From positions 24,431-88,430 of the forward strand of contig JAJYDJ010000001.1 in assembly GCA_021777565.1 (NCBI GenBank): a stretch of 64,000 nt of DNA. Direction: 5' to 3'. The position numbers were made by a program, and so were the translations under genes. The DNA comes from a bacterium. GTDB taxonomy: Bacteria > Patescibacteriota > Microgenomatia > Levybacterales > UBA12049. Shown one piece after another: positions 1 through 64,000 of this stretch (position 1 is its first letter; each line of letters starts with the position of its first letter). The notes under the pieces are model-generated. The model was not told the DNA's origin. It worked only from the letters and a program-made list of their open reading frames with translations, and made no database searches.

Positions 1-587
1 GAAAAATGAGCTCTCGAACAGGGGATATTGTCACAGTAGATGATCTGCTCGATGAAGTGAAGCATGCGGCGAGTGAATTGATGAAGGTTGACGTCCTTTC
101 TGAGAACGAGCGGGCTGATGCGCTGGAAAAAGTTACCATTGGCGCAGTCAAGCACTCAGTGCTAAAGGTCGGCACTGGCCAAAATGCAGCCTTTGATATC
201 AAAACCTCAGTCTCCCTGGAAGGCAATTCAGGCCCTTATGTCCAGTATTCCTATGTGCGAACCCAAAGTATCCTGGGGAAGGCTGGGGCATCTGAGTTAA
301 CCCAGGTCGAGGGTGAGCTCCTGCCTGAGGAAGAGGCGCTCGCCAGACAGATTTATCATTTTCCAGACGTCATCGAGCAGGCAGCCTCAGATCTGGCACC
401 TCAGGTAATCGCGACCTACCTGTTTGAGCTGTCCCAGACCTTTAACAGTTTTTACCAGAAATATCGCATTATTGAGGCTGAAAATGACGAAAAAAAGGCT
501 CAACGACTGCTTCTGACGGCTGCGGTGGGCAAGGTTTTAGCCCAAGGACTCTCCCTTTTGGGCATTGAGGCACCTGCCAAAATGTGA
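1..587 (+). CDS. argS: Arginine--tRNA ligase, C-terminal (DALR anticodon-binding) portion; the gene starts upstream of the window
   Basis: The ORF is open from the window edge. The C-terminal sequence ...YVQYSYVRTQSIL...DLAPQVIATYLFELSQTFNSFYQ... matches the ArgRS DALR domain pattern. Confidence 0.7.
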   Translation, partial: KMSSRTGDIVTVDDLLDEVKHAASELMKVDVLSENERADALEKVTIGAVKHSVLKVGTGQNAAFDIKTSVSLEGNSGPYVQYSYVRTQSILGKAGASELTQVEGELLPEEEALARQIYHFPDVIEQAASDLAPQVIATYLFELSQTFNSFYQKYRIIEAENDEKKAQRLLLTAAVGKVLAQGLSLLGIEAPAKM

Positions 588-712
588 TAAAATAGGTCAA
601 AGTGAATCAGATTTGTCTGATGCAGTGAGCTATTTAAGGCTGGAAGATGTTGGCAGGGATTTTTTAGAAGCGCTATAGCTCCTCTGAGGGTGTCCGACCT
701 CTTCATTCTTCA

Positions 713-2011
713 ATGGCTTACTCCTTTGGAAAGGGAGCTATGCAACATAAACGATTTATTCTCGAAAATGGTCTGAGGGTTATTGCTGTGCCTATGCCAG
801 GCATCGCCAGTGTGACGGTGATGGTCTTGGTGGGTGCTGGTAGCCGCTATGAAAAACGATCAACCAGTGGTATTTCTCACTTCCTTGAACACATGGCCTT
901 CAAAGGCACAGAAAAGCGCCCTAGTGCTCTTGGAATGGCAAGCCTGATAGAAGGAGTGGGTGGGGATTTTAATGCCTTTACAGGCAAAGAAGTGACAGGA
1001 TTTCACATCAAAGCTCAGAACACCCAGCTGGAGCTGTGCATGGACGTGCTTTCAGACATTCTGCAAAACTCACTTTTTGACCCAATTGAGATCAAGAAAG
1101 AGGTTGGGGTGGTCATAGAGGAGATCAACATGTATGAGGACAGTCCTATGCAGAACTTGGGTATTGTCTATGAACGGCTTCTGTATGGAGACACGCCACT
1201 TGGCTGGGACACCGGGGGATTTAAAGATGTCCTGAAAAAAGTGAACCGTGAGGATTTCTTGAAATACCTGAAGACGTATTATTCCAGTGACAATATGACG
1301 GTTGTGGTGGCTGGTGGGGTAACCCCAGAGCACGTAAAGAAAGTAGCTGATACCTATTTTGGTAGTTTGAAACAGTTTGATACACCAAAACTACAGTTGG
1401 TGTCAGAAAAACAGGACAGTCCTCGGGTTTTTATTAAAAGACAAAAGACTGAGCAGGTGCATCTGAGTATTGGATTTAGAACTGTGGGCCTTGGGCATCC
1501 TGACCAATATGCTCTGGACGTGTTGGCGACCATTATGGGTGGCGGAATGAGTAGTAGGCTATTTGGTGAAGTACGTGAAAAACACGGACTGGGCTACTAT
1601 GTGCGTACGACCAGTGATAATTATCTGGATTGTGGCACGATCGTAACGAGTGCCGGGGTAGATAAAAAGAAAGCCTACCAGGCAGTAGAAATTCTCCTTA
1701 AGGAGATTAAAAAGATCGCGATGGAGGGTGTGACTGCCGAGGAGCTGCAAAATGCCAAAGAAATGATGAACGGACACTTTGTACTGGAACTTGAGGATAG
1801 TCATGATGTGGCATCATTCTATGCACATGAAGAAATACTTGAGAAAGAACTCCTGACACCGGAGGATGTTATCGAGAAAACCAATGCCGTGACGCTAGAA
1901 CAGGTCAATGCAGCCGCCGCAAAATATCTGATCAAAGAGACACTTAATCTTGCTATCATTGGCAATTTTGCCAGTAGTGAAACATTTGAAGAGATGGCAA
2001 AGGCATACTAG
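713..2011 (+). CDS. M16-family zinc peptidase (insulinase-like)
   Basis: 432-aa ORF carrying the inverted zinc motif HFLEHMAFKGT (HxxEH) near the N-terminus. Length is typical of the family. Confidence 0.75.
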   Translation: MAYSFGKGAMQHKRFILENGLRVIAVPMPGIASVTVMVLVGAGSRYEKRSTSGISHFLEHMAFKGTEKRPSALGMASLIEGVGGDFNAFTGKEVTGFHIKAQNTQLELCMDVLSDILQNSLFDPIEIKKEVGVVIEEINMYEDSPMQNLGIVYERLLYGDTPLGWDTGGFKDVLKKVNREDFLKYLKTYYSSDNMTVVVAGGVTPEHVKKVADTYFGSLKQFDTPKLQLVSEKQDSPRVFIKRQKTEQVHLSIGFRTVGLGHPDQYALDVLATIMGGGMSSRLFGEVREKHGLGYYVRTTSDNYLDCGTIVTSAGVDKKKAYQAVEILLKEIKKIAMEGVTAEELQNAKEMMNGHFVLELEDSHDVASFYAHEEILEKELLTPEDVIEKTNAVTLEQVNAAAAKYLIKETLNLAIIGNFASSETFEEMAKAY

Positions 2012-2057
2012 TGATCTTCTTCTGGACAACAAGAACTAACTTCGATATACTTATCTT

Positions 2058-2528
2058 ATGCAAACAAGTCGTTGTGTAGTACTGGTAAAACCAGACGGCG
2101 TCCAAAGAGGACTGATTGGTGAAATTATTCACCGCTTCGAAAGAAAAGGACTTCACATGATCGGGCTGAAGATGATCGCCCTTGATGATGAAACACTGAG
2201 TGATTGGTATGTTGAGCACAAAGATAAGCCATTTTTTGGTGATTTGAAGAAATTCATGTCATCCAATCCAGTCGTTGCCATCCTTTGGGAAGGCATTGAA
2301 GCATCAGTCGCGATCCGCAACATTCTTGGTTCTACCAAAGGACGTGAAGCAGCACCTGGTACCATCCGTGGTGATTTCTCTATGAGTAAACAGTACAACA
2401 TCGTGCATGCATCAGACAGTGCAGAAGCAGGAGACCGTGAACAGAAATTGATCTTCAAAGATGATGAGATCTTCCCATGGAAGAAAATGAACCTTGATCA
2501 AATCTACGCTCCAGACGAAATGGAATAA
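2058..2528 (+). CDS. ndk: Nucleoside diphosphate kinase
   Basis: 156 aa. VLVKPDGVQRGLIGEIIHRFERKGL and NIVHASDS (active-site His) are canonical NDK motifs. Confidence 0.85.
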   Translation: MQTSRCVVLVKPDGVQRGLIGEIIHRFERKGLHMIGLKMIALDDETLSDWYVEHKDKPFFGDLKKFMSSNPVVAILWEGIEASVAIRNILGSTKGREAAPGTIRGDFSMSKQYNIVHASDSAEAGDREQKLIFKDDEIFPWKKMNLDQIYAPDEME

Positions 2529-2578
2529 GTCCTTTCCTCTTTATCTTTTCTCCCGATTGTTCTAAAATACATGTATAT

Positions 2579-2617
2579 TCCGCGATAGTCCGCCAGCTGG
2601 CGGACAGGAAGCTGTTA
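2579..2617 (+). pseudogene. Orphan 5' half of a tRNA-Asn-like gene (acceptor 5' strand, D-arm, anticodon stem-loop through position 37), then broken
   Basis: tccgcgatag...caggaagctgtta is identical to the 5' acceptor strand and anticodon stem/loop (GTT) of the intact tRNA-Asn at 2869. It has a different but self-complementary D-arm (gtcc/ggac). Identity ends exactly after anticodon-loop position 37, 2 nt before the ATG of the GIY-YIG ORF. Confidence 0.55.
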
Positions 2618-2619
2618 TT

Positions 2620-2868
2620 ATGTGGTATGTATATGCCATTTATAACAAAGAGAATAGTCAAATATATATTGGTCAAACATCGAATATTGATCGGCGGTTA
2701 AGTGAACATAATAGAAAGATTGGTAATCACTTTACTGCTAAATACAATGGAGATTGGAACCTAATATATGCGGAAGAGTGTTACTCAAGGCGAGATGCAC
2801 TTAAAAGAGAAAAAGAATTAAAAAGTTATCAGGGGAGAATGTTTATAAAAACATATATTCCCAAATGA
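2620..2868 (+). CDS. GIY-YIG nuclease superfamily protein (YhbQ/UPF0213-like, 82 aa)
   Basis: MWYVYAIYNKENSQIYIGQTSNIDRRLSEHN gives the GIY...YIG core with a conserved Arg and Glu. Size and pattern resemble E. coli YhbQ. The stop codon abuts the tRNA-Asn 5' end. Confidence 0.7.
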   Translation: MWYVYAIYNKENSQIYIGQTSNIDRRLSEHNRKIGNHFTAKYNGDWNLIYAEECYSRRDALKREKELKSYQGRMFIKTYIPK

Positions 2869-2943
2869 TCCGCGATAGCTCAACGGCAGAGCAGGAAGCT
2901 GTTAACTTCAAGGTTCCAGGTTCGAATCCTGGTCGCGGAGCCA
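2869..2943 (+). tRNA. tRNA-Asn (anticodon GTT), with encoded CCA
   Basis: Manual fold gives a 7-bp acceptor tccgcga/tcgcgga. D-stem is gctc/gagc. Anticodon loop is ctGTTaa with U33 and A37. T-arm is ccagg-ttcgaat-cctgg. Discriminator G is followed by CCA. Confidence 0.8.
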
Positions 2944-4389
2944 GAGTTGACGATCATTGCAATTGATGATCTCGTCAAAGGGTTTTAGCGCGTCATATCG
3001 GACTGTTCTACCTTCTAGTGTAAGGTTCGATAGTACGAACTTGAGTAACTGCCTTTTTTCTTCAACTTCTGAACTCATAAATAGATCGTATGCACGATTA
3101 GCTATATCCAGTATGTATTTCGTGGTGATAAAGTAGTTATCTTCTGCATCACTCAGAAGTGCCAAGCGTGACCCAATTTCTACCTTTTTATCACTCAGGT
3201 CTTGGAAGAATTTGTCATATTGATCCTCAGTAATACGCCCTTTTAGTCTATCCAAATACAGATTGTCCATCATTGTACTCGTTTCTTGTTGTTCTTTGGT
3301 CAGTTTCTTATATTGCTCATTGTGCAAGTCCATTTTTCCTTGGTGAACGCTATTAAGATTGTCTACAACCTGCCGTACTACATGTTCTGGTAGTTGTAGT
3401 CTCTTGAAGACATTTTCGAACTGCTCAGTAATAGAGGCCTCTGTAAGCCATTCTGCGCTATGTTTTCCGTTATATTGAGTACAATGATAGTAAACAATAC
3501 CTTTGTGCTTTTCTGGAGTCACTGCAAGCCCACATGTAGCGCATTTAATAAGGCCACGATAGGCATATGGTTTGCCAGCAAACTTATGCGGTATCTTATT
3601 GTATCCTGCCTTGATTCGTTGGACTTGGTCAAAAAGTTCTTGTGTAATAATCGGTTGGTATTTGTGATGATAGTATTTCCCATTCCACTTCATCATACCG
3701 TAATAAAATGTATCCTTGAGGATCTTATCTATAAATCCTTGTGACCACTTGATGCCATAATCACGATCAAGTTTCTCTCGTAAAGTCATCATGGAATATG
3801 CACCTGTGGCATAGAGCTCATATGCTTGTTTAACAATCTTTGATTGGAAGTCTTCAATCACAATCTCAGTTTTATCTTTTGCTATGGGAACTCTTTTATA
3901 GCCGTAAGATGGTCTGCTCGGATATGTACCCATTCTGAGCATTTGCTCTTGAGCTCGTTTTACATTGTCGCTGATAGCATCGGAGTAATATTTAGCGAGG
4001 CCTAGACTGATACTGAAGTTGAATTTCTCTACAGCTGATAACTGGCTATTGATTACTTGTCCGTCGGAAACAAAATGTAGTTCAATTTCATCCTTGAGTG
4101 CTTTGTCGTATAATAGTGAAACACGTTTATCAAAGACATTACGTGATAGTCTATCTACCTTATCAAAACACACTGCCACTTTCTCTTTTTGTTCAATCAC
4201 GTAATCGAGTATGTTATCAAAGTCACTACGCTGTGTTTTGTATGCACTTTCATCAAAACTGAATTCTTTGAGCATCTCAAATTCCTTATTTTGACCATAC
4301 TTTTTCATCCTAGCCATTTGAGCAGGAAGCGAGTTGTTGGCTTCTTTTTGTTCTTCTGTTGATACTCGTGCAATATATATGCTTTTCAT
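2908..4389 (-). CDS. Large serine recombinase (integrase). The 3' end overlaps tRNA-Asn antisense
   Basis: N-terminal resolvase motif YIARVSTEEQ carries the catalytic Ser. 493 aa with a Cys-rich zinc ribbon CATCG...YYHC and a coiled-coil region. The C-terminal tail is the antisense translation of the tRNA T-arm and acceptor. Confidence 0.8.
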   Translation of the reverse strand: MKSIYIARVSTEEQKEANNSLPAQMARMKKYGQNKEFEMLKEFSFDESAYKTQRSDFDNILDYVIEQKEKVAVCFDKVDRLSRNVFDKRVSLLYDKALKDEIELHFVSDGQVINSQLSAVEKFNFSISLGLAKYYSDAISDNVKRAQEQMLRMGTYPSRPSYGYKRVPIAKDKTEIVIEDFQSKIVKQAYELYATGAYSMMTLREKLDRDYGIKWSQGFIDKILKDTFYYGMMKWNGKYYHHKYQPIITQELFDQVQRIKAGYNKIPHKFAGKPYAYRGLIKCATCGLAVTPEKHKGIVYYHCTQYNGKHSAEWLTEASITEQFENVFKRLQLPEHVVRQVVDNLNSVHQGKMDLHNEQYKKLTKEQQETSTMMDNLYLDRLKGRITEDQYDKFFQDLSDKKVEIGSRLALLSDAEDNYFITTKYILDIANRAYDLFMSSEVEEKRQLLKFVLSNLTLEGRTVRYDALKPFDEIINCNDRQLWLRDQDSNLEP

Positions 4390-4466
4390 AGTGTTTGTTT
4401 ACCTACTTTATCCTGGACAGAATTTTTCCGTCCAGTTGTAAAATAGATAACTTCATCTCGTTATCA

Positions 4467-5144
4467 TTACTGAGTAAGGTGTTGGATAGCGTAATCTGCC
4501 TCTGCTTGCGTAAACTTTTCACCAGCATTAGATGTTAATTGGTCATGAATAGCTGATGGTGACATACTCATAGTATCTTGATAAGTCTTTGCTTTAGCTA
4601 GGGCGTTTGCATTCCAATCTGCTTTTACATTATCTACTGCATATTGTGCAGCGTCTGCCGAGAACTTTTCGCCATAGTCTGAGACTAACTGGTCATATAC
4701 GCCTCTTTTAGACATGTGCATGGTGTTAGCGTAAGTAGTAGCTTTGTTTAAAGCGGATGTATATTCCGCTGGCACACTTGGTTGTTTGTTTGCACTTGTT
4801 GCTGTTGGACTACTATTATTAGTTTTATCCTGTTGGACTTGTTGGCTATTTGTGTCAGGTGAGCTCATGGTAGGAGTACCTGAAGCACCAGCCATAGTAC
4901 CACCAATACCTAACAAGACAAAAAAGACTATTATCTTTAATACTCTTGATAGCTCAAAATTAGTCTTTGTTTTTAGGAACTTCACCGCTGGAGGGAAAAT
5001 AACCAAGCCTGCAAGAAGAGTAAATATACCCGTCGCTGGCTTACCAAATAGTTCACTAAGACCACCTATAACTAGTATCCCTCCTAAGCCCCAACCGAGA
5101 ATAAGTCCAAGCCCTATTTTATTTGTTTTCTTATCTGTTTCCAT
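4467..5144 (-). CDS. Ltp-family (phage superinfection-exclusion-like) membrane-anchored protein with two Ltp repeats
   Basis: N-terminal transmembrane helices and a Ser/Thr/Gln-rich linker. Two tandem repeats, ...VYDQLVSDYGEKFSADAAQYAVDNV... and ...IHDQLTSNAGEKFTQAEADYAIQHL..., match the Ltp repeat pattern QL..EGFS..EA.YAV. Confidence 0.5.
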   Translation of the reverse strand: METDKKTNKIGLGLILGWGLGGILVIGGLSELFGKPATGIFTLLAGLVIFPPAVKFLKTKTNFELSRVLKIIVFFVLLGIGGTMAGASGTPTMSSPDTNSQQVQQDKTNNSSPTATSANKQPSVPAEYTSALNKATTYANTMHMSKRGVYDQLVSDYGEKFSADAAQYAVDNVKADWNANALAKAKTYQDTMSMSPSAIHDQLTSNAGEKFTQAEADYAIQHLTQ

Positions 5145-5228
5145 TACATTTTCACCTCCTTTCGTATGTATTGTGACTTATATTCCGTAGACTAATAATC
5201 CACTTTTCTCTGATTATAGACTTGAAGC

Positions 5229-5447
5229 ATGAGCAAATCAACCCTATTAAGCAAAAAGTTTGGGGAAAGGACACGATCCTTGCGAAAACAATTGGGAATT
5301 TCCCAAGAAGAGCTAGGTTTTCAAACTGGGCTCGATAGAACCTATATCTCTGGTATCGAAAGAGGAGAAAGAAACCCCTCGTTAAAAAACATAGGCAAAC
5401 TTGCCAGAAAATTAAAAGTTTCATTGAAAGAATTGTTTTCATTTTAG
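5229..5447 (+). CDS. XRE-family helix-turn-helix transcriptional regulator (Cro/CI-like)
   Basis: LRKQLGISQEELGFQTGLDRTYISGIERGERNPSLKNIGKLARKLKVSLKELF is a classic HTH_3 pattern. Confidence 0.8.
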   Translation: MSKSTLLSKKFGERTRSLRKQLGISQEELGFQTGLDRTYISGIERGERNPSLKNIGKLARKLKVSLKELFSF

Positions 5448-6571
5448 TTAGGGAAATAGTAAGGACTTTTATAATTCGTGAGTTTCATTTGCTCGAATGT
5501 ATCTAAATAGTGTCTAACTAAAACAAAAGGACTCTTTGTTGTAGGGAGGTGAATATTATTTGTCTCTGTCATAAGTCTTTGCCAGCTTCTGTCGCGGGAT
5601 TTTCCAAACAGTTCTTTTAATTCTCGTAATGTATAGGTTTTTGTAGCTTCCATGAGCCCAACAGTTTGCAGTGCTTTAAGCATTCCCATCTTTGGATTGC
5701 TAACTATCAGATCGCTGAGTAATTGAGGAGTTGTTTTGTGCTTGTAATCAAGAATTTTGGGTATGCCTGCTTCTATTGTATCAAGGTAATAAAGGAGAAC
5801 TTTTTGTGAGATGTCCTTATTGAAGAGTTCCTTGAATGTCAGTCTTGGACTTAGACTGATAATACCAAAAAGTTGTTTCATTTTTTGTCTATTATTTAGG
5901 CGAACTTCCATACGAAGAACTTCAGGAATGGTATAACGTTTTTGATCAAAGAGATGGAGTTGTGTGGCATTGTCCTGTTCAATAGCTCGCTTCTCGCTAA
6001 TTCCTGCTGCCTGCAGATCTTTAATTTTGTCATAAAAAGCTATCTCGTATGAGTTGGCATGTATTTTATAACTGTATCCGTCATTTCTGTAATCAGTCTG
6101 GTTGATGTCTAGTGAACGTGTAACATAGGCCTCCTTTATTTTACTGATAAGATAATGAGGTGTGATGCCATCAGTAAGTGGAATGTTTTTAGAATAGTGA
6201 ATTGTGGAGACGGGCGCATTTATGAGTATTTCATAGAAAACTTTGACCCCCATTTCTTTCAGTCTACCTTGAAGGGCGAGTACAACTTTCTCAAAATTAT
6301 CCTCAGTGAGTTCATCAAAGTTGTTACCATAGAGTAGTTTCGGGGCAGAAAATTCGATAGATAGTGTACTTTCACTTCTGCCTGTGATATTAAATCGCTT
6401 TGTGAGTGTCAAACGTGGTTTGTATATCCCGTCCTTGAGTTCTGATTTAGTTGGATTCTGTACGAGCGTAAAATAGCCACGAGAAGCGTTTTGCCTTTCT
6501 CTTTGAAATAATGACAAATCAGTGAGCCAGAACATGCTGCTACTCAATGTGAGCTTTATTGTGTCTACCAT
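5444..6571 (-). CDS. Putative rolling-circle replication initiator (Rep_trans-like)
   Basis: 375 aa. LRMEVRLNNRQ and IAFYDKIKD resemble the WRVEIELKRD and IRIYNK blocks of pT181-type RepC (Rep_trans family). Weak, read by eye only. Confidence 0.35.
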   Translation of the reverse strand: MVDTIKLTLSSSMFWLTDLSLFQRERQNASRGYFTLVQNPTKSELKDGIYKPRLTLTKRFNITGRSESTLSIEFSAPKLLYGNNFDELTEDNFEKVVLALQGRLKEMGVKVFYEILINAPVSTIHYSKNIPLTDGITPHYLISKIKEAYVTRSLDINQTDYRNDGYSYKIHANSYEIAFYDKIKDLQAAGISEKRAIEQDNATQLHLFDQKRYTIPEVLRMEVRLNNRQKMKQLFGIISLSPRLTFKELFNKDISQKVLLYYLDTIEAGIPKILDYKHKTTPQLLSDLIVSNPKMGMLKALQTVGLMEATKTYTLRELKELFGKSRDRSWQRLMTETNNIHLPTTKSPFVLVRHYLDTFEQMKLTNYKSPYYFPN

Positions 6572-6839
6572 AGGGATTCATTACTTCTTCAAATTTCTCG
6601 ATAACTACTTTTTCAAGAATGGCAGCCGTCTCCTTTCTGATGGGATAAAATATATTGATATTCGCTATTCCTGTTTTTCTCGTTGGGTAGGTGAGTCTGT
6701 ATCCGCCTTCAGGACGTGTAAATATGCCTATAGAGCCAAGATAAAGACATCCATTGAACACAACGCTAGCAAACCCAACAAGGCCGTTGACTGGCTTTAT
6801 AGGAATAACTTGTACTTCGGTAATCATTACTTCTTGCAT
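6540..6839 (-). CDS. SpoVG-family protein
   Basis: ITEVQVIPIK...GLVGFASVVFNGCLYLGSIGIF..PEGGYRLTYPTR...NIFYPI follows the SpoVG pattern (V.V..I....LKAFASV.FD..FVV.D..V..G..GLFVAMPSR......DIAHPI). Confidence 0.55.
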   Translation of the reverse strand: MQEVMITEVQVIPIKPVNGLVGFASVVFNGCLYLGSIGIFTRPEGGYRLTYPTRKTGIANINIFYPIRKETAAILEKVVIEKFEEVMNPYGRHNKAHIE

Positions 6840-7161
6840 CTTTTGTTTCCTTTCGATAACTTAATACCTCTTTTGATGCATTCACTTAGTTGTTGTTTGT
6901 ACATTTCCGTGAGCAATAGCATCAGTTTTTCCTGAAATTGTTCCATTTTGCTTCCTCCTTTCTCGTTGGTCAATTTGTATAAGCAATTGAAAAAAATCTG
7001 TCAAACGTTTTAAACCATCTGCAGGTAGGACATGACCATCGGCAGGTAGTATTTGAGTTTGCTCAATTGGTTTTATTGCATTGCTTGTTTCCATTAAGCA
7101 AAGTTTATGAAAAGTGGATCGTACCTAATCGTAGAAGTTCCGTGTACGGAAAATTTTGAAG

Positions 7162-8862
7162 CTAAACTGACTTTTTATATATCGGATTTATCTTTGCGTG
7201 ATTATAGTCATACGACAGGAAGTCAGTAATGCCAGCTTTAGCTAAAGTAATTTCTATGCCACGACACGCCTCGTAATAAATGTTCTTTGTGTCCATTGTC
7301 TCATCAGTCATAGCGCCTTCTAATTCATCAACTGCTTCAGCATAATAAATGCCCTTTGGTTTCTTTATAAGTAATTTGAGCAGTGCAAGTTTCCTTGTAT
7401 CCTTTTTGAATTTTGCCATTTTGCCATTTATATCCAGCGTTGTAGTTTCATCATTGAAGGTGAATGGAATATGGTTCTTAATCTCATTTTCTTTAATTTC
7501 AGGTTCTTCTGCTAAGCTCATTGTTTCAAACTGCGCTATCTCATTGATGAGTTGCCTGTGTGCCTTGTGGAGGTATGTAATATAGTTGTCATAAACAAAT
7601 ACTTGCATTTGGTCATAGGTTGTATCCTTCAAAATGCCCTTAATTTCTTCTATAAGATGGGTCAGGTTCATTCCCTCAAACCATCGTTGGTTCTTGACGA
7701 GCTCTGAGCGCATTCCTTCATAGTCATTAAACATTTCATAAAACAGGCGTAAGTATTCCCAGGCGTTCCAGCCTCGTGTTTCTCTGAGACGTTGCATTTT
7801 TTCTAACTCAGCCTTATATGCATCATTTATTTCTAATGCGCGCCATTTGGTTGCCCTTTTCCCGTCATGTTGTTCTACCCCAAGGAGATCAAGGATAGTT
7901 TGGTTTATTGGATCTTGCCTAAAAGCATTCCAGCTTAATGTTTCGATATGTCCAAAAATACTCAACCATCCTTCTGGGTCTCCCATAACTTGTATGGTAC
8001 CTGCTCTGATTGAGAGGATTTCTCTTATATCATCTTTTTCGGAGGGATCATCTGATTGATACGTTTCTAGTTTAGGTATAAGGGCTTCTATGTATTCAAT
8101 AAGCTCGTTTTTGTATTGCTCGGCTGTTTCATAGTCAGCCTTTTTATGTACATAAAATACATCTGACAGTTGAGCTAACGTGTCGGTTGTAAGAATGTAG
8201 TTCACATATTCATAAATTGCTAAGAAGAATGGCTTGGTAGGCTTTGCGGTAAGTGCCTGTTGGTATATTGCCTCTAGATTTTGTATCCAAAGGCCTGTAT
8301 TCACTTTTTTTGTTGATTTACCAGATGCGTTAGTATTAGTGCTATGTGTGTAGGGTATATGTGCGTCTTGAGACGTATTGGAGTGTTCCTTATTATCATC
8401 TGAGTCATTATGCTTTGTGTCAGACCCTTTCTCTTCTGTTAGTTTGCTTTGTGACTGAATAGTATTTCCTGGGTGCAAATCTGATATGTCTCGAATAAGT
8501 GGTACGCTATATCTCGTGGGTACTTTGCCTGTAAATTCTTGATATTCTGGTTCACTTTGTGTTTTCAGAAAGTAATCGCTAAAAGAGGGAAGTAGGTCAA
8601 TGTGATAACAGCCATCGTCAGCGTGCTCATACGGATCATGTTCATCAAGCCATGAAGTTTCCCTTTTGGGTGCTTTGATGACCTGTAGAATCAGTTCATC
8701 GTGTTCCAGCTTGGCAAATAGCTGGCGTAATTCAACAGTACTGTATTTACGATTGAGATCATTTGTTGGATTTATAATCAAAAGTTCATTAGAAGGAGCG
8801 ATTGCTCTTGCATCGTTAAGAGCATCTAATAGAAAGTAGAGTTTTTGTTTGCCACTCATCAT
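7162..8862 (-). CDS. Hypothetical protein (566 aa) in island 1
   Basis: Long uninterrupted ORF in an AT-rich region. No recognisable motif and no Walker A. Confidence 0.5.
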   Translation of the reverse strand: MMSGKQKLYFLLDALNDARAIAPSNELLIINPTNDLNRKYSTVELRQLFAKLEHDELILQVIKAPKRETSWLDEHDPYEHADDGCYHIDLLPSFSDYFLKTQSEPEYQEFTGKVPTRYSVPLIRDISDLHPGNTIQSQSKLTEEKGSDTKHNDSDDNKEHSNTSQDAHIPYTHSTNTNASGKSTKKVNTGLWIQNLEAIYQQALTAKPTKPFFLAIYEYVNYILTTDTLAQLSDVFYVHKKADYETAEQYKNELIEYIEALIPKLETYQSDDPSEKDDIREILSIRAGTIQVMGDPEGWLSIFGHIETLSWNAFRQDPINQTILDLLGVEQHDGKRATKWRALEINDAYKAELEKMQRLRETRGWNAWEYLRLFYEMFNDYEGMRSELVKNQRWFEGMNLTHLIEEIKGILKDTTYDQMQVFVYDNYITYLHKAHRQLINEIAQFETMSLAEEPEIKENEIKNHIPFTFNDETTTLDINGKMAKFKKDTRKLALLKLLIKKPKGIYYAEAVDELEGAMTDETMDTKNIYYEACRGIEITLAKAGITDFLSYDYNHAKINPIYKKSV

Positions 8863-8978
8863 ACGTCATTACTTCTTCTTATGTATTTACTTATCAGGCA
8901 TATCTTATCAGGAGATAGGAGAATAGTAAAATATCAAATATGGTAGGAATACTTGTAACACAAGGTTTATCTGTAAAT

Positions 8979-9536
8979 CTAACGCCCCTGCGTTTGTATG
9001 TCTTGTATAATCAATTTTCTGATTTCTTCCGTTTTACTTGTATTATTTTGCTTCGCCTTTTCTTTGAGGAATTGATCTAATTTTTTTTCAAGTACAAGGT
9101 TAAACCTCGCGAATTGATCATTTTCTTCTGCCCACTTGAAGAAGTCCTTAATAATTTGGTCAATTGTGTCTACAGAATAGGTTTTTCTTACCAAATGTTT
9201 CATTTGCTCACGTGAAATAAACGATCCAATATTGGAGTTTGTATCTTTAGGGGTTAATAACAAAACAGGGATGTTTTCCTCAAACGCTATGGACATTTGT
9301 TGGCCAATAGAGGAAATATCAGATGTACATTCAAGTATTACGGCATCAGCAGACTTGATTGCTTTTAGGGTTCTTTCATACATGTCTGATAACCCTAATT
9401 CTTTACCTAAACTCTCTTCTTTAATCCAATCTCTGAGGATGATGCCTTGATTTTTTATTATTGCTTGCCTTATTTTTTTATAAGACTCAGGATTTTCTTT
9501 AAATGCAGGCAATGATCCACCAAAGTGCACTTTCAT
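8979..9536 (-). CDS. Nucleoside 2-deoxyribosyltransferase-like (LOG/SLOG-superfamily Rossmann) protein
   Basis: 185 aa. GSLPAF...NQGIIL..W...S.G.E.G..DMYER.L..I..ADAVILECTSD.SSIGQ.M.IA.E..IPVLLL matches the fold pattern of nucleoside 2-deoxyribosyltransferase-like (Nuc_deoxyri_tr2/3-type) proteins. Confidence 0.45.
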   Translation of the reverse strand: MKVHFGGSLPAFKENPESYKKIRQAIIKNQGIILRDWIKEESLGKELGLSDMYERTLKAIKSADAVILECTSDISSIGQQMSIAFEENIPVLLLTPKDTNSNIGSFISREQMKHLVRKTYSVDTIDQIIKDFFKWAEENDQFARFNLVLEKKLDQFLKEKAKQNNTSKTEEIRKLIIQDIQTQGR

Positions 9537-9642
9537 TAAAGTAATTATACTACAAAGTACAATAGTACAGTTATTCTTCTTGTTGCATTTCAGAGAAACA
9601 TGATGTACATTCGGTGTACATTATCTGTTTAGGCTATTAAAG

Positions 9643-11103
9643 ATGAAGAAAGTGAATATTATAGAAATAGGAATCGGCCCACATGCCAAACGGGTATACG
9701 TTCCAGCGATCATAAAGTTATCCCAAACTTATAACATTGAGCTATCTTTAGCTATTGATCTTAAGGAGAAAGAAGAGGATGTAAAGTCATACTTTAGCTC
9801 AGTAAGTATTGCTCCTCAACTGCTATTCGTTGATCCATTTGATGGTGACCTTCCACAAGATCTTAAAAAGGCCCTAAATGACTTTGTAAAAGTAAATCAA
9901 ATTCAGGCTGTCATTATCTCAACAGAGCCACGCTCACATTATGTGTATGCGAAATGGGCATTAGATCAAGGTCTCAACATCTTAATGGACAAGCCTATCT
10001 CAACAAGAGAAAATGTTGTCACAGATATTGATGCAGCTCTAGGCATACGTGAGGAGTATAACGATCTTTTGAAAAAATATGTAAGTTTACAAAAAAGGAA
10101 GCAGACAGCATTTACTATAAATGCTCAACGTAGATACCATGATGGTTTTGAACTGGTCTCTAGTTTACTTAAAGAAATTGCCTCTAAAACGAATTGTCCT
10201 GTTACTTCAATACAGTCCATGCACTGTGATGGGCAATGGAGATTACCTTCAGAAATTGTCACTCAAAAATACCATCCCTATGGAGAAGGATATGGCAAGG
10301 CTTCCCATAGTGGGTATCATATCTTTGATATTGCTTATACCTTCTATAAGTCCTCGTTAATCACTGGTAAGTTGGCTGACTCAGCAGAAGTCTATTCGTC
10401 CTTTATTCAACCAAATGGCTTTTTGTTTCAATTGAGCGAAGCCGATTATGCACGATATTTTGGAGAAGAATATAAGAAAGTAAAACTGTACTCTGATAAA
10501 CAATTAAAGAAAAAATACCAAGGATTTGGCGAGATGGATGCGTTTTCCAATATAAGATTTCTAAAACAAGGTGAAAATGTCTGTAATATTTCAATCAACC
10601 TTCTTCACAATGGATTTGCTAGAAGGACATGGATAAAGCCAGGTAGCGATTTATATAAAGGAAACGGTAGAGTGAAGCATGAATATCATAATATTCAGCA
10701 AGGACCATTCCAAAATATTCAAATTCACTCCTATCAATCAAACGACAAACATGAGACAAGCACAGAACAAGACTACGAAATCGGGGGCAATAATCACTTT
10801 GATATTTATGTATTTAGAAATTTTGAAATGACAGGAGATGATAAACCATTAAAGATAATAAGGATGAGTGATTTATCAAAGAAGAATAATTATGATAAAA
10901 GTAAACTTGTGGTTGAGTTAACTAAAGAATCTGTAGTAAAAGAGTTTTTTGATTTTATTTACGGGAAGATTGGAAAGGACAAGTTAAGATCAAACATAGA
11001 CGATCATGAAATCCCTGTTAACATAATGAGTTCTGTATACAGCTCGCATGTTAACCAACAAGCAAAGAAAGACCCTGTCGCAAGATTTAAACTAAATATA
11101 TGA
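9643..11103 (+). CDS. Gfo/Idh/MocA-family NAD(P)-dependent oxidoreductase (486 aa, extended C-terminus)
   Basis: The N-terminal Rossmann domain KVNIIEIGIGPHAKRVYVPAI...AVIISTEPRSHYVYAKWALDQGLNILMDKP is typical of the family. Confidence 0.6.
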   Translation: MKKVNIIEIGIGPHAKRVYVPAIIKLSQTYNIELSLAIDLKEKEEDVKSYFSSVSIAPQLLFVDPFDGDLPQDLKKALNDFVKVNQIQAVIISTEPRSHYVYAKWALDQGLNILMDKPISTRENVVTDIDAALGIREEYNDLLKKYVSLQKRKQTAFTINAQRRYHDGFELVSSLLKEIASKTNCPVTSIQSMHCDGQWRLPSEIVTQKYHPYGEGYGKASHSGYHIFDIAYTFYKSSLITGKLADSAEVYSSFIQPNGFLFQLSEADYARYFGEEYKKVKLYSDKQLKKKYQGFGEMDAFSNIRFLKQGENVCNISINLLHNGFARRTWIKPGSDLYKGNGRVKHEYHNIQQGPFQNIQIHSYQSNDKHETSTEQDYEIGGNNHFDIYVFRNFEMTGDDKPLKIIRMSDLSKKNNYDKSKLVVELTKESVVKEFFDFIYGKIGKDKLRSNIDDHEIPVNIMSSVYSSHVNQQAKKDPVARFKLNI

Positions 11104-12458
11104 AAAGTGAACAGAACACACTTCAAGCACTGATTGATGGCCTTCACGATGGGGGTGTACAAATTGTCACAAATTTCCCTGGGTTTAAGTCTCACGAGCT
11201 ATTTAGTGGGCTAGGAGGAAAGACTACATCTATCAATGAAAAGGCTGCTTATGAAATAGCATGGGGAGCAAGTCTTGCAGGCAAAAGATCTGTTGTTACG
11301 TTTAAAAATGTAGGATTAGACGATGCAGCAGATCCATTCCTAAATTCAATGTTATTGAAAATAAACGCTGGACTGGTTGTTGTAGTATTTGATGATGTTG
11401 AGGTAACAGGCTCACAATCTCGCCAAGACTCAAGACACTACTTTGATTTCTTTGGAGGATTATGGTTTGAGCCATACTCAACAGAGTCTGCTTATGAAAT
11501 TGCACTTAATAGCTTTAACTACTCAGAAAAGCTACAAGTACCAGTTGTTATCCGACTTACAAATGAGGTTTTGTCAAAAAGTGGCTCTTATAAGAGATCT
11601 AAAATAAGGACTGCAACCAAGTCATTAAAGCATGATAAGATACGATTTGTTGTTCATCCAGTAAATGCAAAGTTACAGAATAAGGAATTAGAAAACAAGA
11701 ACCTAGAAATAAGAAAATTTGTCGAGAATTTATACAGCAAAGCTACTGCCTCAGGAGTAATTGCGTTTGGTGATTGTGAGAGAGAGATAAACGCACTTCC
11801 AATTTCTAGAGAAAATGTTTTTCAAGTATATACCTTGCCTACTCCCAATAATACTCTTAAAAAGAACTTTGCTAAATCGAAAGAAATTAAAGTATTTGAA
11901 CAAGGTACGTCATACGGAGCAGAGAAAGTGAGTGCTATCTTTTCTTCAAAAGAAGTTGTTAGTAACAGTGGCGACTTTGTCGATCACTCAAAAGGACATA
12001 TTATTACGAAAAACTATGAAACAATGTTTCAAGCATTAAAAAATACCAAGCCACAGCTCGTTGTAGGAGATTTAGGAGAATACACTATGGACAATCTTCA
12101 TTCTATTGATGCTTGTCTTTGTTTTGGATCAGCTATTAGCGTAAGTATTGGTGCTAGTCTCGCGGGGGTCAAAGATATATTCTGTATTATTGGTGATGCG
12201 GCATTTTTGCATTCAGGTAAAAACGTAATAGCAGAAGCGCTTGAGCGTAACTTAAAGCTAAATATTATCGTTATTTGTAATGGGGGCTCGCAAGGCACAG
12301 GAGGACAAAAGATACCTGGGGATCTAAAAACACAAAATAAGAGTATAATATCTTTCACTGAGATCTATGATGATTTAAATGTTAAAAAGTTTGGGGTGTT
12401 ATTTGAGCAAATGAAAAAAAGTAAACAGATGGCTATTTTGTATCTGGTAAAGAAATAA
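11100..12458 (+). CDS. Thiamine-pyrophosphate-dependent enzyme (sulfopyruvate/phosphonopyruvate decarboxylase-like or IorA-like, Pyr then PP domain order)
   Basis: N-terminal pyrimidine-binding domain. C-terminal TPP motif GDLGEYTMDNL...GDAAFLHSG...NLKLNIIVICNGG (GDG...N). Start overlaps the upstream oxidoreductase stop (ATGA). Confidence 0.55.
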   Translation: MKSEQNTLQALIDGLHDGGVQIVTNFPGFKSHELFSGLGGKTTSINEKAAYEIAWGASLAGKRSVVTFKNVGLDDAADPFLNSMLLKINAGLVVVVFDDVEVTGSQSRQDSRHYFDFFGGLWFEPYSTESAYEIALNSFNYSEKLQVPVVIRLTNEVLSKSGSYKRSKIRTATKSLKHDKIRFVVHPVNAKLQNKELENKNLEIRKFVENLYSKATASGVIAFGDCEREINALPISRENVFQVYTLPTPNNTLKKNFAKSKEIKVFEQGTSYGAEKVSAIFSSKEVVSNSGDFVDHSKGHIITKNYETMFQALKNTKPQLVVGDLGEYTMDNLHSIDACLCFGSAISVSIGASLAGVKDIFCIIGDAAFLHSGKNVIAEALERNLKLNIIVICNGGSQGTGGQKIPGDLKTQNKSIISFTEIYDDLNVKKFGVLFEQMKKSKQMAILYLVKK

Positions 12459-12459
12459 T

Positions 12460-13080
12460 ATGGAACAAGTAAGATATATACATTTTGAAGGAATGGATCT
12501 CGCAGGGAAAACTACTGCAACACAGGGCTTCATAGCTGCTGATGGAGGAACGTGGGAAATAAGAAGAAACAGCATAGCTACTGATAATCCAATATATCTT
12601 CTTGCAGATTCGTTGAGAAGAGCTGATGCTTATGATGCTGAAACGCTAGGTAATTTGTTTGTGGCTGCGCTAATGGCTGACATACGTAGTTTTGTACCAC
12701 CTACAGCTGATACGATACAAGACTCAACGATTCTTTTGCGATCACTTGCTTATCATTCAGTAAGAGGAACACCTCGAATCCCTCAAGTGCTTCAGGATAT
12801 GGTTCCTGAGCATCCACAATTCACGGCTTCGTTTCTATTTACAGCAAGTATTGATAGAAGGCGTGAAAGATTACAGCAAAGGATGCAAAGAGCACCAGAA
12901 GAAGTAGCGCCTGAAGATTTAATGGTCTTAGATGCACCAGAAAAGTTTTTGGCAATGGAAGCGCGATTGATAGACTTGTCTACAGGGATATTTCATTCAG
13001 TGGTTATAGATACAACATCGTTAACGCCAGAAATGGTTGTTGAGAGTATCCAGACAAATATGCCGTCTAGACGTGAATAG
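12460..13080 (+). CDS. Thymidylate-kinase-like P-loop nucleotide kinase
   Basis: IHFEGMDLAGKTT is the Tmk-type P-loop (FEG.DG.GKTT). An Arg-rich lid IDRRRERLQQR is present. 206 aa. Confidence 0.55.
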   Translation: MEQVRYIHFEGMDLAGKTTATQGFIAADGGTWEIRRNSIATDNPIYLLADSLRRADAYDAETLGNLFVAALMADIRSFVPPTADTIQDSTILLRSLAYHSVRGTPRIPQVLQDMVPEHPQFTASFLFTASIDRRRERLQQRMQRAPEEVAPEDLMVLDAPEKFLAMEARLIDLSTGIFHSVVIDTTSLTPEMVVESIQTNMPSRRE

Positions 13081-13102
13081 AAAATAACTATTGACCACCT
13101 TT

Positions 13103-13717
13103 TTAACTCTCAGTAACAAGATCATTAACCTTTTCAATGACAACGTCTTCATAGACTGGTTCCTTTGTCTCTAGATCTCTAAAACTGTGATCAGCACCAT
13201 CAATGTTAATGTATGTGATTTTTTTGGTAGCCAAACCTTCAAGATCGCTTTTAACTTTTTCTATGTTGCCAAACTTGTCGTTACTGCCTTGAATGACTAC
13301 AATATTTCCAGTAAATTCCTTTAGATCTACACTTCCGAGCACGTATCCTAAGATGATTACAGAATACTTTTTCTGTTCATGTATGGGTAGTTTTTTTGAA
13401 AAATAACTCGCAACAATACCACCGAGTGACTTACCTATTAGTCGAATGTGGCGATATTCTTTAATTGAAGCGTATTCAATAACTCTCTTGAGAACCTCTA
13501 ACTCTTCTTGAAGCTCTGGCCCAGAGGATTGCTCCTCGCCTCGGTCTAAATATGGGAAGTTAAATGCAATAACGCTATGCGCATTATCTTGTGAAGCTTT
13601 GAATAGTTTTTGTATAAAAGATGACTCAATCCCTTTTGACCCGCCGTGTAGGAGCACATCAAGAGTATCAGAATCTGTATTGTATGAAAAATAAAAGTTT
13701 ATACCTTGCATCAGCAA
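13103..13717 (-). CDS. Alpha/beta-fold hydrolase
   Basis: Nucleophile elbow GKSLGG (GxSxG). 204 aa. An HGG motif lies near the N-terminus. Confidence 0.6.
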   Translation of the reverse strand: MLMQGINFYFSYNTDSDTLDVLLHGGSKGIESSFIQKLFKASQDNAHSVIAFNFPYLDRGEEQSSGPELQEELEVLKRVIEYASIKEYRHIRLIGKSLGGIVASYFSKKLPIHEQKKYSVIILGYVLGSVDLKEFTGNIVVIQGSNDKFGNIEKVKSDLEGLATKKITYINIDGADHSFRDLETKEPVYEDVVIEKVNDLVTES

Positions 13718-13941
13718 TATAATATCTAAGTTTGTCTATTTGTGCAATCTCCAATACGAATTGTTATCATCCAATGATGGTTATTGTATGCTATTTATAG
13801 AGAATGGCAAGTTAAAGGTATCATAGAGAGTTTTTATGTTTCCTAGAGGAACATCAAGCTGTATCTCTTTTTTCCTGAACATGTCTACCAAGGGGAGCAA
13901 AGTAAAACTTACACGAACTAATTACTTAAGGTACAGTTACA

Positions 13942-14358
13942 ATGGATTGGACTATTCTCAAAGGCTTTTTGTCTGGACTCCCCGTTGGAGGACTGATTGT
14001 CTATTTCTCACATGGTTGGATAGATGACTACTTTAGAAAAAACACCGAGGTCCGCACTGATAAAAGAAAATTGGCAAAAGAAATCCTTTCTACTATAGCT
14101 GAAGCTGAGTCAAGCAATTATCAAAAAACTGCAAGGAATAGAGAGCAGATAAAAAATCTTGCTATTCAAGCAGGACCATATAACTCTAAAATAGACGATT
14201 TAGTCCGACGCTATGAATTTACATGGTGGCTTGCTTCTGAAATCTTCTCAAGAATACCTGAATTACAAGAGAATCTATTTTTCTATAGGGAGTTGGAAGA
14301 ACGTGCAAGAGATCAGTCTCTTCAAGTAAAAAACATCGTGAATAAGTGGTTAAAGTAA
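13942..14358 (+). CDS. Hypothetical protein with an N-terminal transmembrane helix
   Basis: 138-aa ORF with a hydrophobic N-terminus. No motif recognised. Confidence 0.35.
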   Translation: MDWTILKGFLSGLPVGGLIVYFSHGWIDDYFRKNTEVRTDKRKLAKEILSTIAEAESSNYQKTARNREQIKNLAIQAGPYNSKIDDLVRRYEFTWWLASEIFSRIPELQENLFFYRELEERARDQSLQVKNIVNKWLK

Positions 14359-14431
14359 TTTTCTGAGTAAAATTTTCTCAATGATTTCTCTTTACGTGTA
14401 CTACCCCGCTTTTGGGCAGGACTTGTAAAAT

Positions 14432-15427
14432 TTAGAAGTATTTTTCGTTCAAGCCTCTGAATTCTCTTATGCTCTGACCGTACTTTTCTCTGACCTGAGT
14501 CTCTAGACTCTTGTACGCGTTGTCAATTTCCAGAAGAGTACTTGCATCTAGTTTCACATCGTTCGCTTTAAGATTTATTTCCGTGTAAGCAGGATTTGTA
14601 TTACCAACAATGACAAAACCCATGTACTTCTGGTGCAAAGCCCATGCGATTGACAATTGTCCTAACGTAATGCCAAGTCGTTTGGCTATTGGTGAGAGTG
14701 ATAATTTTACCCAATCAGCGATGACATCTACTTTCTCTGGTAACCAGTCACTTCTCCCAGTTCGCAAATCACCTTCGCGCAGATTTTCGATACCCTCGAA
14801 GACCTTTCCTGTTAATTGACCACGATCAATAACTTGATAGGGGACAAGTTTAATTGCATGTTCCATCATGTATTCTTCAAGTTCTGGCTCGATACTCCGA
14901 TTCAAAAGACTAAAACGATTTTGTATGAAACTGATCTTGCCCGATTGATTGTATTCTTTCAGCTCGAAAAGATTTACATTTGATGTGCCAATTTCTCTTA
15001 TCTTTCCCTCTGTCTGAAGCTTTATCAAAGCCCGCATTGTCTCCTCAATTGGCGTCTGGGGGTCTGGACTGTGCATGAAATAGAGGTCAATATAATCAAT
15101 ATTGAGTCTTTTGAGTGAGCGTTCGCACTCGCGAATGACATCATCATATTTGCCACTTTTCTGAATAGTTTGGAATGACTTGCCCTCAACATCGATATAT
15201 CCACACTTAGTCGCGATATAGTAACTCTCTCGGGGATAAGTATGGAGTGCTTCACCAATCAAAGTTTCTACTTCTCCAAAACCGTACATTGGCGCGGTAT
15301 CGATGTAGTAGCCACCTTTATCAATAAACTGCCTGACAATATCCTTGGCCCCGTCTTTAGAAATATGAGAAAAGACATCTGCAAGGGGGAATGTGCCAAG
15401 TCCTACACGATTTTTATTCATGTCCAT
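14432..15427 (-). CDS. Aldo/keto reductase family oxidoreductase
   Basis: RVGLGTF.L......KDIVRQFIDKGGYYIDTAPMYGFGEVETLIGEAL is the canonical AKR N-terminus. 331 aa. Confidence 0.8.
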   Translation of the reverse strand: MDMNKNRVGLGTFPLADVFSHISKDGAKDIVRQFIDKGGYYIDTAPMYGFGEVETLIGEALHTYPRESYYIATKCGYIDVEGKSFQTIQKSGKYDDVIRECERSLKRLNIDYIDLYFMHSPDPQTPIEETMRALIKLQTEGKIREIGTSNVNLFELKEYNQSGKISFIQNRFSLLNRSIEPELEEYMMEHAIKLVPYQVIDRGQLTGKVFEGIENLREGDLRTGRSDWLPEKVDVIADWVKLSLSPIAKRLGITLGQLSIAWALHQKYMGFVIVGNTNPAYTEINLKANDVKLDASTLLEIDNAYKSLETQVREKYGQSIREFRGLNEKYF

Positions 15428-15495
15428 GGACTTATTCTATCAAAAAATCATGGAATATGTATCGCATTAAGTGGTACACTCAAGAGGAGCAGAAT

Positions 15496-16020
15496 ATGGA
15501 CTGGACAACATCAATATTAGTACGTGACAATATAAAGCTTCGGTTGCTTGTTCCCGATGATGCTGGGAGAATCTTTGAAATCCTCGAAAAAGATCCGGCG
15601 ATCCGTGAGAAGTTTGTAACTTGGACTGCAGGACTAACCACTGAAGATGCTGTTCGCAGTGCAATTGAAAAATTTCAACAAAACAGCAGTCTTCGGTTTG
15701 GGATTATCGATGGTGACAGACTTATTGGCTACGTAGGCACCTGGTCAAACACTCCTGATGGCAAAGAGTATGATGCAGGGTATTTTATTGACCGAGATAA
15801 GCGTGGTAAGGGGATAGTAACATCAGCAATGAAGGCACTAATTGAGGTTGCAAGTAAAAATTTACCCATCGAGTTATTTGCAATGTATATATGGGATGAA
15901 AATGAGCCAAGTAAGGCAGTTGCTCAAAAGCTCGGTTTCACACGTACAGATGTAATTGAGCCAGAACCAGCGCTCGGTGGAGTGCCAGAACGCCGCTGGG
16001 AACTATCTGTAAAGAAATAG
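15496..16020 (+). CDS. GNAT-family N-acetyltransferase
   Basis: The acetyl-CoA binding region RDKRGKGIVTSAMKALIEVA fits Q/RxxGxG/A. Start is taken at MDWTTS to avoid overlapping the divergent AKR gene. Confidence 0.65.
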   Translation: MDWTTSILVRDNIKLRLLVPDDAGRIFEILEKDPAIREKFVTWTAGLTTEDAVRSAIEKFQQNSSLRFGIIDGDRLIGYVGTWSNTPDGKEYDAGYFIDRDKRGKGIVTSAMKALIEVASKNLPIELFAMYIWDENEPSKAVAQKLGFTRTDVIEPEPALGGVPERRWELSVKK

Positions 16021-16074
16021 GTATTTCATTGGATCCATAGAAGAGCACAGCTTCTCATCTGCTATACTTAGTTC

Positions 16075-16593
16075 ATGAATCAAATCATTATCCAAGGCAT
16101 TGGTTATCTTGCTCTTCTCTTTGTCATTTTATCTTTTCAAAAAAGCAAACGTGTAAATATTCTCCTGGTCATGCTTGTAGGCTTACTTTTTTTTGTGCTT
16201 CATTATAGTTTGCTTCATGCATGGACGGGGGCGTTGATGAATTTGGTCGAAGCAGGGGTTGTTTTTGTCTCTTATAAGAAAGAGACACGAGAGTGGGCAC
16301 AGAAAAAGTTCTGGCCATATGTTTTTATACTTTTATACATCCTTGCAGGAATACTTACGGCAAAATCTAGGGTAGATTTCCTTCCAATTGTGGCACAAAT
16401 TTTTGGTGCACTGGCAGTGTGGCAAACAAATCCAAGAACCATTCGCTTCCTCATGCTCATCCCACGACCGATGTGGTTTACTTACAACTTTGTCGTTGGT
16501 TCCTATGCTGGGATGACTACAGAAATACTTATATTAGCGTCTGTTCTTATTGGAATATTGCGTTTTGATATTCTGAAACAGAAAGAGAAGTAG
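16075..16593 (+). CDS. YgjV-like inner membrane protein
   Basis: 172 aa with four to five transmembrane segments. The N-terminus IIQGIGYLALLFVILSFQ is typical of the YgjV family. Confidence 0.45.
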   Translation: MNQIIIQGIGYLALLFVILSFQKSKRVNILLVMLVGLLFFVLHYSLLHAWTGALMNLVEAGVVFVSYKKETREWAQKKFWPYVFILLYILAGILTAKSRVDFLPIVAQIFGALAVWQTNPRTIRFLMLIPRPMWFTYNFVVGSYAGMTTEILILASVLIGILRFDILKQKEK

Positions 16594-16617
16594 GTGGAGT
16601 AAATCTGAAGCTGTAGT

Positions 16618-17154
16618 TCAGTTTCTTACTTTTTGCCCCTTGTTGCCCCAGGTCCTTTGAAAGAAGCCACCCTTATCTGCAATATTCGTATGAATAAGTC
16701 TCGTGCTTGGGCTGAGAATAAGTTGTTTCAGCTGTGCTCGTGTACCGACAAACACGTGATTGTGGCCTGCGACGTATTGGCCAATGGAGGGGTCGATGAT
16801 GACTTCTACACCATCGACCACAGTCCGTAGTGATCTGTGCCAGGTTGTCTGTCTGTCTTCACTAATACACATCTCCGTTGGTAGCCCTGTGTCGGACAAT
16901 GCCCTCTGAAGTTCTCCTGCGAGGATGCCACATTTACCCATAAGAGCCTCAGAAGTGACGGTAGTTCTAAAAGGGCAGGTAGACAGAGCACCTTGGAAGG
17001 CTTGTGCGTGGGGATTGTCTGCGAAGCCACTATCGAACGCAGCTTCAGCGAGTGCTCGTACCGTGGATACTGCACGTGCTTGGGGATCGAGGGATTCAGC
17101 TGACTCATTTCGGAGCATAGGGGAGAGTATACACAAAATAGCCTGCCAGTGCAA
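16618..17154 (-). CDS. Hypothetical protein, GC-rich, possible Cys/His-dependent enzyme
   Basis: ORF in a roughly 55% GC block. Contains GKCGILAGE and VAGHNHVF, a possible Cys...His catalytic pair. The start codon is uncertain (TTG at 17154 or ATG at 17118). Confidence 0.4.
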   Translation of the reverse strand: MHWQAILCILSPMLRNESAESLDPQARAVSTVRALAEAAFDSGFADNPHAQAFQGALSTCPFRTTVTSEALMGKCGILAGELQRALSDTGLPTEMCISEDRQTTWHRSLRTVVDGVEVIIDPSIGQYVAGHNHVFVGTRAQLKQLILSPSTRLIHTNIADKGGFFQRTWGNKGQKVRN

Positions 17155-17203
17155 TATTATAGGATTTAATGTCTTTAAAATTGGATTATGGTATCATACC
17201 TAC

Positions 17204-18298
17204 ATGAGAGTGGAAGATGCTGGAGTAGCCTCATTTAACGTGCCACCGGTGACAGACATGACGGGTCTTCGTGACTCATCCTTTCTATACGATCTTCGAG
17301 CAAAGATAGAGAGTGCACATGACGCAGTTGGTATTGTTACAAGAGAGATTGTCGATGACTTTGAAGCTCCATTAAGTACTCAGATTAGAGAATATACTGT
17401 CCCCAATGAAGAGTATCTACATAATCTAGCGTCCCAGGTGGCAGAAACTAGAGGAACAATTCTTGCAGCTGGAGCAGACCAAGGGCTTCGACTACTTGCA
17501 ATGTGTCCGTTAGCAGAAGGATTAGATATTATCGACATTGATCCGACTGTAACTTTAACAAGTTCCCTTCTCCTGGAGTCTGCCTTCCGAACTCGAGAGT
17601 TATTAGGACGTACTCCAAGTCCAGAAGAAATGATAGAGCTCTATTCAGATCCTGATATATTGATCTCACTACTGGCGCGTGAGCCATCAAATCCTAACCA
17701 GCACAGATTTTCACAGGCAGAATTGATTACAATTCGGGGTATGCTGGAAATGCCAAATGGACTGGAAGGATATTTAGTAAGGCAGCTAGAGGTAAACGAT
17801 TCCTTTTGGATGAAATCTCAACAGATCGATAGAATTCTTGATATTTATGGGAGGGGAGATATTAGAATTCATAGGGGTAATATCACAGGTGGGGCGGCGA
17901 TGGATTCTATTATCGCATCAAGGCAGCATATAGGCTTAGTATATCTATCTAATATTGTAAATAGAGGTTATTTGTCTTTGGAGGAGATAGACTTGTTGAG
18001 GTCGACAATGGAGCAGATGACTGGCATCGAGGGTGCAAAGTTCATTCAGGCCGTAGCTGCTGTGGAAACATCACCAGTACAGCGTTATGGTGATGAAATA
18101 ATGACTAATCAAAGTGCCTCTGAAGGCCCTAGTGACTGGCATTATCTTGTACAAGATTTCCAGAGCTTCAGGGTCTATGCAAGTAGAACTAACCCACCGC
18201 TTGTGAGTGGCACTGTTTTTATGAGAATAAGTAGAAAGCTACCTGGCACCAATGTTACTCATGTCGGTCCAGGGGTCTTCCTTCAAGAGGCTGCCTAA
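17204..18298 (+). CDS. Hypothetical protein (365 aa), GC-rich, divergent from the previous gene
   Basis: Long ORF. Start reassigned to ATG 17204 because the upstream extension overlaps the divergent gene. An AT-rich 50-nt spacer separates the two genes. Confidence 0.5.
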   Translation: MRVEDAGVASFNVPPVTDMTGLRDSSFLYDLRAKIESAHDAVGIVTREIVDDFEAPLSTQIREYTVPNEEYLHNLASQVAETRGTILAAGADQGLRLLAMCPLAEGLDIIDIDPTVTLTSSLLLESAFRTRELLGRTPSPEEMIELYSDPDILISLLAREPSNPNQHRFSQAELITIRGMLEMPNGLEGYLVRQLEVNDSFWMKSQQIDRILDIYGRGDIRIHRGNITGGAAMDSIIASRQHIGLVYLSNIVNRGYLSLEEIDLLRSTMEQMTGIEGAKFIQAVAAVETSPVQRYGDEIMTNQSASEGPSDWHYLVQDFQSFRVYASRTNPPLVSGTVFMRISRKLPGTNVTHVGPGVFLQEAA

Positions 18299-18380
18299 GT
18301 GACATAAGATTTTGTGTATAGCGCTCGCTTATTATACTCATTTGCATCTCACTTTTGGGTCTGTTACGCTGGAGACAGAT

Positions 18381-18821
18381 ATGCAAGAGAATGACGTAGA
18401 GAAGGCACGAACACAGGTGCACCAGCTTATTTTGAGTAAAAATGCTCAGAAAAAGGTGCATGGAAGTAGCCTGGTGGGGAGATTTAACACCTTTTTAGCT
18501 GTGTATATTACAAAAGTAGTCGGGTCGATGTGGTGTGCCTATATCTTTGCAGGACTAGCACTTGTGTCATTGCCTGCCGTGATCCATTCTCATGATCCGC
18601 TGGTCATCGTAGCCTGGATTGCCCAGACCTTCTTGCAGCTCGTTCTTCTCCCTATCATCATCGTGGGGCAGAATGTGCAGGCTGAGGCCAGTGATGAACG
18701 AGCAGAGCATGATCATGATACCCTCATGGCAATTCACACACTAAGTGCTGAGATATATAAGATTAATCAACAACAGGAGAAAATCCTCACTATGCTTGAG
18801 GCTAAAAAAGCTCAAAAGTAA
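18381..18821 (+). CDS. DUF1003-family membrane protein
   Basis: Hydrophobic core SMWCAYIFAGLALVSLP...WIAQTFLQLVLLPIIIVGQNVQ followed by a coiled C-terminus is typical of DUF1003. Confidence 0.5.
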   Translation: MQENDVEKARTQVHQLILSKNAQKKVHGSSLVGRFNTFLAVYITKVVGSMWCAYIFAGLALVSLPAVIHSHDPLVIVAWIAQTFLQLVLLPIIIVGQNVQAEASDERAEHDHDTLMAIHTLSAEIYKINQQQEKILTMLEAKKAQK

Positions 18822-18855
18822 TAAAAGACAATCGGCGCGGGTGTATAATACGACT

Positions 18856-19386
18856 ATGGCAGCAATTCACTTCTCAGCAAAACTTACGACCATTGGTTCC
18901 TGGACGATCTTGCACCTTCCTGTATCGGCCAGTGCCAAGCTCCCATCTCGTGGTATGGTCGTAGTGAAAGGCATGCTTAATGGCGTTCCGGTTATCGAGC
19001 CACTCGAGCCTGATGGAGTAGGAAGTCATTGGTTTCGCCTGCAGAAGCCACTTCTAGATAAGATCAACGCAAAGTCGGGGGACAGTGTGGAGATGGATAT
19101 GGAGCCTACCAAAGAGTGGCCAGAGCCAGAAGTGCCTGACGATCTGGCAAAAGCATTGAAGGAAGATGAGAAAGCACGCGCAGTCTGGGAAAGTACGACT
19201 CCTATCGCACACTGGGATTGGGTGAGATCAATTCGCTCGACTAACAATCCAGCTACGCGTCAGAAGCGAGTAGAAGTCGCCATCTCCAAGCTTCGATCGG
19301 GCAAGAAAAGACAGTGCTGCTTTAATCGCTCCAGTTGCACTGACATGACCGTGTGTACCAACGGGAGACTTGCAGTAACGTTATAA
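18856..19386 (+). CDS. DUF1905 / YdeI-OmpD-associated family protein
   Basis: FSAKLTTIGSWTILHLPVSASAKLPSRGMVVVKGMLNGVPV matches the DUF1905 N-terminal domain. The C-terminal region resembles the bacteriocin-protection YdeI domain. Confidence 0.5.
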   Translation: MAAIHFSAKLTTIGSWTILHLPVSASAKLPSRGMVVVKGMLNGVPVIEPLEPDGVGSHWFRLQKPLLDKINAKSGDSVEMDMEPTKEWPEPEVPDDLAKALKEDEKARAVWESTTPIAHWDWVRSIRSTNNPATRQKRVEVAISKLRSGKKRQCCFNRSSCTDMTVCTNGRLAVTL

Positions 19387-19406
19387 ATGTGTGATATACT
19401 TCTCAT

Positions 19407-19799
19407 ATGAGTAACCCTGTCGTCCACTTCGAAATGCCTGCAAAAGATAAAAAACGTGTCGCAGATTTCTACACACAAGCATTTGGTTGGAATATGGTGC
19501 AAATGGGACCAGATATGGCCAATTACATTGTTGCCCAGACTAGTGAAACAGATGATCAAGGTATGGTAAAGACTCCAGGAACCATTAACGGTGGATTTTT
19601 TGATTATAAAGATGATGATCTCAATCGTGCACCACACTTAGTGATTTCTGTTGATAATCTTGACGAGAGTATTAAGGCAGTAGAAGCTGCCGGGGGAGAG
19701 ATGGCTGGTGAAAAAATGAATATTCCTGGTATTGGTTGGTATATTTCTTTCTACGATAGTGAGCACAACATCGTTGGTATGCTGCAGGCGACTCGCTAA
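19407..19799 (+). CDS. VOC-family (glyoxalase/bleomycin-resistance fold) protein
   Basis: 130 aa. VVHFEMPAKDKKRVADFYTQAFGW...INGGFF is a typical VOC pattern. Confidence 0.65.
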   Translation: MSNPVVHFEMPAKDKKRVADFYTQAFGWNMVQMGPDMANYIVAQTSETDDQGMVKTPGTINGGFFDYKDDDLNRAPHLVISVDNLDESIKAVEAAGGEMAGEKMNIPGIGWYISFYDSEHNIVGMLQATR

Positions 19800-20113
19800 A
19801 CGCGCTTCTTGGTTACAAACTCATAAATCTTCCAATTCATAAATGCACATGCGGCAAAGATAACCAGGAAAAGTGTCATAACAGGCTTGTGAAACATCAC
19901 CAGATCAACCGTCTCAATAAGACAGAGTGTATTCACCCCAAAGGCGATGTATGCAATATGTTCCCACAATTGATCAGTCATATATATTATTTTTTGATCA
20001 GCGTGGAGAGTTACCGACCTGTCGATAGGTCTGTAGAACACCTACTGAGAAGAATTATGGGGATACTGCGCAACGAAATCCTGTCTGTGACCTGATCTTT
20101 TTTCGCAATCTAC

Positions 20114-20488
20114 CTACTTTGTACTCAATTCCTTTTCGTAATTTGTATCAAGAATAAAGACTTCTAAAATTTCACCTGTTTTGGTACTCACATCACTGTG
20201 TGAGCTGACGACTGGATGATTGGTTATCGTACTCACTATTTCTCCCAATTGGGTCGTCAGAACGGTATGAAGTTGCTTCCTGATGTCTTTCACGATAGCA
20301 ACACCATTCTCACCCTCCAACAGCTTCTCCTCGATGGGGAGGAGTTTGCCTTTCAGGCGCAGAATAACCATATCCTCAACAATATAGATACGTGTCTCTT
20401 CAGGTCCTTGTCCCAGGGTCTGAACGTAGCACTTCGTTACTTGCTTTGAAATCTGGTCTTTAATTTGTCCAATAGTTAGTGTATCCAT
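20114..20488 (-). CDS. DUF2294 (MpsC-like) protein
   Basis: ISKQVTKCYVQTLGQGPEETRIYIVEDMVILRLKGKLLPIEE matches the DUF2294 consensus. Confidence 0.55.
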   Translation of the reverse strand: MDTLTIGQIKDQISKQVTKCYVQTLGQGPEETRIYIVEDMVILRLKGKLLPIEEKLLEGENGVAIVKDIRKQLHTVLTTQLGEIVSTITNHPVVSSHSDVSTKTGEILEVFILDTNYEKELSTK

Positions 20489-20656
20489 AGTACGAAAAAA
20501 ACCAGCAACATTTGCGATAAATATTACTGGTCTACTCTTGAACGATTGAAATTCAATCTTCCAACGGTCAACCTAAATAATATTATACGGGAAAAAAAGG
20601 AAGAATTCAAGGAGAAAATGATGCATTATGATTTATTACTATATATTTTGATATTC

Positions 20657-21070
20657 TTATTGCATGGATGCCGCCAGATAGTAGAAGATAATTGCTCCTA
20701 ACCCCCAAATAGGCATGGTGAGAAAGCTAGTGTAGCCAGAAATGGCAAATCGATGGTATGTCCAGAGCTTCTGGCCAACCACTGACTCGTAAGCAAAGCC
20801 AATCAGCCACTCCAGTACCGGCCCTAAGAGTGCAAAGATGATAAAGATACGAATCGGGGTCATCCCGCTCAGGAGATAGAGGACGATCATAGCCAGAAGT
20901 GGCATAGACATCAGGTAGAGATAGCGAGAGAGATAAAAATGAGAGGGATGTTTGGCTTTGCCTCTGCGATAGAAGCGTGAGAAGATGCTTTCAATCATTG
21001 CACCACCGATCAAAAGTGTGACAAAGAGGATGAGCGTGGGCAGCGGCTTCATACATTTATGATAACACAC
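20657..21070 (-). CDS. Small polytopic membrane protein (possibly 'putative ABC-transporter type IV' family)
   Basis: 137 aa with four transmembrane helices. ...YESVVGQKLWTY...IWGLG resembles the PF06541-type pattern. Weak. Confidence 0.35.
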   Translation of the reverse strand: MCYHKCMKPLPTLILFVTLLIGGAMIESIFSRFYRRGKAKHPSHFYLSRYLYLMSMPLLAMIVLYLLSGMTPIRIFIIFALLGPVLEWLIGFAYESVVGQKLWTYHRFAISGYTSFLTMPIWGLGAIIFYYLAASMQ

Positions 21071-21077
21071 TAGGAAT

Positions 21078-21572
21078 GTGATCCACTTGACAAGTTTTTG
21101 TTATTTTCATTATCCTGAAGAGGTGCAGAAGATTACGCCTTTTCTCTGGTTTGAAAAAGACGCCTCAAAAGTAGCAGAGTACTACACTTCTATTTTCAGA
21201 GATTCCAAGATGTTAACCTCACAGGAGGTTCATAACACCCCATCAGGTGATGTCGAAATTGTATCTGTCTCACTTGCTGGCCAGGAATTTACGCTCATGA
21301 GTGCAGGACCGATGTTTCATTTTACTGAGGCTATCTCTTTTGTCATTAGCTGTGATAACCAGGAAGAAATTGACTATTACTGGGAGAAATTAACCGCGGA
21401 TGGGGGAGAAGAAGGACAATGTGGCTGGTTGAAAGATAAATACGGCGTGTCTTGGCAAGTCGTCCCAAATCGTCTTGGTGAACTGCAAAAAGATCCTGAA
21501 CGAGCAGGCAGAGTGACCCAAGCCATGCTCAAAATGAAAAAATTTATCATCGCTGATCTAGAAAATGCCTAG
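21078..21572 (+). CDS. PhnB-like / 3-demethylubiquinone-9 3-methyltransferase-domain protein (VOC fold)
   Basis: ITPFLWF...AEYYTSIF......GQEFTLMSAGPMFHFTEAISFVISCD.QEEIDYYWEKL...CGWLKDKYGVSWQVVP matches this family closely. Confidence 0.7.
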   Translation: MIHLTSFCYFHYPEEVQKITPFLWFEKDASKVAEYYTSIFRDSKMLTSQEVHNTPSGDVEIVSVSLAGQEFTLMSAGPMFHFTEAISFVISCDNQEEIDYYWEKLTADGGEEGQCGWLKDKYGVSWQVVPNRLGELQKDPERAGRVTQAMLKMKKFIIADLENA

Positions 21573-21573
21573 G

Positions 21574-21822
21574 CTATGTCTGTTTCATGAGCACATGAAC
21601 GCCTTTTGGCAGATGAGTTGCCATATATAAGGCGAGGAAAATACCCGCAAGCATAATAATAACTCCAATGCTGGTGCTGTTGAGTTCGAAGGTATCCCAC
21701 TTGAGGCTAAATGTGGCTACACCACCAATCCCAAGGGCAGCAACCCCAGCTCCAAAGATGGCAAGAATATTGCCAACCCAGATGATGGCAGTATAGGTAA
21801 TAGAGGATTTCTTTTTGGCCAT
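21574..21822 (-). CDS. Small membrane protein (two transmembrane helices)
   Basis: 82 aa with two hydrophobic helices, tail-to-tail with the upstream gene. Confidence 0.35.
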   Translation of the reverse strand: MAKKKSSITYTAIIWVGNILAIFGAGVAALGIGGVATFSLKWDTFELNSTSIGVIIMLAGIFLALYMATHLPKGVHVLMKQT

Positions 21823-21899
21823 ACTTTAGCATAGGGTGATTTTTTCTCATGTGTCAGTGACCTACTTGACAAGTTTTCTCCACTGCCGGCATACTGAGG

Positions 21900-22379
21900 A
21901 TGGATATGAAAAAAATAGGCGTTGTTCTGCTTGTTGTTGTCATTCTGGTAGGTGCTGCTGGCTATGTTGGCCGTCATAAGATCAAATCGCTTCTTGCTGG
22001 TCCTACGCCGACTCCTGCTCCTACTCATGCCATGATGCCAGTCGCTGCCCCAACCGATAATATTTATAAAACAGCAACTGATGCCAAGAAGGGAACTTAT
22101 CTTACAGATTTCCAGGGTATGACACTCTATGTCTTTGACAAGGATACCCCCGGGATGAGCAACTGCACTGGCAAATGTCTGACTCTCTGGCCAGTCTACA
22201 CCTCTGGAGCAACGGCACAAAAAGAATTCCCAGTACACATTAGTGTTATCACCCGCAGTGATGGATCAAAACAATTTGCCTGGGATAATAAGCCACTTTA
22301 TTACTATGCTGGAGACAGTAAAGCCGGTGATCTGACCGGGGATGGTATCGGCGGCATTTGGCATATAGTTACTCCATAA
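21900..22379 (+). CDS. Secreted lipoprotein of the COG4315 family (Y-x-[FWY]-x-x-D repeats)
   Basis: Signal peptide. LYVFDKDTPG...C...C...WP and YYYAGD...GD are the paired repeats characteristic of COG4315. Confidence 0.55.
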   Translation: MDMKKIGVVLLVVVILVGAAGYVGRHKIKSLLAGPTPTPAPTHAMMPVAAPTDNIYKTATDAKKGTYLTDFQGMTLYVFDKDTPGMSNCTGKCLTLWPVYTSGATAQKEFPVHISVITRSDGSKQFAWDNKPLYYYAGDSKAGDLTGDGIGGIWHIVTP

Positions 22380-22411
22380 AAAAGAACTTCCTTTGTTTGC
22401 CTAACGAAGAT

Positions 22412-23467
22412 TTATAAGCGGTGGCTGCTTACCCAATTCTCGTACATGGTTGGATCTACTGGTGTGCGGACTCCTTTGGTGACGTCATATTGATAGGCTC
22501 CTGTACCGTCACTATCCAAGAAAGTCGTGGCACTATTCCAATATTTGGCACTGTTTGACGAAACAATTTGTGTCGCGCCACCAAACTGTACAAAGGTATT
22601 GGTCTGAAGATTGTAGACGGAGAGCATATAGGTTGGCTGTGTTCCTGCATACGTTACGATAATTGCATAGGTGCCATTTTGATTAACAACTGCATTTTGA
22701 ACGTGTTCACCCTTTAAAGAATCAGTAGTAAAGATCGTTCCCCAGTTGTTGCCTGAACCTGAGCTGAGTATGGTGCCATTACTATAATTGGCAAAAATTG
22801 CCCCCAAAGGTTGCACTTTGAGCGGTGTTTGATGGAGAAACGACGTTGCAATGCTGTCAGAAAGGGGTTCATCACTAGCTCGTGAGGTCTGTGGATAGGT
22901 AAAATTCACACCCGTTGCATTAAGAAGAAAGCCATTGGCCTGCTGTGCGCCGTTGGCAAATGCAAAATAGGTCGTTTGCATACTGCCAGTTGTTGGATCT
23001 ATCTGCACATCTTTGCCAATACCAGCAAATTTTGTGCCAGAAACTATGGTATATGGTCTGCCATAGAGCGTATTGGTTGTTCCAATTCCTGCTTGGTGTG
23101 TCAGGTGCATGGTCAGTGTTTGATAGGAGAGAGTCAGTGAATAGCAGTCGGTACTACATACCGCTGTGTCAGGGTCAGTGATGGTTATTTGTGCCCCTTG
23201 GGGGTATTGAAACGTGAGTGAAGGATATGCAGCATTAGTATAAGAAACCCAGGTAATCTGGGGCTGCTGTGCTTGTTTTGTGGCGTTGGGGTAGAAAAAG
23301 TGGGTAATGTTTTCTCTGAGTTGCGTGTTCACCAGTACGGAAGATGCCCCACCAACGATAACAACAAAGAAAAAGGTAGCGATAAGCACCACCACTCGTG
23401 AGGTATGTTTGTGTACCGGATGGGGCAGAACGGTGCGAGGATGTGGTGCTAAATTAATCTCTTCCAT
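22412..23467 (-). CDS. Hypothetical membrane-anchored secreted protein
   Basis: 351 aa. N-terminal transmembrane anchor followed by a Thr/Ser/Gly-rich beta-type composition. Confidence 0.45.
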   Translation of the reverse strand: MEEINLAPHPRTVLPHPVHKHTSRVVVLIATFFFVVIVGGASSVLVNTQLRENITHFFYPNATKQAQQPQITWVSYTNAAYPSLTFQYPQGAQITITDPDTAVCSTDCYSLTLSYQTLTMHLTHQAGIGTTNTLYGRPYTIVSGTKFAGIGKDVQIDPTTGSMQTTYFAFANGAQQANGFLLNATGVNFTYPQTSRASDEPLSDSIATSFLHQTPLKVQPLGAIFANYSNGTILSSGSGNNWGTIFTTDSLKGEHVQNAVVNQNGTYAIIVTYAGTQPTYMLSVYNLQTNTFVQFGGATQIVSSNSAKYWNSATTFLDSDGTGAYQYDVTKGVRTPVDPTMYENWVSSHRL

Positions 23468-23547
23468 ATCTTTACGATAACATAGTTTTGATATGCAGAG
23501 GAACTATTGCTTATATCACAAATCTGGGTATATGCTGAATAAAGAGT

Positions 23548-24813
23548 ATGCGTTCACTCATCGCGTTCACCGGAAAGTTTTGGGAATGGAGAAAACAATA
23601 TAAACTTCTTTTTGCCTTGTGTCTGATGTTTTTCTTCTGGACGCTTTTTGACGGGACTGTCTCCTACATCACGCCACTTGCTATCAAACAAGCAGGTTTT
23701 TCTGACACACTTATTGGATTTATTATCGGGAGTTCATCCATCTTTGGGGCATTGTTTGACATGTTTTTAAGCAAATTCTTGAAAAGCACACACTTTAGAC
23801 GAATTTATCTGTTGATGTTTATTCTTTGTTTTGCCTTCCCAGTAGTTTTACTTATTGGCAGGACGCTTTTTATGTTTGTTTTGGCGATGGCCATCTGGGG
23901 ACTGTATTTTGACCTGATGAATTTTGGGACACTGGATTTTGTGGGCAGAAAAGCCGATGAATCTGAGCGCGCTGATCATTTTGGAAGACTCTCTATCTTT
24001 AAAGAACTTGGATATATGTTGGCACCACTGGTTGTCGGGTTAGTTATTGGCGAGTCAGATATCATTGGTGCACCGCCACTGATTCTTATGTGTATTTTCC
24101 TCGGTATATCAGTCCTGTTTTTTGTCGTGGTAACAAGTATTTCTAAAAAAGAAAAACAGGAATATATTGAGGATGAAAAACTTCGTATCCGTAATGTGTT
24201 TGTAGAAATTTATCTCTGGCGCACCTTCGGCAGAGCACTGTTCCCGGCACTCGTTCTTTTTACCCTCTTAAATATTTTTGATTCATTTTTCTGGACGCTC
24301 GGTCCACTTTTGGCAGAGTCTTATACCAATCTGCACCCTTTTAACGGCATTCTGTTGACGGTGTACACACTGCCGTCTCTTCTGGTGGGGTGGTTTGTGG
24401 GTAATGTGACCAGTAAATTTGGCAAAAGGAGAACTGCCTACGGTGCATTCTTCTTAAGTTCAGTTGCCATCGCATTTTTCTCCAGTATGCATAACCCCTA
24501 TCTCATCCTTTTGGATGTCTTTGTTGCGTCATCGTTCCTAGGATTCTCATTCCCAGCACTCAACGGGGCATTCTCAGACTATCTGGTCGAGAGTGCCAAT
24601 CGTGAACGCGAGATAGAGGCACTTGGCGATTTTTATACCAACATTGGATACGTAGTAGGGCCGATGGTTGCTGGATTACTTGCTGATAAAGTTGGCATTG
24701 CAGGATCGTTTAGCTACTTGGGTATTTTCTGTGCCGTGTGCGGAGCACTTCTTTTGGTCATGGCGCCGCGTAAAATTCATCCTCAAATTGTGGTTCCTCG
24801 AAGTATTAGTTAA
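23548..24813 (+). CDS. MFS-family transporter
   Basis: 421 aa with about 12 predicted transmembrane segments. The loop motif GRKADESERADHFGRLSIF is between TM2 and TM3, the usual MFS position. Confidence 0.55.
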   Translation: MRSLIAFTGKFWEWRKQYKLLFALCLMFFFWTLFDGTVSYITPLAIKQAGFSDTLIGFIIGSSSIFGALFDMFLSKFLKSTHFRRIYLLMFILCFAFPVVLLIGRTLFMFVLAMAIWGLYFDLMNFGTLDFVGRKADESERADHFGRLSIFKELGYMLAPLVVGLVIGESDIIGAPPLILMCIFLGISVLFFVVVTSISKKEKQEYIEDEKLRIRNVFVEIYLWRTFGRALFPALVLFTLLNIFDSFFWTLGPLLAESYTNLHPFNGILLTVYTLPSLLVGWFVGNVTSKFGKRRTAYGAFFLSSVAIAFFSSMHNPYLILLDVFVASSFLGFSFPALNGAFSDYLVESANREREIEALGDFYTNIGYVVGPMVAGLLADKVGIAGSFSYLGIFCAVCGALLLVMAPRKIHPQIVVPRSIS

Positions 24814-25268
24814 GAAGCAATGACTGGGATGTCATGTCGATAACGCTTCACTACCAATTGCAGCAGTGAGAGTATCCAAATAAGTGTGTTGAGTGCCTCA
24901 ACAAAGAGACAATACTGGCAAAACATATGTAACATTTCTGCCTGGACAAATATGAGTATGATCGATATGACCAGTGCCATACTTGTAAAGAAAAAAGTTA
25001 CTTGTGTGAGAAGACGTTGTCGTGTCTCGTGAGAGAGGATTAAAAGCGCTAATAGGAAGACATAATACAGCGCTCCAATCAATGCAATGGGAATGCCAAA
25101 GACAACGGCGTATTGACTGGTCAGAACAGTCTCACAACTCCCACTGACGGAACAAGGGGGAATAATATGGCGATAATGAACGATGGTTAAGTATGCTGCA
25201 TCCAAAAAAGCCAGAAATGCAAAAAATGCAGTAGCAAGAGTGATATGCGTACGAGTCAGCAGGTGCAT
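24810..25268 (-). CDS. Vitamin K epoxide reductase (VKOR) family membrane thiol oxidoreductase
   Basis: AYLTIVHY....PCSVSGSCETVLTSQYAVVFGIPIALIGALYY matches the VKOR core C...SC..VL.S.YA...GIP.AL.G. Confidence 0.6.
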   Translation of the reverse strand: MHLLTRTHITLATAFFAFLAFLDAAYLTIVHYRHIIPPCSVSGSCETVLTSQYAVVFGIPIALIGALYYVFLLALLILSHETRQRLLTQVTFFFTSMALVISIILIFVQAEMLHMFCQYCLFVEALNTLIWILSLLQLVVKRYRHDIPVIAS

Positions 25269-25453
25269 AGAGGTATTGTAGCACAGGAAGAAGACGAAAC
25301 GGGATTGACGGATAACATCTCTCTACAGTACAATCAACATATGTTCAATAAAAACTTTACCTCCTGGATGCGCGGTCACCTTATTATTAAGGTTGGCTAG
25401 GCGGTGGGAGTAACGTTTTTTTTCTAGAACCTCCCACAACAAGGGGAGGTTTT

Positions 25454-27931
25454 TTGTATATGAAAGAATTATCTTTTAAACCAACAAACTATCAGGTCAC
25501 ATACACCGTAGATTTTGAAAAATTTACTTTTTCGGCAGAAGAGGTAATGACATTTTCTGTAGTGAAAGCTACCAAGGTGCTTACACTGGATGTTGTTGCA
25601 CTCAGTATAGATGCCTGTCAATTTGAAGGTGAGGACATCGCATATGAAGTTGATGAAAAGAAACACACATTGACAATTACGCTGCCAAAAACATTGCCTG
25701 CAGGTGAATATGCAGTGACGATACACTTTTCGGGTGCATATAAGGATCAACATGCTGGTTGGTATCGAGCAAGCTATATGGCTAATGGAGAGAAAAAATA
25801 TATGCTGACGTCCCATTTTGAGGCAGCAGATGCCCGAAGGGCTCTTCCTTGTGTAGATCACCCAAATTATAAAGCCACATTCTCAATAACATTTGTGATG
25901 CCAGAGTCCCTGGAAGGACTTTCTAACATGCCTATCGCATCGGTTGAGGAGATAGGTAATGGTATGAAGCGGGTTGTCTTTGAAGTTTCTCCTAAAATGT
26001 CTACGTATCTGCTTTATTTGGGTATTGGAGACTTTGAATATGTAGAAGACGCATATCGTGATGTTATGGTGCGCGGTGTAGCAGTGAAAGGGAAGGCAGA
26101 ATATACAAAATTCGCCATTGAGGTAACGAAGAAAACATTGGAATTCTTTGAAGACTACTTCGGTGTGCCATATCCACTGCCTAAAATGGATCTGATCGCT
26201 GATCCCGACTTTGCGATGGGTGCTATGGAGCAGTGGGGCGCTATTACCTTCCGTGAAACAAGACTTCTAGTCTATCCAGGCAAAACCTCACTCGCCGCAA
26301 GACAACGCTGTGCAGAAACAGTAGCGCACGAGCTGGCCCACCAGTGGTTTGGCAACTTGGTAACTATGAAGTGGTGGGATAATCTCTGGCTCAACGAAAG
26401 TTTCGCGACGGTCATGGCATACAAGACTATTGAAGTGTTATATCCCGAATGGGATCTGTGGACAGAATACGTAGAAGATACAGTATTTGATGGCATGGGG
26501 CTGGATGTTCTAGCCTCCTCTCATCCGGTTGTGCAGCCTTTAGAGGATGTTTCAGAGGTAGAGAGTCGATTTGACGAAATTACCTATGACAAGGGAGGTT
26601 CAGTGCTTCGCATGTTGGAGGGATACGTTGGCAAAGAAGCATACAGAGAGGGGCTACAGGCATATATTAAGAAGTTTGCGTATGCCAATGCCCAAGGAGA
26701 GGATTTGTGGGGAGCAATTCAGGAAGCATCAGGGAAACCTGTCACACCTATGATGGAATCGTTCTTAACACAAAGTGGGTTCCCACAAGTACAATTCACT
26801 CGAGATGGGGATACAGTAATTGTGTCGCAGTCGCAGTTTCTTTTGAATCAGGATGTAGCTTCTGAGAAGATTTGGGATATTCCTATTTCAATAAAAGATG
26901 TTCATGGAAAAGAATATGCATTCCTTCTTCATAAACAAAAAGAAGAAGTACGTATCCCTGTAGGAGAGATAGTGGCCACCAATACTGACTATATGAATTT
27001 CTATGTTAGCTCTTGTGATGGAGCACTTGTGGAGGAAATGCGCAAGAATAAAGAGCACATGAATGCTAGAGAGAAGCTTGGATTTATCCATGATTTGGGC
27101 TTTTTGGCAAAAGGATGTGTCCTGCCTATGCTGGAATACCTGAATGTTATCGAGAATTTCTTTGGTTCAGAACAAGATCCTTCAGTGCTTGGTTACCTGC
27201 TTGGCCAATTGGAAGATTTGCATGGACTGGTACCGACCGATGCAGGAGAACGTCTACTTGGGCAGTTGGCACGAAGGAGTTTGGAACTATTTGGCTATCG
27301 TCCTAAAGAAGGGGAGTCATCACACGTTCCTGCGATGCGTATTGCAGCATTGTATATACTTGGGATGCAGGATGATACTGACGTCATTGACTTTGCAAAG
27401 CAGGCATTTGAAGAGTTCCTTATTGATGAAGCATCACTCCATGCAGATCTGAGAGGAGTAGTGTATGCGCTTGCAGCATGGCAAAGTAGCGAAAATCACA
27501 AAAAACTTCTCTCCTTATATAAGGAGCATGCCGTAGAAGAAGAGAAAACCAAGTTCCTTGCGGCACTGGGATACAGTAAAGAGGTAGACCGTATTCAGGA
27601 CGTGTTATCACTCGCTCTTACCCCTGAAGTTCGTTTTGTCAATCTAATTTACTTAAATCCTGCCTTCCAGCGCAATCCACACATGAAACCACATGCCTTC
27701 CAGTGGCTTGATACCAACTGGGACTTGCTTATGGAACTCAGTGGAGGAGGCATGGGACAGATGCTTCTGCGCAGAAATATGAAGGCAATCTTACCTGGAC
27801 ATAGCACTCGTGATACAGAAGAGGCTTTGTCATTCCTTGACAAAGTGACAACGCCAACTCTCCAGCAGGCAAAAAGAGAAGTGCGAGAAGAGATTGAGAA
27901 TATTAAGAGGTTTGTAAACTACAATAAATAA
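25454..27931 (+). CDS. pepN: Aminopeptidase N (M1 family)
   Basis: GAMEQWG, HELAHQWFGNLVTMKWWDNLWLNESFA (HExxH...E) and 825 aa length are all typical. Confidence 0.85.
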   Translation: MYMKELSFKPTNYQVTYTVDFEKFTFSAEEVMTFSVVKATKVLTLDVVALSIDACQFEGEDIAYEVDEKKHTLTITLPKTLPAGEYAVTIHFSGAYKDQHAGWYRASYMANGEKKYMLTSHFEAADARRALPCVDHPNYKATFSITFVMPESLEGLSNMPIASVEEIGNGMKRVVFEVSPKMSTYLLYLGIGDFEYVEDAYRDVMVRGVAVKGKAEYTKFAIEVTKKTLEFFEDYFGVPYPLPKMDLIADPDFAMGAMEQWGAITFRETRLLVYPGKTSLAARQRCAETVAHELAHQWFGNLVTMKWWDNLWLNESFATVMAYKTIEVLYPEWDLWTEYVEDTVFDGMGLDVLASSHPVVQPLEDVSEVESRFDEITYDKGGSVLRMLEGYVGKEAYREGLQAYIKKFAYANAQGEDLWGAIQEASGKPVTPMMESFLTQSGFPQVQFTRDGDTVIVSQSQFLLNQDVASEKIWDIPISIKDVHGKEYAFLLHKQKEEVRIPVGEIVATNTDYMNFYVSSCDGALVEEMRKNKEHMNAREKLGFIHDLGFLAKGCVLPMLEYLNVIENFFGSEQDPSVLGYLLGQLEDLHGLVPTDAGERLLGQLARRSLELFGYRPKEGESSHVPAMRIAALYILGMQDDTDVIDFAKQAFEEFLIDEASLHADLRGVVYALAAWQSSENHKKLLSLYKEHAVEEEKTKFLAALGYSKEVDRIQDVLSLALTPEVRFVNLIYLNPAFQRNPHMKPHAFQWLDTNWDLLMELSGGGMGQMLLRRNMKAILPGHSTRDTEEALSFLDKVTTPTLQQAKREVREEIENIKRFVNYNK

Positions 27932-27934
27932 TTT

Positions 27935-28666
27935 CTATTTTTCTGATCCCATGACTGTATTCTTGAAGTCGTCATAGTTGGATGCATTCGTAATTGATTT
28001 ACCATTCACAAAGAAGGTCGGTGTTGCATTTACCCCTGCAGTCGTACCTGCATCTTCTTCATCGTTAATAAATTTGAGTGTACTATCAGCATTCATATCT
28101 TGCTGTAATTTCGTGGTGTCTAGTCCAAGACTTTGTGCATATTTCATGAATTGGGAAGTTGGATCGGGAAGTTCTGCCCATTCAGACTGGTGCTCAAAAA
28201 GGATATCGTTGACTTGCCAGAATTTACCCTGCAGTGAGGCGGCATACGCAAATCTTGCTGAGGCAAGTGCATTCTGGTGAATCTGGGTCAGTGGGAAGAA
28301 GCGATAAATAAAGTGAATCTTTGATCCTTCTTCTGCAATAAGTTGTTTTACAAATGGATGATAGGCCGCACAGGCTGGGCACTGGAAATCTGAGTACTCG
28401 ATGACCGTTATCTTGGCTTGTGCTGAGCCGGTCGCGATATCTTGTGCAGTAACGGCAGGCGCGGTCATGGCGGGCGCTTCTGATGGAGCAGTAGCAAGTT
28501 TATACAATCCAAATACTGAGGCAATAAGAACGACTGGGATAGTGCCCCATAGAACCCACTTTTTCATCTTTTGTTGCTTCTCAGATTGTTCTAATTTCTC
28601 TTCCCACTCTTGTCTCTCGAGTTTTCTTTGTGCTTTTTTCTCTGCTTTTGTCAGAACCTGATCCAT
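27935..28666 (-). CDS. DsbA-like thiol:disulfide oxidoreductase with an N-terminal membrane anchor
   Basis: Thioredoxin-fold CxxC active site YSDFQCPACAAYHP. Transmembrane helix near the N-terminus. Confidence 0.65.
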   Translation of the reverse strand: MDQVLTKAEKKAQRKLERQEWEEKLEQSEKQQKMKKWVLWGTIPVVLIASVFGLYKLATAPSEAPAMTAPAVTAQDIATGSAQAKITVIEYSDFQCPACAAYHPFVKQLIAEEGSKIHFIYRFFPLTQIHQNALASARFAYAASLQGKFWQVNDILFEHQSEWAELPDPTSQFMKYAQSLGLDTTKLQQDMNADSTLKFINDEEDAGTTAGVNATPTFFVNGKSITNASNYDDFKNTVMGSEK

Positions 28667-28705
28667 ACCCCAATAATGACAGAGAAAACAGGAGATTGCA
28701 AGAAG

Positions 28706-29446
28706 TTAGGCACCAATTGTCACACCATGGACTTTCACTCGTGGATTACCAGCAGCGACAGCCTCTGCCTCTTGAAGTAATGTCCCAAGTGGGACAGATC
28801 CTGGTTGATTATCCGTGATAACAACAACATGAAAGGGATGTTCGGTAGTAAATCGCTCACCAAATCCATGTGGCCCCATAGCGATCGCAATTCCTAATTC
28901 TACCTGGCGTTGCCCAACTTCAGCACTGCCAAATATGCCCCTACTATGGACAAAACCTAATGGTGCCCCATCAACAAGATTTGGATTAAACCCTCGTGCT
29001 GTCCCGTCGACATAAAATGTGTCTGCAATATGGACGTGAGCGGGTCTTCTCATGTCACTTGCTGTAATGCTTCCTTCATAGGGGATACCTAACGCTTCAG
29101 CTTTTGTTTGGGCAAATGTTTCTCCATATGCGTCAGAATCACCTTGAAAACCCGCCTCTCTGGCTGCCAGTGCGGCTGCACCACATCCCGCATGGCTTGT
29201 CATCCCGTGAATGGCACCTGAGCCTAAAAGGGGATCTATGACTGAGTCTTCTTCAAGAATACCGCTTCCTGCAATAAAAGCAACGTTTCTTCCGCGAGGC
29301 ATACCTTCATCAATACAGGCAACGACCACTGGTTGACCTGGTTCATTGTAGGCATGTTGTATCTGGGGAGCCTGATCAAATGTTCTCTGATAGTCTCTTT
29401 CAGGTTCGGGCTTCCAATACTGCTCAAGTGATTCGGTGTGTGACAT
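28706..29446 (-). CDS. Hypothetical protein, GC-rich, with weak beta-carbonic-anhydrase-like Cys/His motifs
   Basis: ACIDEGMPRGR and MTSHAGCGAA resemble the CxDxR and HxxCG metal-binding motifs of beta-CA, imperfectly. Start reset to ATG 29446 because the longer ORF overlaps tRNA-Pro. Confidence 0.35.
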   Translation of the reverse strand: MSHTESLEQYWKPEPERDYQRTFDQAPQIQHAYNEPGQPVVVACIDEGMPRGRNVAFIAGSGILEEDSVIDPLLGSGAIHGMTSHAGCGAAALAAREAGFQGDSDAYGETFAQTKAEALGIPYEGSITASDMRRPAHVHIADTFYVDGTARGFNPNLVDGAPLGFVHSRGIFGSAEVGQRQVELGIAIAMGPHGFGERFTTEHPFHVVVITDNQPGSVPLGTLLQEAEAVAAGNPRVKVHGVTIGA

Positions 29447-29506
29447 GAGGGAAAGTGTAACAAAGAACCCTACCGAAGTCAAACTATAGGTTTCTGCCGC
29501 TCTGTC

Positions 29507-29581
29507 TGGTCGGGGTGCCGGGAATTGAACCCGGTGTCTCTTCGTCCCGAACGAAGCGTGATACCGATTCACTACACCCCG
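29507..29581 (-). tRNA. tRNA-Pro (anticodon CGG), CCA encoded
   Basis: Reverse complement folds with acceptor cggggtg/caccccg, D-stem gtga/tcac, anticodon loop ttCGGga and T-arm ccggg-ttcaatt-cccgg. The 3' end reads ACCA. Confidence 0.75.
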
Positions 29582-29602
29582 TGAGTTTGGGATGAGTGTA
29601 TT

Positions 29603-31390
29603 TTAGCACAGGACAGGTATGGTACAATGAGGCCATCTGTCCTCGTAGCTCAGCTGGATAGAGCAGGCCCGTCCTAAGGGCAAGATCGGAGGTTCGAATC
29701 CTCTCGAGGACGCAGAAGACACTTTTTTATCTACAATTGTATAAATTGAAGCTAATTTTGGTGTTCCAATCTTTAATTCTTCATAAGTTGGTTGTTTATC
29801 AAATAACAACCCAAACATTGCGCCATTTTGGAGTGGATCTGTGCCTCCAAGTATCAATTCGTCTAGGTGTTCCATATAATATTTGAGGTTATTAATGAGT
29901 ACCTGTATATTTATTTGTTGCTCATCCTTTTTATCTCTCAGCACTGTTGCTTGCACTCTCTGTAACTCTAGCTTGTCTATATCTTCTTCCAAAGCCCTGA
30001 TAGCTACTTCGCTAGTAAGCATTTTTATCTTCCCTGCTAGCATAAGTTGTTGTTCTTTGATTGAGGCTACTTGTTGGTCTAGGGAGATAGTATCTTTCAT
30101 GATGCTTGCTTTTCTCTTTTCCCATTCAGACAAAAGTATTTCTTCCATTCTTTTTCTATATTTGTCTGTAAAATGCACATTTCCTACAAATGACGTTACT
30201 AGATCATGAACATCTTTCAGCTTAACACCAAAGCGTTTATGTCCTCTATTGCAATGATATGCTGGAAAGCGCTCTCCGGACTTGCCTGGAGTAGCACTGC
30301 CATAAAATTCTTTATTACATTTTGGGCAAAGGATTTGTTGCTTAAATGGGTATAGTGGATTAAGTTTATTCTTTTTCAGCTTCCATTCTTCGATTTGCCC
30401 TTTTATAACGAGTACTTCATTCGGATGGTCTTGTTGTTCAATAATTTTTACTTTGCCCCTATTGGCCTTATTAAATACCTCTATCGAGACTAATCCGCCG
30501 CCATACATTTTAATTGCTTTCCCGCCCGTCCACTTTTCTGTATTGATCCCCGCATAAATTGGATTTCTGATATACTCTTGCAATTGTTTTACTGCTAATG
30601 GTTTACCACCCGTATGCCCAATAATCTTTGTTCTGTCGTTTTTGTCGTACTTCCGTTTTATTCTGGATAAAAAACCCCTTGCATTAATTTCATAAACAAT
30701 TTCTCTATCTGATAGATTACCCTGTTCTCGTAGCTCAAACATGCGAATAAACCAAGAAGATTCTAGCGGATGAGGTTTCATTACAGATCGTAAACCGTGC
30801 GGAGTTTCTATCTTTACATTTATAAATCCCATTTGTGGCTGTCTTGTTTTATATCCTAATCTTGTATAATTAATTTCTGCACCAATCATTCGAGTTAAAA
30901 TATCTCGTACTTCTGCTTTAGCTCGTTCTGCCTCAAGTAACTCAGTTATCCAAGATGGGCTGTATTCACTCCACTTATATTGTGTGCCAAGATATGCCAA
31001 TGTATTGACTGTCTGAGAACTGATAATTCCATATGTATCGATAAGTGTAACTCCTGTCTTTGCAAATTCAGCTTTAAGATACCCATAAGTTGCACTACCT
31101 CCTCTTGTAACTCTATCTATGCTTTTAATAAAAGCAAATTTTATCTTGTTATTTTGATTTTTGCAGTATTCTATCGCTTTTATAAGAGGTTGTAGATCAA
31201 TGTCTCCACTTGCTGATTCAGTAAAATCAAATTGTTCTTTTATTACAATCTTGCAGGAATGCATTTGTTCAACACGACTTATTGCTTGGCCTACTTGCTT
31301 TTCTTGATCTTCAAGGCTATCACCGGTAAGTCCCTGTTTTTGACTTGAAACCCTACCTATGCTTATTCCGTAAAAAACTTGTAACTCCAT
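29603..31390 (-). CDS. Large serine recombinase (second copy). The ORF runs antisense through the whole of tRNA-Arg
   Basis: N-terminal resolvase motif ISIGRVSSQKQ. 595 aa with zinc ribbon CPKCN...YHCNRGH and a coiled coil. The C-terminal 36 codons are the antisense of tRNA-Arg. Confidence 0.75.
   Translation of the reverse strand: MELQVFYGISIGRVSSQKQGLTGDSLEDQEKQVGQAISRVEQMHSCKIVIKEQFDFTESASGDIDLQPLIKAIEYCKNQNNKIKFAFIKSIDRVTRGGSATYGYLKAEFAKTGVTLIDTYGIISSQTVNTLAYLGTQYKWSEYSPSWITELLEAERAKAEVRDILTRMIGAEINYTRLGYKTRQPQMGFINVKIETPHGLRSVMKPHPLESSWFIRMFELREQGNLSDREIVYEINARGFLSRIKRKYDKNDRTKIIGHTGGKPLAVKQLQEYIRNPIYAGINTEKWTGGKAIKMYGGGLVSIEVFNKANRGKVKIIEQQDHPNEVLVIKGQIEEWKLKKNKLNPLYPFKQQILCPKCNKEFYGSATPGKSGERFPAYHCNRGHKRFGVKLKDVHDLVTSFVGNVHFTDKYRKRMEEILLSEWEKRKASIMKDTISLDQQVASIKEQQLMLAGKIKMLTSEVAIRALEEDIDKLELQRVQATVLRDKKDEQQINIQVLINNLKYYMEHLDELILGGTDPLQNGAMFGLLFDKQPTYEELKIGTPKLASIYTIVDKKVSSASSRGFEPPILPLGRACSIQLSYEDRWPHCTIPVLC
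29639..29712 (+). tRNA. tRNA-Arg (anticodon CCT)
   Basis: Acceptor gtcctcg/cgaggac, D-stem gctc/gagc, anticodon loop gtCCTaa (U33, A37) and T-arm ggagg-ttcgaat-cctct. No encoded CCA. Confidence 0.7.
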
Positions 31391-31787
31391 AGCTTTATGG
31401 TAACACTATCATTTGGTAAATCTCAACTTTCCATTCTTTTGGTCGTCTAGAACACGATCTATGATAAGGTTAGCAAGTATACGCATGCGCTCTTCAATTT
31501 CTAATTCTTTTTTATTTTCTTCTAATCCTATCGTGGCGTTTTCAGTTGCAGTAGGCTTATGTATCATAAAAATGCCTCCCTCGTTTGCAGCTAGGGCGGG
31601 AGACCTAGCGCAAACCAGAAAGGCATTGACTTCTCCCGCTATTAACGAAAAAGCGCTTACAAAGCAACACGAAATTCGTGCTACCGTGTAAGCGCAGTCC
31701 TGCTAATCAGGGTTAGCCTCCTCGAGGTAACTTCTTCACCAATACTGTGTCAACAATTTTTGTACACTGTCAAGACCTGTTTTGAGC

Positions 31788-32126
31788 CTATTTCTGTGAT
31801 ATCTCAACCATTCCCTTAAACCTCTGTTTGATATATTTCAGCTTCAAACATGTCCTACAACCAATCAATCCTACTGCCGGATGTCTATACAAAACTCCTT
31901 TTCTTTTTCCACACAGAGAACACAAAAACCAAAACCTTTCACCGTGAAATAATGTCTTTGAAGTAGCGAGCTGTACAGATATTCCTAGAGCTTCAATCTG
32001 AGCTTCTACAAGCCTCCTGCGAAGCATTTTGTTTGCTTTTCTTACTAATTCATCAACAGAGATTCTTTGACAATTTTCCGCTACGAAGAAGTTTCCTAAA
32101 TCATATGGAGATAATGAATTACCCAT
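31788..32126 (-). CDS. Small zinc-ribbon hypothetical protein
   Basis: 112 aa carrying CSLCGKRKG....GCRTC (CxxC...CxxC). Confidence 0.4.
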   Translation of the reverse strand: MGNSLSPYDLGNFFVAENCQRISVDELVRKANKMLRRRLVEAQIEALGISVQLATSKTLFHGERFWFLCSLCGKRKGVLYRHPAVGLIGCRTCLKLKYIKQRFKGMVEISQK

Positions 32127-32676
32127 GTTGCTCCTGTATTACTTGGTTTTGACCAACAATAGCTGTTTCTGTTTTGATATTCACTTGTAGCTGAGGCTGT
32201 TTCATTATTTTAAGCGCTTGGAGAGATGAAAGGTATTGTCGTATTGCTCTATCAAGATCTTTACTTAATAACCCAAAAAGGATTAGATCCGCATTATTCA
32301 TATTGCTATCGTAGATGTAACGATTAAGTCTGCGTTCTAGGTCTAGCATGCGGATATAGGAGAGAGTCGCTAGTTCAACAGTTGCCTTCTCACTTACTGT
32401 AGTGCAGTTATACTCTTTTTGCAGGTCTCTTAACATTTGGATACCAAATGTTTTATACGGCTCGGATACGTTAGTTGCCAGTAGGAAGCCACTCTCAAAC
32501 TCAGATAAAGAAATTGCCTGAAAGAGATCTCCTTTTGCTGTAATGTCTCTCTTGTCTTGCTTTTTTTCAAGCTCTTTCTTTGCATTTTTTATAACTGTAT
32601 TTGGATCACAGGGCAGACTAATCCCAAGTTCTCTCAATACATCTTTAGATTCATTTTGTTTAACAATGCTATCCAT
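32119..32676 (-). CDS. Hypothetical protein in island 2
   Basis: 185-aa ORF whose stop overlaps the start of the downstream gene, suggesting translational coupling. Confidence 0.4.
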   Translation of the reverse strand: MDSIVKQNESKDVLRELGISLPCDPNTVIKNAKKELEKKQDKRDITAKGDLFQAISLSEFESGFLLATNVSEPYKTFGIQMLRDLQKEYNCTTVSEKATVELATLSYIRMLDLERRLNRYIYDSNMNNADLILFGLLSKDLDRAIRQYLSSLQALKIMKQPQLQVNIKTETAIVGQNQVIQEQHG

Positions 32677-32719
32677 GCTCTAGGTATAGCAAACTTTTTT
32701 GTCACAAGGCGCAAGGGAT

Positions 32720-32926
32720 TTATTCAAGGAGATCTTTTGGAGATACTTTTAAGGCTTTTGCTAGCTTTTGTATTGTTTTCAAGGTTGGATTTCTTTTTCC
32801 GGCTTCAATAGCAATTATAGATTTTGGGTCTACCTTTGTAAGTTCTGCTAGCTTTTCTTGCGAAAACTTTCTCCCTTTACGTAAATTTCGCACATTCTCG
32901 CCGAGTTTTTGATAAGTATTTGTCAT
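32720..32926 (-). CDS. XRE-family HTH regulator
   Basis: LRKGRKFSQEKLAELTKVDPKSIIAIEAGKRNPTLKTIQKLAKALKV is an HTH_3 pattern. It is paralogous to the island 1 regulator. Confidence 0.75.
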   Translation of the reverse strand: MTNTYQKLGENVRNLRKGRKFSQEKLAELTKVDPKSIIAIEAGKRNPTLKTIQKLAKALKVSPKDLLE

Positions 32927-33032
32927 GGAATTGACAGGATTATGGAATATATGTCAGAATCTGAACAGGAAATATATTCCAGTTTTAGCTTTGGTCTCAA
33001 ACCTAAATCGCAAAATAAATAACTAAAAATCT

Positions 33033-33224
33033 ATGAAAACAATTTTTATTAAGCCATTGAGCATTCTTATTGCGCTTACCTGCCTCGTAGTAATCACATA
33101 TTTTGGCATCATGATTTATAAAGAGCTTACGCCTCCTTCTTATAACGACCAGAAAATGCAATGTTTAGAACTGGGGAGTAATTTGCGATATAGACAATGT
33201 ATGCAAATGATAAATCAAAAATAA
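33033..33224 (+). CDS. Small membrane protein
   Basis: 63 aa with a single transmembrane helix. First gene of a plus-strand run in island 2. Confidence 0.3.
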   Translation: MKTIFIKPLSILIALTCLVVITYFGIMIYKELTPPSYNDQKMQCLELGSNLRYRQCMQMINQK

Positions 33225-33683
33225 ATGATTCAAAAAATAGGATTAAAATTTATTGATTCTTTTTGGGTATATTTAATAATTGGCGCAATTGGATTAGCTG
33301 GATACTTGTTTTACATAAATCATCAAGATCAACAAAAACAGATTGAGCAGCATAAACAAGAAGTAAAGGCTAATAAAGAAGATGCACTTGTAAAAGTTGC
33401 GAATATAAAATATATAAAAACCCTCATTCCTATTTGTGATAAAAAAGTTAAGGATATTACAGGTATTGATTTTTTTCGTTGTGAAAAATTGTCTGATATT
33501 AATATCATTCAGGTACTCTACCTTAGCGGTATTTTAGACCTTAAATCCTCTCTCGCAGACCCAAATATTCCTGAGATTTGTCAAAAAAAGATAGGAGAAA
33601 TTTCAGCAAGTGATTTTATTGACTGCCTAAATGAACCAACACCTGAACCAGATCAACCATCAAGTAGTCAATCAGTGCAATAA
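33225..33683 (+). CDS. Hypothetical membrane-anchored protein
   Basis: 152 aa with an N-terminal transmembrane helix. Start overlaps the upstream stop. Confidence 0.4.
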   Translation: MIQKIGLKFIDSFWVYLIIGAIGLAGYLFYINHQDQQKQIEQHKQEVKANKEDALVKVANIKYIKTLIPICDKKVKDITGIDFFRCEKLSDINIIQVLYLSGILDLKSSLADPNIPEICQKKIGEISASDFIDCLNEPTPEPDQPSSSQSVQ

Positions 33684-33715
33684 AACCTTCTAATAAGATA
33701 TAATCTTAAATAGAG

Positions 33716-34021
33716 ATGAAAAAAGGTATAGGGATAGTATCCGCAATATTTTTACTGTATGGGATGGGGTATGGACACGCTTATTCATACTATGAATTTC
33801 TTAGGTGGGCAACTTTTCTCTCTTCATTATTCTTTTCTTGGAGGTTTTATAAATCAAAAACTTTTGTTGGTATTGCAATATTTCTTACTATTGCCTATTT
33901 ATTTAATCCTATTTTTCCTGTCTACCTTCAAAAATCAACCTGGGTAACTATTGATTTTATTGCTGCAATAATCTTGATTATTGGTGGTTTTTATAAAGCT
34001 AAAAACGATGTAGTTATCTAA
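33716..34021 (+). CDS. Small polytopic membrane protein
   Basis: 101 aa with three hydrophobic helices. Confidence 0.35.
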   Translation: MKKGIGIVSAIFLLYGMGYGHAYSYYEFLRWATFLSSLFFSWRFYKSKTFVGIAIFLTIAYLFNPIFPVYLQKSTWVTIDFIAAIILIIGGFYKAKNDVVI

Positions 34022-34022
34022 A

Positions 34023-35123
34023 ATGATGAAAAATTCAATAAAGATAGTAGCGCAAATATTCTTTTCTCTAGCAACAACAGCTATTTTTGCAATCAATTTT
34101 CTAAGTGGAATTGTCGGTGGTATTTGGCTGTTACTTGCAGGAGGATGGGCATTGATACTTCAAGGAATAATTATGGGAATAATTATGCCTTATGTCTTTT
34201 CAATAGTAAGCGCACCTACATTTCTCATAGTACCTTTTGCAGAGAAGCTCAAGAATAACAAAATAGCTTTAGCAATAGTATTGTTTTTTGCCTCCATCTT
34301 CAACTACGGACCCCTACTGTTGTGGGTAAATTTTGTCTTTTACAAGTTTGTTTCAAATAATCAATTTCCTTTCATAGCTCTCATTTTGGCTGGATATGCA
34401 ACTGTGATGAGTCCTTTGAGTTATATGACAAGCCATGAAAACGAAGGAGGTTTAGGAACGACTTTGGGCTTACTTTACGCACAGTTGTGTTATTTGTTTT
34501 TAGTTCTCGGTTTACTATTTCAATGGAACCCATCCTCTGTATTTTGGTCTGAAATATGGCTAGCGTTACTTTTCATGTTGTTAAGTGTATTTACTCTTTC
34601 CACAGTGAAATTTGAGGAAGACGTTTCAATAGATGAAGATATATTTGCAGATCCACTTGTGGAGGAGGCTATCACAATTTGCTTTTCCTATGAAAAAGTT
34701 AGTCCAGCATTATTTCAGAGAGCTTTAGGTATCGATTATGAGAAAGCAACAGAAATATTCAAGGAGCTTAACAGGAAAAGACTAATAGGAAATATTAGGA
34801 TTGAAGATCAAGAAGATTTAATGCCAATAGGAAAGGTGAGCAAACGAAAACTTAAAAAGTATGAATACCTAATAAAAAAGGTAAAAGAATATAAAAAATA
34901 CCAATATCTAAACAGTTCTCCAAATGATCCCTTCCTTGACCAAGCAAAACAGTATGCATATGAATTTGAAACAATTGTCCCAGAGGATATTCAAAGAAAA
35001 TTTAAGACAGGATATGCACGAGCTGCCAAAATATTAGATCAACTAGAATTAGCTGATATTATTGTAAGCGTGCCGGGAAAAAGATATAGGAAAGTAAATA
35101 AAAATCCTGAAATACCCTATTAA
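34023..35123 (+). CDS. Polytopic membrane protein with two C-terminal FtsK-gamma-like winged-helix domains and no ATPase motor
   Basis: Five to six N-terminal transmembrane helices. Then DPLVEEAITICFSYEKVSPALFQRALGIDYEKATEIFKELNRKRLIG and DPFLDQAKQYAYEFETIVPEDIQRKFKTGYARAAKILDQLELADIIVSVPGKRYRKV. The second closely matches the FtsK gamma consensus ...LQRRLRIGYNRAARLIDQLE..GIV....GSKPREV. Confidence 0.55.
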   Translation: MMKNSIKIVAQIFFSLATTAIFAINFLSGIVGGIWLLLAGGWALILQGIIMGIIMPYVFSIVSAPTFLIVPFAEKLKNNKIALAIVLFFASIFNYGPLLLWVNFVFYKFVSNNQFPFIALILAGYATVMSPLSYMTSHENEGGLGTTLGLLYAQLCYLFLVLGLLFQWNPSSVFWSEIWLALLFMLLSVFTLSTVKFEEDVSIDEDIFADPLVEEAITICFSYEKVSPALFQRALGIDYEKATEIFKELNRKRLIGNIRIEDQEDLMPIGKVSKRKLKKYEYLIKKVKEYKKYQYLNSSPNDPFLDQAKQYAYEFETIVPEDIQRKFKTGYARAAKILDQLELADIIVSVPGKRYRKVNKNPEIPY

Positions 35124-35342
35124 CCTCTCGTTCTTTAATACAAAATAACTCATTTATGTCTTAATAAAGCTAAAAAGCGTTAGTTCAATACCGCTTGAGG
35201 TATCTTCATTTAATAGTTATGTATATAATACTTGTGCCTGGGGGATTATAATTCCAAACTGCTGAAATACTGAAATCATTCTGCTAGAATACAAACTGAG
35301 CGTGTTCCAAAAATTAAGGTCAAAGCACACTAGAAAAGTGGG

Positions 35343-36017
35343 TTATGCGGCAATACGGCGAGGTTCTTCAAATTCGTCTTCAGGCAGGGTTTCCATCTTT
35401 TTAGATTCAACTTGTACAAGCTGTCGATAAAGACTTTCTAATTGCTCGCGAGCTTGTCCTGCTGGCAGTGAGATCATTAATCTTCGTACGTTATTGAGTG
35501 TTGCATGAATATCTTCCAGTGAAAGTGTTTCAAGTGCCACTGTGGCTGCAACAATCGTTACTCGTGCTTCTGCGATAGCATCCTGTACCTGTGCTTCTTG
35601 TGCTGGAGCGAGTTCGGAATCCTTCTCGGTAAGACTATCGGTGATTTCCTGGACATTGACAGCCTCACTGACGGCAGTACTTGTTCCTTGATATCCTACG
35701 ACCAAGGCGCCTGCACTATCCAAGTTTACCTGTATATCACCCATAGCCTGTGCACGCTCTTCTCTTGGAAGAAGTGCCATTGCAGCGATGTTTTGAACTT
35801 TGCCTTGGATACGGTCTCTTGTGGCTGCATCTCTCTGTCCAGCCTCACTTGCTGCGTAGGCAGTATCTGAGAGTCTGTCATTGATTGCTTGGATTCTGAT
35901 GACTGCTGCTGCGACGACGTAGGCACGATCGTGTGAGAGAGGGGATTCAGGGGTGCGAACTGGCTGGGCTATTTCAGCTTTTGCGGTGGCAGTGGTTGTT
36001 TCTGTTACTAATGCCAT
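35343..36017 (-). CDS. Hypothetical Ala/Glu-rich protein, GC-rich
   Basis: 224-aa ORF with helical-type composition. The local GC shift marks the edge of island 2. Confidence 0.4.
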   Translation of the reverse strand: MALVTETTTATAKAEIAQPVRTPESPLSHDRAYVVAAAVIRIQAINDRLSDTAYAASEAGQRDAATRDRIQGKVQNIAAMALLPREERAQAMGDIQVNLDSAGALVVGYQGTSTAVSEAVNVQEITDSLTEKDSELAPAQEAQVQDAIAEARVTIVAATVALETLSLEDIHATLNNVRRLMISLPAGQAREQLESLYRQLVQVESKKMETLPEDEFEEPRRIAA

Positions 36018-36148
36018 AGGTTTGGTCTTGTAACTAAGACTTTGCGAGTATACCTAAAAAGAGCACTTTTGTCAACTTATAGGGTGAAATTCGTGCGTAA
36101 TGTGACCTATGTCATGATTCTGGGGTAATTTTCACCTATAATGAGCTT

Positions 36149-37927
36149 ATGCACAGGTTTCTTACTGCTTTTTGGAGGCCGCTGGTAGTACTTCTTCTTA
36201 TTGTTATATCTCTGCCGCTTCTTTTCCTCTGGAAGATAGGGCCTGTTGCTGATGGACTGCTTATTCTAGGCATACTTTTGGGGACGTATGACCTCTTTCT
36301 GGAGGCTATTGGTCAGATGTGGAGGAGACAATTTGGTATTGACTACATTGCGATCCTTGCGGTGGTTACCTCGGTTATCACGGGAGAATACTTAGTTGGT
36401 GCAATTATTGCATTGATGGCGAGTGGGGGAGTCACCCTTGAGAATTATGCCAGTGCTCAGGCAAAAGGGACACTGACCGCTCTTGCCAAACGTCTTCCAC
36501 AAGAAGTGTTAACGCTGCAGGGTGACGCACACGTGAAGAAATCTATTCATGAAGTAAACATTGGGGATGTCGTTATCGTTCGACATGGAGAAGTAGTCCC
36601 AGTCGATGGAAAACTTGCTGGAACTACCGCAAGTCTTGACGAATCCTCGCTCACCGGAGAATCTTACCCGGTAGATAAAACAGCAGGAGACATCATTCGC
36701 GCAGGAACGGTGAATGTTGGAGAGATGTTTCAATTCGTTGCAACGACCAGTGAAACAAGTTCTGGGTATCATCATATTATCGACATGGTGTCACAAGCTC
36801 AGGTAGAAAAAGCACCGATGGTCCGTCTTGCGGATCAATACAGTGTCTATTTCACGCTGATCACTTTCGTTATCGCAGGGATTGCCTATCTCCATGGACA
36901 TTCTCTCTATGCCGTTTTGTCCGTCTTGGTGGTAGCAACACCATGTCCATTAATTTTGGCTACCCCTATTGCCCTTTTGGGAGGAGCAAATAAATCTGCA
37001 AAATCGCGTGTCATTATTAAAAAACTTGCCAGTATTGAAGTGTTATCTCGGGTCAATGCGCTTGTTTTTGATAAAACCGGGACACTTACTCTGGGGCATC
37101 CTCGCGTTATTGATTTTACAGTCCATGGCAGGTACGAAAAAGAACGTCTACTCGCGATTTCCAGCTCAATTGAACACAATTCTCTGCATCCTCTGGCACA
37201 TGCTATTGTGCTGTATGCCAATGAACACAAGGTCCCACATTTTATTGTAAAAGACATAAAAGAAGTCGTTGGCAAAGGCATTTCTGGGGTTATCGCCGGC
37301 AAAACATATAGTCTGGTTAAAATAACTGATCATCAATCAGGTGATATGAATATTGGTCTGTATCAAGGAAGAACTCATGTGGCAACGTTTACTCTTCAAG
37401 ATGAAGTAAAAGAAGATGCCAGAAGAATTTTACAGAAATTACAAGGAATGGGATTTGTCCTGCATTTGTTTACCGGGGACAGAAAACAGGTGGCAGAGCA
37501 ACTGGTATCCCATCTGCGCCTGTCATTGGCGATTCGCAGTGAATGTTCTCCAGAAGATAAACTCAATGGCATCAAGCAGTTACAAAAATCTCACGTCGTT
37601 GCTATGGTAGGAGATGGAATTAACGACGCACCAGCACTGGCAACCGCAGATGTTGGCATGGTGTATGGTTCCTATGAACAGACGGCGGCGACAGAAGCCG
37701 CAGATATTGTCTTGTTCGGTGTATCTATCCATGCCATTTTGCAGACGATACTTGAGGCAAAACAAACTATTCGCATAGCCATGCAGAGTATCCTTTGGGG
37801 AATCGGACTGAGTATTATTGCAATGATTTTTGCAGCGTGGGGACTTATTCCACCGGTGTATGGAGCGATTTTACAGGAACTGATTGATGTGGCAGTAATT
37901 TTTAATTCACTTCGCGCTGCACGATAA
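36149..37927 (+). CDS. P1B-type heavy-metal-translocating P-type ATPase, no N-terminal HMA domain, TPC variant of the CPx motif
   Basis: DKTGTLT phosphorylation motif, GDGINDAPAL hinge, TGES actuator and the membrane motif ATPCPLILATP aligned to CPCALGLATP. 592 aa. Confidence 0.8.
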   Translation: MHRFLTAFWRPLVVLLLIVISLPLLFLWKIGPVADGLLILGILLGTYDLFLEAIGQMWRRQFGIDYIAILAVVTSVITGEYLVGAIIALMASGGVTLENYASAQAKGTLTALAKRLPQEVLTLQGDAHVKKSIHEVNIGDVVIVRHGEVVPVDGKLAGTTASLDESSLTGESYPVDKTAGDIIRAGTVNVGEMFQFVATTSETSSGYHHIIDMVSQAQVEKAPMVRLADQYSVYFTLITFVIAGIAYLHGHSLYAVLSVLVVATPCPLILATPIALLGGANKSAKSRVIIKKLASIEVLSRVNALVFDKTGTLTLGHPRVIDFTVHGRYEKERLLAISSSIEHNSLHPLAHAIVLYANEHKVPHFIVKDIKEVVGKGISGVIAGKTYSLVKITDHQSGDMNIGLYQGRTHVATFTLQDEVKEDARRILQKLQGMGFVLHLFTGDRKQVAEQLVSHLRLSLAIRSECSPEDKLNGIKQLQKSHVVAMVGDGINDAPALATADVGMVYGSYEQTAATEAADIVLFGVSIHAILQTILEAKQTIRIAMQSILWGIGLSIIAMIFAAWGLIPPVYGAILQELIDVAVIFNSLRAAR

Positions 37928-37967
37928 ATACTTTACCTACCCCTAATCTTTTCTCTACAATGGTGTC

Positions 37968-39194
37968 ATGGGTATGTGGCGATTTTTAGAAAAACAGTGG
38001 AGCCAGGCTACACTAGGACTTCTTGCGGGGCGAACGATTGCTTCCTATGAAAGAGATTTTTTTACCTTAAAAACAGTCTCACTTCCAAAAACACAACTGG
38101 CAAAAGATTTGGAGAAACTTTGCAAGGAAAAAGATGGATTTTTAACGCTGGAAGAATTTTATCAAGAAGAATTGTATGGCGAGCATGGATATTACGCCAC
38201 CAAATATCGTAATGTGTTGACCAATACACCACCACGGTGGGCACACAGTATGTTGCACCTGTGTAAACTCTTTGGGTATCATTTTTTTGCAGAGCTTGGT
38301 CCGGGTGATGGAAGACTTGCCATTATGACACTCATTGAGGCAGAGAAAGCCAAGTACGATCTCTCCTGGGGTGGGGTAGAAATCGCTGCCCCGATGCGTG
38401 AGGCGATCACCCAAAACTTTAAAAAGTATGGCTTCACAGCAAAAAAAGAATTTCTTGTGTCACAGGTCAAAGATATGAAGGTGAAAGACCCGTGTCTTTT
38501 TATTTTCCCGTATGGACTTGATAGCATCTCACCTGAGGTTTTTATCAACACGTCAGAACATTTGGATGTGCCAGATAGTCTGGTTGGAGTGACGATTGAG
38601 AAGGGAATACTGACCGAAATTATTCTTTCACCCAAACAGTTAGCGTCTCGTGGGGTCAGTATCAAGAAGGGGATCTATGATGATGGGAAGATACAGGTAG
38701 ATCTTTCTTCTTGGAAATTAGTACCAATGCAGCGAGCATACATCGCGCCAAAAGTCTTGCATGCCGTGAAAGATGTGGTTGAAAAGCTTCCCAGCACCTC
38801 ACGACTCTGTATCATTGACGAGTTTCGAACAGATAGAGGCAATTATGTTTCAAGTCATTTACTAGCGCCACGTAATCTTCTGGCGACAGAACGCGATTGT
38901 GTGGATTTGGTGGATGGATATGAACGCATTGGCAAAACTGATTACTATTTTCCATTTTATCTCAAGTCATTCTTGGGATTTCTTAAATCTCTGGGGATAG
39001 AGGTCGAGTATGTTGACTCGGAGTATTATGCAGCGCAAATTCTCTCAACGGTCAAAGAACTGCCAAAAGAGACAAAACTTCCCGGGGCATATTCACAAGT
39101 AATTATTACTGCTCCCTTGAAAGGGAAAAAGCTTGCTGAGAAGCTGGATTTCCCACTTGACCCGAGCGATCTTCGTACCAGGATCAGATCCTGA
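37968..39194 (+). CDS. MidA-family (COG1565/DUF185) SAM-dependent methyltransferase-like protein, paralogue 1
   Basis: EELYGEHGYY and the motif-I-like FFAELGPGDGRLAIMTL (E.G.G.G.L) are MidA/NDUFAF7 hallmarks. Confidence 0.5.
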   Translation: MGMWRFLEKQWSQATLGLLAGRTIASYERDFFTLKTVSLPKTQLAKDLEKLCKEKDGFLTLEEFYQEELYGEHGYYATKYRNVLTNTPPRWAHSMLHLCKLFGYHFFAELGPGDGRLAIMTLIEAEKAKYDLSWGGVEIAAPMREAITQNFKKYGFTAKKEFLVSQVKDMKVKDPCLFIFPYGLDSISPEVFINTSEHLDVPDSLVGVTIEKGILTEIILSPKQLASRGVSIKKGIYDDGKIQVDLSSWKLVPMQRAYIAPKVLHAVKDVVEKLPSTSRLCIIDEFRTDRGNYVSSHLLAPRNLLATERDCVDLVDGYERIGKTDYYFPFYLKSFLGFLKSLGIEVEYVDSEYYAAQILSTVKELPKETKLPGAYSQVIITAPLKGKKLAEKLDFPLDPSDLRTRIRS

Positions 39195-39206
39195 TACAAT
39201 AGGTGC

Positions 39207-40415
39207 ATGAGTACTCGAGAAGAGCTGTCTCGCACCATCAGAAGTATCTTTCGTCCACTTCTTGCAGGGACACGCGTTAGTGATTTTCAAAAGAAATTCT
39301 ACGATCTCCAGACGGTCAAACTTCCGGATACGCTTCTTGTGCATGATCTCGAGGAGTTGTGTAGAAGAAATGGTGGGTTTTTGACCATGGGGGAGTTATA
39401 CCAGGAGGAATTGTATGGAACGCATGGGTATTATGCCAAAAAATCAAATACCGTGCTGACGGACACGCCATCTCGATGGGCTGATGGTATCGTGGCAATC
39501 TGCAAAGAGTTTGGTCTCACGCATTGTGTCGAGATTGGTCCTGGAGATGGGTCACTGGCACTCTCTATGCTTGCACAAGAGCCACAGCTTAACTGGAGTG
39601 GAGTAGAGATAGCAGGGGTACTGCGAGAGAAGATCGCTGAGAAGTTTCACAGTGCTGGTAGGCAGTACGACCAACTCGTAGAAAATGTCGGACAATTGCG
39701 ACAGAAAGATGCTGCCTTGTATCTTTTTGTGTATGCACTGGATAGTATGCCCCCAGAAGTGTTCATCAATACCGGAAAGAAAACGAGTGCCCCAAATGCA
39801 CTGCTTGGAGTGCGCATACAGAATGGGATGCTCCAGGAAGTAGTTTTATCTCACAAAGAATTAGCACAAAGAAAGATGTCTCTTGCAAAAGGTGTGATGA
39901 CGATTGGTGATGAGAGAATTGATCTTTCTTCCTGGCACCTTATGCCACAGCAGCGGGCATACATTCCAATGAGTTCTTTAGTACTTTTGTCCAAGACGGT
40001 TTCTCGTGCTCCCAAAGGGTCACGCATCTGTATTATTGATGAGTTTCGAAAAGATAAAGGCGCATATGTATCACCACACTTGTTGGTCCCTCGTGATCCG
40101 AGGCTTTATCGCAGAGACAAAACAAACATCCGCCAGAATTATGAACATATAGGGACTATAGATTATTACTTCCCCCAATACAGCTATTCGCTGCAGAAAT
40201 ATTTGGCATCTCTGGGTGTGTCCTGTGTTCTGGTAGATAGTGAGATGGCATTGAGCGCTTACATGAAAGCACATCATAAACTCCCGCGTAAGCCACTTGA
40301 TACTGAAAGTAAAACGCAATGTTTTATTACCAATACTATTGAAAAAAGGAAAAAGAAAGTAGTATATCCACTTCGACCAGAGGATATGCATACACACTCA
40401 AGTTGGGAATGGTGA
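39207..40415 (+). CDS. MidA-family SAM-dependent methyltransferase-like protein, paralogue 2
   Basis: About 40% identical to the upstream gene along its whole length (ELYGTHGYY, VEIGPGDGSLALSML, SRICIIDEFRKDKGAYVS). Confidence 0.5.
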   Translation: MSTREELSRTIRSIFRPLLAGTRVSDFQKKFYDLQTVKLPDTLLVHDLEELCRRNGGFLTMGELYQEELYGTHGYYAKKSNTVLTDTPSRWADGIVAICKEFGLTHCVEIGPGDGSLALSMLAQEPQLNWSGVEIAGVLREKIAEKFHSAGRQYDQLVENVGQLRQKDAALYLFVYALDSMPPEVFINTGKKTSAPNALLGVRIQNGMLQEVVLSHKELAQRKMSLAKGVMTIGDERIDLSSWHLMPQQRAYIPMSSLVLLSKTVSRAPKGSRICIIDEFRKDKGAYVSPHLLVPRDPRLYRRDKTNIRQNYEHIGTIDYYFPQYSYSLQKYLASLGVSCVLVDSEMALSAYMKAHHKLPRKPLDTESKTQCFITNTIEKRKKKVVYPLRPEDMHTHSSWEW

Positions 40416-40443
40416 GGGGATATGGTATCATTTCCCTAGGTTT

Positions 40444-40530
40444 GGAGAGGTGTCTGAGTGGTTGAAAGAGCCGCTCTCGAAAAGCGGTGTGGGAGTAATC
40501 TCATCGTGGGTTCGAATCCCACCCTCTCCG
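40444..40530 (+). tRNA. tRNA-Ser (anticodon CGA), long variable arm
   Basis: Acceptor ggagagg/cctctcc. Anticodon stem ccgct/agcgg with loop ctCGAaa. An 18-nt variable arm. T-arm gtggg-ttcgaat-cccac. Confidence 0.75.
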
Positions 40531-40531
40531 C

Positions 40532-41062
40532 ATGTATTTTATAACGGGTAGTCAAGGAAAATTTGAAGAAGCAAAACGAATACTGCCTGATCTCAAGCAA
40601 CTAGATATCGACTTGCCAGAGATTCAAGAAATGGATCCTCAGGCTATTATCAAGGCAAAGCTTCAGGCTGCCTTTGAGCATCATCAAGGACCGTTTATGG
40701 TTGAAGATACTTCTTTGTCCTGTGAGGGCTTAGGAGGGCTTCCAGGGCCCCTTATTAAGTGGTTTCTTAAGGCTCTTGGTCCATCCGGCACTGCCAAACT
40801 TGCCCTGCAATCAGGCAACACACAGGCCGTTGCACGCACGTGTGTTGGGTATGCACAAAATCCCACAGATATTCATTTTTTTGAAGGCACCATTGCGGGC
40901 ACGATCGTTGCGCCACGAGGAGAATTTGGCTTTGGGTGGGATAGCATCTTTCTTCCAGATGGATTTACCAAAACATTTGGTGAAATGACACGCGATCAGA
41001 AACAAGAGATCAGTATGCGAGCAATTGCCGTAGGAGCTTTGAAAGACTTCTTAACGAGTTAG
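40532..41062 (+). CDS. rdgB: Non-canonical purine NTP pyrophosphatase (RdgB/Ham1 family)
   Basis: The FGFGWDSIFLP...T.GEM block (Ham1 GFGYDPIF) and the N-terminal D/E pattern are typical. Starts 2 nt after tRNA-Ser. Confidence 0.7.
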   Translation: MYFITGSQGKFEEAKRILPDLKQLDIDLPEIQEMDPQAIIKAKLQAAFEHHQGPFMVEDTSLSCEGLGGLPGPLIKWFLKALGPSGTAKLALQSGNTQAVARTCVGYAQNPTDIHFFEGTIAGTIVAPRGEFGFGWDSIFLPDGFTKTFGEMTRDQKQEISMRAIAVGALKDFLTS

Positions 41063-42318
41063 TGAGTGTAACTCAGGCCGTATTGACCCATGGACCTTCT
41101 GAGGAGATTGTAGTCAATGCCATCAATGGAACCATCGTCATTTAAGTCAGAGTACAAACCAAAGGTGGAATCATAGTAAAAAATGTTTTTGTCAGGAATA
41201 CTCATGGCAGCTTGGCAGTTTGGATCAAGTGATGCTGGTGTGTTGGTGCAGTGTAACATGTAGGTATTTAACCAGAGATTGTAGTCTGCTGTGTCAATGG
41301 CATTGTCTCCGTTAATGTCTCCAACAGAGAGAAGTGGTGTCTTTGAAGGATCAGCTGGTACTTTGATGGGAGAAGGATTGGAAGCATTCTCAGTCTGACC
41401 AGAACCAGTGTTGGGATCGGTGGTAATAGAACCATCAGCATTTACGGTAAATGGATCATTGTCATCAAGAAGGCTCTCAATGGTCAGGTTTGGGAATCGT
41501 ATGGCAGTGTAGTATGTTCCAGGATACAGAGCAACCGTCACTTGTGTGTTCTGGTATACATCAAGAGATGCATTGAAAGGGAAGGTAACCTTCATGCTCT
41601 TGGCAATAATCTTGTTGGTGATGTCCTTGTAAAAGGTAAGGACAACAGTACGTGGTTGAATACCAGTTAATCCACTTCCAGGAGAGCCATCACCATTCAG
41701 TTGGAGATTGTAACGATCAATACCCATAACGTGAGCAGCAATACTTAACTTTACAGGGAAAGGAGCAGGAGTAGCCGTCGGACCAGAAGGAGTAGGTGAT
41801 GGGGTTGGTGAGGGTGAAGGAGTAGGAGTTGGGGTATTGGCACAATTTGGAACCGTTGCTCCAAAATCAGCAGTATACCCGGTGGTGATACCCGAACCCC
41901 CTTCTGATTTTGGTACCCCACCAGTAATTTTCCCTCCAATATATTCACCTGGTGAGAGTGGTGCATTATCCTGTCCCGCACTCCCATCATTACCAAACGG
42001 AGGAGTTTTCATAGCAAAGGAAGTTACATTCCCAACATGGAATTGATACCAGTTGTTATTTCGACTATAAACGATATTGAAACTCGTATCTCCATAATTA
42101 TTACTCCAGTTCCATGTCATAACTGGTGAGTTGCCAGAACAGGATGGCGTTAGTGCTAATGTATTACATTCATATTTTCCGCTGTAGCTGCTACATGGGT
42201 ATGCTTCTGCTGCATAGGATTTTGCGATCGGAGCATTTGATACGGATGCCGCTGGGACAATATTTACGACCAAAAGGAGGATAGTCAGAACTGCGAGAGT
42301 ACTTTTAACAATGAACAT
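41059..42318 (-). CDS. Secreted protein with Pro/Thr/Ser linker and a C-terminal type-I dockerin-like domain
   Basis: Signal peptide. TPTPTPSPSPTPSPTPSGPTATPAP linker. Two dockerin repeats GDINGDNAIDTADYNLWL and DLNDDGSIDGIDYNLLRRS match DxNxDGxIDxxDxxxL. Confidence 0.55.
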   Translation of the reverse strand: MFIVKSTLAVLTILLLVVNIVPAASVSNAPIAKSYAAEAYPCSSYSGKYECNTLALTPSCSGNSPVMTWNWSNNYGDTSFNIVYSRNNNWYQFHVGNVTSFAMKTPPFGNDGSAGQDNAPLSPGEYIGGKITGGVPKSEGGSGITTGYTADFGATVPNCANTPTPTPSPSPTPSPTPSGPTATPAPFPVKLSIAAHVMGIDRYNLQLNGDGSPGSGLTGIQPRTVVLTFYKDITNKIIAKSMKVTFPFNASLDVYQNTQVTVALYPGTYYTAIRFPNLTIESLLDDNDPFTVNADGSITTDPNTGSGQTENASNPSPIKVPADPSKTPLLSVGDINGDNAIDTADYNLWLNTYMLHCTNTPASLDPNCQAAMSIPDKNIFYYDSTFGLYSDLNDDGSIDGIDYNLLRRSMGQYGLSYTH

Positions 42319-42358
42319 ATATCTCTAGTATATCCACTGAAGAGTTTGGAGTGCAAGA

Positions 42359-43588
42359 CTATCTAAGATTAATGGTATAGAGGTTTGGCACAATCTCTGA
42401 GTTGCCAAGATTGGTCAAGATCACGATCTTACTTCCTGTTGGCCAGGGGATGGCAAATCCATCGACAAATGGTCCGGCATAGAGGATATGTTGGTTGCTT
42501 CCATCACTATCAACAACGGTAACTTGTTTGTTTTGGACATAGACGATGTGTCGACTATCGAAAAACCAGTGTGGCATGATGTCAGGCCCGACACTTACAG
42601 GAAGAGCAAAATTCTTGTCCTCTTTAATACTGTAAACGTAGAATGTCCCTGGCTGAAGGACGCGCTGTTGGGTAACGGTGTTACTGTCTGGTAATGGCTT
42701 CATCATCGGTTCTAGTGTTGCAGCCTGTGTCGCTTGATAGAAGATCTGAGAATCATCTGGTGACCAGACCAGGTTGGCTGCGTTGGTACTTAAAAAGGTT
42801 CTCAGAGAAAGAGGAAGGGCACTCAGCTTTGCTGTTATCTTATCTTCTCGGTCTTTTGCCCAGCCATTGGTGACATCAGCATAGGTTTCAGTAATATCCT
42901 GTGGGGTGCTATTAAATGAAGTGGCATCCAAAAGATACTGGACTGGTTTGGCATTTGCCTTGGCACTCATACTGGCAACCAACTTGGTCCCGTCTGGTGA
43001 CCAGGAGAGCTGGGACTGAGAAAATGTGTCAGTAGTATCGTCTGTGATCTGTTGCGAGCCACTTTGTAACGTTAGTAGCATGTTGTTATTCATGTTGAGG
43101 ACATAGACTCCATTTTTCTTGGCTGATTGAGAGGCGACGGTGTAGGCAATTTTTGTTCCTGATGGGTCAACAACTGGATTGCTGACACCAAGCTCAGTAA
43201 TATTCTCAAGTTGTGGAGCGATGGGGAAGAGATAGGCAGTAAGTTTGGTGACTACTTCTTGGTTGACCTTCACGGTGCGCTCCCATGGCAGGTATCCATC
43301 CTTTTTAATAGAAACATCATACGTATCTGGAGCGAGATTAATAGTGTTATTGGTTGCGGTCGTGAGATGGCCGTTGATGAACACTTCAGCCCCGTCAGGA
43401 TCACTGGTCACGACCAGTATGCCACTCCCGGTAAGTTGAGGTTTACCCGTGTTGAAGGACAACTGGTACCCACGTGCATAAAGAATTACCACCAGTGTCG
43501 CAACCGCAAGAAAAAGAAGGGTCGCAATAGGCATGATAATGTTCCAGCGCATAGGGTTATTATATCTCTTGTCCTTACAATAGTCCAA
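42359..43588 (-). CDS. Membrane-anchored beta-propeller (TolB/PD40-like) protein
   Basis: N-terminal transmembrane helix. Repeated SPDG/WSPD motifs (LSWSPDGTKLVAS, LVWSPDDSQIFYQ) are typical of PD40 blades. Confidence 0.45.
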   Translation of the reverse strand: MDYCKDKRYNNPMRWNIIMPIATLLFLAVATLVVILYARGYQLSFNTGKPQLTGSGILVVTSDPDGAEVFINGHLTTATNNTINLAPDTYDVSIKKDGYLPWERTVKVNQEVVTKLTAYLFPIAPQLENITELGVSNPVVDPSGTKIAYTVASQSAKKNGVYVLNMNNNMLLTLQSGSQQITDDTTDTFSQSQLSWSPDGTKLVASMSAKANAKPVQYLLDATSFNSTPQDITETYADVTNGWAKDREDKITAKLSALPLSLRTFLSTNAANLVWSPDDSQIFYQATQAATLEPMMKPLPDSNTVTQQRVLQPGTFYVYSIKEDKNFALPVSVGPDIMPHWFFDSRHIVYVQNKQVTVVDSDGSNQHILYAGPFVDGFAIPWPTGSKIVILTNLGNSEIVPNLYTINLR

Positions 43589-43717
43589 TTACGGACACAT
43601 ATTCAAGCGTCATCTCATGTTTGCACTCCTGCGTTTTATTGTTATAATCAGATAAGCGAAAATATAGAGATTCTGATACAGTAATAATGTATTCTGATCT
43701 ATTCGCCAATACATATT

Positions 43718-44737
43718 ATGCTTTCAAAACGTATTGGTATTGATTTAGGGACTGCAAACACACTGGTTTATCTTGCTGGAGAAGGAAGAATTGTGCTCAA
43801 TGAGCCTACGGTCGTGGCTGTCACCGCAGAAGAAAATCAGGTGGTCGCTGTGGGAACAGAAGCCAAGGAAATGCTTGGGAGAACTCCGGGGAACATTGTG
43901 GCACTCAGACCGCTCAAGGATGGCGTTATCGCTGACTACACGATCACACAGGCCATGCTTTCATACTTTATTGATAAAGCCTGTGGCCGCTCTCGTTTTT
44001 TCAAACCTGAAGTCATGATCTGTATCCCATCAGGAGTTACTCAGGTCGAGCGTCGTGCAGTCTATGATGCGGCAATTGCTGCTGGTGCACGCGCGGTCTA
44101 TCTCATTGACGAACCGCTCGCTGCTGCCATTGGTGCCAAAATCCCTATCGCACAGCCTGCAGGGCATATGATTGTCGACATTGGTGGAGGCTCAGTCGAG
44201 GCTGCCGTTATCTCACTGGGTGGTGTCGTCGTGCATAACAGTGTGCGTATGGCTGGCAACAAGATCGATGAAGCAATTGCAAACTATCTCAAGAAGAAAT
44301 GTAACCTCCTGATCGGGGAGCGCACGGCTGAAGAGATCAAGATCGCCATCGGTAATGCCTTCACCGAGGGTATGAAGGAAGCAGATATCCGTACGATGGA
44401 GGTACGCGGGCGGGATAGTATCACCGGACTTCCACGAAGCGTTGAAGTTACTGAGTTGCAAATCAACGAGGCTATCAAGCCTGTCCTTGTGGAGATGGTC
44501 AATGGTGTGAAGAAAGTACTTGAAGACACCCCACCTGAGATGGCAAGTGACATTATAAACAAGGGGATCGTGCTCAGTGGAGGCACCGCACAGCTGTACA
44601 ACCTCGACCGTTTTGTGCGTGAACAGACTGGTGTCCCTTGCCATGTTGCTGAGGACCCACTTTTGTGCGTGGCTCGTGGGACAGGCATAGCGCTTGAGAA
44701 TCTTGAGCTCTACAAACGCAGTATTACCAAACGCTAG
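43718..44737 (+). CDS. mreB: Rod-shape-determining actin homologue MreB
   Basis: IGIDLGTANTLVY, MIVDIGGGSVE and VLSGGTAQL are the actin-fold phosphate 1, phosphate 2 and adenosine motifs. 339 aa. Confidence 0.85.
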   Translation: MLSKRIGIDLGTANTLVYLAGEGRIVLNEPTVVAVTAEENQVVAVGTEAKEMLGRTPGNIVALRPLKDGVIADYTITQAMLSYFIDKACGRSRFFKPEVMICIPSGVTQVERRAVYDAAIAAGARAVYLIDEPLAAAIGAKIPIAQPAGHMIVDIGGGSVEAAVISLGGVVVHNSVRMAGNKIDEAIANYLKKKCNLLIGERTAEEIKIAIGNAFTEGMKEADIRTMEVRGRDSITGLPRSVEVTELQINEAIKPVLVEMVNGVKKVLEDTPPEMASDIINKGIVLSGGTAQLYNLDRFVREQTGVPCHVAEDPLLCVARGTGIALENLELYKRSITKR

Positions 44738-45272
44738 GCTCCAAATCTTTAATAATTTTCACAGAATAAATAGCCTAAAGTAATATGCCTCATTTGGCTT
44801 AAAAAAGACCACTTTTTCAACAGGAAGTACTCGTTTTTACCCTTTCATTAAGACGATCGACAAGTTGAGAAACGTGCACAATTTTTACTCTCTTCCTGGC
44901 AATACCCGTGGGAGTACTGGCACAGAAGCGTCCTATATATGCAAAGTTCAGTATTGTGAAAACTTTTGACAAAAAATATCATTTTGACATCAAAAATCTT
45001 ATAAGACATATCAGGGAAACAAGTTTTTGAAAATTCACTAGCTCTGAAGACACAAAAAGAGAGGAGAGAGAAACGCCAAAATTTGGTGTTAGAAAGAGTA
45101 TTTTAGATTGATTTAACGACCAAATTGTCAAGTCAAGAGAATTTAGCAATCTTAAGCAATGAGTGCTAAATTGGGGGGTATTCCAAGAATTATCGGATGT
45201 AACTTTAATCTCTTTCCAGTGAGAAATTCCTGACATGCGCTTCTTTTGCCAGTTTTGCTATACTGAAAAGGT

Positions 45273-46061
45273 ATGCAGGTTGAGATCCTCGGTATCCCGG
45301 TGACGTTCATTAAGCATGAAAAGGCGCTTGTGATGATATCTGAACGTGCCAAAGCCTCAAAGGAAAAACAACCTTTCTTCATTATAACCGCAAATCCTGA
45401 GTTTTTACTCTATGCCAGAGAGCATGAAGGATTTAGAGAAGCTATGCTTGCTGCAGACTTAGTGCTTCCTGATGGGGTAGCGCTTGCTCAGGCACGATAC
45501 TTCCTGGAATCAAGGCCAAAAAATTTCCTTCAAAAGCTTTCACTCGCCTGCGTCATTTGCCTCAAAACCGTGAAAGGTGACTTTCACCAAGATAAAGTAA
45601 CTGGAGTTGCCTTGGTAAAAGATCTCCTGCAAGATCAGGCGCTGTCAGTATTCTTACTGGGAGGAAGGGAAAAAGTCGGGGAGATCGTGGCACAGAAGTA
45701 TCAGAGACCCTTCTTTGAAGGGCCAATGCGTATTAAGAAGGCAACCCGTGAGGAGCACGAAACGATTCTGGAGAAGGTGAAGGAGGTACGTCCTGAGGTA
45801 CTTCTCGTCTCATTTGGGCACTTCTCGCAGGAGTTGTGGATTCATGAGCATCTTCGTGATCTTGCCTGTCAGGTGGTCATAGGAGTGGGGAGCACGTTTG
45901 ATGAGCTAGCTGGTCGTGGATACTGGTCGAAGCAAGTCCCTGGTGTCTTTGAAAAAGCTGGACTCAAATGGCTGTGGAGACTGTTGCATGACAGGAGTCA
46001 TTTTATTCGTGTGTGGAAAGCGGTGATAGTATTCCCTTGGGTCATTGCGTTCGGTTCATAA
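45273..46061 (+). CDS. WecB/TagA/CpsF-family glycosyltransferase
   Basis: VEILGIPVTFIKHEKALVMI....FFIITANPEFLLYAREHEGFREAMLAADLVLPDGVALAQ matches the family closely. Confidence 0.7.
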   Translation: MQVEILGIPVTFIKHEKALVMISERAKASKEKQPFFIITANPEFLLYAREHEGFREAMLAADLVLPDGVALAQARYFLESRPKNFLQKLSLACVICLKTVKGDFHQDKVTGVALVKDLLQDQALSVFLLGGREKVGEIVAQKYQRPFFEGPMRIKKATREEHETILEKVKEVRPEVLLVSFGHFSQELWIHEHLRDLACQVVIGVGSTFDELAGRGYWSKQVPGVFEKAGLKWLWRLLHDRSHFIRVWKAVIVFPWVIAFGS

Positions 46062-46100
46062 GATCTTTGCGCGGGACAGATTGTTTGCTATGCTAGCTAT

Positions 46101-46976
46101 ATGGCAAGTTTTGAATTCTTAGAAGATGCGTCACACCAGTCTGTGATCCTTGCCCCCAGACGCGCCAGACGTCCCAGACGAGGGAAAGAAGCTCCTAAAA
46201 AAGAATGTCCATTCTGTCACATACATCAGGAAGAAGTCATAGAGAAAGTCCACCTGGAAGATGTTGGTTACGAAAAGACGGGTCAGGAGTGGGATTTGTT
46301 GGTGATGCAGAATAAATTTCCATTTGCGACCCATCATGAAATGATCATCCACAGCCCAGATCATAAGAAGAATATTGATGAACTTCCTGAAATGTACACG
46401 GTGGCACTGTTAAGAACATTTCAACAACGTATGCGACTTCATGCAGAACACGGTCGTGTTATTTGTTTTCATAACTTTGGTGATCGCAGTGGGGCAAGTT
46501 TGAGCCATCCACATAGTCAGGTGGTTGTTGTTCCAGAATCGGTACCTTTTAGTATGACGCATGCGCCACGAGAAGTAGGTGAGTATGGATTTGCTCCAGT
46601 GGATGGTATCAGTCTGGTATGTCCTCACGCATCACAATGGCCTGATGAGACGTGGGTTATTGACCATGCAGAGAGTTCTTTTGCACACATGTCGCCTCAA
46701 AAAATAAAATACATGGCACATGTGCTTCGTCGTGCTATCCAGCTTCTGGTTCTGCGCCATGGAGTTGGCTTCTCATACAACTTTTATGTGAGCACTGATG
46801 CGCCTGCCTACATTCGTATTGTGCCACGCGTGAAGCGTATTGGTGGGTTTGAACTTGCAACTGGTATCTTTGTAAACACGCAAGATCCTGCAGAGACAGT
46901 GGCATTCCTGAAGGAACATTTCAATAAGGTGACATTACAAAAGGGATACAAAGCGAAGTATAAGAAGGCAGTTTAA
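46101..46976 (+). CDS. Galactose-1-phosphate uridylyltransferase-like HIT-superfamily nucleotidyltransferase
   Basis: N-terminal CPFC...H zinc site and the HPHSQ block (GalT HPHGQ). 291 aa. Confidence 0.5.
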   Translation: MASFEFLEDASHQSVILAPRRARRPRRGKEAPKKECPFCHIHQEEVIEKVHLEDVGYEKTGQEWDLLVMQNKFPFATHHEMIIHSPDHKKNIDELPEMYTVALLRTFQQRMRLHAEHGRVICFHNFGDRSGASLSHPHSQVVVVPESVPFSMTHAPREVGEYGFAPVDGISLVCPHASQWPDETWVIDHAESSFAHMSPQKIKYMAHVLRRAIQLLVLRHGVGFSYNFYVSTDAPAYIRIVPRVKRIGGFELATGIFVNTQDPAETVAFLKEHFNKVTLQKGYKAKYKKAV

Positions 46977-47185
46977 ATTTGGCCTTTTGCTTGCATGCCA
47001 AGCATGTAGAGAACAGCTTCTTTTTTATAGCGGCGATCGCCACGAGAGTTGATGCGGATAGCTGGAAGTTTTCCTCGCTTACCCCAACGCTTGATGGTGA
47101 GTACTGATACGCGCAAGATTTGTGCAACTTCTTTGACAGTGAGAAGATCTGGTAAGTTATCGATTGATAGTGTTTGATTCGCCAT
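46973..47185 (-). CDS. Excisionase/MerR-like HTH_17 DNA-binding protein
   Basis: LLTVKEVAQILRVSVLTIKRWGKRGKLPAIRI is the classic HTH_17 pattern (Xis/AlpA type). Confidence 0.6.
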   Translation of the reverse strand: MANQTLSIDNLPDLLTVKEVAQILRVSVLTIKRWGKRGKLPAIRINSRGDRRYKKEAVLYMLGMQAKGQI

Positions 47186-47269
47186 AGCCTTAAGAGTATA
47201 TCAATGTGAATATATCTAGTTACAAAGATACTAAATTATGCGTAATAAGTCAAGAAGAAAAACGTATTT

Positions 47270-48085
47270 TTATGCAGCAGTAAATGCAGGTTTTGGACTA
47301 ACAAGTCTACGTAAACTCCATCCTGGTTTTGCATCTGTTGTCTCATCTGTTGTCCATGATTCACTAGGACCTCCTAAACTCTTTTCCAACGCTTTCACAA
47401 TAGGAGTGAGATGCTGGTATTGAATGCCTGAAAGAAGGTTGCGTGCAATGCGATACGCAAAGAGATTAGTTGTATCCAGCAGAAGTGTTTCATTACTTTG
47501 TGAATCGATAACAAAAATCTCACCGCTGAGAGTAATCTGGAAAGAAAAGTGTCCATGAGTCAGCGTAACAGATTCTAGTCCTTTCGCTCCATACTGAACT
47601 TGCATGGTTCCAATAGGTTCATCAGCAGCATCAAGCATGTGATAGTGAAGTGCTCGTGTCCCACCAGCACCGTCAGTCGTCTCTGCCACTCTCTGCAGTC
47701 CGCCTGGGAACGTTTGGTGAGGGAAGACGAGATCGGCATACTTGCGCGCGCGAGCATTATCATCATTTGTAATGGCTGCAAGATGCTCGATAGTCGCTGC
47801 AATATCAGGGGGACACGTAGGGACTGATTTTGTCATGTAATCAGTCAAGACGATTGGCCGAATAGCTGAGTTGAGCAAGGTAAATCGTGCTGCCATGATG
47901 GTTCCACCAGTGTCAATGAATACTCCTTGACCATGAGAGTAATACGCATCTCTCGCAGGCTGAAGCATTTGGTAGGGGTCACCAAGAAGAAGGCCCTCAT
48001 CAGTCTCTGCAAAGACTACCATGGTGCAGCCTTGTGGCTGGGCACTTGCTTCTGGGCCTGTTGTCTGTGTCTCGACAGTTGCCAT
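47270..48085 (-). CDS. Hypothetical protein, GC-rich
   Basis: 271-aa ORF at about 55% GC, in an operon-like arrangement with the excisionase-like gene. Confidence 0.4.
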   Translation of the reverse strand: MATVETQTTGPEASAQPQGCTMVVFAETDEGLLLGDPYQMLQPARDAYYSHGQGVFIDTGGTIMAARFTLLNSAIRPIVLTDYMTKSVPTCPPDIAATIEHLAAITNDDNARARKYADLVFPHQTFPGGLQRVAETTDGAGGTRALHYHMLDAADEPIGTMQVQYGAKGLESVTLTHGHFSFQITLSGEIFVIDSQSNETLLLDTTNLFAYRIARNLLSGIQYQHLTPIVKALEKSLGGPSESWTTDETTDAKPGWSLRRLVSPKPAFTAA

Positions 48086-48450
48086 TTTGAAAGTATACGT
48101 CTCCAGAACGGCTCTGTCAATAGTATTATAGGGTGGATTTAGCCTCGAGTAAGGTTATTTAAGGCCTGGAGTAAGTGAATTCCACAAGATATCCCCAAAG
48201 TGTGGATTAGTAGTTATATATCCTATATCTAGCGAGGCATTTAAATGCGATTTTTTACGTACTTTCTCTTCGGAGAAAGTACCAAAGACTCTTGTGCTGG
48301 CAAGTCGACCTGATTTTTGCGTTCGTTCGTCGGGGAAATGCTGCCCTTTCACGCACAAGGCGTGGCTTCCCCTGATGTCACTCACGCAAGAATCTATACG
48401 GTCTTGATTGCAACGCACGAATGTATAATGGAGAGTTTTTACTGGTTTGC

Positions 48451-48490
48451 CAAACAAAAACCGATGGAAAAGTTGTCTCTTCCACCGGTT
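48451..48490 (-). terminator. Rho-independent terminator downstream of rplL
   Basis: On the minus strand, hairpin ccggtggaagag-acaa-cttttccatcgg (one mismatch) is followed by tttttgtttgg, 30 nt after the rplL stop. Confidence 0.5.
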
Positions 48491-48522
48491 TTGTTATTCG
48501 AATTGACGAATAGAGTGAGCCG

Positions 48523-48909
48523 TTACTTGAGGGTAACTGCTGCGCCCGCTTCTTCAAACTTTTTCTTAGCTTCGTCTGCGGTCTCTTTATTTACTCCTGT
48601 CAAAACGACTTTTGGTGCGGTATCAGCCAATGCTTTTGCGTCGGTGAGACCGAGCGTTGGCACGAGTTCGCGAATAACCTTAATTACTGCGATCTTGTTT
48701 GCGCCTGCTGAAGTAAGTTCCACATCAAAGGATGTTTTTTCTTCAGCTGGTTCAGCTGCACCTGCTGCTGGAGCTGCTGCTGCTGGGGCGGCCATCATTG
48801 CTGCTGACACACCAAACTTTTCTTCCAAGGCTTTGACCAATTCGTTAAGTTCCAAAACGGTCATTTCCTCGACTGCTGATAAAATTTCTTCTGTTGTTAA
48901 CTTTGCCAT
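48523..48909 (-). CDS. rplL: 50S ribosomal protein L7/L12
   Basis: [34 protein letters not shown] followed by an Ala-rich hinge and a C-terminal domain. GGAGGTG lies upstream of ATG 48909. Confidence 0.9.
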
Positions 48910-48929
48910 ATGTCTCACCTCCTTTTGAA

Positions 48930-49475
48930 TTATGACTTCTTTGACGCGACTGCGTTCAAAGTCATCACAAATTTCTGCATATTCCAATTCAATGAACGAT
49001 GAAGTCCAAAGATTGGAGACTTAAGAGTGCCTACGAGCTGGGTCAAGAGGGTTTCTTTACTTGGCAGGGTAGCAAGCTTCAAAACTTCTTTGTCTGAAAT
49101 CACTTTACCACTGAGGATTCCGAACTTAATTTTTGGTTTTTCCAGATCTTTGACCATCTTAGAGACGGTTTTGAGAGGTTCAACAACTTCCTTTGTCAAA
49201 AAGAGTGCACCTGTTTGGCCTTCAAATACTTGGCTTTCGACTGCATCTTTGGCTGGGGTATCAGCAAGAGCTCTTTTGAGAAGAGTGTTTTTAACAACGA
49301 CGAATGAAGCACCAGACTTTTTGATGGTACGCTTCATGTCTTCAAGCTGTTTGTGGGTGAGTCCACCGAAATCTGCAAAAACCATAGCCTCAGACGCATT
49401 GGCCTTATCGGCAATTTCTGCGATGACGCCTGCTTTTTGCTGTTTGTTTTTGGATAGTACGTCTTGATTTTTCAT
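48930..49475 (-). CDS. rplJ: 50S ribosomal protein L10
   Basis: 181 aa with an L10-type N-terminus (...[60 protein letters not shown]), directly upstream of rplL. Confidence 0.85.
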
Positions 49476-49607
49476 AAAAAAACTCGCCCTAAGACGAGTA
49501 CTGTGGCAATCTCAAGTGAGATGCTGTCTTCCTCGGAAGGTCTTATTGTTCGCCTTCTGTCTTAGGTACTGCTAGTATAGCAGAATTTGGAGTAAAGATG
49601 CAATATA
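49476..49607 (-). promoter_or_regulatory. Probable rplJ leader (L10 autoregulatory region)
   Basis: A 130-nt untranslated region upstream of rplJ with paired elements (gcctcagacg / cgtcttagggcgag). Called by position only. Confidence 0.25.
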
Positions 49608-50900
49608 TTACTTGTCATAGGCCTTTTGGCCTTGGAGGTATTTGTAGTAGAAGAAAAGGTAGGATTTTGGGTCGCCAACGGTGTAGTTGATATAGTGATT
49701 CTCTTGGACTGCCTGTTGTACCTCTTGGCGCATTTGGGGTAGAGAGCTATGTTCTGGCCATTTAAAGAACGTATATACATTTGAATACAAATAGTATCCA
49801 ATAATAAGAACGGGTAAAATCTTGAGTACTATTTGTTTCTGATTCCACAAAAGGGCAAAGGGGTAGGCAAGTAGTGCCAGACAAAGGAAACGATTGATGG
49901 CATAGTAGTAGTCAGAACTTTCCCCACTATAGATAGTAAAGATGACCCAGGGCACTACAAAGAAACAGGTCATGACATAGACCATACTCCGCCAGCTACG
50001 CACGTTTTGCCTCTGGAGAAGTGCATAGATAACAAAGATTGGGAAGAAGAGATACTTAATGTTTATGTTCCTGATCTCTCTTGGAAGGAAATTATCTAGC
50101 TGAGTAAAGACATCTCCAATGATCTGTAGCATCCTTTTGAGGTGAAATCCGTGTGAGTATTGCGCGGCATAGGTCATGAGACTATTGGCCTGTGAATGCT
50201 TACTACTGAGCTCAGAAATGATATTTGGGGCTATTGCGATTAGTAAAATAAGAAGGCCTAAAATACCATATTTGAACACTTCTTTTGTTCGAGGGAAAAG
50301 AGGGAGGCAAAGGGCGGTAATAATTGGTACAAAGATGGCGGTAAAGTGTACTTGCCAGAAAAGACCAATGACAATGGCAAGTGATAGAATGTGTTTTGTT
50401 TTTCCCGAAATAATTTCGTGTAAAAAGTAAAATGCCAAAAGACCTAACAGTGGAATAAAATCTACAGGCCACTGCACGCGATCAAAATGAATCGCTTCAG
50501 TAGAAAAAGTTTGTATCAGAAGTGCGATAAGAGTGACAGATTTACCAAATTTTCTGATGAAAACATAATAAATGCCCCAAAAACTTACAATGGCACTGAG
50601 CCCCGCAAAGATACCAGAGGCAATAGGGTCATAATTGGTGAAGAAATATGCCGGGGCGATAGCATAGTAATATAACGGACCGATGTAAAACCCAGAATTT
50701 TGTTTGGCCACCATACCAAGGAGTGGATAGTGGTGATTATAAAGAATATTTTTGGCTGCCCAGGCGTTATCTATTTGATCCCAACTGAAAGGATTACGCT
50801 CAGGAATTTGATAAAAACGAAAGAAAAGGAAAGCAAGAAAGATAATGCCGATGGCAATGAAGAACTTATTTTTTCTTATAAATGCGATCCAAGTGGCCAT
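49608..50900 (-). CDS. GT39/ArnT-like (PMT_2 fold) polytopic membrane glycosyltransferase
   Basis: 430 aa with about 12 transmembrane segments. The N-terminal loop FRFYQIPERNPFSWDQIDNAWAAKNIL has the DE-containing first-loop pattern of GT-C enzymes. Confidence 0.45.
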   Translation of the reverse strand: MATWIAFIRKNKFFIAIGIIFLAFLFFRFYQIPERNPFSWDQIDNAWAAKNILYNHHYPLLGMVAKQNSGFYIGPLYYYAIAPAYFFTNYDPIASGIFAGLSAIVSFWGIYYVFIRKFGKSVTLIALLIQTFSTEAIHFDRVQWPVDFIPLLGLLAFYFLHEIISGKTKHILSLAIVIGLFWQVHFTAIFVPIITALCLPLFPRTKEVFKYGILGLLILLIAIAPNIISELSSKHSQANSLMTYAAQYSHGFHLKRMLQIIGDVFTQLDNFLPREIRNINIKYLFFPIFVIYALLQRQNVRSWRSMVYVMTCFFVVPWVIFTIYSGESSDYYYAINRFLCLALLAYPFALLWNQKQIVLKILPVLIIGYYLYSNVYTFFKWPEHSSLPQMRQEVQQAVQENHYINYTVGDPKSYLFFYYKYLQGQKAYDK

Positions 50901-50920
50901 ACATTCAGTATAGCAAATTA

Positions 50921-51733
50921 TTATTTTTCTGCTTTGGAAGCATTGGCACGGTCACTAAATGCATTCACGAGCACCAGCGTGATGAGATAAAAGACAAGGA
51001 TAAATAGTGCATCAAGTTGATGATTGTAGAAATCAAATACTTCTGTGAGAAAGATGGAGGTTAAGAGAGAGAGTCGAAAAAGACGATAGCCAAACTTTCT
51101 GAACTTAAAAAAGACCAATGCACCACAGACAGCAAGTGTTGAACTGAGCAGTGATGATCCAAACTGCATAATATCGCTAATATCATCAAGCTGATACGGA
51201 CTCGTGGCGCGTCCACTGAGAAAAAGCAGTGATCGTACCAGGGTAAAAAGAGAAATCCCAATAAAAAAGAGAATAACACTGGTCCCAAATCCTCTAAATT
51301 TCATGACAGATTGGATGAGGGATTTAAATGGTGCGTCTTTATCGGTAAGGTGTTCCGTTTTGTGGGCAAAAAATCGAATAACCAGAAAGAGAAGTACAAA
51401 AATAACATAAATAATGGAGGTAGCTGGTGCAAAAAAGTAATTGTTGTCATTGGTGATATATTTACCCAGCTCATCAATAAAAAGACCAAATCCAGCACCT
51501 CCAAGAATCGCCGCGATACGAGTGGCTCGTGGATTGTGCATAGCAATAAGGATAATATTGGCTGCCAGAAGGAAAAGCCCACCCCAGAGCATGTGTGCGA
51601 TATGCCATCCATGCATCCCAAGACGTGGGTAATTGGTCAGCTGCAGATAGAATCTGGTGACCAGAATACTCGCTATTGCACTCACAAAAAGAGTTTCTAA
51701 ATAGGCCCCAGCATCTTTGCGATAGATAATCAT
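50921..51733 (-). CDS. Polytopic membrane protein of unknown function
   Basis: 270 aa with about eight transmembrane segments. Co-directional and contiguous with the GT39-like gene. Confidence 0.45.
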   Translation of the reverse strand: MIIYRKDAGAYLETLFVSAIASILVTRFYLQLTNYPRLGMHGWHIAHMLWGGLFLLAANIILIAMHNPRATRIAAILGGAGFGLFIDELGKYITNDNNYFFAPATSIIYVIFVLLFLVIRFFAHKTEHLTDKDAPFKSLIQSVMKFRGFGTSVILFFIGISLFTLVRSLLFLSGRATSPYQLDDISDIMQFGSSLLSSTLAVCGALVFFKFRKFGYRLFRLSLLTSIFLTEVFDFYNHQLDALFILVFYLITLVLVNAFSDRANASKAEK

Positions 51734-51766
51734 ATCTGTAGTATAGTGCAGAAAGGATGAGTGAGA

Positions 51767-52660
51767 CTAGCCAATTCTCAAACTTGGACTCATGGTGGAC
51801 TTGAGATAGACAGACTTAACTTTGCCTTTCTCCAATGAACCAAGGAATGCTTTAATATTGTCAGCAAGTTTTTCTTTCCCAAAACTCAACTTACCAAGTG
51901 CCATGTGAACGATATTTACTTTTCCTTCGGTCTTGTAGTTGATTTGGCCACCGGCAAATTTCTTGGCAGCTTCTTCAGGGTTTGCTGCGACGGTGCCATT
52001 TTTTGGATTTGGCATAAGTCCTCGAGGACCGAGAATCTTAGCTGCTTTTGCCAAACGTGGCATAGCATCAGGAGTTGCGATCAAAAGATCAAAATCAATT
52101 TGTCCTGCATCGATCTTATCAAGGAGCTTTTGTGCTGCCTGTGCATCCTGAAGAGGAGCAAGAATAGCGACACGAACTTCTTTGCCAGTTCCGTGAGGAA
52201 GAACAACACTTCCAGTAACTTTGTCAGTAGTATTAACGTGGAGTTCTACTGTTTCATCAAACTTTGCTGATTGGAATCCAAGCAAAGTATCCAGAGCAGT
52301 TGAGACAGAGTATTGAGTGTCTTTTGCCTTCTGAACGTTCGCATTGTGGCGAGGTGATGGCTGATATGTACTCACTGCTTCTTTTTTCTCCATCTTTTTC
52401 TTTGGTTTTTCTTCAGTGTCATTCTGAGCCATAGGCGAAGAATCTCTTTCTTCAGACGTGGTATCGGTAGAGTGGGATCCTTCACTATCGTTCAGGATGA
52501 CAGAAGAAGAGTCTGTTGTCTCACTCTCCGTAACATTTGTTGCATCAGATTCTTTCTCTGCAGCCTTTGCCACTTTTTTAGCTTCGCGGCGCTTCGCTGC
52601 CTCGTCTTTCTGCATTTGTTCTTCTTCAGAGCCAATAGTAATAGTGCGTTTCTTTCCCAT
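51767..52660 (-). CDS. rplA: 50S ribosomal protein L1 with a roughly 100-aa low-complexity N-terminal extension
   Basis: The conserved L1 core runs from ...YSVSTALDTLLGFQSAKFDETVELHV...GSVVLPHGTGK...ILGPRGLMPNPK.GTV.... The 276 nt upstream are in frame and stop-free up to an ATG placed 1 nt after the rplK stop. Confidence 0.8.
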   Translation of the reverse strand: MGKKRTITIGSEEEQMQKDEAAKRREAKKVAKAAEKESDATNVTESETTDSSSVILNDSEGSHSTDTTSEERDSSPMAQNDTEEKPKKKMEKKEAVSTYQPSPRHNANVQKAKDTQYSVSTALDTLLGFQSAKFDETVELHVNTTDKVTGSVVLPHGTGKEVRVAILAPLQDAQAAQKLLDKIDAGQIDFDLLIATPDAMPRLAKAAKILGPRGLMPNPKNGTVAANPEEAAKKFAGGQINYKTEGKVNIVHMALGKLSFGKEKLADNIKAFLGSLEKGKVKSVYLKSTMSPSLRIG

Positions 52661-52661
52661 A

Positions 52662-53081
52662 TTAAACTACTTTCACTCCCATACTTCGTGCGACACCTGC
52701 GACGATCTTGGCTGCTTGCTTCACATCATCGGTATTGAGATCTTCGAGCTTTTTCGCTGCGATTTCCTCAGCTTGTGCTTGCGTAATCGTGCCTGCTTGT
52801 TCTTTCCCTGGCTTGCCTGCGCCTGGACGACCGATTGTCTTTTTGATCATTTCAGAAATCGGTGGCTGTTTGACGATAAAGTCAAAAGAGCGATCTTCAT
52901 AAACGGTAATAACCACAGGAACCAATGTCCCTTTCAAAGGTGCAGTTCGGTCATTAAATGCCTTCACGAATTCCATAATTGGAATACCGTGTTGACCAAG
53001 AGCTGGACCTACCGGTGGTGCAGGAGTAGCTGCGCCAGCCTGAATTGCCAATTTAATAAATGTTTTTATCTTCTTTGCCAT
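52662..53081 (-). CDS. rplK: 50S ribosomal protein L11
   Basis: [44 protein letters not shown] is the canonical L11 N-terminus. Confidence 0.9.
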
Positions 53082-53086
53082 ATGAA

Positions 53087-53641
53087 TTAGATTTTACTGA
53101 CTTGCAAGAAGTCCAGTTCGACAGGTGTTTCTCGGCCAAAGATACTGACCAAGACTTTGAGTTTGCCCTTAGCCTCATCAATAGATTCAATAGTACCAAG
53201 GAACTCTGCGAATGGTCCATCGACGATCTTAACTGCTTCACCAACCACAAATGCTGATTTGAAGGTGGTTTGCTGTTGCTGAGAGAATTGCTTAATAGCC
53301 TCAACTTCTTTTGGAGAAATTGGGGTTGGGGTGTTGGCTGCACCAACGAATCCAGTTACGCCTGGGGTTGTACGAACCAAGATCCATGATTCATCAGAGA
53401 GAACCATGCGAACGAGAATGTATCCTGGGAAGACTTTTTCTTCAACCTGGTGCTTTTTGCCTTGAGAAACTTTGGTTACTTCACGAGTTGGGACGATGAT
53501 TTCAAGGATACTGTCGGCAAAACCCATGGTTTCGGCACGCTGTTGAAGCGTCTTGGCAACTTTATTTTCGTGCCCAGAGTAGGTGTGTACGATATACCAT
53601 CGTCCAGCCTCAGTATTCATTGATGTTGTTGTGTTTTCCAT
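53087..53641 (-). CDS. nusG: Transcription termination/antitermination factor NusG
   Basis: NGN domain [14 protein letters not shown] and KOW domain [25 protein letters not shown]. Confidence 0.85.
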
Positions 53642-53642
53642 A

Positions 53643-53825
53643 TTATTTTGTGACCATTTGCAGAAGTGTTGTGAATATGAAGTCTATGGCTCCTATAAAC
53701 AGGCCTACAGCGACACTGATAATGATCACCATTCCGGTTAACCTGATCACCTCAGTACGTGTTGGCCAAACTACTTTCTGCATCTCCTGATAAGTTTCAG
53801 TAAGAAACGATACAGGGTTTGGCAT
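53643..53825 (-). CDS. secE: Preprotein translocase subunit SecE
   Basis: 60 aa. [41 protein letters not shown]. Sits at the conserved position upstream of nusG. Confidence 0.8.
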
Positions 53826-53876
53826 AAAGGAATTTTACCATGCAGAGGTTGACATGTAAAGGGGAGGCTGTCTACA

Positions 53877-54791
53877 ATGGGTGTACGCGATATGCAGAAA
53901 GTACGCAAGGCTGTTATCCCCGCGGCAGGCTTTGGAACACGGTTTCTCCCGCAGACAAAGGCAATGCCAAAACAAATGCTCCCTATTGTCCATAAGCCGA
54001 TTATCCAGTATGTCGTGGAAGAGTTGGTCTCCGCAGGCATTGAGGATATTATCATCGTTACCAACCACCTCGAGCGCTCCATTGAGGACCACTTTGATGA
54101 TCCAAATCAAGACGTTGTCGGGGCACTGCGCATGGGAGGGCCTAAAAAAGAGCCACTTCTCAAAGAGCTTGAGGATATAGGCCGCATGGCTAATTTTGCC
54201 TATGTTCGCCAGAAAGGCCCAATTGGGAACGGGACGCCGTTTCTCAATGTCCGTCACATCATTGGGAACGAGCCATTTGTTGTTGTGTGGAGTGATGAGT
54301 TTGTCATTTCAAGGCCAACTTCTGTCATCCGCCAGCTGATTGACACGTATAACGAGTTTGGGTGTAGTGTGTTAGGGACGGTTAAAGCAGATAAGGAAAA
54401 AGACTTTGATCGATATGGGTATGCAGGGGGAACCGAGATCCGTCCAGGTCTCTATGATGTGAATGAAATCATTGAGAAACCTGGGAAAGAAAGAGTTCCT
54501 GCCTCCATGGCTGCACTTATTTGGGCATGTGTCTACACGCCAGATATTTTTGACTATATGAAAGAAGTCTTGGTGAATTTGCCAAACGGGGAGGAACTTT
54601 GTTATGTCGATGCAGTGCATAGAATGTATAAAGATAATAAGCGAGTGATCGCCAAGATTTTCGAGAATGCTGAGTATTATGACTGTGGGACAGTGCTTGA
54701 GTACATGAAAACAGCCACCAGGCTTGGTCTTGCCGACCCTGAAATAGGGGAATCTTATAAAACATTCTTACAGAGCCTCACCTTGAAGTAA
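53877..54791 (+). CDS. galU: UTP--glucose-1-phosphate uridylyltransferase
   Basis: KAVIPAAGFGTRFLPQTKAMPKQMLPIVHKPIIQYVVEE is the GalU signature. Confidence 0.8.
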   Translation: MGVRDMQKVRKAVIPAAGFGTRFLPQTKAMPKQMLPIVHKPIIQYVVEELVSAGIEDIIIVTNHLERSIEDHFDDPNQDVVGALRMGGPKKEPLLKELEDIGRMANFAYVRQKGPIGNGTPFLNVRHIIGNEPFVVVWSDEFVISRPTSVIRQLIDTYNEFGCSVLGTVKADKEKDFDRYGYAGGTEIRPGLYDVNEIIEKPGKERVPASMAALIWACVYTPDIFDYMKEVLVNLPNGEELCYVDAVHRMYKDNKRVIAKIFENAEYYDCGTVLEYMKTATRLGLADPEIGESYKTFLQSLTLK

Positions 54792-54833
54792 TTCAGGGAA
54801 CAAAACCGGGCCTTTTGTTATACTAATACCGCT

Positions 54834-55469
54834 ATGAATAAGAAGTTATTGTATTTTCTCTCTGGCGCTGGGCTTTTTAGCATCTTTGTCGGGTTTTCCT
54901 ACATCGTACACAAGAATGTTCTGAATCAGTTTGACTTTGACATGACGGTCAAGATTCAAGACCACATGCCAAGGCGTTTTGATAACTTCTTTTCGCTTTT
55001 AAGTGACATAGGGGCGGTAGAAATTACGGGTATTTTTGTGGCAATTTTGGTCATTTGGCTTTTCTGGAAGAGAAAATGGTTCGTTGGGCTGTTGACTGGC
55101 TTCCTTTTTGTCTTTTTTCATGTGTTTGAAATCTATGGCAAAACATTTGTGAGACACCTGCCTCCACCTCATTTTATGCTGAGAACGCATGATGTATTTA
55201 ATTTCTCACGATTTTATGTCAGAGAAGAAAATTCCTACCCGTCAGGGCATGCGGGCCGTGCACTCTTCGTGACAACTGTTCTCGCAGTCCTGATAACCCA
55301 CAGTAAGTTATCTCTCAATAAAAAACTGATCTCATATGGCTTTTTGATTGCCTATGATCTGACGATGGTGGTCAGCCGTGTGTACTTGGGTGAACACTGG
55401 ACGAGCGATGTGATCGGAGGATCACTCCTCGGATCTTCATTTGGGCTTCTGATTGGAATACTTCTCTAA
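54834..55469 (+). CDS. PAP2-family membrane phosphatase
   Basis: PAP2 motifs SYPSGHAGRA and SRVYLGEHWTSDVIGG. Six transmembrane helices. Confidence 0.75.
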   Translation: MNKKLLYFLSGAGLFSIFVGFSYIVHKNVLNQFDFDMTVKIQDHMPRRFDNFFSLLSDIGAVEITGIFVAILVIWLFWKRKWFVGLLTGFLFVFFHVFEIYGKTFVRHLPPPHFMLRTHDVFNFSRFYVREENSYPSGHAGRALFVTTVLAVLITHSKLSLNKKLISYGFLIAYDLTMVVSRVYLGEHWTSDVIGGSLLGSSFGLLIGILL

Positions 55470-55482
55470 AGAATAGTTAGTT

Positions 55483-56313
55483 TTAATATCCTGTGGTTCG
55501 TGATGGCATGGGGGAAGGATACGTTGGTGCCGTCGCTGTTCGTGGAGAGGAATAACTATTACTGCTAAGCATGTACAGGAGCGCAACTATGATCAGAGCG
55601 ATTTTAATCCACTTGTGGTTCATCGAAATCCTAAAGCTGGGGTATGTGTCGGAAATACCCAACATATAGGCTGAAAGGGCAAAATTTAGGCGATAGCCAT
55701 CAACATAGATCTCATGGGTAGACTCAGGGTATTTCCCAGTGAAAAGTACCGGGAAACAGCTGATAAGAACTCCTATATAGGCTGCAGTGCTGATAACTCG
55801 CTGATAGAGTCCAAATGGAATCATCATAAGGATACGAATAAATCCTCCAACAATTGGGGTAGCGAACATGCGATTTGGGTGTTCTGGGTAGGTAAATTCC
55901 AGAAGCCCAGTGTCTTTTATCGAAAATCCAGGGTAGGTGTCCGTAATGCCTGCCCAGAAGAAGGAAATACGTGCTCCAAGTGTCATGACGCCTACCGCAA
56001 GGGTAAATGCATACTGTGAGTAATTGCCAAATATCCAGACACGGAAACTGTTATAAATAACCACCATGAAAAGCCAGACACTGACCAACCCAAGCCAGAG
56101 AGCCACGGGGATAAGCATAATGATTTTTACGAGCCCTCCCAGAATCATCACGGCATACCATCTATTTGGGTGCATATTGCGTGAAATTGCAATGTGGGGA
56201 TACATACGAATGTCTCGTTCTGTGTGGGGAGTAGATGTCTCAGAAATGGCTGCTGGAGCCTCTGTGTGCTCTTTATGATGTACTGTATGCTTGTGAGCCT
56301 TTACCATACACAT
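55483..56313 (-). CDS. Polytopic membrane protein of unknown function
   Basis: 276-aa ORF with about eight hydrophobic segments. Confidence 0.4.
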   Translation of the reverse strand: MCMVKAHKHTVHHKEHTEAPAAISETSTPHTERDIRMYPHIAISRNMHPNRWYAVMILGGLVKIIMLIPVALWLGLVSVWLFMVVIYNSFRVWIFGNYSQYAFTLAVGVMTLGARISFFWAGITDTYPGFSIKDTGLLEFTYPEHPNRMFATPIVGGFIRILMMIPFGLYQRVISTAAYIGVLISCFPVLFTGKYPESTHEIYVDGYRLNFALSAYMLGISDTYPSFRISMNHKWIKIALIIVALLYMLSSNSYSSPRTATAPTYPSPMPSRTTGY

Positions 56314-56367
56314 CCAGTATCAGTGTTTTTATGGACTTTGTCAACAAAGATTCAGCAGGGGAAATGC

Positions 56368-57735
56368 TTATGCGAGTTTGGTGAATCTCTTCAGGAAGGC
56401 ACCAAATGGTACCATGGCCAAAAGGTAGCCAAGGTCTTCAGGACCTGTCTTTGGCAGTGAGGTAGCTTGTGCAGCAGGCTGTACTTGGACAGAACCGTTA
56501 CTGCCAGCATAGGAACCGTAGACAATCTGTGAAGCAGGCACGTTAATCGTGTTGTTGTTGGTACTGTTCACGTTGATTGTTGGGTTAAATGTGTTGGAAT
56601 TGTTACTGTTGCCACTGTTATTGATAGAATTGTTGCCACTGTTGTTCACGCCACTTGATGAGTTACTTGAACTGTTAGAGTCACTTGAACTATTTGAGTC
56701 ACTTGAACTGTTGGATGAACTTGAGTTGTTGTTGTTGTTGTTGTTGTTGTTGCAATTACTATTGTCGTTATTGTCCCCACAAGTTGGTGTTGGAGGGCAC
56801 CATCCACCTGCTGGTTCAGCAATTTCACAGGCTGGGTTTGCGTCCAAACATGCAGGGCGTGGTGAACAGGTTGGTGTTGGAGGGCACCATCCACCTGCTG
56901 GTTCAGCAATTTCACAGGCTGGGTTTGCGTCCAAACATGCAGGACGTGGTGAACAGGTTGGTGTTGGTGATGGTGGGCACCATCCGCCAATTGGTTCAGC
57001 AATTTCACAGGCTGGGTTTGCGTCCAAACAGGCAGGACGAGGTGTGCAGGTTGGTCCTGGCACGGTTGGAGTAGGCGTAAAGGTAGGTGTACTCACTGGT
57101 GTTGTTGGTGTAGGAGATGATGTAGGCGTCATAGTAGCCGTTGGTGTAGGAGATGACGTTGGTGTTGCAGTAGGTGGGACACCATATTGGCATGGGTTTC
57201 CTGTGTTATACCAAGCTGCTGCCCATGTGGTGTAGAGATGATTAATATCAGGTGCGCCATACATACTACTCCAGCCATTGCCATTTGCAAGGAAGAAGAA
57301 GTCATATTGGAATGCTCCACACGCAGGGTTCACAACACTGGTATTAAGATAGTAATTGGTATTTGTACTTACAGAAATATCTTTTTCTCCCCATGGACCA
57401 AGAGAATCAGACTGGGAGATGATGTGCTGATTTTGCAGACATGAACTAGAACCGCTTGATGAATTTCCGTCACAGAAGTTCACAAGCCATCGAATGGTCA
57501 AACTTACATTATCTCCAGTATTATTTTTAAGGTGGAATGCTGCCTGGTATGTCCCATCACTAGATTTATAGGATTCATTGCCTGTCCAGGTTACGGTAAC
57601 TTTTCCACCTGCTGAAGTACTAACGTAGGCCTTTCCATCTGCATGAGAAACTTGCTTTGGGACCATAGTCCACAAATATGCGACTGCAAGAAGTGCGCCG
57701 AAAACAACTAACAATTTTTTTATAATTCCTGACAT
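56368..57735 (-). CDS. LPXTG-anchored surface protein with three 29-aa Cys-containing repeats and poly-Asn/Ser tracts
   Basis: Signal peptide. Threefold repeat ...CSPRPACLDANPACEIAEPAGGWCPPTPT.... N9 and (SSSNS/D)n low-complexity tracts. C-terminal sorting signal SLPKTG followed by a hydrophobic stretch and a basic tail. Confidence 0.7.
   Translation of the reverse strand: MSGIIKKLLVVFGALLAVAYLWTMVPKQVSHADGKAYVSTSAGGKVTVTWTGNESYKSSDGTYQAAFHLKNNTGDNVSLTIRWLVNFCDGNSSSGSSSCLQNQHIISQSDSLGPWGEKDISVSTNTNYYLNTSVVNPACGAFQYDFFFLANGNGWSSMYGAPDINHLYTTWAAAWYNTGNPCQYGVPPTATPTSSPTPTATMTPTSSPTPTTPVSTPTFTPTPTVPGPTCTPRPACLDANPACEIAEPIGGWCPPSPTPTCSPRPACLDANPACEIAEPAGGWCPPTPTCSPRPACLDANPACEIAEPAGGWCPPTPTCGDNNDNSNCNNNNNNNNNSSSSNSSSDSNSSSDSNSSSNSSSGVNNSGNNSINNSGNSNNSNTFNPTINVNSTNNNTINVPASQIVYGSYAGSNGSVQVQPAAQATSLPKTGPEDLGYLLAMVPFGAFLKRFTKLA
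56725..56751. repeat. (GTT)9 trinucleotide microsatellite, read as (AAC)9 = Asn9 in the coding strand
   Basis: A perfect 27-nt run of nine units, visible directly in the sequence. Confidence 0.85.
56783..57050. repeat. Three tandem copies of an 87-bp coding repeat
   Basis: ggttggtgttggagggcaccatccacctgctggttcagcaatttcacaggctgggtttgcgtccaaacatgcagggcgtggtgaaca is repeated at 56783, 56870 and 56957. The third copy is diverged. Confidence 0.8.
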
Positions 57736-57809
57736 AAGCCTAAGTAGCCCGGAGTATACATCAAATTATAGGATGTGTCAAGAGTCGCTCATAGCGACAT
57801 TGACAGAAC

Positions 57810-58532
57810 TTGTATATACTAGAAAAAGAGGAGAATAAATTTATGGCGATGAAGAAATCAGACATTGCACGTTTTTTGATCCTGAGAAGTATTGGGAATT
57901 TTCTCGTGTTATTTGGCCTTTTTGGTGTGGGTATGACCTTTGGTCCTGCCTTGTATGAAGAAGGTCGATACCAGCTGGATCGTATGGAAGGAGTGACGTA
58001 CGTTGTGGCAACTCCTCATCAAAATCCATTCACTGGAGCCTTCTCAAACGTTATTGCCCAGACTGGGAATGTGCATGTTTTGGTCCCACCAGATCCATTT
58101 TTTAGTATCGTCATTCCCAAAATAGGTGCTGCCGAGAGAGTGATCCCAAATGTGGATACCACCAATCAGGCTGAGTATGTTGCTGCACTGCAGAAAGGCA
58201 TTGCCCATGCAAAAGGAAGTGTCTTCCCAGGGCTCAAAGGGACAACCTACCTTTTTGCCCATTCAACTGACAGCTGGTGGAATGTAGGAAGATACAATGC
58301 GGTGTTTTATCTCCTGAAAGATTTGACGGTGGGAGATGATGTCTATGTCTTCTTTAATGGGGTCAGATATAACTATAAGGTGGTAAAGACAGAAATTATT
58401 GATCCATCCGATGTGTCACTCCTGGTGAATGCCCAGACATCTGATGAGCAGTTAGTACTCCAAACCTGCTGGCCTCCGGGAACGACCTTCAAACGTCAGA
58501 TGGTGATCGCAAAACTTATCGGAAGTAATTAA
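57810..58532 (+). CDS. Sortase (transpeptidase) with an N-terminal membrane anchor
   Basis: Catalytic motifs LFAHST (His), LVLQTCWP (TLxTC Cys) and FKRQMVIA (Arg). Divergent from the LPKTG protein. Confidence 0.7.
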   Translation: MYILEKEENKFMAMKKSDIARFLILRSIGNFLVLFGLFGVGMTFGPALYEEGRYQLDRMEGVTYVVATPHQNPFTGAFSNVIAQTGNVHVLVPPDPFFSIVIPKIGAAERVIPNVDTTNQAEYVAALQKGIAHAKGSVFPGLKGTTYLFAHSTDSWWNVGRYNAVFYLLKDLTVGDDVYVFFNGVRYNYKVVKTEIIDPSDVSLLVNAQTSDEQLVLQTCWPPGTTFKRQMVIAKLIGSN

Positions 58533-58533
58533 C

Positions 58534-59121
58534 TCATGCATTGAGGATAAGTTCGTTGTTTTTCCCCGCAATCATATCTCGAATTTGTCCGATCCTGGTC
58601 AAAAAAATGAGAGCAGTAACAAGGATGGTATATCCAAAAGAGAGAAGTGGCTGTCCAGTGATAAGTGTGAGAAATGGGACAAGGGCGGTGACGGCAAGGT
58701 GGGTAAAAAATGTCATATTGCTTTCTCGACGAATAAAGATCCACATAGCGATAAGTAGTAGCGCAAAAAACCACCCAAATAGGATGGCGAGAGTGCCGGC
58801 AAAAATGGGGAAACAATTGTCATATTTACTTTTAAATAATGGGAAAACTTGCCCAATAATACCCGCAAAACAAGCTCCGAGAATATACAGAGGGGTTGAG
58901 AGAAAATGAAGCGCTATCAGTGCGATAAGACAACCTGAGGCGAATTCGAAAACGATATTGGAAAAGACTTCGGCCTTTGTAATAAAAGGATATAGCCCAA
59001 GAAGTGATTGATGCAGCTTTTGTACAAAGCCTATCTTTTGTACCTCTTCGAAAAACATATCAGCAGATAGTGATCCGATAAGATAGTTGGTCAAAAAAAG
59101 TACTATAAGTGTAACGTACAT
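58534..59121 (-). CDS. Polytopic membrane protein, distantly PlsY-like
   Basis: 195 aa with five to six transmembrane helices. YLIGSL and VFPLFKSKYD loosely recall the PlsY motifs YLLGSI and HIFPVFLKFKGG. The GSGN.GATN motif is absent. Confidence 0.3.
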   Translation of the reverse strand: MYVTLIVLFLTNYLIGSLSADMFFEEVQKIGFVQKLHQSLLGLYPFITKAEVFSNIVFEFASGCLIALIALHFLSTPLYILGACFAGIIGQVFPLFKSKYDNCFPIFAGTLAILFGWFFALLLIAMWIFIRRESNMTFFTHLAVTALVPFLTLITGQPLLSFGYTILVTALIFLTRIGQIRDMIAGKNNELILNA

Positions 59122-59141
59122 TCTGGTAGCATTATTGTAAT

Positions 59142-60494
59142 ATGTCTCAGGAAAAGTTGCAAAAATGGCACCTAGGATTTGTCCTTTTGATTCTCATAAG
59201 CGTTGTTATCCGCCTGTGGGTCATGTCTGCGTCATTACAGCTTCGTGAACATACGGACGTCACTCGATACAAAGATTGGGCACGGATCGCGTACCTGTAT
59301 GGGTTTGCCGACAGCTATCTGCCCACACATCTCACCTTTGGCAATATGCCAAATAACCAACCGCCAGGAACATTGTATGTGCTGGATGGTGCCTATACTG
59401 CACAGCTTCGCGCGGCAAATATCTATATGAAGTTTACTCACCAAAAACCAGGGACAAATTTGTTTATCAATGGTCCACTGGTCAATATCTTTTTGCGCAT
59501 CCCATCACTTCTTGCAGATATCGTCATTGGTTTGCTTTTGTATGTTTTGATTGGGAGGTTGAAAGGGAATAGAACGTGGCAACTGATCGGCAGTGGCTTG
59601 TTTCTTCTCAATCCTGTGGTTATCTATAACAGTGCATTTTGGGGACAGATGGATAGTGTGAATAATGTATTTTTTATTCTTGCGCTGTTACTTCTCACAT
59701 ATAAAAAATATTTTGTTACGGTGCTTGTGTTTTTCTTGGGACTTTTTATCAAATTCTCACTTGTCATATTTTTGCCATTTCTTTTACTCTTTATATACCA
59801 GCAAGGAATTTCATGGCGACGACTTCTGTGGTATCCACTGATTGCCTGGATTATGCTTTGCAGCTTTAGTTTGCCTGTTACCAGTAATGCCTTTGTGTGG
59901 CTCACGAGTTTTTTACAAACAGCCAGTGGGGAAATGCAAAACGTGACGGTGTATGCATTTAACTTCTGGTGGATGCTGTTTCACCCTCATATGTATAGTA
60001 GCGTCTCTGCAGTCCAGAATTTGTATCAGTTCAGTAGTGTCAATCTGACAGGTGTACCGCTGGTGACGGCGCCACTTCTTGGGACGACGCTTTTGACATG
60101 GAGTTTGGTCCCGGTGTGTTTGCTCTTGGGGCTTTTGTTTGAACGCATGTGGCACGCAAAGCCAACCCTGACGCAAAGCATGTTCATTTCTGCGGTAGTT
60201 GCCCTAATGGTTTTCCTTTTTCTCCCAAGTAAGCATGCGCGGTACATGTATCCGATGTTTGCGCCACTCGCACTCTATATTGGGATAAAAAAACAATTTC
60301 TTTTAGAATTTATCATCTTGTCAGTGGCAAACATGTTGAATTTATATATGGTGTGGCATCCATTTGCGCTGTCGTGGTTCCCTCTGGGACTTATCAATAG
60401 TCAGGTGTTTCAGTGGGTGATTGCGACTGTTTCTGTCATGGTAGGTCTGTGGCTGTATATGCGCGTACTTCAGATGCTGCGATCAACGAGTTAA
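59142..60494 (+). CDS. Large polytopic membrane protein, possible GT-C-fold glycosyltransferase
   Basis: 450 aa with about 12 transmembrane segments. A large first periplasmic loop carries D/E and aromatic residues as in PMT/ArnT-like enzymes. Weak. Confidence 0.35.
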   Translation: MSQEKLQKWHLGFVLLILISVVIRLWVMSASLQLREHTDVTRYKDWARIAYLYGFADSYLPTHLTFGNMPNNQPPGTLYVLDGAYTAQLRAANIYMKFTHQKPGTNLFINGPLVNIFLRIPSLLADIVIGLLLYVLIGRLKGNRTWQLIGSGLFLLNPVVIYNSAFWGQMDSVNNVFFILALLLLTYKKYFVTVLVFFLGLFIKFSLVIFLPFLLLFIYQQGISWRRLLWYPLIAWIMLCSFSLPVTSNAFVWLTSFLQTASGEMQNVTVYAFNFWWMLFHPHMYSSVSAVQNLYQFSSVNLTGVPLVTAPLLGTTLLTWSLVPVCLLLGLLFERMWHAKPTLTQSMFISAVVALMVFLFLPSKHARYMYPMFAPLALYIGIKKQFLLEFIILSVANMLNLYMVWHPFALSWFPLGLINSQVFQWVIATVSVMVGLWLYMRVLQMLRSTS

Positions 60495-60530
60495 TTTGCA
60501 TTTGCCGTGCTATTTTGTTAGATTGGTGGT

Positions 60531-61244
60531 ATGCAACCCCGTGAAATCCTCGCCCAGGCAGTTGATGCACTGGAGCATGAACAAAACACTCATCGTGCAC
60601 TTGAGCTTGATCAACAGGCCGCACAAGAAGCAGAAAATGCTGGAGATTTGGCTACTGCAGCCGAGGCAAAATCTCATGAAGCCTTAGTTCTTAGAAGAAT
60701 CTATAGACAGACAGATGATCATCAGTATCTGGATCAGTCAGTACAGGTTGCTCGACAGTCCGTAGAACTTGCCAAACGACTTTCAGACACAAGCGCATGG
60801 ATGATGCCTCTTTTTAAAGCGGCCAGCTCATATTATGCAGCAGGTCTTGCACAGGAAGCAGTCGCAGCGATGGATGAGGCCATACAGATTATGCATACCA
60901 ATCCTCCTGCAACACACGATAGGCCATCAGTACTCCATGATATGCGCATACACCGAGAGTACTTTGCCTACCAGGCTGGGGACAAAACTGCTATTGATCG
61001 TTTGGAGCAGGCTATAGATGATTTACGTTCAGCAGGGGATCCGGACATCTATGCACTCGATGTATGGGCGAGTGGTGGGTATCTCAAAGCAGCTGAGGTA
61101 TTGGTAGATGATGATCCTGCCAGAGGGTTGGCAAATCTTATGAAGGCGCGAGATATTATTGCGGCAAATCCCGAATTGGTATTGAGAAGAAGTGATTGGA
61201 ATGCCCTGGCAGAGAGATATGGCAGGGGAGATTTATTTGCGTAA
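60531..61244 (+). CDS. Hypothetical Ala-rich protein, GC-rich
   Basis: 237-aa ORF with helical-repeat (TPR-like) composition at about 55% GC. Confidence 0.4.
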   Translation: MQPREILAQAVDALEHEQNTHRALELDQQAAQEAENAGDLATAAEAKSHEALVLRRIYRQTDDHQYLDQSVQVARQSVELAKRLSDTSAWMMPLFKAASSYYAAGLAQEAVAAMDEAIQIMHTNPPATHDRPSVLHDMRIHREYFAYQAGDKTAIDRLEQAIDDLRSAGDPDIYALDVWASGGYLKAAEVLVDDDPARGLANLMKARDIIAANPELVLRRSDWNALAERYGRGDLFA

Positions 61245-62237
61245 CAGCAGCTTCTCACCACGATGCCAGAGGTAATCAACTGCCAGAATCCCCGTTGTCG
61301 CCAAACCTGTTGAGATAATCCCATTGAATCGTTCTTTCCACTCTGCGATAACTGGTGAGACATGAAGGGCAATGTAGATATTGTAGATGTAAAGAAACGC
61401 CAAAAACTGCCATCCCAAAAGTGCAAGCGTATGTTTCCCAATGTATTCAAGAACTCGATTGGCATTGATAAGCATACTCAGAATAACGGTCATAAGGATG
61501 CCAGCAAGTGCTCCTATGTAAAAAAGAGCGTAGTTATTCAGGTGTCCAATACGCATATCAATCTGGTTCCCAAACCATTGAAAGTTGAGCTGTGCCGCAA
61601 TGAGCCATAGGGGGATAGACACGAGAAGGAGTTGCCACCGGTGAGATTGTATCCAGGAAGTGAGTTTTTGCTGTTCCATAAGGAGCGCGCCTGCACCGAA
61701 AAAAACAACGGCCGTGAATGCGGTCTCTAGGCCAAAAGGTAAATGACTGTCCGGGAAAAGTCTCGTGTAGGCAAATCCGAGTCCCGAGAAAAAGAATAAC
61801 CAAGTGATGATAAATGGAGTTGTTTTGGCATAGTTCTGGATACCGTAATAAAGCATTCTGGTCACAAAAAGGCAGGGGAGGAACCACAAAATTATGTTAT
61901 ATCCCAACCCTCCATTGGCACCACTGCCATAGATCACGCCCCAGAAGTCGCCCCAAAATCTCGCCCAGGTGAGTGGATTACTGTCAGTAAAATGTCCGAT
62001 GCCGTAGGTGGCAGCTGCCAAAAAAAGGTACGGAATCAGAAGCGTCTGGGTTGATCGTTTAAGAAAGTGTCTAAAAGGTGCGGGGTGAAAAAGCATGCCA
62101 GAGAGGAAAAAGAAAAACGGCATATGGAAGGCATAGATAAGATAGCGGTATTGCCTGTCATCGATCGTATGGCCATAAATGACCAACAACATTCCTATTC
62201 CGCGTGCGACATCGATCCAATGAATTCTTTCTTTCAT
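61233..62237 (-). CDS. Acyltransferase-3 (OatA-like) family membrane acyltransferase
   Basis: RIHWIDVARGIGMLLVIYGHT....FHMPFFFFLSGMLF is the conserved N-terminal acyl_transf_3 block. Ten transmembrane helices. Confidence 0.7.
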   Translation of the reverse strand: MKERIHWIDVARGIGMLLVIYGHTIDDRQYRYLIYAFHMPFFFFLSGMLFHPAPFRHFLKRSTQTLLIPYLFLAAATYGIGHFTDSNPLTWARFWGDFWGVIYGSGANGGLGYNIILWFLPCLFVTRMLYYGIQNYAKTTPFIITWLFFFSGLGFAYTRLFPDSHLPFGLETAFTAVVFFGAGALLMEQQKLTSWIQSHRWQLLLVSIPLWLIAAQLNFQWFGNQIDMRIGHLNNYALFYIGALAGILMTVILSMLINANRVLEYIGKHTLALLGWQFLAFLYIYNIYIALHVSPVIAEWKERFNGIISTGLATTGILAVDYLWHRGEKLLLRK

Positions 62238-62240
62238 GTG

Positions 62241-63014
62241 TTAGCTCAAGGCAGTATATTTCTCTTCAATGTGAGTGAGTGAATCTTTAAAGGTCTCAGG
62301 AGTAATATGCCACATGTCACCAAAGAAAGGATTATCAAGATCTTCAATAATGTATATGAGAAGTGCCAGACTAAAAACAAATGTTCCGGTTACCAGAGTA
62401 CCATAGTAGATATTTACAAATGGCATAAAGATAAACGTGATGACCATAAAGAAAGATGAGGCATAGAAAAAGACGCGGATAGGAAGGGGAAGTCTGAGAA
62501 TACATTTGTGGAGCCTCTCGGTACGCGTCTGGGCAAGATTGGCATAGTGATCAACGATGAGTCCAAAGACTTGTCCATCGTGATCATCATCGAATTTCAC
62601 ATGATTAATATCTTGTGCCAGTTGATCAAATGCTTGTTCTTCTGCAGGATGTTTTTTCCCTTTTTTGAGGTGTTTGAAATTATTGTCAACGATAATACTA
62701 ATGTAGGTTTTAACATTGGCATATACTTTCTCGCTAAATTTTTTATCGTGGAAATACGTAGAGAGGAGATACAATTTCTCAAGACCTGCGGCTTCCTGTT
62801 CGATCAAATATTTGGTGTTGTTAAATTTATTCCAGACTTCAACAACAATAAAGGCAGAAATGATGCCATAAAGTGCACCAAAGGCGACTAAATAGGCACT
62901 GATGCCACCCATATCAGCGAGATACTTGTCGGTATGCAGAAATGCCTGTGCTGTCATCATGAGTATGACTGAGAAAAGTGCAAGAAGGGTCGATTTAACA
63001 AAGACAGAAATCAT
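62241..63014 (-). CDS. Membrane protein of unknown function
   Basis: 257 aa with transmembrane helices at both ends. Contiguous with the acyltransferase gene. Confidence 0.4.
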   Translation of the reverse strand: MISVFVKSTLLALFSVILMMTAQAFLHTDKYLADMGGISAYLVAFGALYGIISAFIVVEVWNKFNNTKYLIEQEAAGLEKLYLLSTYFHDKKFSEKVYANVKTYISIIVDNNFKHLKKGKKHPAEEQAFDQLAQDINHVKFDDDHDGQVFGLIVDHYANLAQTRTERLHKCILRLPLPIRVFFYASSFFMVITFIFMPFVNIYYGTLVTGTFVFSLALLIYIIEDLDNPFFGDMWHITPETFKDSLTHIEEKYTALS

Positions 63015-63128
63015 ATATTGAGCATAGCAATCACAGGCTAGAGACGCAATGGCTCAAAGAAGTTGTCAAAGAGGTTGTGCTGCAGTACAATACCTACACT
63101 AATTAGTGATATTTATCACAATATAGAT

Positions 63129-64000
63129 ATGGCAATAACCGCAGAATCAATCGCAGAAGCAGGAAGAACAGAGCTCGGCCGAGTGTGTATGGACACCCAG
63201 TTGCGCTTAAACGTCATCGAGTCAGCAGATCCTGATGAACTCATCCCCGGGCAGCTTGAATCCGCACAACTTAACTACGCCATGGCACATGGGCTTGAAA
63301 GAGGCCAAGTGCGTGGGAATCTTTTTACGCCAGTACAAGAAGAGTTGGCACGAGATCCAGAAGATGAGATATGTACCCATGTGCTTCGCGAGATTGGTGT
63401 TAGGGAAGACATTATTGCTTGCTTTCATAGTTTGATGGCAGAAGGACGGTATAGGGATTTTCCTGAGACTGGAGTCGCTAACATCTGGAACTATGCACAG
63501 CATGTTATTAACTATAGAGCAATATACAGAATTCAAACTACCGATGAAGCTAGGGAAGATGTACATACGCTTTATCAACAGGCCATGGTAGAGTTCCTTG
63601 AAGCAGCTTATCGAGGAAGAGACGCTGTGGTCGTGAGTGAAGAGGCGCATGAGGCATTTGATGGCGTGAGAGACATACCAGAGGCAAGCCTAGAGGTGGC
63701 ACTTTCTGTGACGAGTCCATACTTGGAGTCTCTTGGTCAATCTGAGGACACGTATGACAGGGCAAATACTGCAGCCATTGTTGAACGCTTTGGCAATGAG
63801 CCGATGGTTCAAGAAGAGTTGATCACCTATACGCGTATGCTTTTGAGTGAAGGTGTCCCTATGGCACATATTGTGCTTTTGAGGGCCCATGCGGAGCAAC
63901 TTTTTGCACGAACCTATGCACATTTAGTGATACATCATCTTGAAGGGTCATCTCTGGCACGAGAGACGATGCAATATGTTGTGCAATCAGAACTACGCCA
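63129..64000 (+). CDS. Hypothetical protein, GC-rich, 5' portion (ORF runs off the window end; absent from the supplied ORF track)
   Basis: Frame 3 (ATG at 63129, so 63129 mod 3 = 0) is open for 290 codons to the window end with no stop codon, checked codon by codon. The composition is protein-like (MAITAESIAEAGRTELGRVCMDTQLRLNV...). Confidence 0.5.
   Translation, partial: MAITAESIAEAGRTELGRVCMDTQLRLNVIESADPDELIPGQLESAQLNYAMAHGLERGQVRGNLFTPVQEELARDPEDEICTHVLREIGVREDIIACFHSLMAEGRYRDFPETGVANIWNYAQHVINYRAIYRIQTTDEAREDVHTLYQQAMVEFLEAAYRGRDAVVVSEEAHEAFDGVRDIPEASLEVALSVTSPYLESLGQSEDTYDRANTAAIVERFGNEPMVQEELITYTRMLLSEGVPMAHIVLLRAHAEQLFARTYAHLVIHHLEGSSLARETMQYVVQSELR

What the first reader, a model, noticed from the sequence alone, without database searches (positions are those of the whole stretch)
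34023..35123. Membrane protein with tandem FtsK-gamma winged-helix domains but no translocase motor
The KOPS-reading gamma domain of FtsK/SpoIIIE normally follows the RecA-like motor. Here two gamma-like wHTH copies (the second matching the consensus closely) are fused to a five-to-six transmembrane-helix N-terminal region with no ATPase. A membrane-tethered, sequence-directed DNA anchor on a mobile element could act in element partitioning or exclusion, or could modulate host FtsK/Xer.
Basis: partly seen in the sequence, partly recalled or inferred. Interest (0 to 1): 0.55.

Follow-up and report, generated by a model that had tools for sequence, protein, structure and literature searches.

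The report
Membrane protein with two FtsK-gamma domains
A small integrated genetic island encodes a membrane protein whose cytoplasmic tail carries two copies of the DNA-reading domain of the chromosome pump FtsK but no pump. It is a rare hybrid of a known DNA-binding domain and an undescribed membrane-protein family, and it probably holds DNA at the membrane, though its biological role is untested.

Summary
ORF 34023-35123 (+, 366 aa) has a polytopic membrane N-terminus, two FtsK_gamma domains that each pass Pfam's threshold, and no ATPase. An MSA-based AlphaFold model (pLDDT 84.6) has solved FtsK gamma domains as its ten best PDB matches.

1. The membrane part is an undescribed family (at least 182 clusters, no Pfam, bacteria and DPANN archaea). 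Its gene is often paired with a DUF6804 gene, as it is here. The gamma tandem is one rare tail among several; others are zinc ribbons, DUF805, a receiver-like domain and a J-domain.
2. The two copies differ. Gamma2 is basic, winged and near-canonical at the XerD/KOPS-contact positions. Gamma1 is acidic, has no predicted wing, is charge-reversed in the recognition helix, and belongs with a family of ~80-aa acidic standalone proteins.
3. The gene lies on a 5.6-kb low-GC island with a large serine integrase, next to tRNA-Arg.

Motor-less gamma proteins are common in metagenomes and phages but uncharacterised. Several relatives sit beside restriction-modification or toxin genes.

The best reading is a membrane-tethered dsDNA binder serving the element. 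KOPS reading and Xer modulation are unsupported. I rate it a new variant of a known kind, of moderate interest.

The parts
29639..29713 (+). tRNA-Arg(CCT); the low-GC island begins immediately 3' of it (probable integration site)
   Evidence: ARAGORN and Rfam; sequence and GC profile
29603..31390 (-). Large serine recombinase (595 aa), the island's integrase. Its last ~37 codons read antisense through tRNA-Arg.
   Evidence: phrog_95 'integrase' at E=2e-21. N-terminal GRVSSQKQ...SLEDQ catalytic-serine motif, a Cys-rich segment and a coiled coil read from the translation. No Pfam hit at E<=0.01.
31788..32676 (-). Two overlapping small ORFs (112 aa, Cys-rich; 185 aa) of unknown function, co-oriented with the integrase
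   Evidence: no family hits
32720..32926 (-). XRE/Cro-type HTH repressor (68 aa)
   Evidence: Pfam HTH_3 at 59 bits; PHROG transcriptional regulators
32927..33032 (.). Divergent control region with promoter-like sites on both strands and an inverted repeat TGGAATATAT...ATATATTCCA
   Evidence: promoter-like counts are not above chance for the region as a whole
33033..33683 (+). Two small membrane-anchored, Cys-containing proteins (63 aa and 152 aa); the first genes of the rightward operon
33716..34021 (+). DUF6804 small membrane protein (101 aa). Its stop codon lies 1 nt before the target's ATG. It is the conserved partner of the membrane module.
   Evidence: Pfam DUF6804 at 71.9 bits. A DUF6804 gene directly upstream of, or overlapping, the module gene in L003, L006, L009 and L010, and within 1-3 kb in L005/L012, L007 and L015.
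34023..34613 (+). Target residues 1-197: polytopic membrane module of an undescribed family (motifs NFLSGIVGGIWL, MP, PLSYM.S.E..G.GT.LG..AQ)
34647..34808 (+). Gamma1 (residues 209-262): acidic FtsK-gamma-like three-helix domain with no predicted wing. It follows an acidic segment (residues 198-208, net charge -6).
   Evidence: Pfam 34.8 bits; profile match to 2j5o/2ve8; residue map; charge; model; ~80-aa homologues
34833..34919 (+). Lysine-rich helical linker (residues 271-299, net charge +9, pI 10.1)
34920..35108 (+). Gamma2 (residues 300-362): canonical winged-helix FtsK gamma domain with a basic wing (GKRYRKVNK)
   Evidence: Pfam 47.5 bits; 2j5p at E=1e-5; Foldseek top hits 2j5p/2ve8/2ve9; residue map
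35124..35342 (.). AT-rich spacer in which GC returns to the host level (~35.3 kb); approximate right end of the island
   Evidence: No att-type repeat of the tRNA 3' end was found, as expected for a serine integrase.

Best explanation
The ORF encodes a chimeric inner-membrane protein.

Shown:
- Residues 1-197 are a polytopic module of a widespread but undescribed membrane-protein family whose gene is recurrently paired with a DUF6804 small membrane protein, as it is here.
- Residues 198-366 are a tail containing an acidic gamma-like domain with no predicted wing (gamma1), a lysine-rich helix, and a basic, winged, near-canonical FtsK gamma domain (gamma2).
- There is no motor.
- The gene is the last of a four-gene membrane-protein operon on a 5.6-kb serine-integrase island inserted next to tRNA-Arg.

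Inferred:
- The tail is cytoplasmic.
- Gamma2 together with the basic linker binds double-stranded DNA, so the protein holds DNA against the inner face of the membrane next to the DUF6804/module pair.
- The gamma tandem is one interchangeable cytoplasmic 'adaptor' of this membrane pair. Zinc ribbons, a receiver-like domain and a J-domain fill the same position in relatives.

Speculative:
- Gamma1 is too acidic to bind DNA. It may act as a protein-contact or self-masking (DNA-mimicking) element.
- The pay-off is an accessory function for the element, such as exclusion of or competition with incoming DNA, rather than KOPS-guided chromosome segregation.
For: Architecture and fold.

No motor.

Module family and DUF6804 pairing:
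- The module-plus-two-gamma gene and the DUF6804 gene are the only genes shared by two otherwise unrelated tRNA-adjacent low-GC islets (window and L003, 33% and 46% identity).
- DUF6804 is adjacent to or near the module gene in 7 of 10 further distinct loci from several phyla.
- The census gives at least 182 clusters. Of 122 examined, 99 are standalone, and gamma occurs only in P0001, P0019 and P0008.

Cytoplasmic tail: relatives carry zinc ribbons at either end, a DnaJ domain (E=4e-5) or a receiver-like domain.

DNA-binding competence of gamma2:
- Q1288, R1289, G1294, Y1295, R1297 and E1306 are identical.
- R1292K, R1300K and E1303D are conservative changes; only N1296A is lost (residue roles from PMC5052618 and PMC2680272).
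- The wing is basic, the linker carries +9, and the model lies 1.2 A rmsd from KOPS-bound 2ve9.

Gamma1 divergence: E/K/N at positions 1300/1303/1306, pI 5.0, no wing strands. It is homologous to ~19 acidic ~80-aa proteins.

Mobile setting.

Accessory or defence-like neighbourhoods of relatives:
- TM-plus-two-gamma proteins P0015, P0012 and P0029 lie beside type I R-M, OLD/AAA_15, PD-(D/E)XK, DUF2726 and Zeta-toxin genes.
- Gamma1-like proteins lie beside a type III-like R-M pair and a Panacea-like gene; these two identities were read by eye.
Against: - No DNA binding, localisation or phenotype has been measured.
- No candidate binding site was found: no repeated motif array in the island and no known KOPS/SRS motif in the window.
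- In the sister protein P0019, neither gamma copy keeps the canonical residues at 1300/1303/1306. The family therefore does not conserve one DNA-reading surface, and the tail may be a protein-binding element.
- No PADLOC defence model matches any island protein.
- The defence-island association rests on a handful of loci, has no statistics, and fails for P0017.
- Pooled neighbours of module genes show no recurrent partner other than DUF6804.
- Most module proteins have no tail at all, so the core function of the membrane pair does not require DNA.
- The membrane module could not be modelled confidently (single-sequence pLDDT 50), so its activity is unknown.
Confidence: 0.5

Rival explanations
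1. DNA-triggered membrane effector, following defence or abortive-infection logic. The membrane module, together with DUF6804, is the effector, for example a pore or permeability switch. The cytoplasmic tail is the sensor, and binding of foreign or aberrant DNA by gamma2 switches the effector on. Gamma1 acts as an intramolecular mask.
For: The tails of the family look like input domains: receiver-like, zinc ribbon, two gamma domains. Gamma-tandem and gamma1-like relatives lie beside R-M, OLD, Zeta-toxin and Panacea-like genes. The gene is cargo of an integrative island. The acidic gamma1 beside the basic gamma2 suits auto-inhibition.
Against: There is no PADLOC hit. About 80% of module proteins lack any sensor-like tail. 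Neighbourhoods of module genes are heterogeneous, and one gamma-tandem relative sits among sugar-modification genes. Nothing points to toxicity or pore formation.
Confidence: 0.15
2. Membrane-bound one-component transcription regulator of the ToxR/CadC type. The membrane module senses a signal, and the winged-helix tail binds an operator and regulates island or host genes.
For: The tail is a wHTH. After FtsK gamma, the next fold matches are MarR, GntR and ROK-type regulators. A relative carries a receiver-like domain. The island has a divergent control region.
Against: No FtsK_gamma-type wHTH is described as a transcription factor in the papers found here. The island already has an XRE repressor beside its inverted-repeat operator. 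No repeated candidate operator for a tandem wHTH was found. Other tails in the family (J-domain, DUF805) do not fit a regulator.
Confidence: 0.12
3. Modulator of the host FtsK/XerCD machinery. The membrane-tethered gamma domains contact XerD, either activating or titrating it, or they compete with host FtsK for its DNA motifs. This would influence dimer resolution or element maintenance.
For: Both copies keep Q1288 and R1289, and R1289 is the residue most critical for XerD activation. Isolated gamma fused to XerC or XerD activates recombination (PMC5052618). An acidic gamma1 that cannot bind DNA could be a pure protein-contact domain.
Against: The Q-R pair is near-invariant in all gamma-like domains, including phage fusions, so it is uninformative. 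Other XerD contacts are lost: N1296A in gamma2, and R1292G, G1294D and N1296E in gamma1. The island uses its own serine integrase at a tRNA, not Xer at dif. No xer, ftsK or dif is visible in the window, and no KOPS-like motif is present.
Confidence: 0.1
4. Non-functional relic or chance fusion. On this view a decayed FtsK fragment became fused to an unrelated membrane gene, and no function is selected.
For: FtsK fragments and orphan pieces do exist in the data. P0013 is a contig-end fragment, and an orphan FtsK_alpha gene lies next to P0029.
Against: The same module-plus-two-gamma architecture, with the same DUF6804 partner, is intact at 33% identity in an unrelated genome. P0008 keeps the module plus gamma1 at 47% identity. 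The ORF is identical on independent metagenome contigs. Both domains pass Pfam thresholds and fold confidently.
Confidence: 0.03

Closest known systems
FtsK/SpoIIIE gamma domain (PF09397; solved structures 2j5p, 2j5o, 2ve8, 2ve9, 5dcf)
   Same: Both copies match the Pfam model above threshold. Gamma2 has the same winged-helix fold (TM 0.76-0.87) and keeps or conservatively replaces most of the XerD- and KOPS-contact residues checked.
   Different: There is no alpha/beta RecA-like motor and no FtsK_4TM N-terminus. There are two copies in tandem instead of one C-terminal copy. Gamma1 is acidic, has no predicted wing and is charge-reversed in the recognition helix. No KOPS-type motif is present in the surrounding DNA.
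Motor-less gamma proteins of phages: the N-terminal FtsK_gamma of the Sam46/Sam112 small terminase (PMC8190038), single gamma fused to RdgC/exonuclease-like proteins, and PHROGs 13700, 22882, 36563 and 6576
   Same: A gamma domain is used without a translocase on a mobile genetic element, presumably as a DNA-recognition module.
   Different: The phage proteins are soluble and have a single gamma. None of 80 viral loci examined had a tandem or a multi-TM region. Their function is also unknown; the paper says so explicitly.
Uncharacterised tandem-gamma proteins of metagenomes (~150-260 aa, often with one N-terminal hydrophobic segment; for example P0012, P0015, P0029)
   Same: Two gamma domains, no motor, and often membrane-anchored. 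They are complete genes on long contigs, several in R-M or toxin neighbourhoods.
   Different: Both of their copies are canonical and winged (80-90 bits each in my HMM). The anchor is a single helix, not the DUF6804-paired module, and there is no acidic gamma1 subtype.
Undescribed DUF6804-associated membrane-protein family (P0002-P0007, P0154-P0266; no Pfam model)
   Same: Residues 1-197 of the target are a full-length member (245 bits to the family HMM, invariant N25, F26, W35, L36, G48, P65) with the typical upstream DUF6804 gene.
   Different: About 80% of members are ~197-aa standalone proteins. Only three clusters (the target, P0019, P0008) carry gamma domains.
FtsK variants with two gamma domains placed before the motor (P0033, P0043, P0111; also P0082, P0109, P0064)
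   Same: The order 'membrane domain, two gamma domains' is the same as in the target.
   Different: Those continue into an FtsK alpha/motor region, and their membrane domain is unrelated to the target's module (phmmer finds no hit).
Kiwa (KwaA membrane protein plus DNA-binding KwaB) and other two-gene membrane-plus-DNA-binder defence systems. This is an analogy recalled from my own knowledge, not tested here.
   Same: The logic is similar: a small membrane protein paired with a DNA-binding partner, found in variable genomic regions.
   Different: No sequence relationship was detected; PADLOC models give no hit.

Membership tests
FtsK/SpoIIIE DNA translocase | RecA-like alpha/beta motor with Walker A/B (PF01580, PF17854) | tested here: not met
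   No Pfam or NCBIfam motor match and no Walker A motif
FtsK/SpoIIIE DNA translocase | N-terminal FtsK-type 4TM division-septum domain (PF13491) | tested here: not met
   Residues 1-197 have no Pfam hit even at E<=10. They belong to a different family.
FtsK/SpoIIIE DNA translocase | Single C-terminal gamma domain following the motor | tested here: not met
   Two gamma copies follow a membrane module directly
FtsK_gamma domain (PF09397) | Sequence match above Pfam's gathering score | tested here: met
   34.8 and 47.5 bits separately against a 30.6-bit cutoff
FtsK_gamma domain (PF09397) | Winged-helix fold superposable on solved gamma domains | tested here: met
   The model has pLDDT 84.6, and its top ten PDB matches are FtsK gamma. 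This applies to gamma2. Gamma1 shows the three-helix core but no wing strands, and it could not be searched separately.
FtsK_gamma domain (PF09397) | KOPS-recognition residues R1300, E1303, E1306 (E. coli numbering) | tested here: inconclusive
   Gamma2 has K/D/E (conservative). Gamma1 has E/K/N (not conserved). See; residue roles from PMC2680272.
FtsK_gamma domain (PF09397) | Binding to an 8-bp polar motif that is over-represented and strand-skewed in the genome | tested here: inconclusive
   No known KOPS/SRS motif and no skewed G-rich octamer in 64 kb. The window is too short for motif discovery, and binding itself cannot be tested with these tools.
FtsK_gamma domain (PF09397) | Activation of XerD through Q1288, R1289, R1292, I1293, G1294 and N1296 | not testable with these tools
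   Q and R are kept in both copies, but N1296 is lost in both, and R1292 and G1294 are lost in gamma1. No XerD is available to test.
DUF6804-associated membrane module (undescribed family) | Full-length match with conserved motifs NF.SGI.GG.WL and PLSYM..KE | tested here: met
   (244.5 bits to the family HMM)
DUF6804-associated membrane module (undescribed family) | DUF6804 gene adjacent or nearby | tested here: met
   Window positions 33716-34021 lie directly upstream. The same arrangement occurs in L003, L006, L009 and L010, and a DUF6804 gene lies nearby in L005/L012, L007 and L015.
Integrative island with a large serine recombinase | Serine recombinase with a catalytic-Ser motif, zinc ribbon and coiled coil | tested here: inconclusive
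   phrog_95 integrase at E=2e-21, and the motif GRVSSQKQ..SLEDQ read from the sequence. However, there is no Pfam Resolvase/Recombinase hit at E<=0.01 and no PDB hit.
Integrative island with a large serine recombinase | Compositional island bounded by a tRNA gene | tested here: met
   GC is 0.30-0.39 from 29,715 to ~35,300 against ~0.44-0.49 in the flanks, and the tract starts at the tRNA-Arg 3' end
Integrative island with a large serine recombinase | Recognisable attL/attR or an empty site in a related genome | tested here: not met
   No repeat of the tRNA 3' end was found. Serine integrases need only a 2-bp crossover, so this is weak evidence. No empty site was available.
Known anti-phage defence systems (PADLOC-DB 2.0) | Match of any island protein to a defence-system model | tested here: not met
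   No hit for eight island proteins at E<=0.01

The most novel reading that the evidence does not exclude
The DUF6804 protein and the membrane module form a new, widespread two-component membrane device whose cytoplasmic tail sets its trigger or cargo. In the gamma-tailed version, carried by small integrative islands, the device captures or senses double-stranded DNA at the membrane and so acts as a new kind of exclusion or defence system against incoming DNA. The acidic gamma1 would be a built-in DNA-mimic mask, related to a family of ~80-aa acidic gamma-like proteins found beside restriction-modification systems.
Probability: 0.15. Interest if true: 0.75.

Novelty: new variant of a known kind. 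Interest (0 to 1): 0.45.

Why it matters
The gamma domain has been studied almost entirely as the sequence-reading and XerD-activating tip of the FtsK/SpoIIIE motor. This locus, and the survey it prompted, show that gamma domains are used widely without any motor. They occur singly in phage proteins, in tandem in small and often membrane-anchored proteins, and here on a conserved but undescribed membrane family paired with DUF6804. None of these has a known function.

If gamma2 does tether DNA to the membrane, the protein would be a simple, testable model for how mobile elements use a chromosome-segregation reading head for their own purposes. It would also give a first functional handle on two families of unknown function: DUF6804 and its partner module, which has at least 182 clusters across bacteria and DPANN archaea. 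The split into an acidic wing-less subtype and a basic winged subtype suggests that part of the 'gamma' family has left DNA binding altogether.

Tried and rejected
- Word-indexed homology search with the C-terminal tail alone found nothing. It was replaced by the exhaustive HMMER search.
- The single-sequence AlphaFold model of the whole protein was too poor to use (pLDDT 50). The membrane module therefore has no usable model and no fold search.
- No att repeat of the tRNA-Arg 3' end was found. I do not count this against an island, because serine integrases use a 2-bp crossover.
- Plasmid collection: no relative.
- PADLOC: no defence-model hit.
- PDB sequence search for the integrase: nothing.
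- Literature: no paper on DUF6804, and none describing motor-less tandem-gamma proteins. The Verrucomicrobium and Cluster J mycobacteriophage papers concern motor-containing FtsK.
- I first read all short gamma hits as motor-less proteins. P0013 proved to be a contig-end fragment of a real FtsK followed by lolA, so I screened for motor remnants. Only P0013, P0040, P0076, P0122 and P0153 among the short hits show them.
- Context look-ups for the ~80-aa gamma1-like proteins P0016 and P0023 gave contigs too short to interpret.
- Alignments A2 and A4 were too diverse for pattern scans.
- Pooled Pfam of 86 neighbours of module genes showed no recurrent partner other than DUF6804.
- A search for KOPS/SRS motifs, skewed octamers and repeated k-mers in the island was negative.
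- The afdb50 fold library was unavailable.
- The host organism was not identified.
Full report
**1. The observation**

- The ORF is at 34023-35123 on the + strand and encodes 366 aa. An identical protein (P0001, called from the second Met) lies on independent ENA metagenome contigs with the same neighbours.
- Pfam FtsK_gamma matches at 75 bits in two stretches. Scanned separately, the two halves score 34.8 bits (residues ~209-256) and 47.5 bits (residues 301-358) against a 30.6-bit cutoff. Residues 1-197 match nothing even at E<=10.
- PDB sequence search finds the E. coli and P. aeruginosa gamma domains for copy 2, and a family profile finds them with both copies.
- There is no Walker A motif and no motor, alpha or 4TM match. 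No other gamma, FtsK or ATPase gene lies in the island or the window.
A single-sequence AlphaFold model was useless (pLDDT 50). A model of residues 198-366 built on a 74-sequence alignment reached pLDDT 84.6, with both gamma cores above 90.
- Its ten best PDB matches are all FtsK gamma structures, including the KOPS-bound form (TM 0.76-0.87 normalised to the target, rmsd 1.2-2.7 A).

**2. The two gamma copies are not equivalent**

I mapped both copies onto E. coli numbering. The XerD contacts come from Keller et al. (Q1288, R1289 critical, R1292, I1293, G1294, N1296). The KOPS-blind positions come from Sivanathan et al. (R1300, E1303, E1306).

| Position (E. coli) | 1288 | 1289 | 1292 | 1293 | 1294 | 1296 | 1300 | 1303 | 1306 |
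|---|---|---|---|---|---|---|---|---|---|
| E. coli FtsK | Q | R | R | I | G | N | R | E | E |
| Gamma2 | Q | R | K | T | G | A | K | D | E |
| Gamma1 | Q | R | G | I | D | E | E | K | N |

- Gamma2 is close to canonical. It has a basic wing (GKRYRKVNK) and a pI of 9.1.
- Gamma1 has a charge-reversed recognition helix and a pI of 5.0. It follows a stretch with net charge -6 and shows no wing strands in the model.
- A lysine-rich helix (residues 271-299, net charge +9) links the two copies.
- Gamma1 plus its C-terminal extension is homologous to about 19 standalone proteins of ~80 aa. These are mostly strongly acidic (net charge down to -11) and share a conserved Cys, an LFQR motif and a C-terminal Asn.
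- In the sister protein P0019, neither copy keeps the canonical 1300/1303/1306 residues.

**3. The membrane part is a conserved family with a partner gene**

- The first homology search hit only residues ~15-190, in ~210-aa proteins or in proteins fused to zinc ribbons or DUF805.
- Alignment shows invariant motifs: NF.SGI.GG.WL, MP, W101, Y125, and PLSYM..KE..G.GT.LG..AQ.
- A profile census finds at least 182 clusters, all unnamed and without Pfam. They come from bacteria (for example Nitrospiraceae, Omnitrophica) and DPANN archaea.
- Of 122 members examined, 99 are standalone. The rest carry zinc ribbons at either end, DUF805, a receiver-like domain (P0172), or gamma domains. Gamma occurs only in the target, in P0019 (two copies) and in P0008 (one copy, then a coiled coil and a DnaJ domain at E=4e-5).
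- These cytoplasmic-type domains at both ends argue that both termini, and hence the gamma tail, are cytoplasmic.
- In the window, a DUF6804 gene (71.9 bits) ends 1 nt before the target's start codon.
- The same pair, overlapping by 17 nt, occurs with P0019 in an NCBI assembly (L003). These are the only two genes shared by the two loci, at 46% and 33% identity.
- A scan of one genome per GTDB species found the module in ten loci from very different phyla: Dependentiae/TM6, Patescibacteria, Ignavibacteria, Gammaproteobacteria, Clostridia, Planctomycetota and Spirochaetota.
- DUF6804 lies directly upstream in L006, L009 and L010, and within 1-3 kb in L005/L012, L007 and L015.
- Pooled Pfam annotation of 86 other neighbours shows no further recurrent partner. 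There are only scattered mobile-element markers: a tyrosine integrase, a resolvase, Toprim primases, a transposase and GIY-YIG.
- No paper mentions DUF6804.

**4. The setting is a small integrative island**

- GC falls from ~0.47 to 0.30-0.39 between 29,715 and ~35,300. The drop begins at the last base of tRNA-Arg(CCT).
- The first gene (595 aa, - strand) matches PHROG 95 'integrase' (E=2e-21). It reads as a large serine recombinase, with a GRVSSQKQ...SLEDQ motif, a Cys-rich segment and a coiled coil. Pfam and PDB sequence searches do not detect it.
- Its last ~37 codons run antisense through the tRNA.
- No att repeat was found, which is expected for a serine integrase.
- The remaining genes are two small unknown ORFs, an XRE repressor, a divergent control region with an inverted repeat, and a rightward operon of four membrane proteins. 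The operon ends with DUF6804 and the target.
- L003 shows the same pattern: a 4.5-kb low-GC tract starting just after tRNA-Lys and tRNA-Glu.
- P0008 lies on a contig whose genes mostly lack Pfam matches and which looks phage- or element-like. One module-only member lies on a 54.7-kb viral contig.

**5. Motor-less gamma proteins are common but uncharacterised**

- An exhaustive HMMER search of 1.84 billion representative proteins with the tail gave 147 hits, nearly all 77-460 aa.
- In my domain and hydropathy analysis, about 85 have two gamma copies and about 45 have one. Several have a single N-terminal hydrophobic segment, and a few have other multi-TM regions.
- Some short hits are fragments of real FtsK. 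P0013 starts at a contig end and is followed by lolA. Motor remnants were detected in five short hits. Most hits are not fragments, and P0012, P0015, P0029 and P0017 are complete genes on long contigs.
- On viral contigs, 271 stretches encode gamma. Of the 80 examined, all have a single copy and 73 lack a Walker A motif. Typically these are C-terminal gamma on 290-410-aa proteins annotated RdgC or exonuclease. None has a tandem or is multi-TM.
- Four short PHROG families also carry a gamma-like segment.
- Published precedent is limited to the Sam46/Sam112 small terminase, which has an N-terminal FtsK_gamma domain. That paper states that the role of single gamma-like phage genes is unknown.
- The general idea of 'gamma without a motor' is therefore not new. 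The specific combination here occurs in only three clusters.

**6. Context of relatives**

| Relative | Neighbouring genes |
|---|---|
| P0015 | HsdM, AAA_15, HsdS, HsdR |
| P0012 | methylase, OLD-like ATPase, HsdS-like, PD-(D/E)XK/Cas4-like, DUF2726; a Zeta toxin two genes downstream |
| P0029 | an orphan FtsK_alpha gene directly upstream, near HsdS/DUF4145 |
| Gamma1-like (L112) | a type III-like R-M pair (identity read by eye) |
| Gamma1-like (L111) | a Panacea-like gene and GIY-YIG (identity read by eye) |
| P0017 | sugar-modification genes |

PADLOC matches nothing in the island. The association with defence-type neighbourhoods is suggestive, but it is anecdotal.

**7. Mechanism**

- Shown: the domain composition, the fold, the absence of a motor, the conserved DUF6804 partnership, and the island setting.
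- Inferred: the tail is cytoplasmic, and gamma2 with the basic linker binds dsDNA. The protein would then tether DNA to the membrane beside the DUF6804/module pair, with the tail acting as an exchangeable adaptor.
- Speculative: gamma1 is a protein-contact or self-masking element, and the role is exclusion of or competition with incoming DNA.
- KOPS reading is unsupported: no known motif and no skewed octamer was found, although 64 kb is too little for motif discovery.
- Xer modulation is unsupported: the island has its own serine integrase and sits at a tRNA, the Q-R pair is not diagnostic, and other contacts are lost.
- Rival readings (DNA-triggered membrane effector, membrane-bound regulator, Xer/FtsK modulator, relic) are listed with their evidence in the Rival explanations section.

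**8. Verdict**

This is a new variant of a known kind: a known DNA-binding domain, in two divergent subtypes, fused to an undescribed membrane family on a mini-island. Interest is moderate (0.45). The architecture is rare and points to two uncharacterised families and a possible non-DNA-binding gamma subtype, but motor-less gamma proteins are already abundant in databases and no function has been demonstrated.

Noticed in passing
window 29603-29713: The serine-integrase ORF continues ~37 codons antisense through tRNA-Arg(CCT) before its stop codon. The protein's present C-terminus is therefore encoded by tRNA sequence, which suggests the attachment site lay inside the 3' end of the integrase gene.
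   Followed up: partly
window 31568-31787: A GC-rich, non-coding-looking stretch (~0.42 GC within the AT-rich island) lies between the 52-aa ORF and the 112-aa ORF. It could be a structured RNA or a regulatory element. Rfam at gathering threshold found nothing there.
   Followed up: no
window 32940-32985: An inverted repeat, TGGAATATAT(N19)ATATATTCCA, lies in the divergent region between the XRE repressor and the membrane-protein operon. It is a likely operator.
   Followed up: no
window 35343-36017 (- strand): A 224-aa Ala/Glu/Gln-rich ORF of high GC (up to 0.52) with no family match lies just outside the island's right end.
   Followed up: no
P0033, P0043, P0111, P0082, P0109, P0064 (hits): These FtsK-like proteins have two gamma domains before the alpha/motor region (membrane domain, two gamma, alpha...; or gamma, motor, gamma). 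That is the reverse of the textbook order. Several are cut off by contig ends.
   Followed up: partly
L024-L026, 5487-6606: An orphan 167-aa FtsK_alpha-only gene sits directly upstream of a 201-aa protein with a hydrophobic N-terminus and two gamma domains (P0029). The sequence is widespread, indexed in 61 blocks of the collection. It amounts to an FtsK without its ATPase core.
   Followed up: no
A4 (P0016, P0023, P0026 ... P0151); L111 900-1133; L112 5965-6231: A family of ~80-aa, mostly strongly acidic gamma1-like proteins with conserved Cys, LFQR and a C-terminal Asn. Two informative loci place them beside a type III-like restriction-modification pair and a Panacea-like gene. They may be DNA mimics or regulators.
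   Followed up: partly
P0061 (560 aa, hit): Two N-terminal hydrophobic segments, three gamma domains, and a C-terminal region that by eye resembles a restriction-endonuclease (Mrr-like) domain. This identity was not tested.
   Followed up: no
L004 7738-9429 (P0008): Membrane module, gamma1-like domain, long coiled coil and a DnaJ J-domain in one 563-aa protein, on a contig whose genes mostly lack Pfam matches. No DUF6804 gene is nearby.
   Followed up: partly
P0172 (375 aa): Membrane module fused to a C-terminal response-regulator receiver-like domain. The usual phospho-acceptor Asp appears to be Glu (DLVIMEVMMPGMDG).
   Followed up: no
L006 2-4119: In a complete Dependentiae (TM6) genome, the DUF6804/module pair lies next to genes that read as a serine recombinase and a large primase-helicase-like protein. 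That suggests another integrated element. The pooled Pfam scan did not map its Resolvase and Toprim hits to individual loci.
   Followed up: partly
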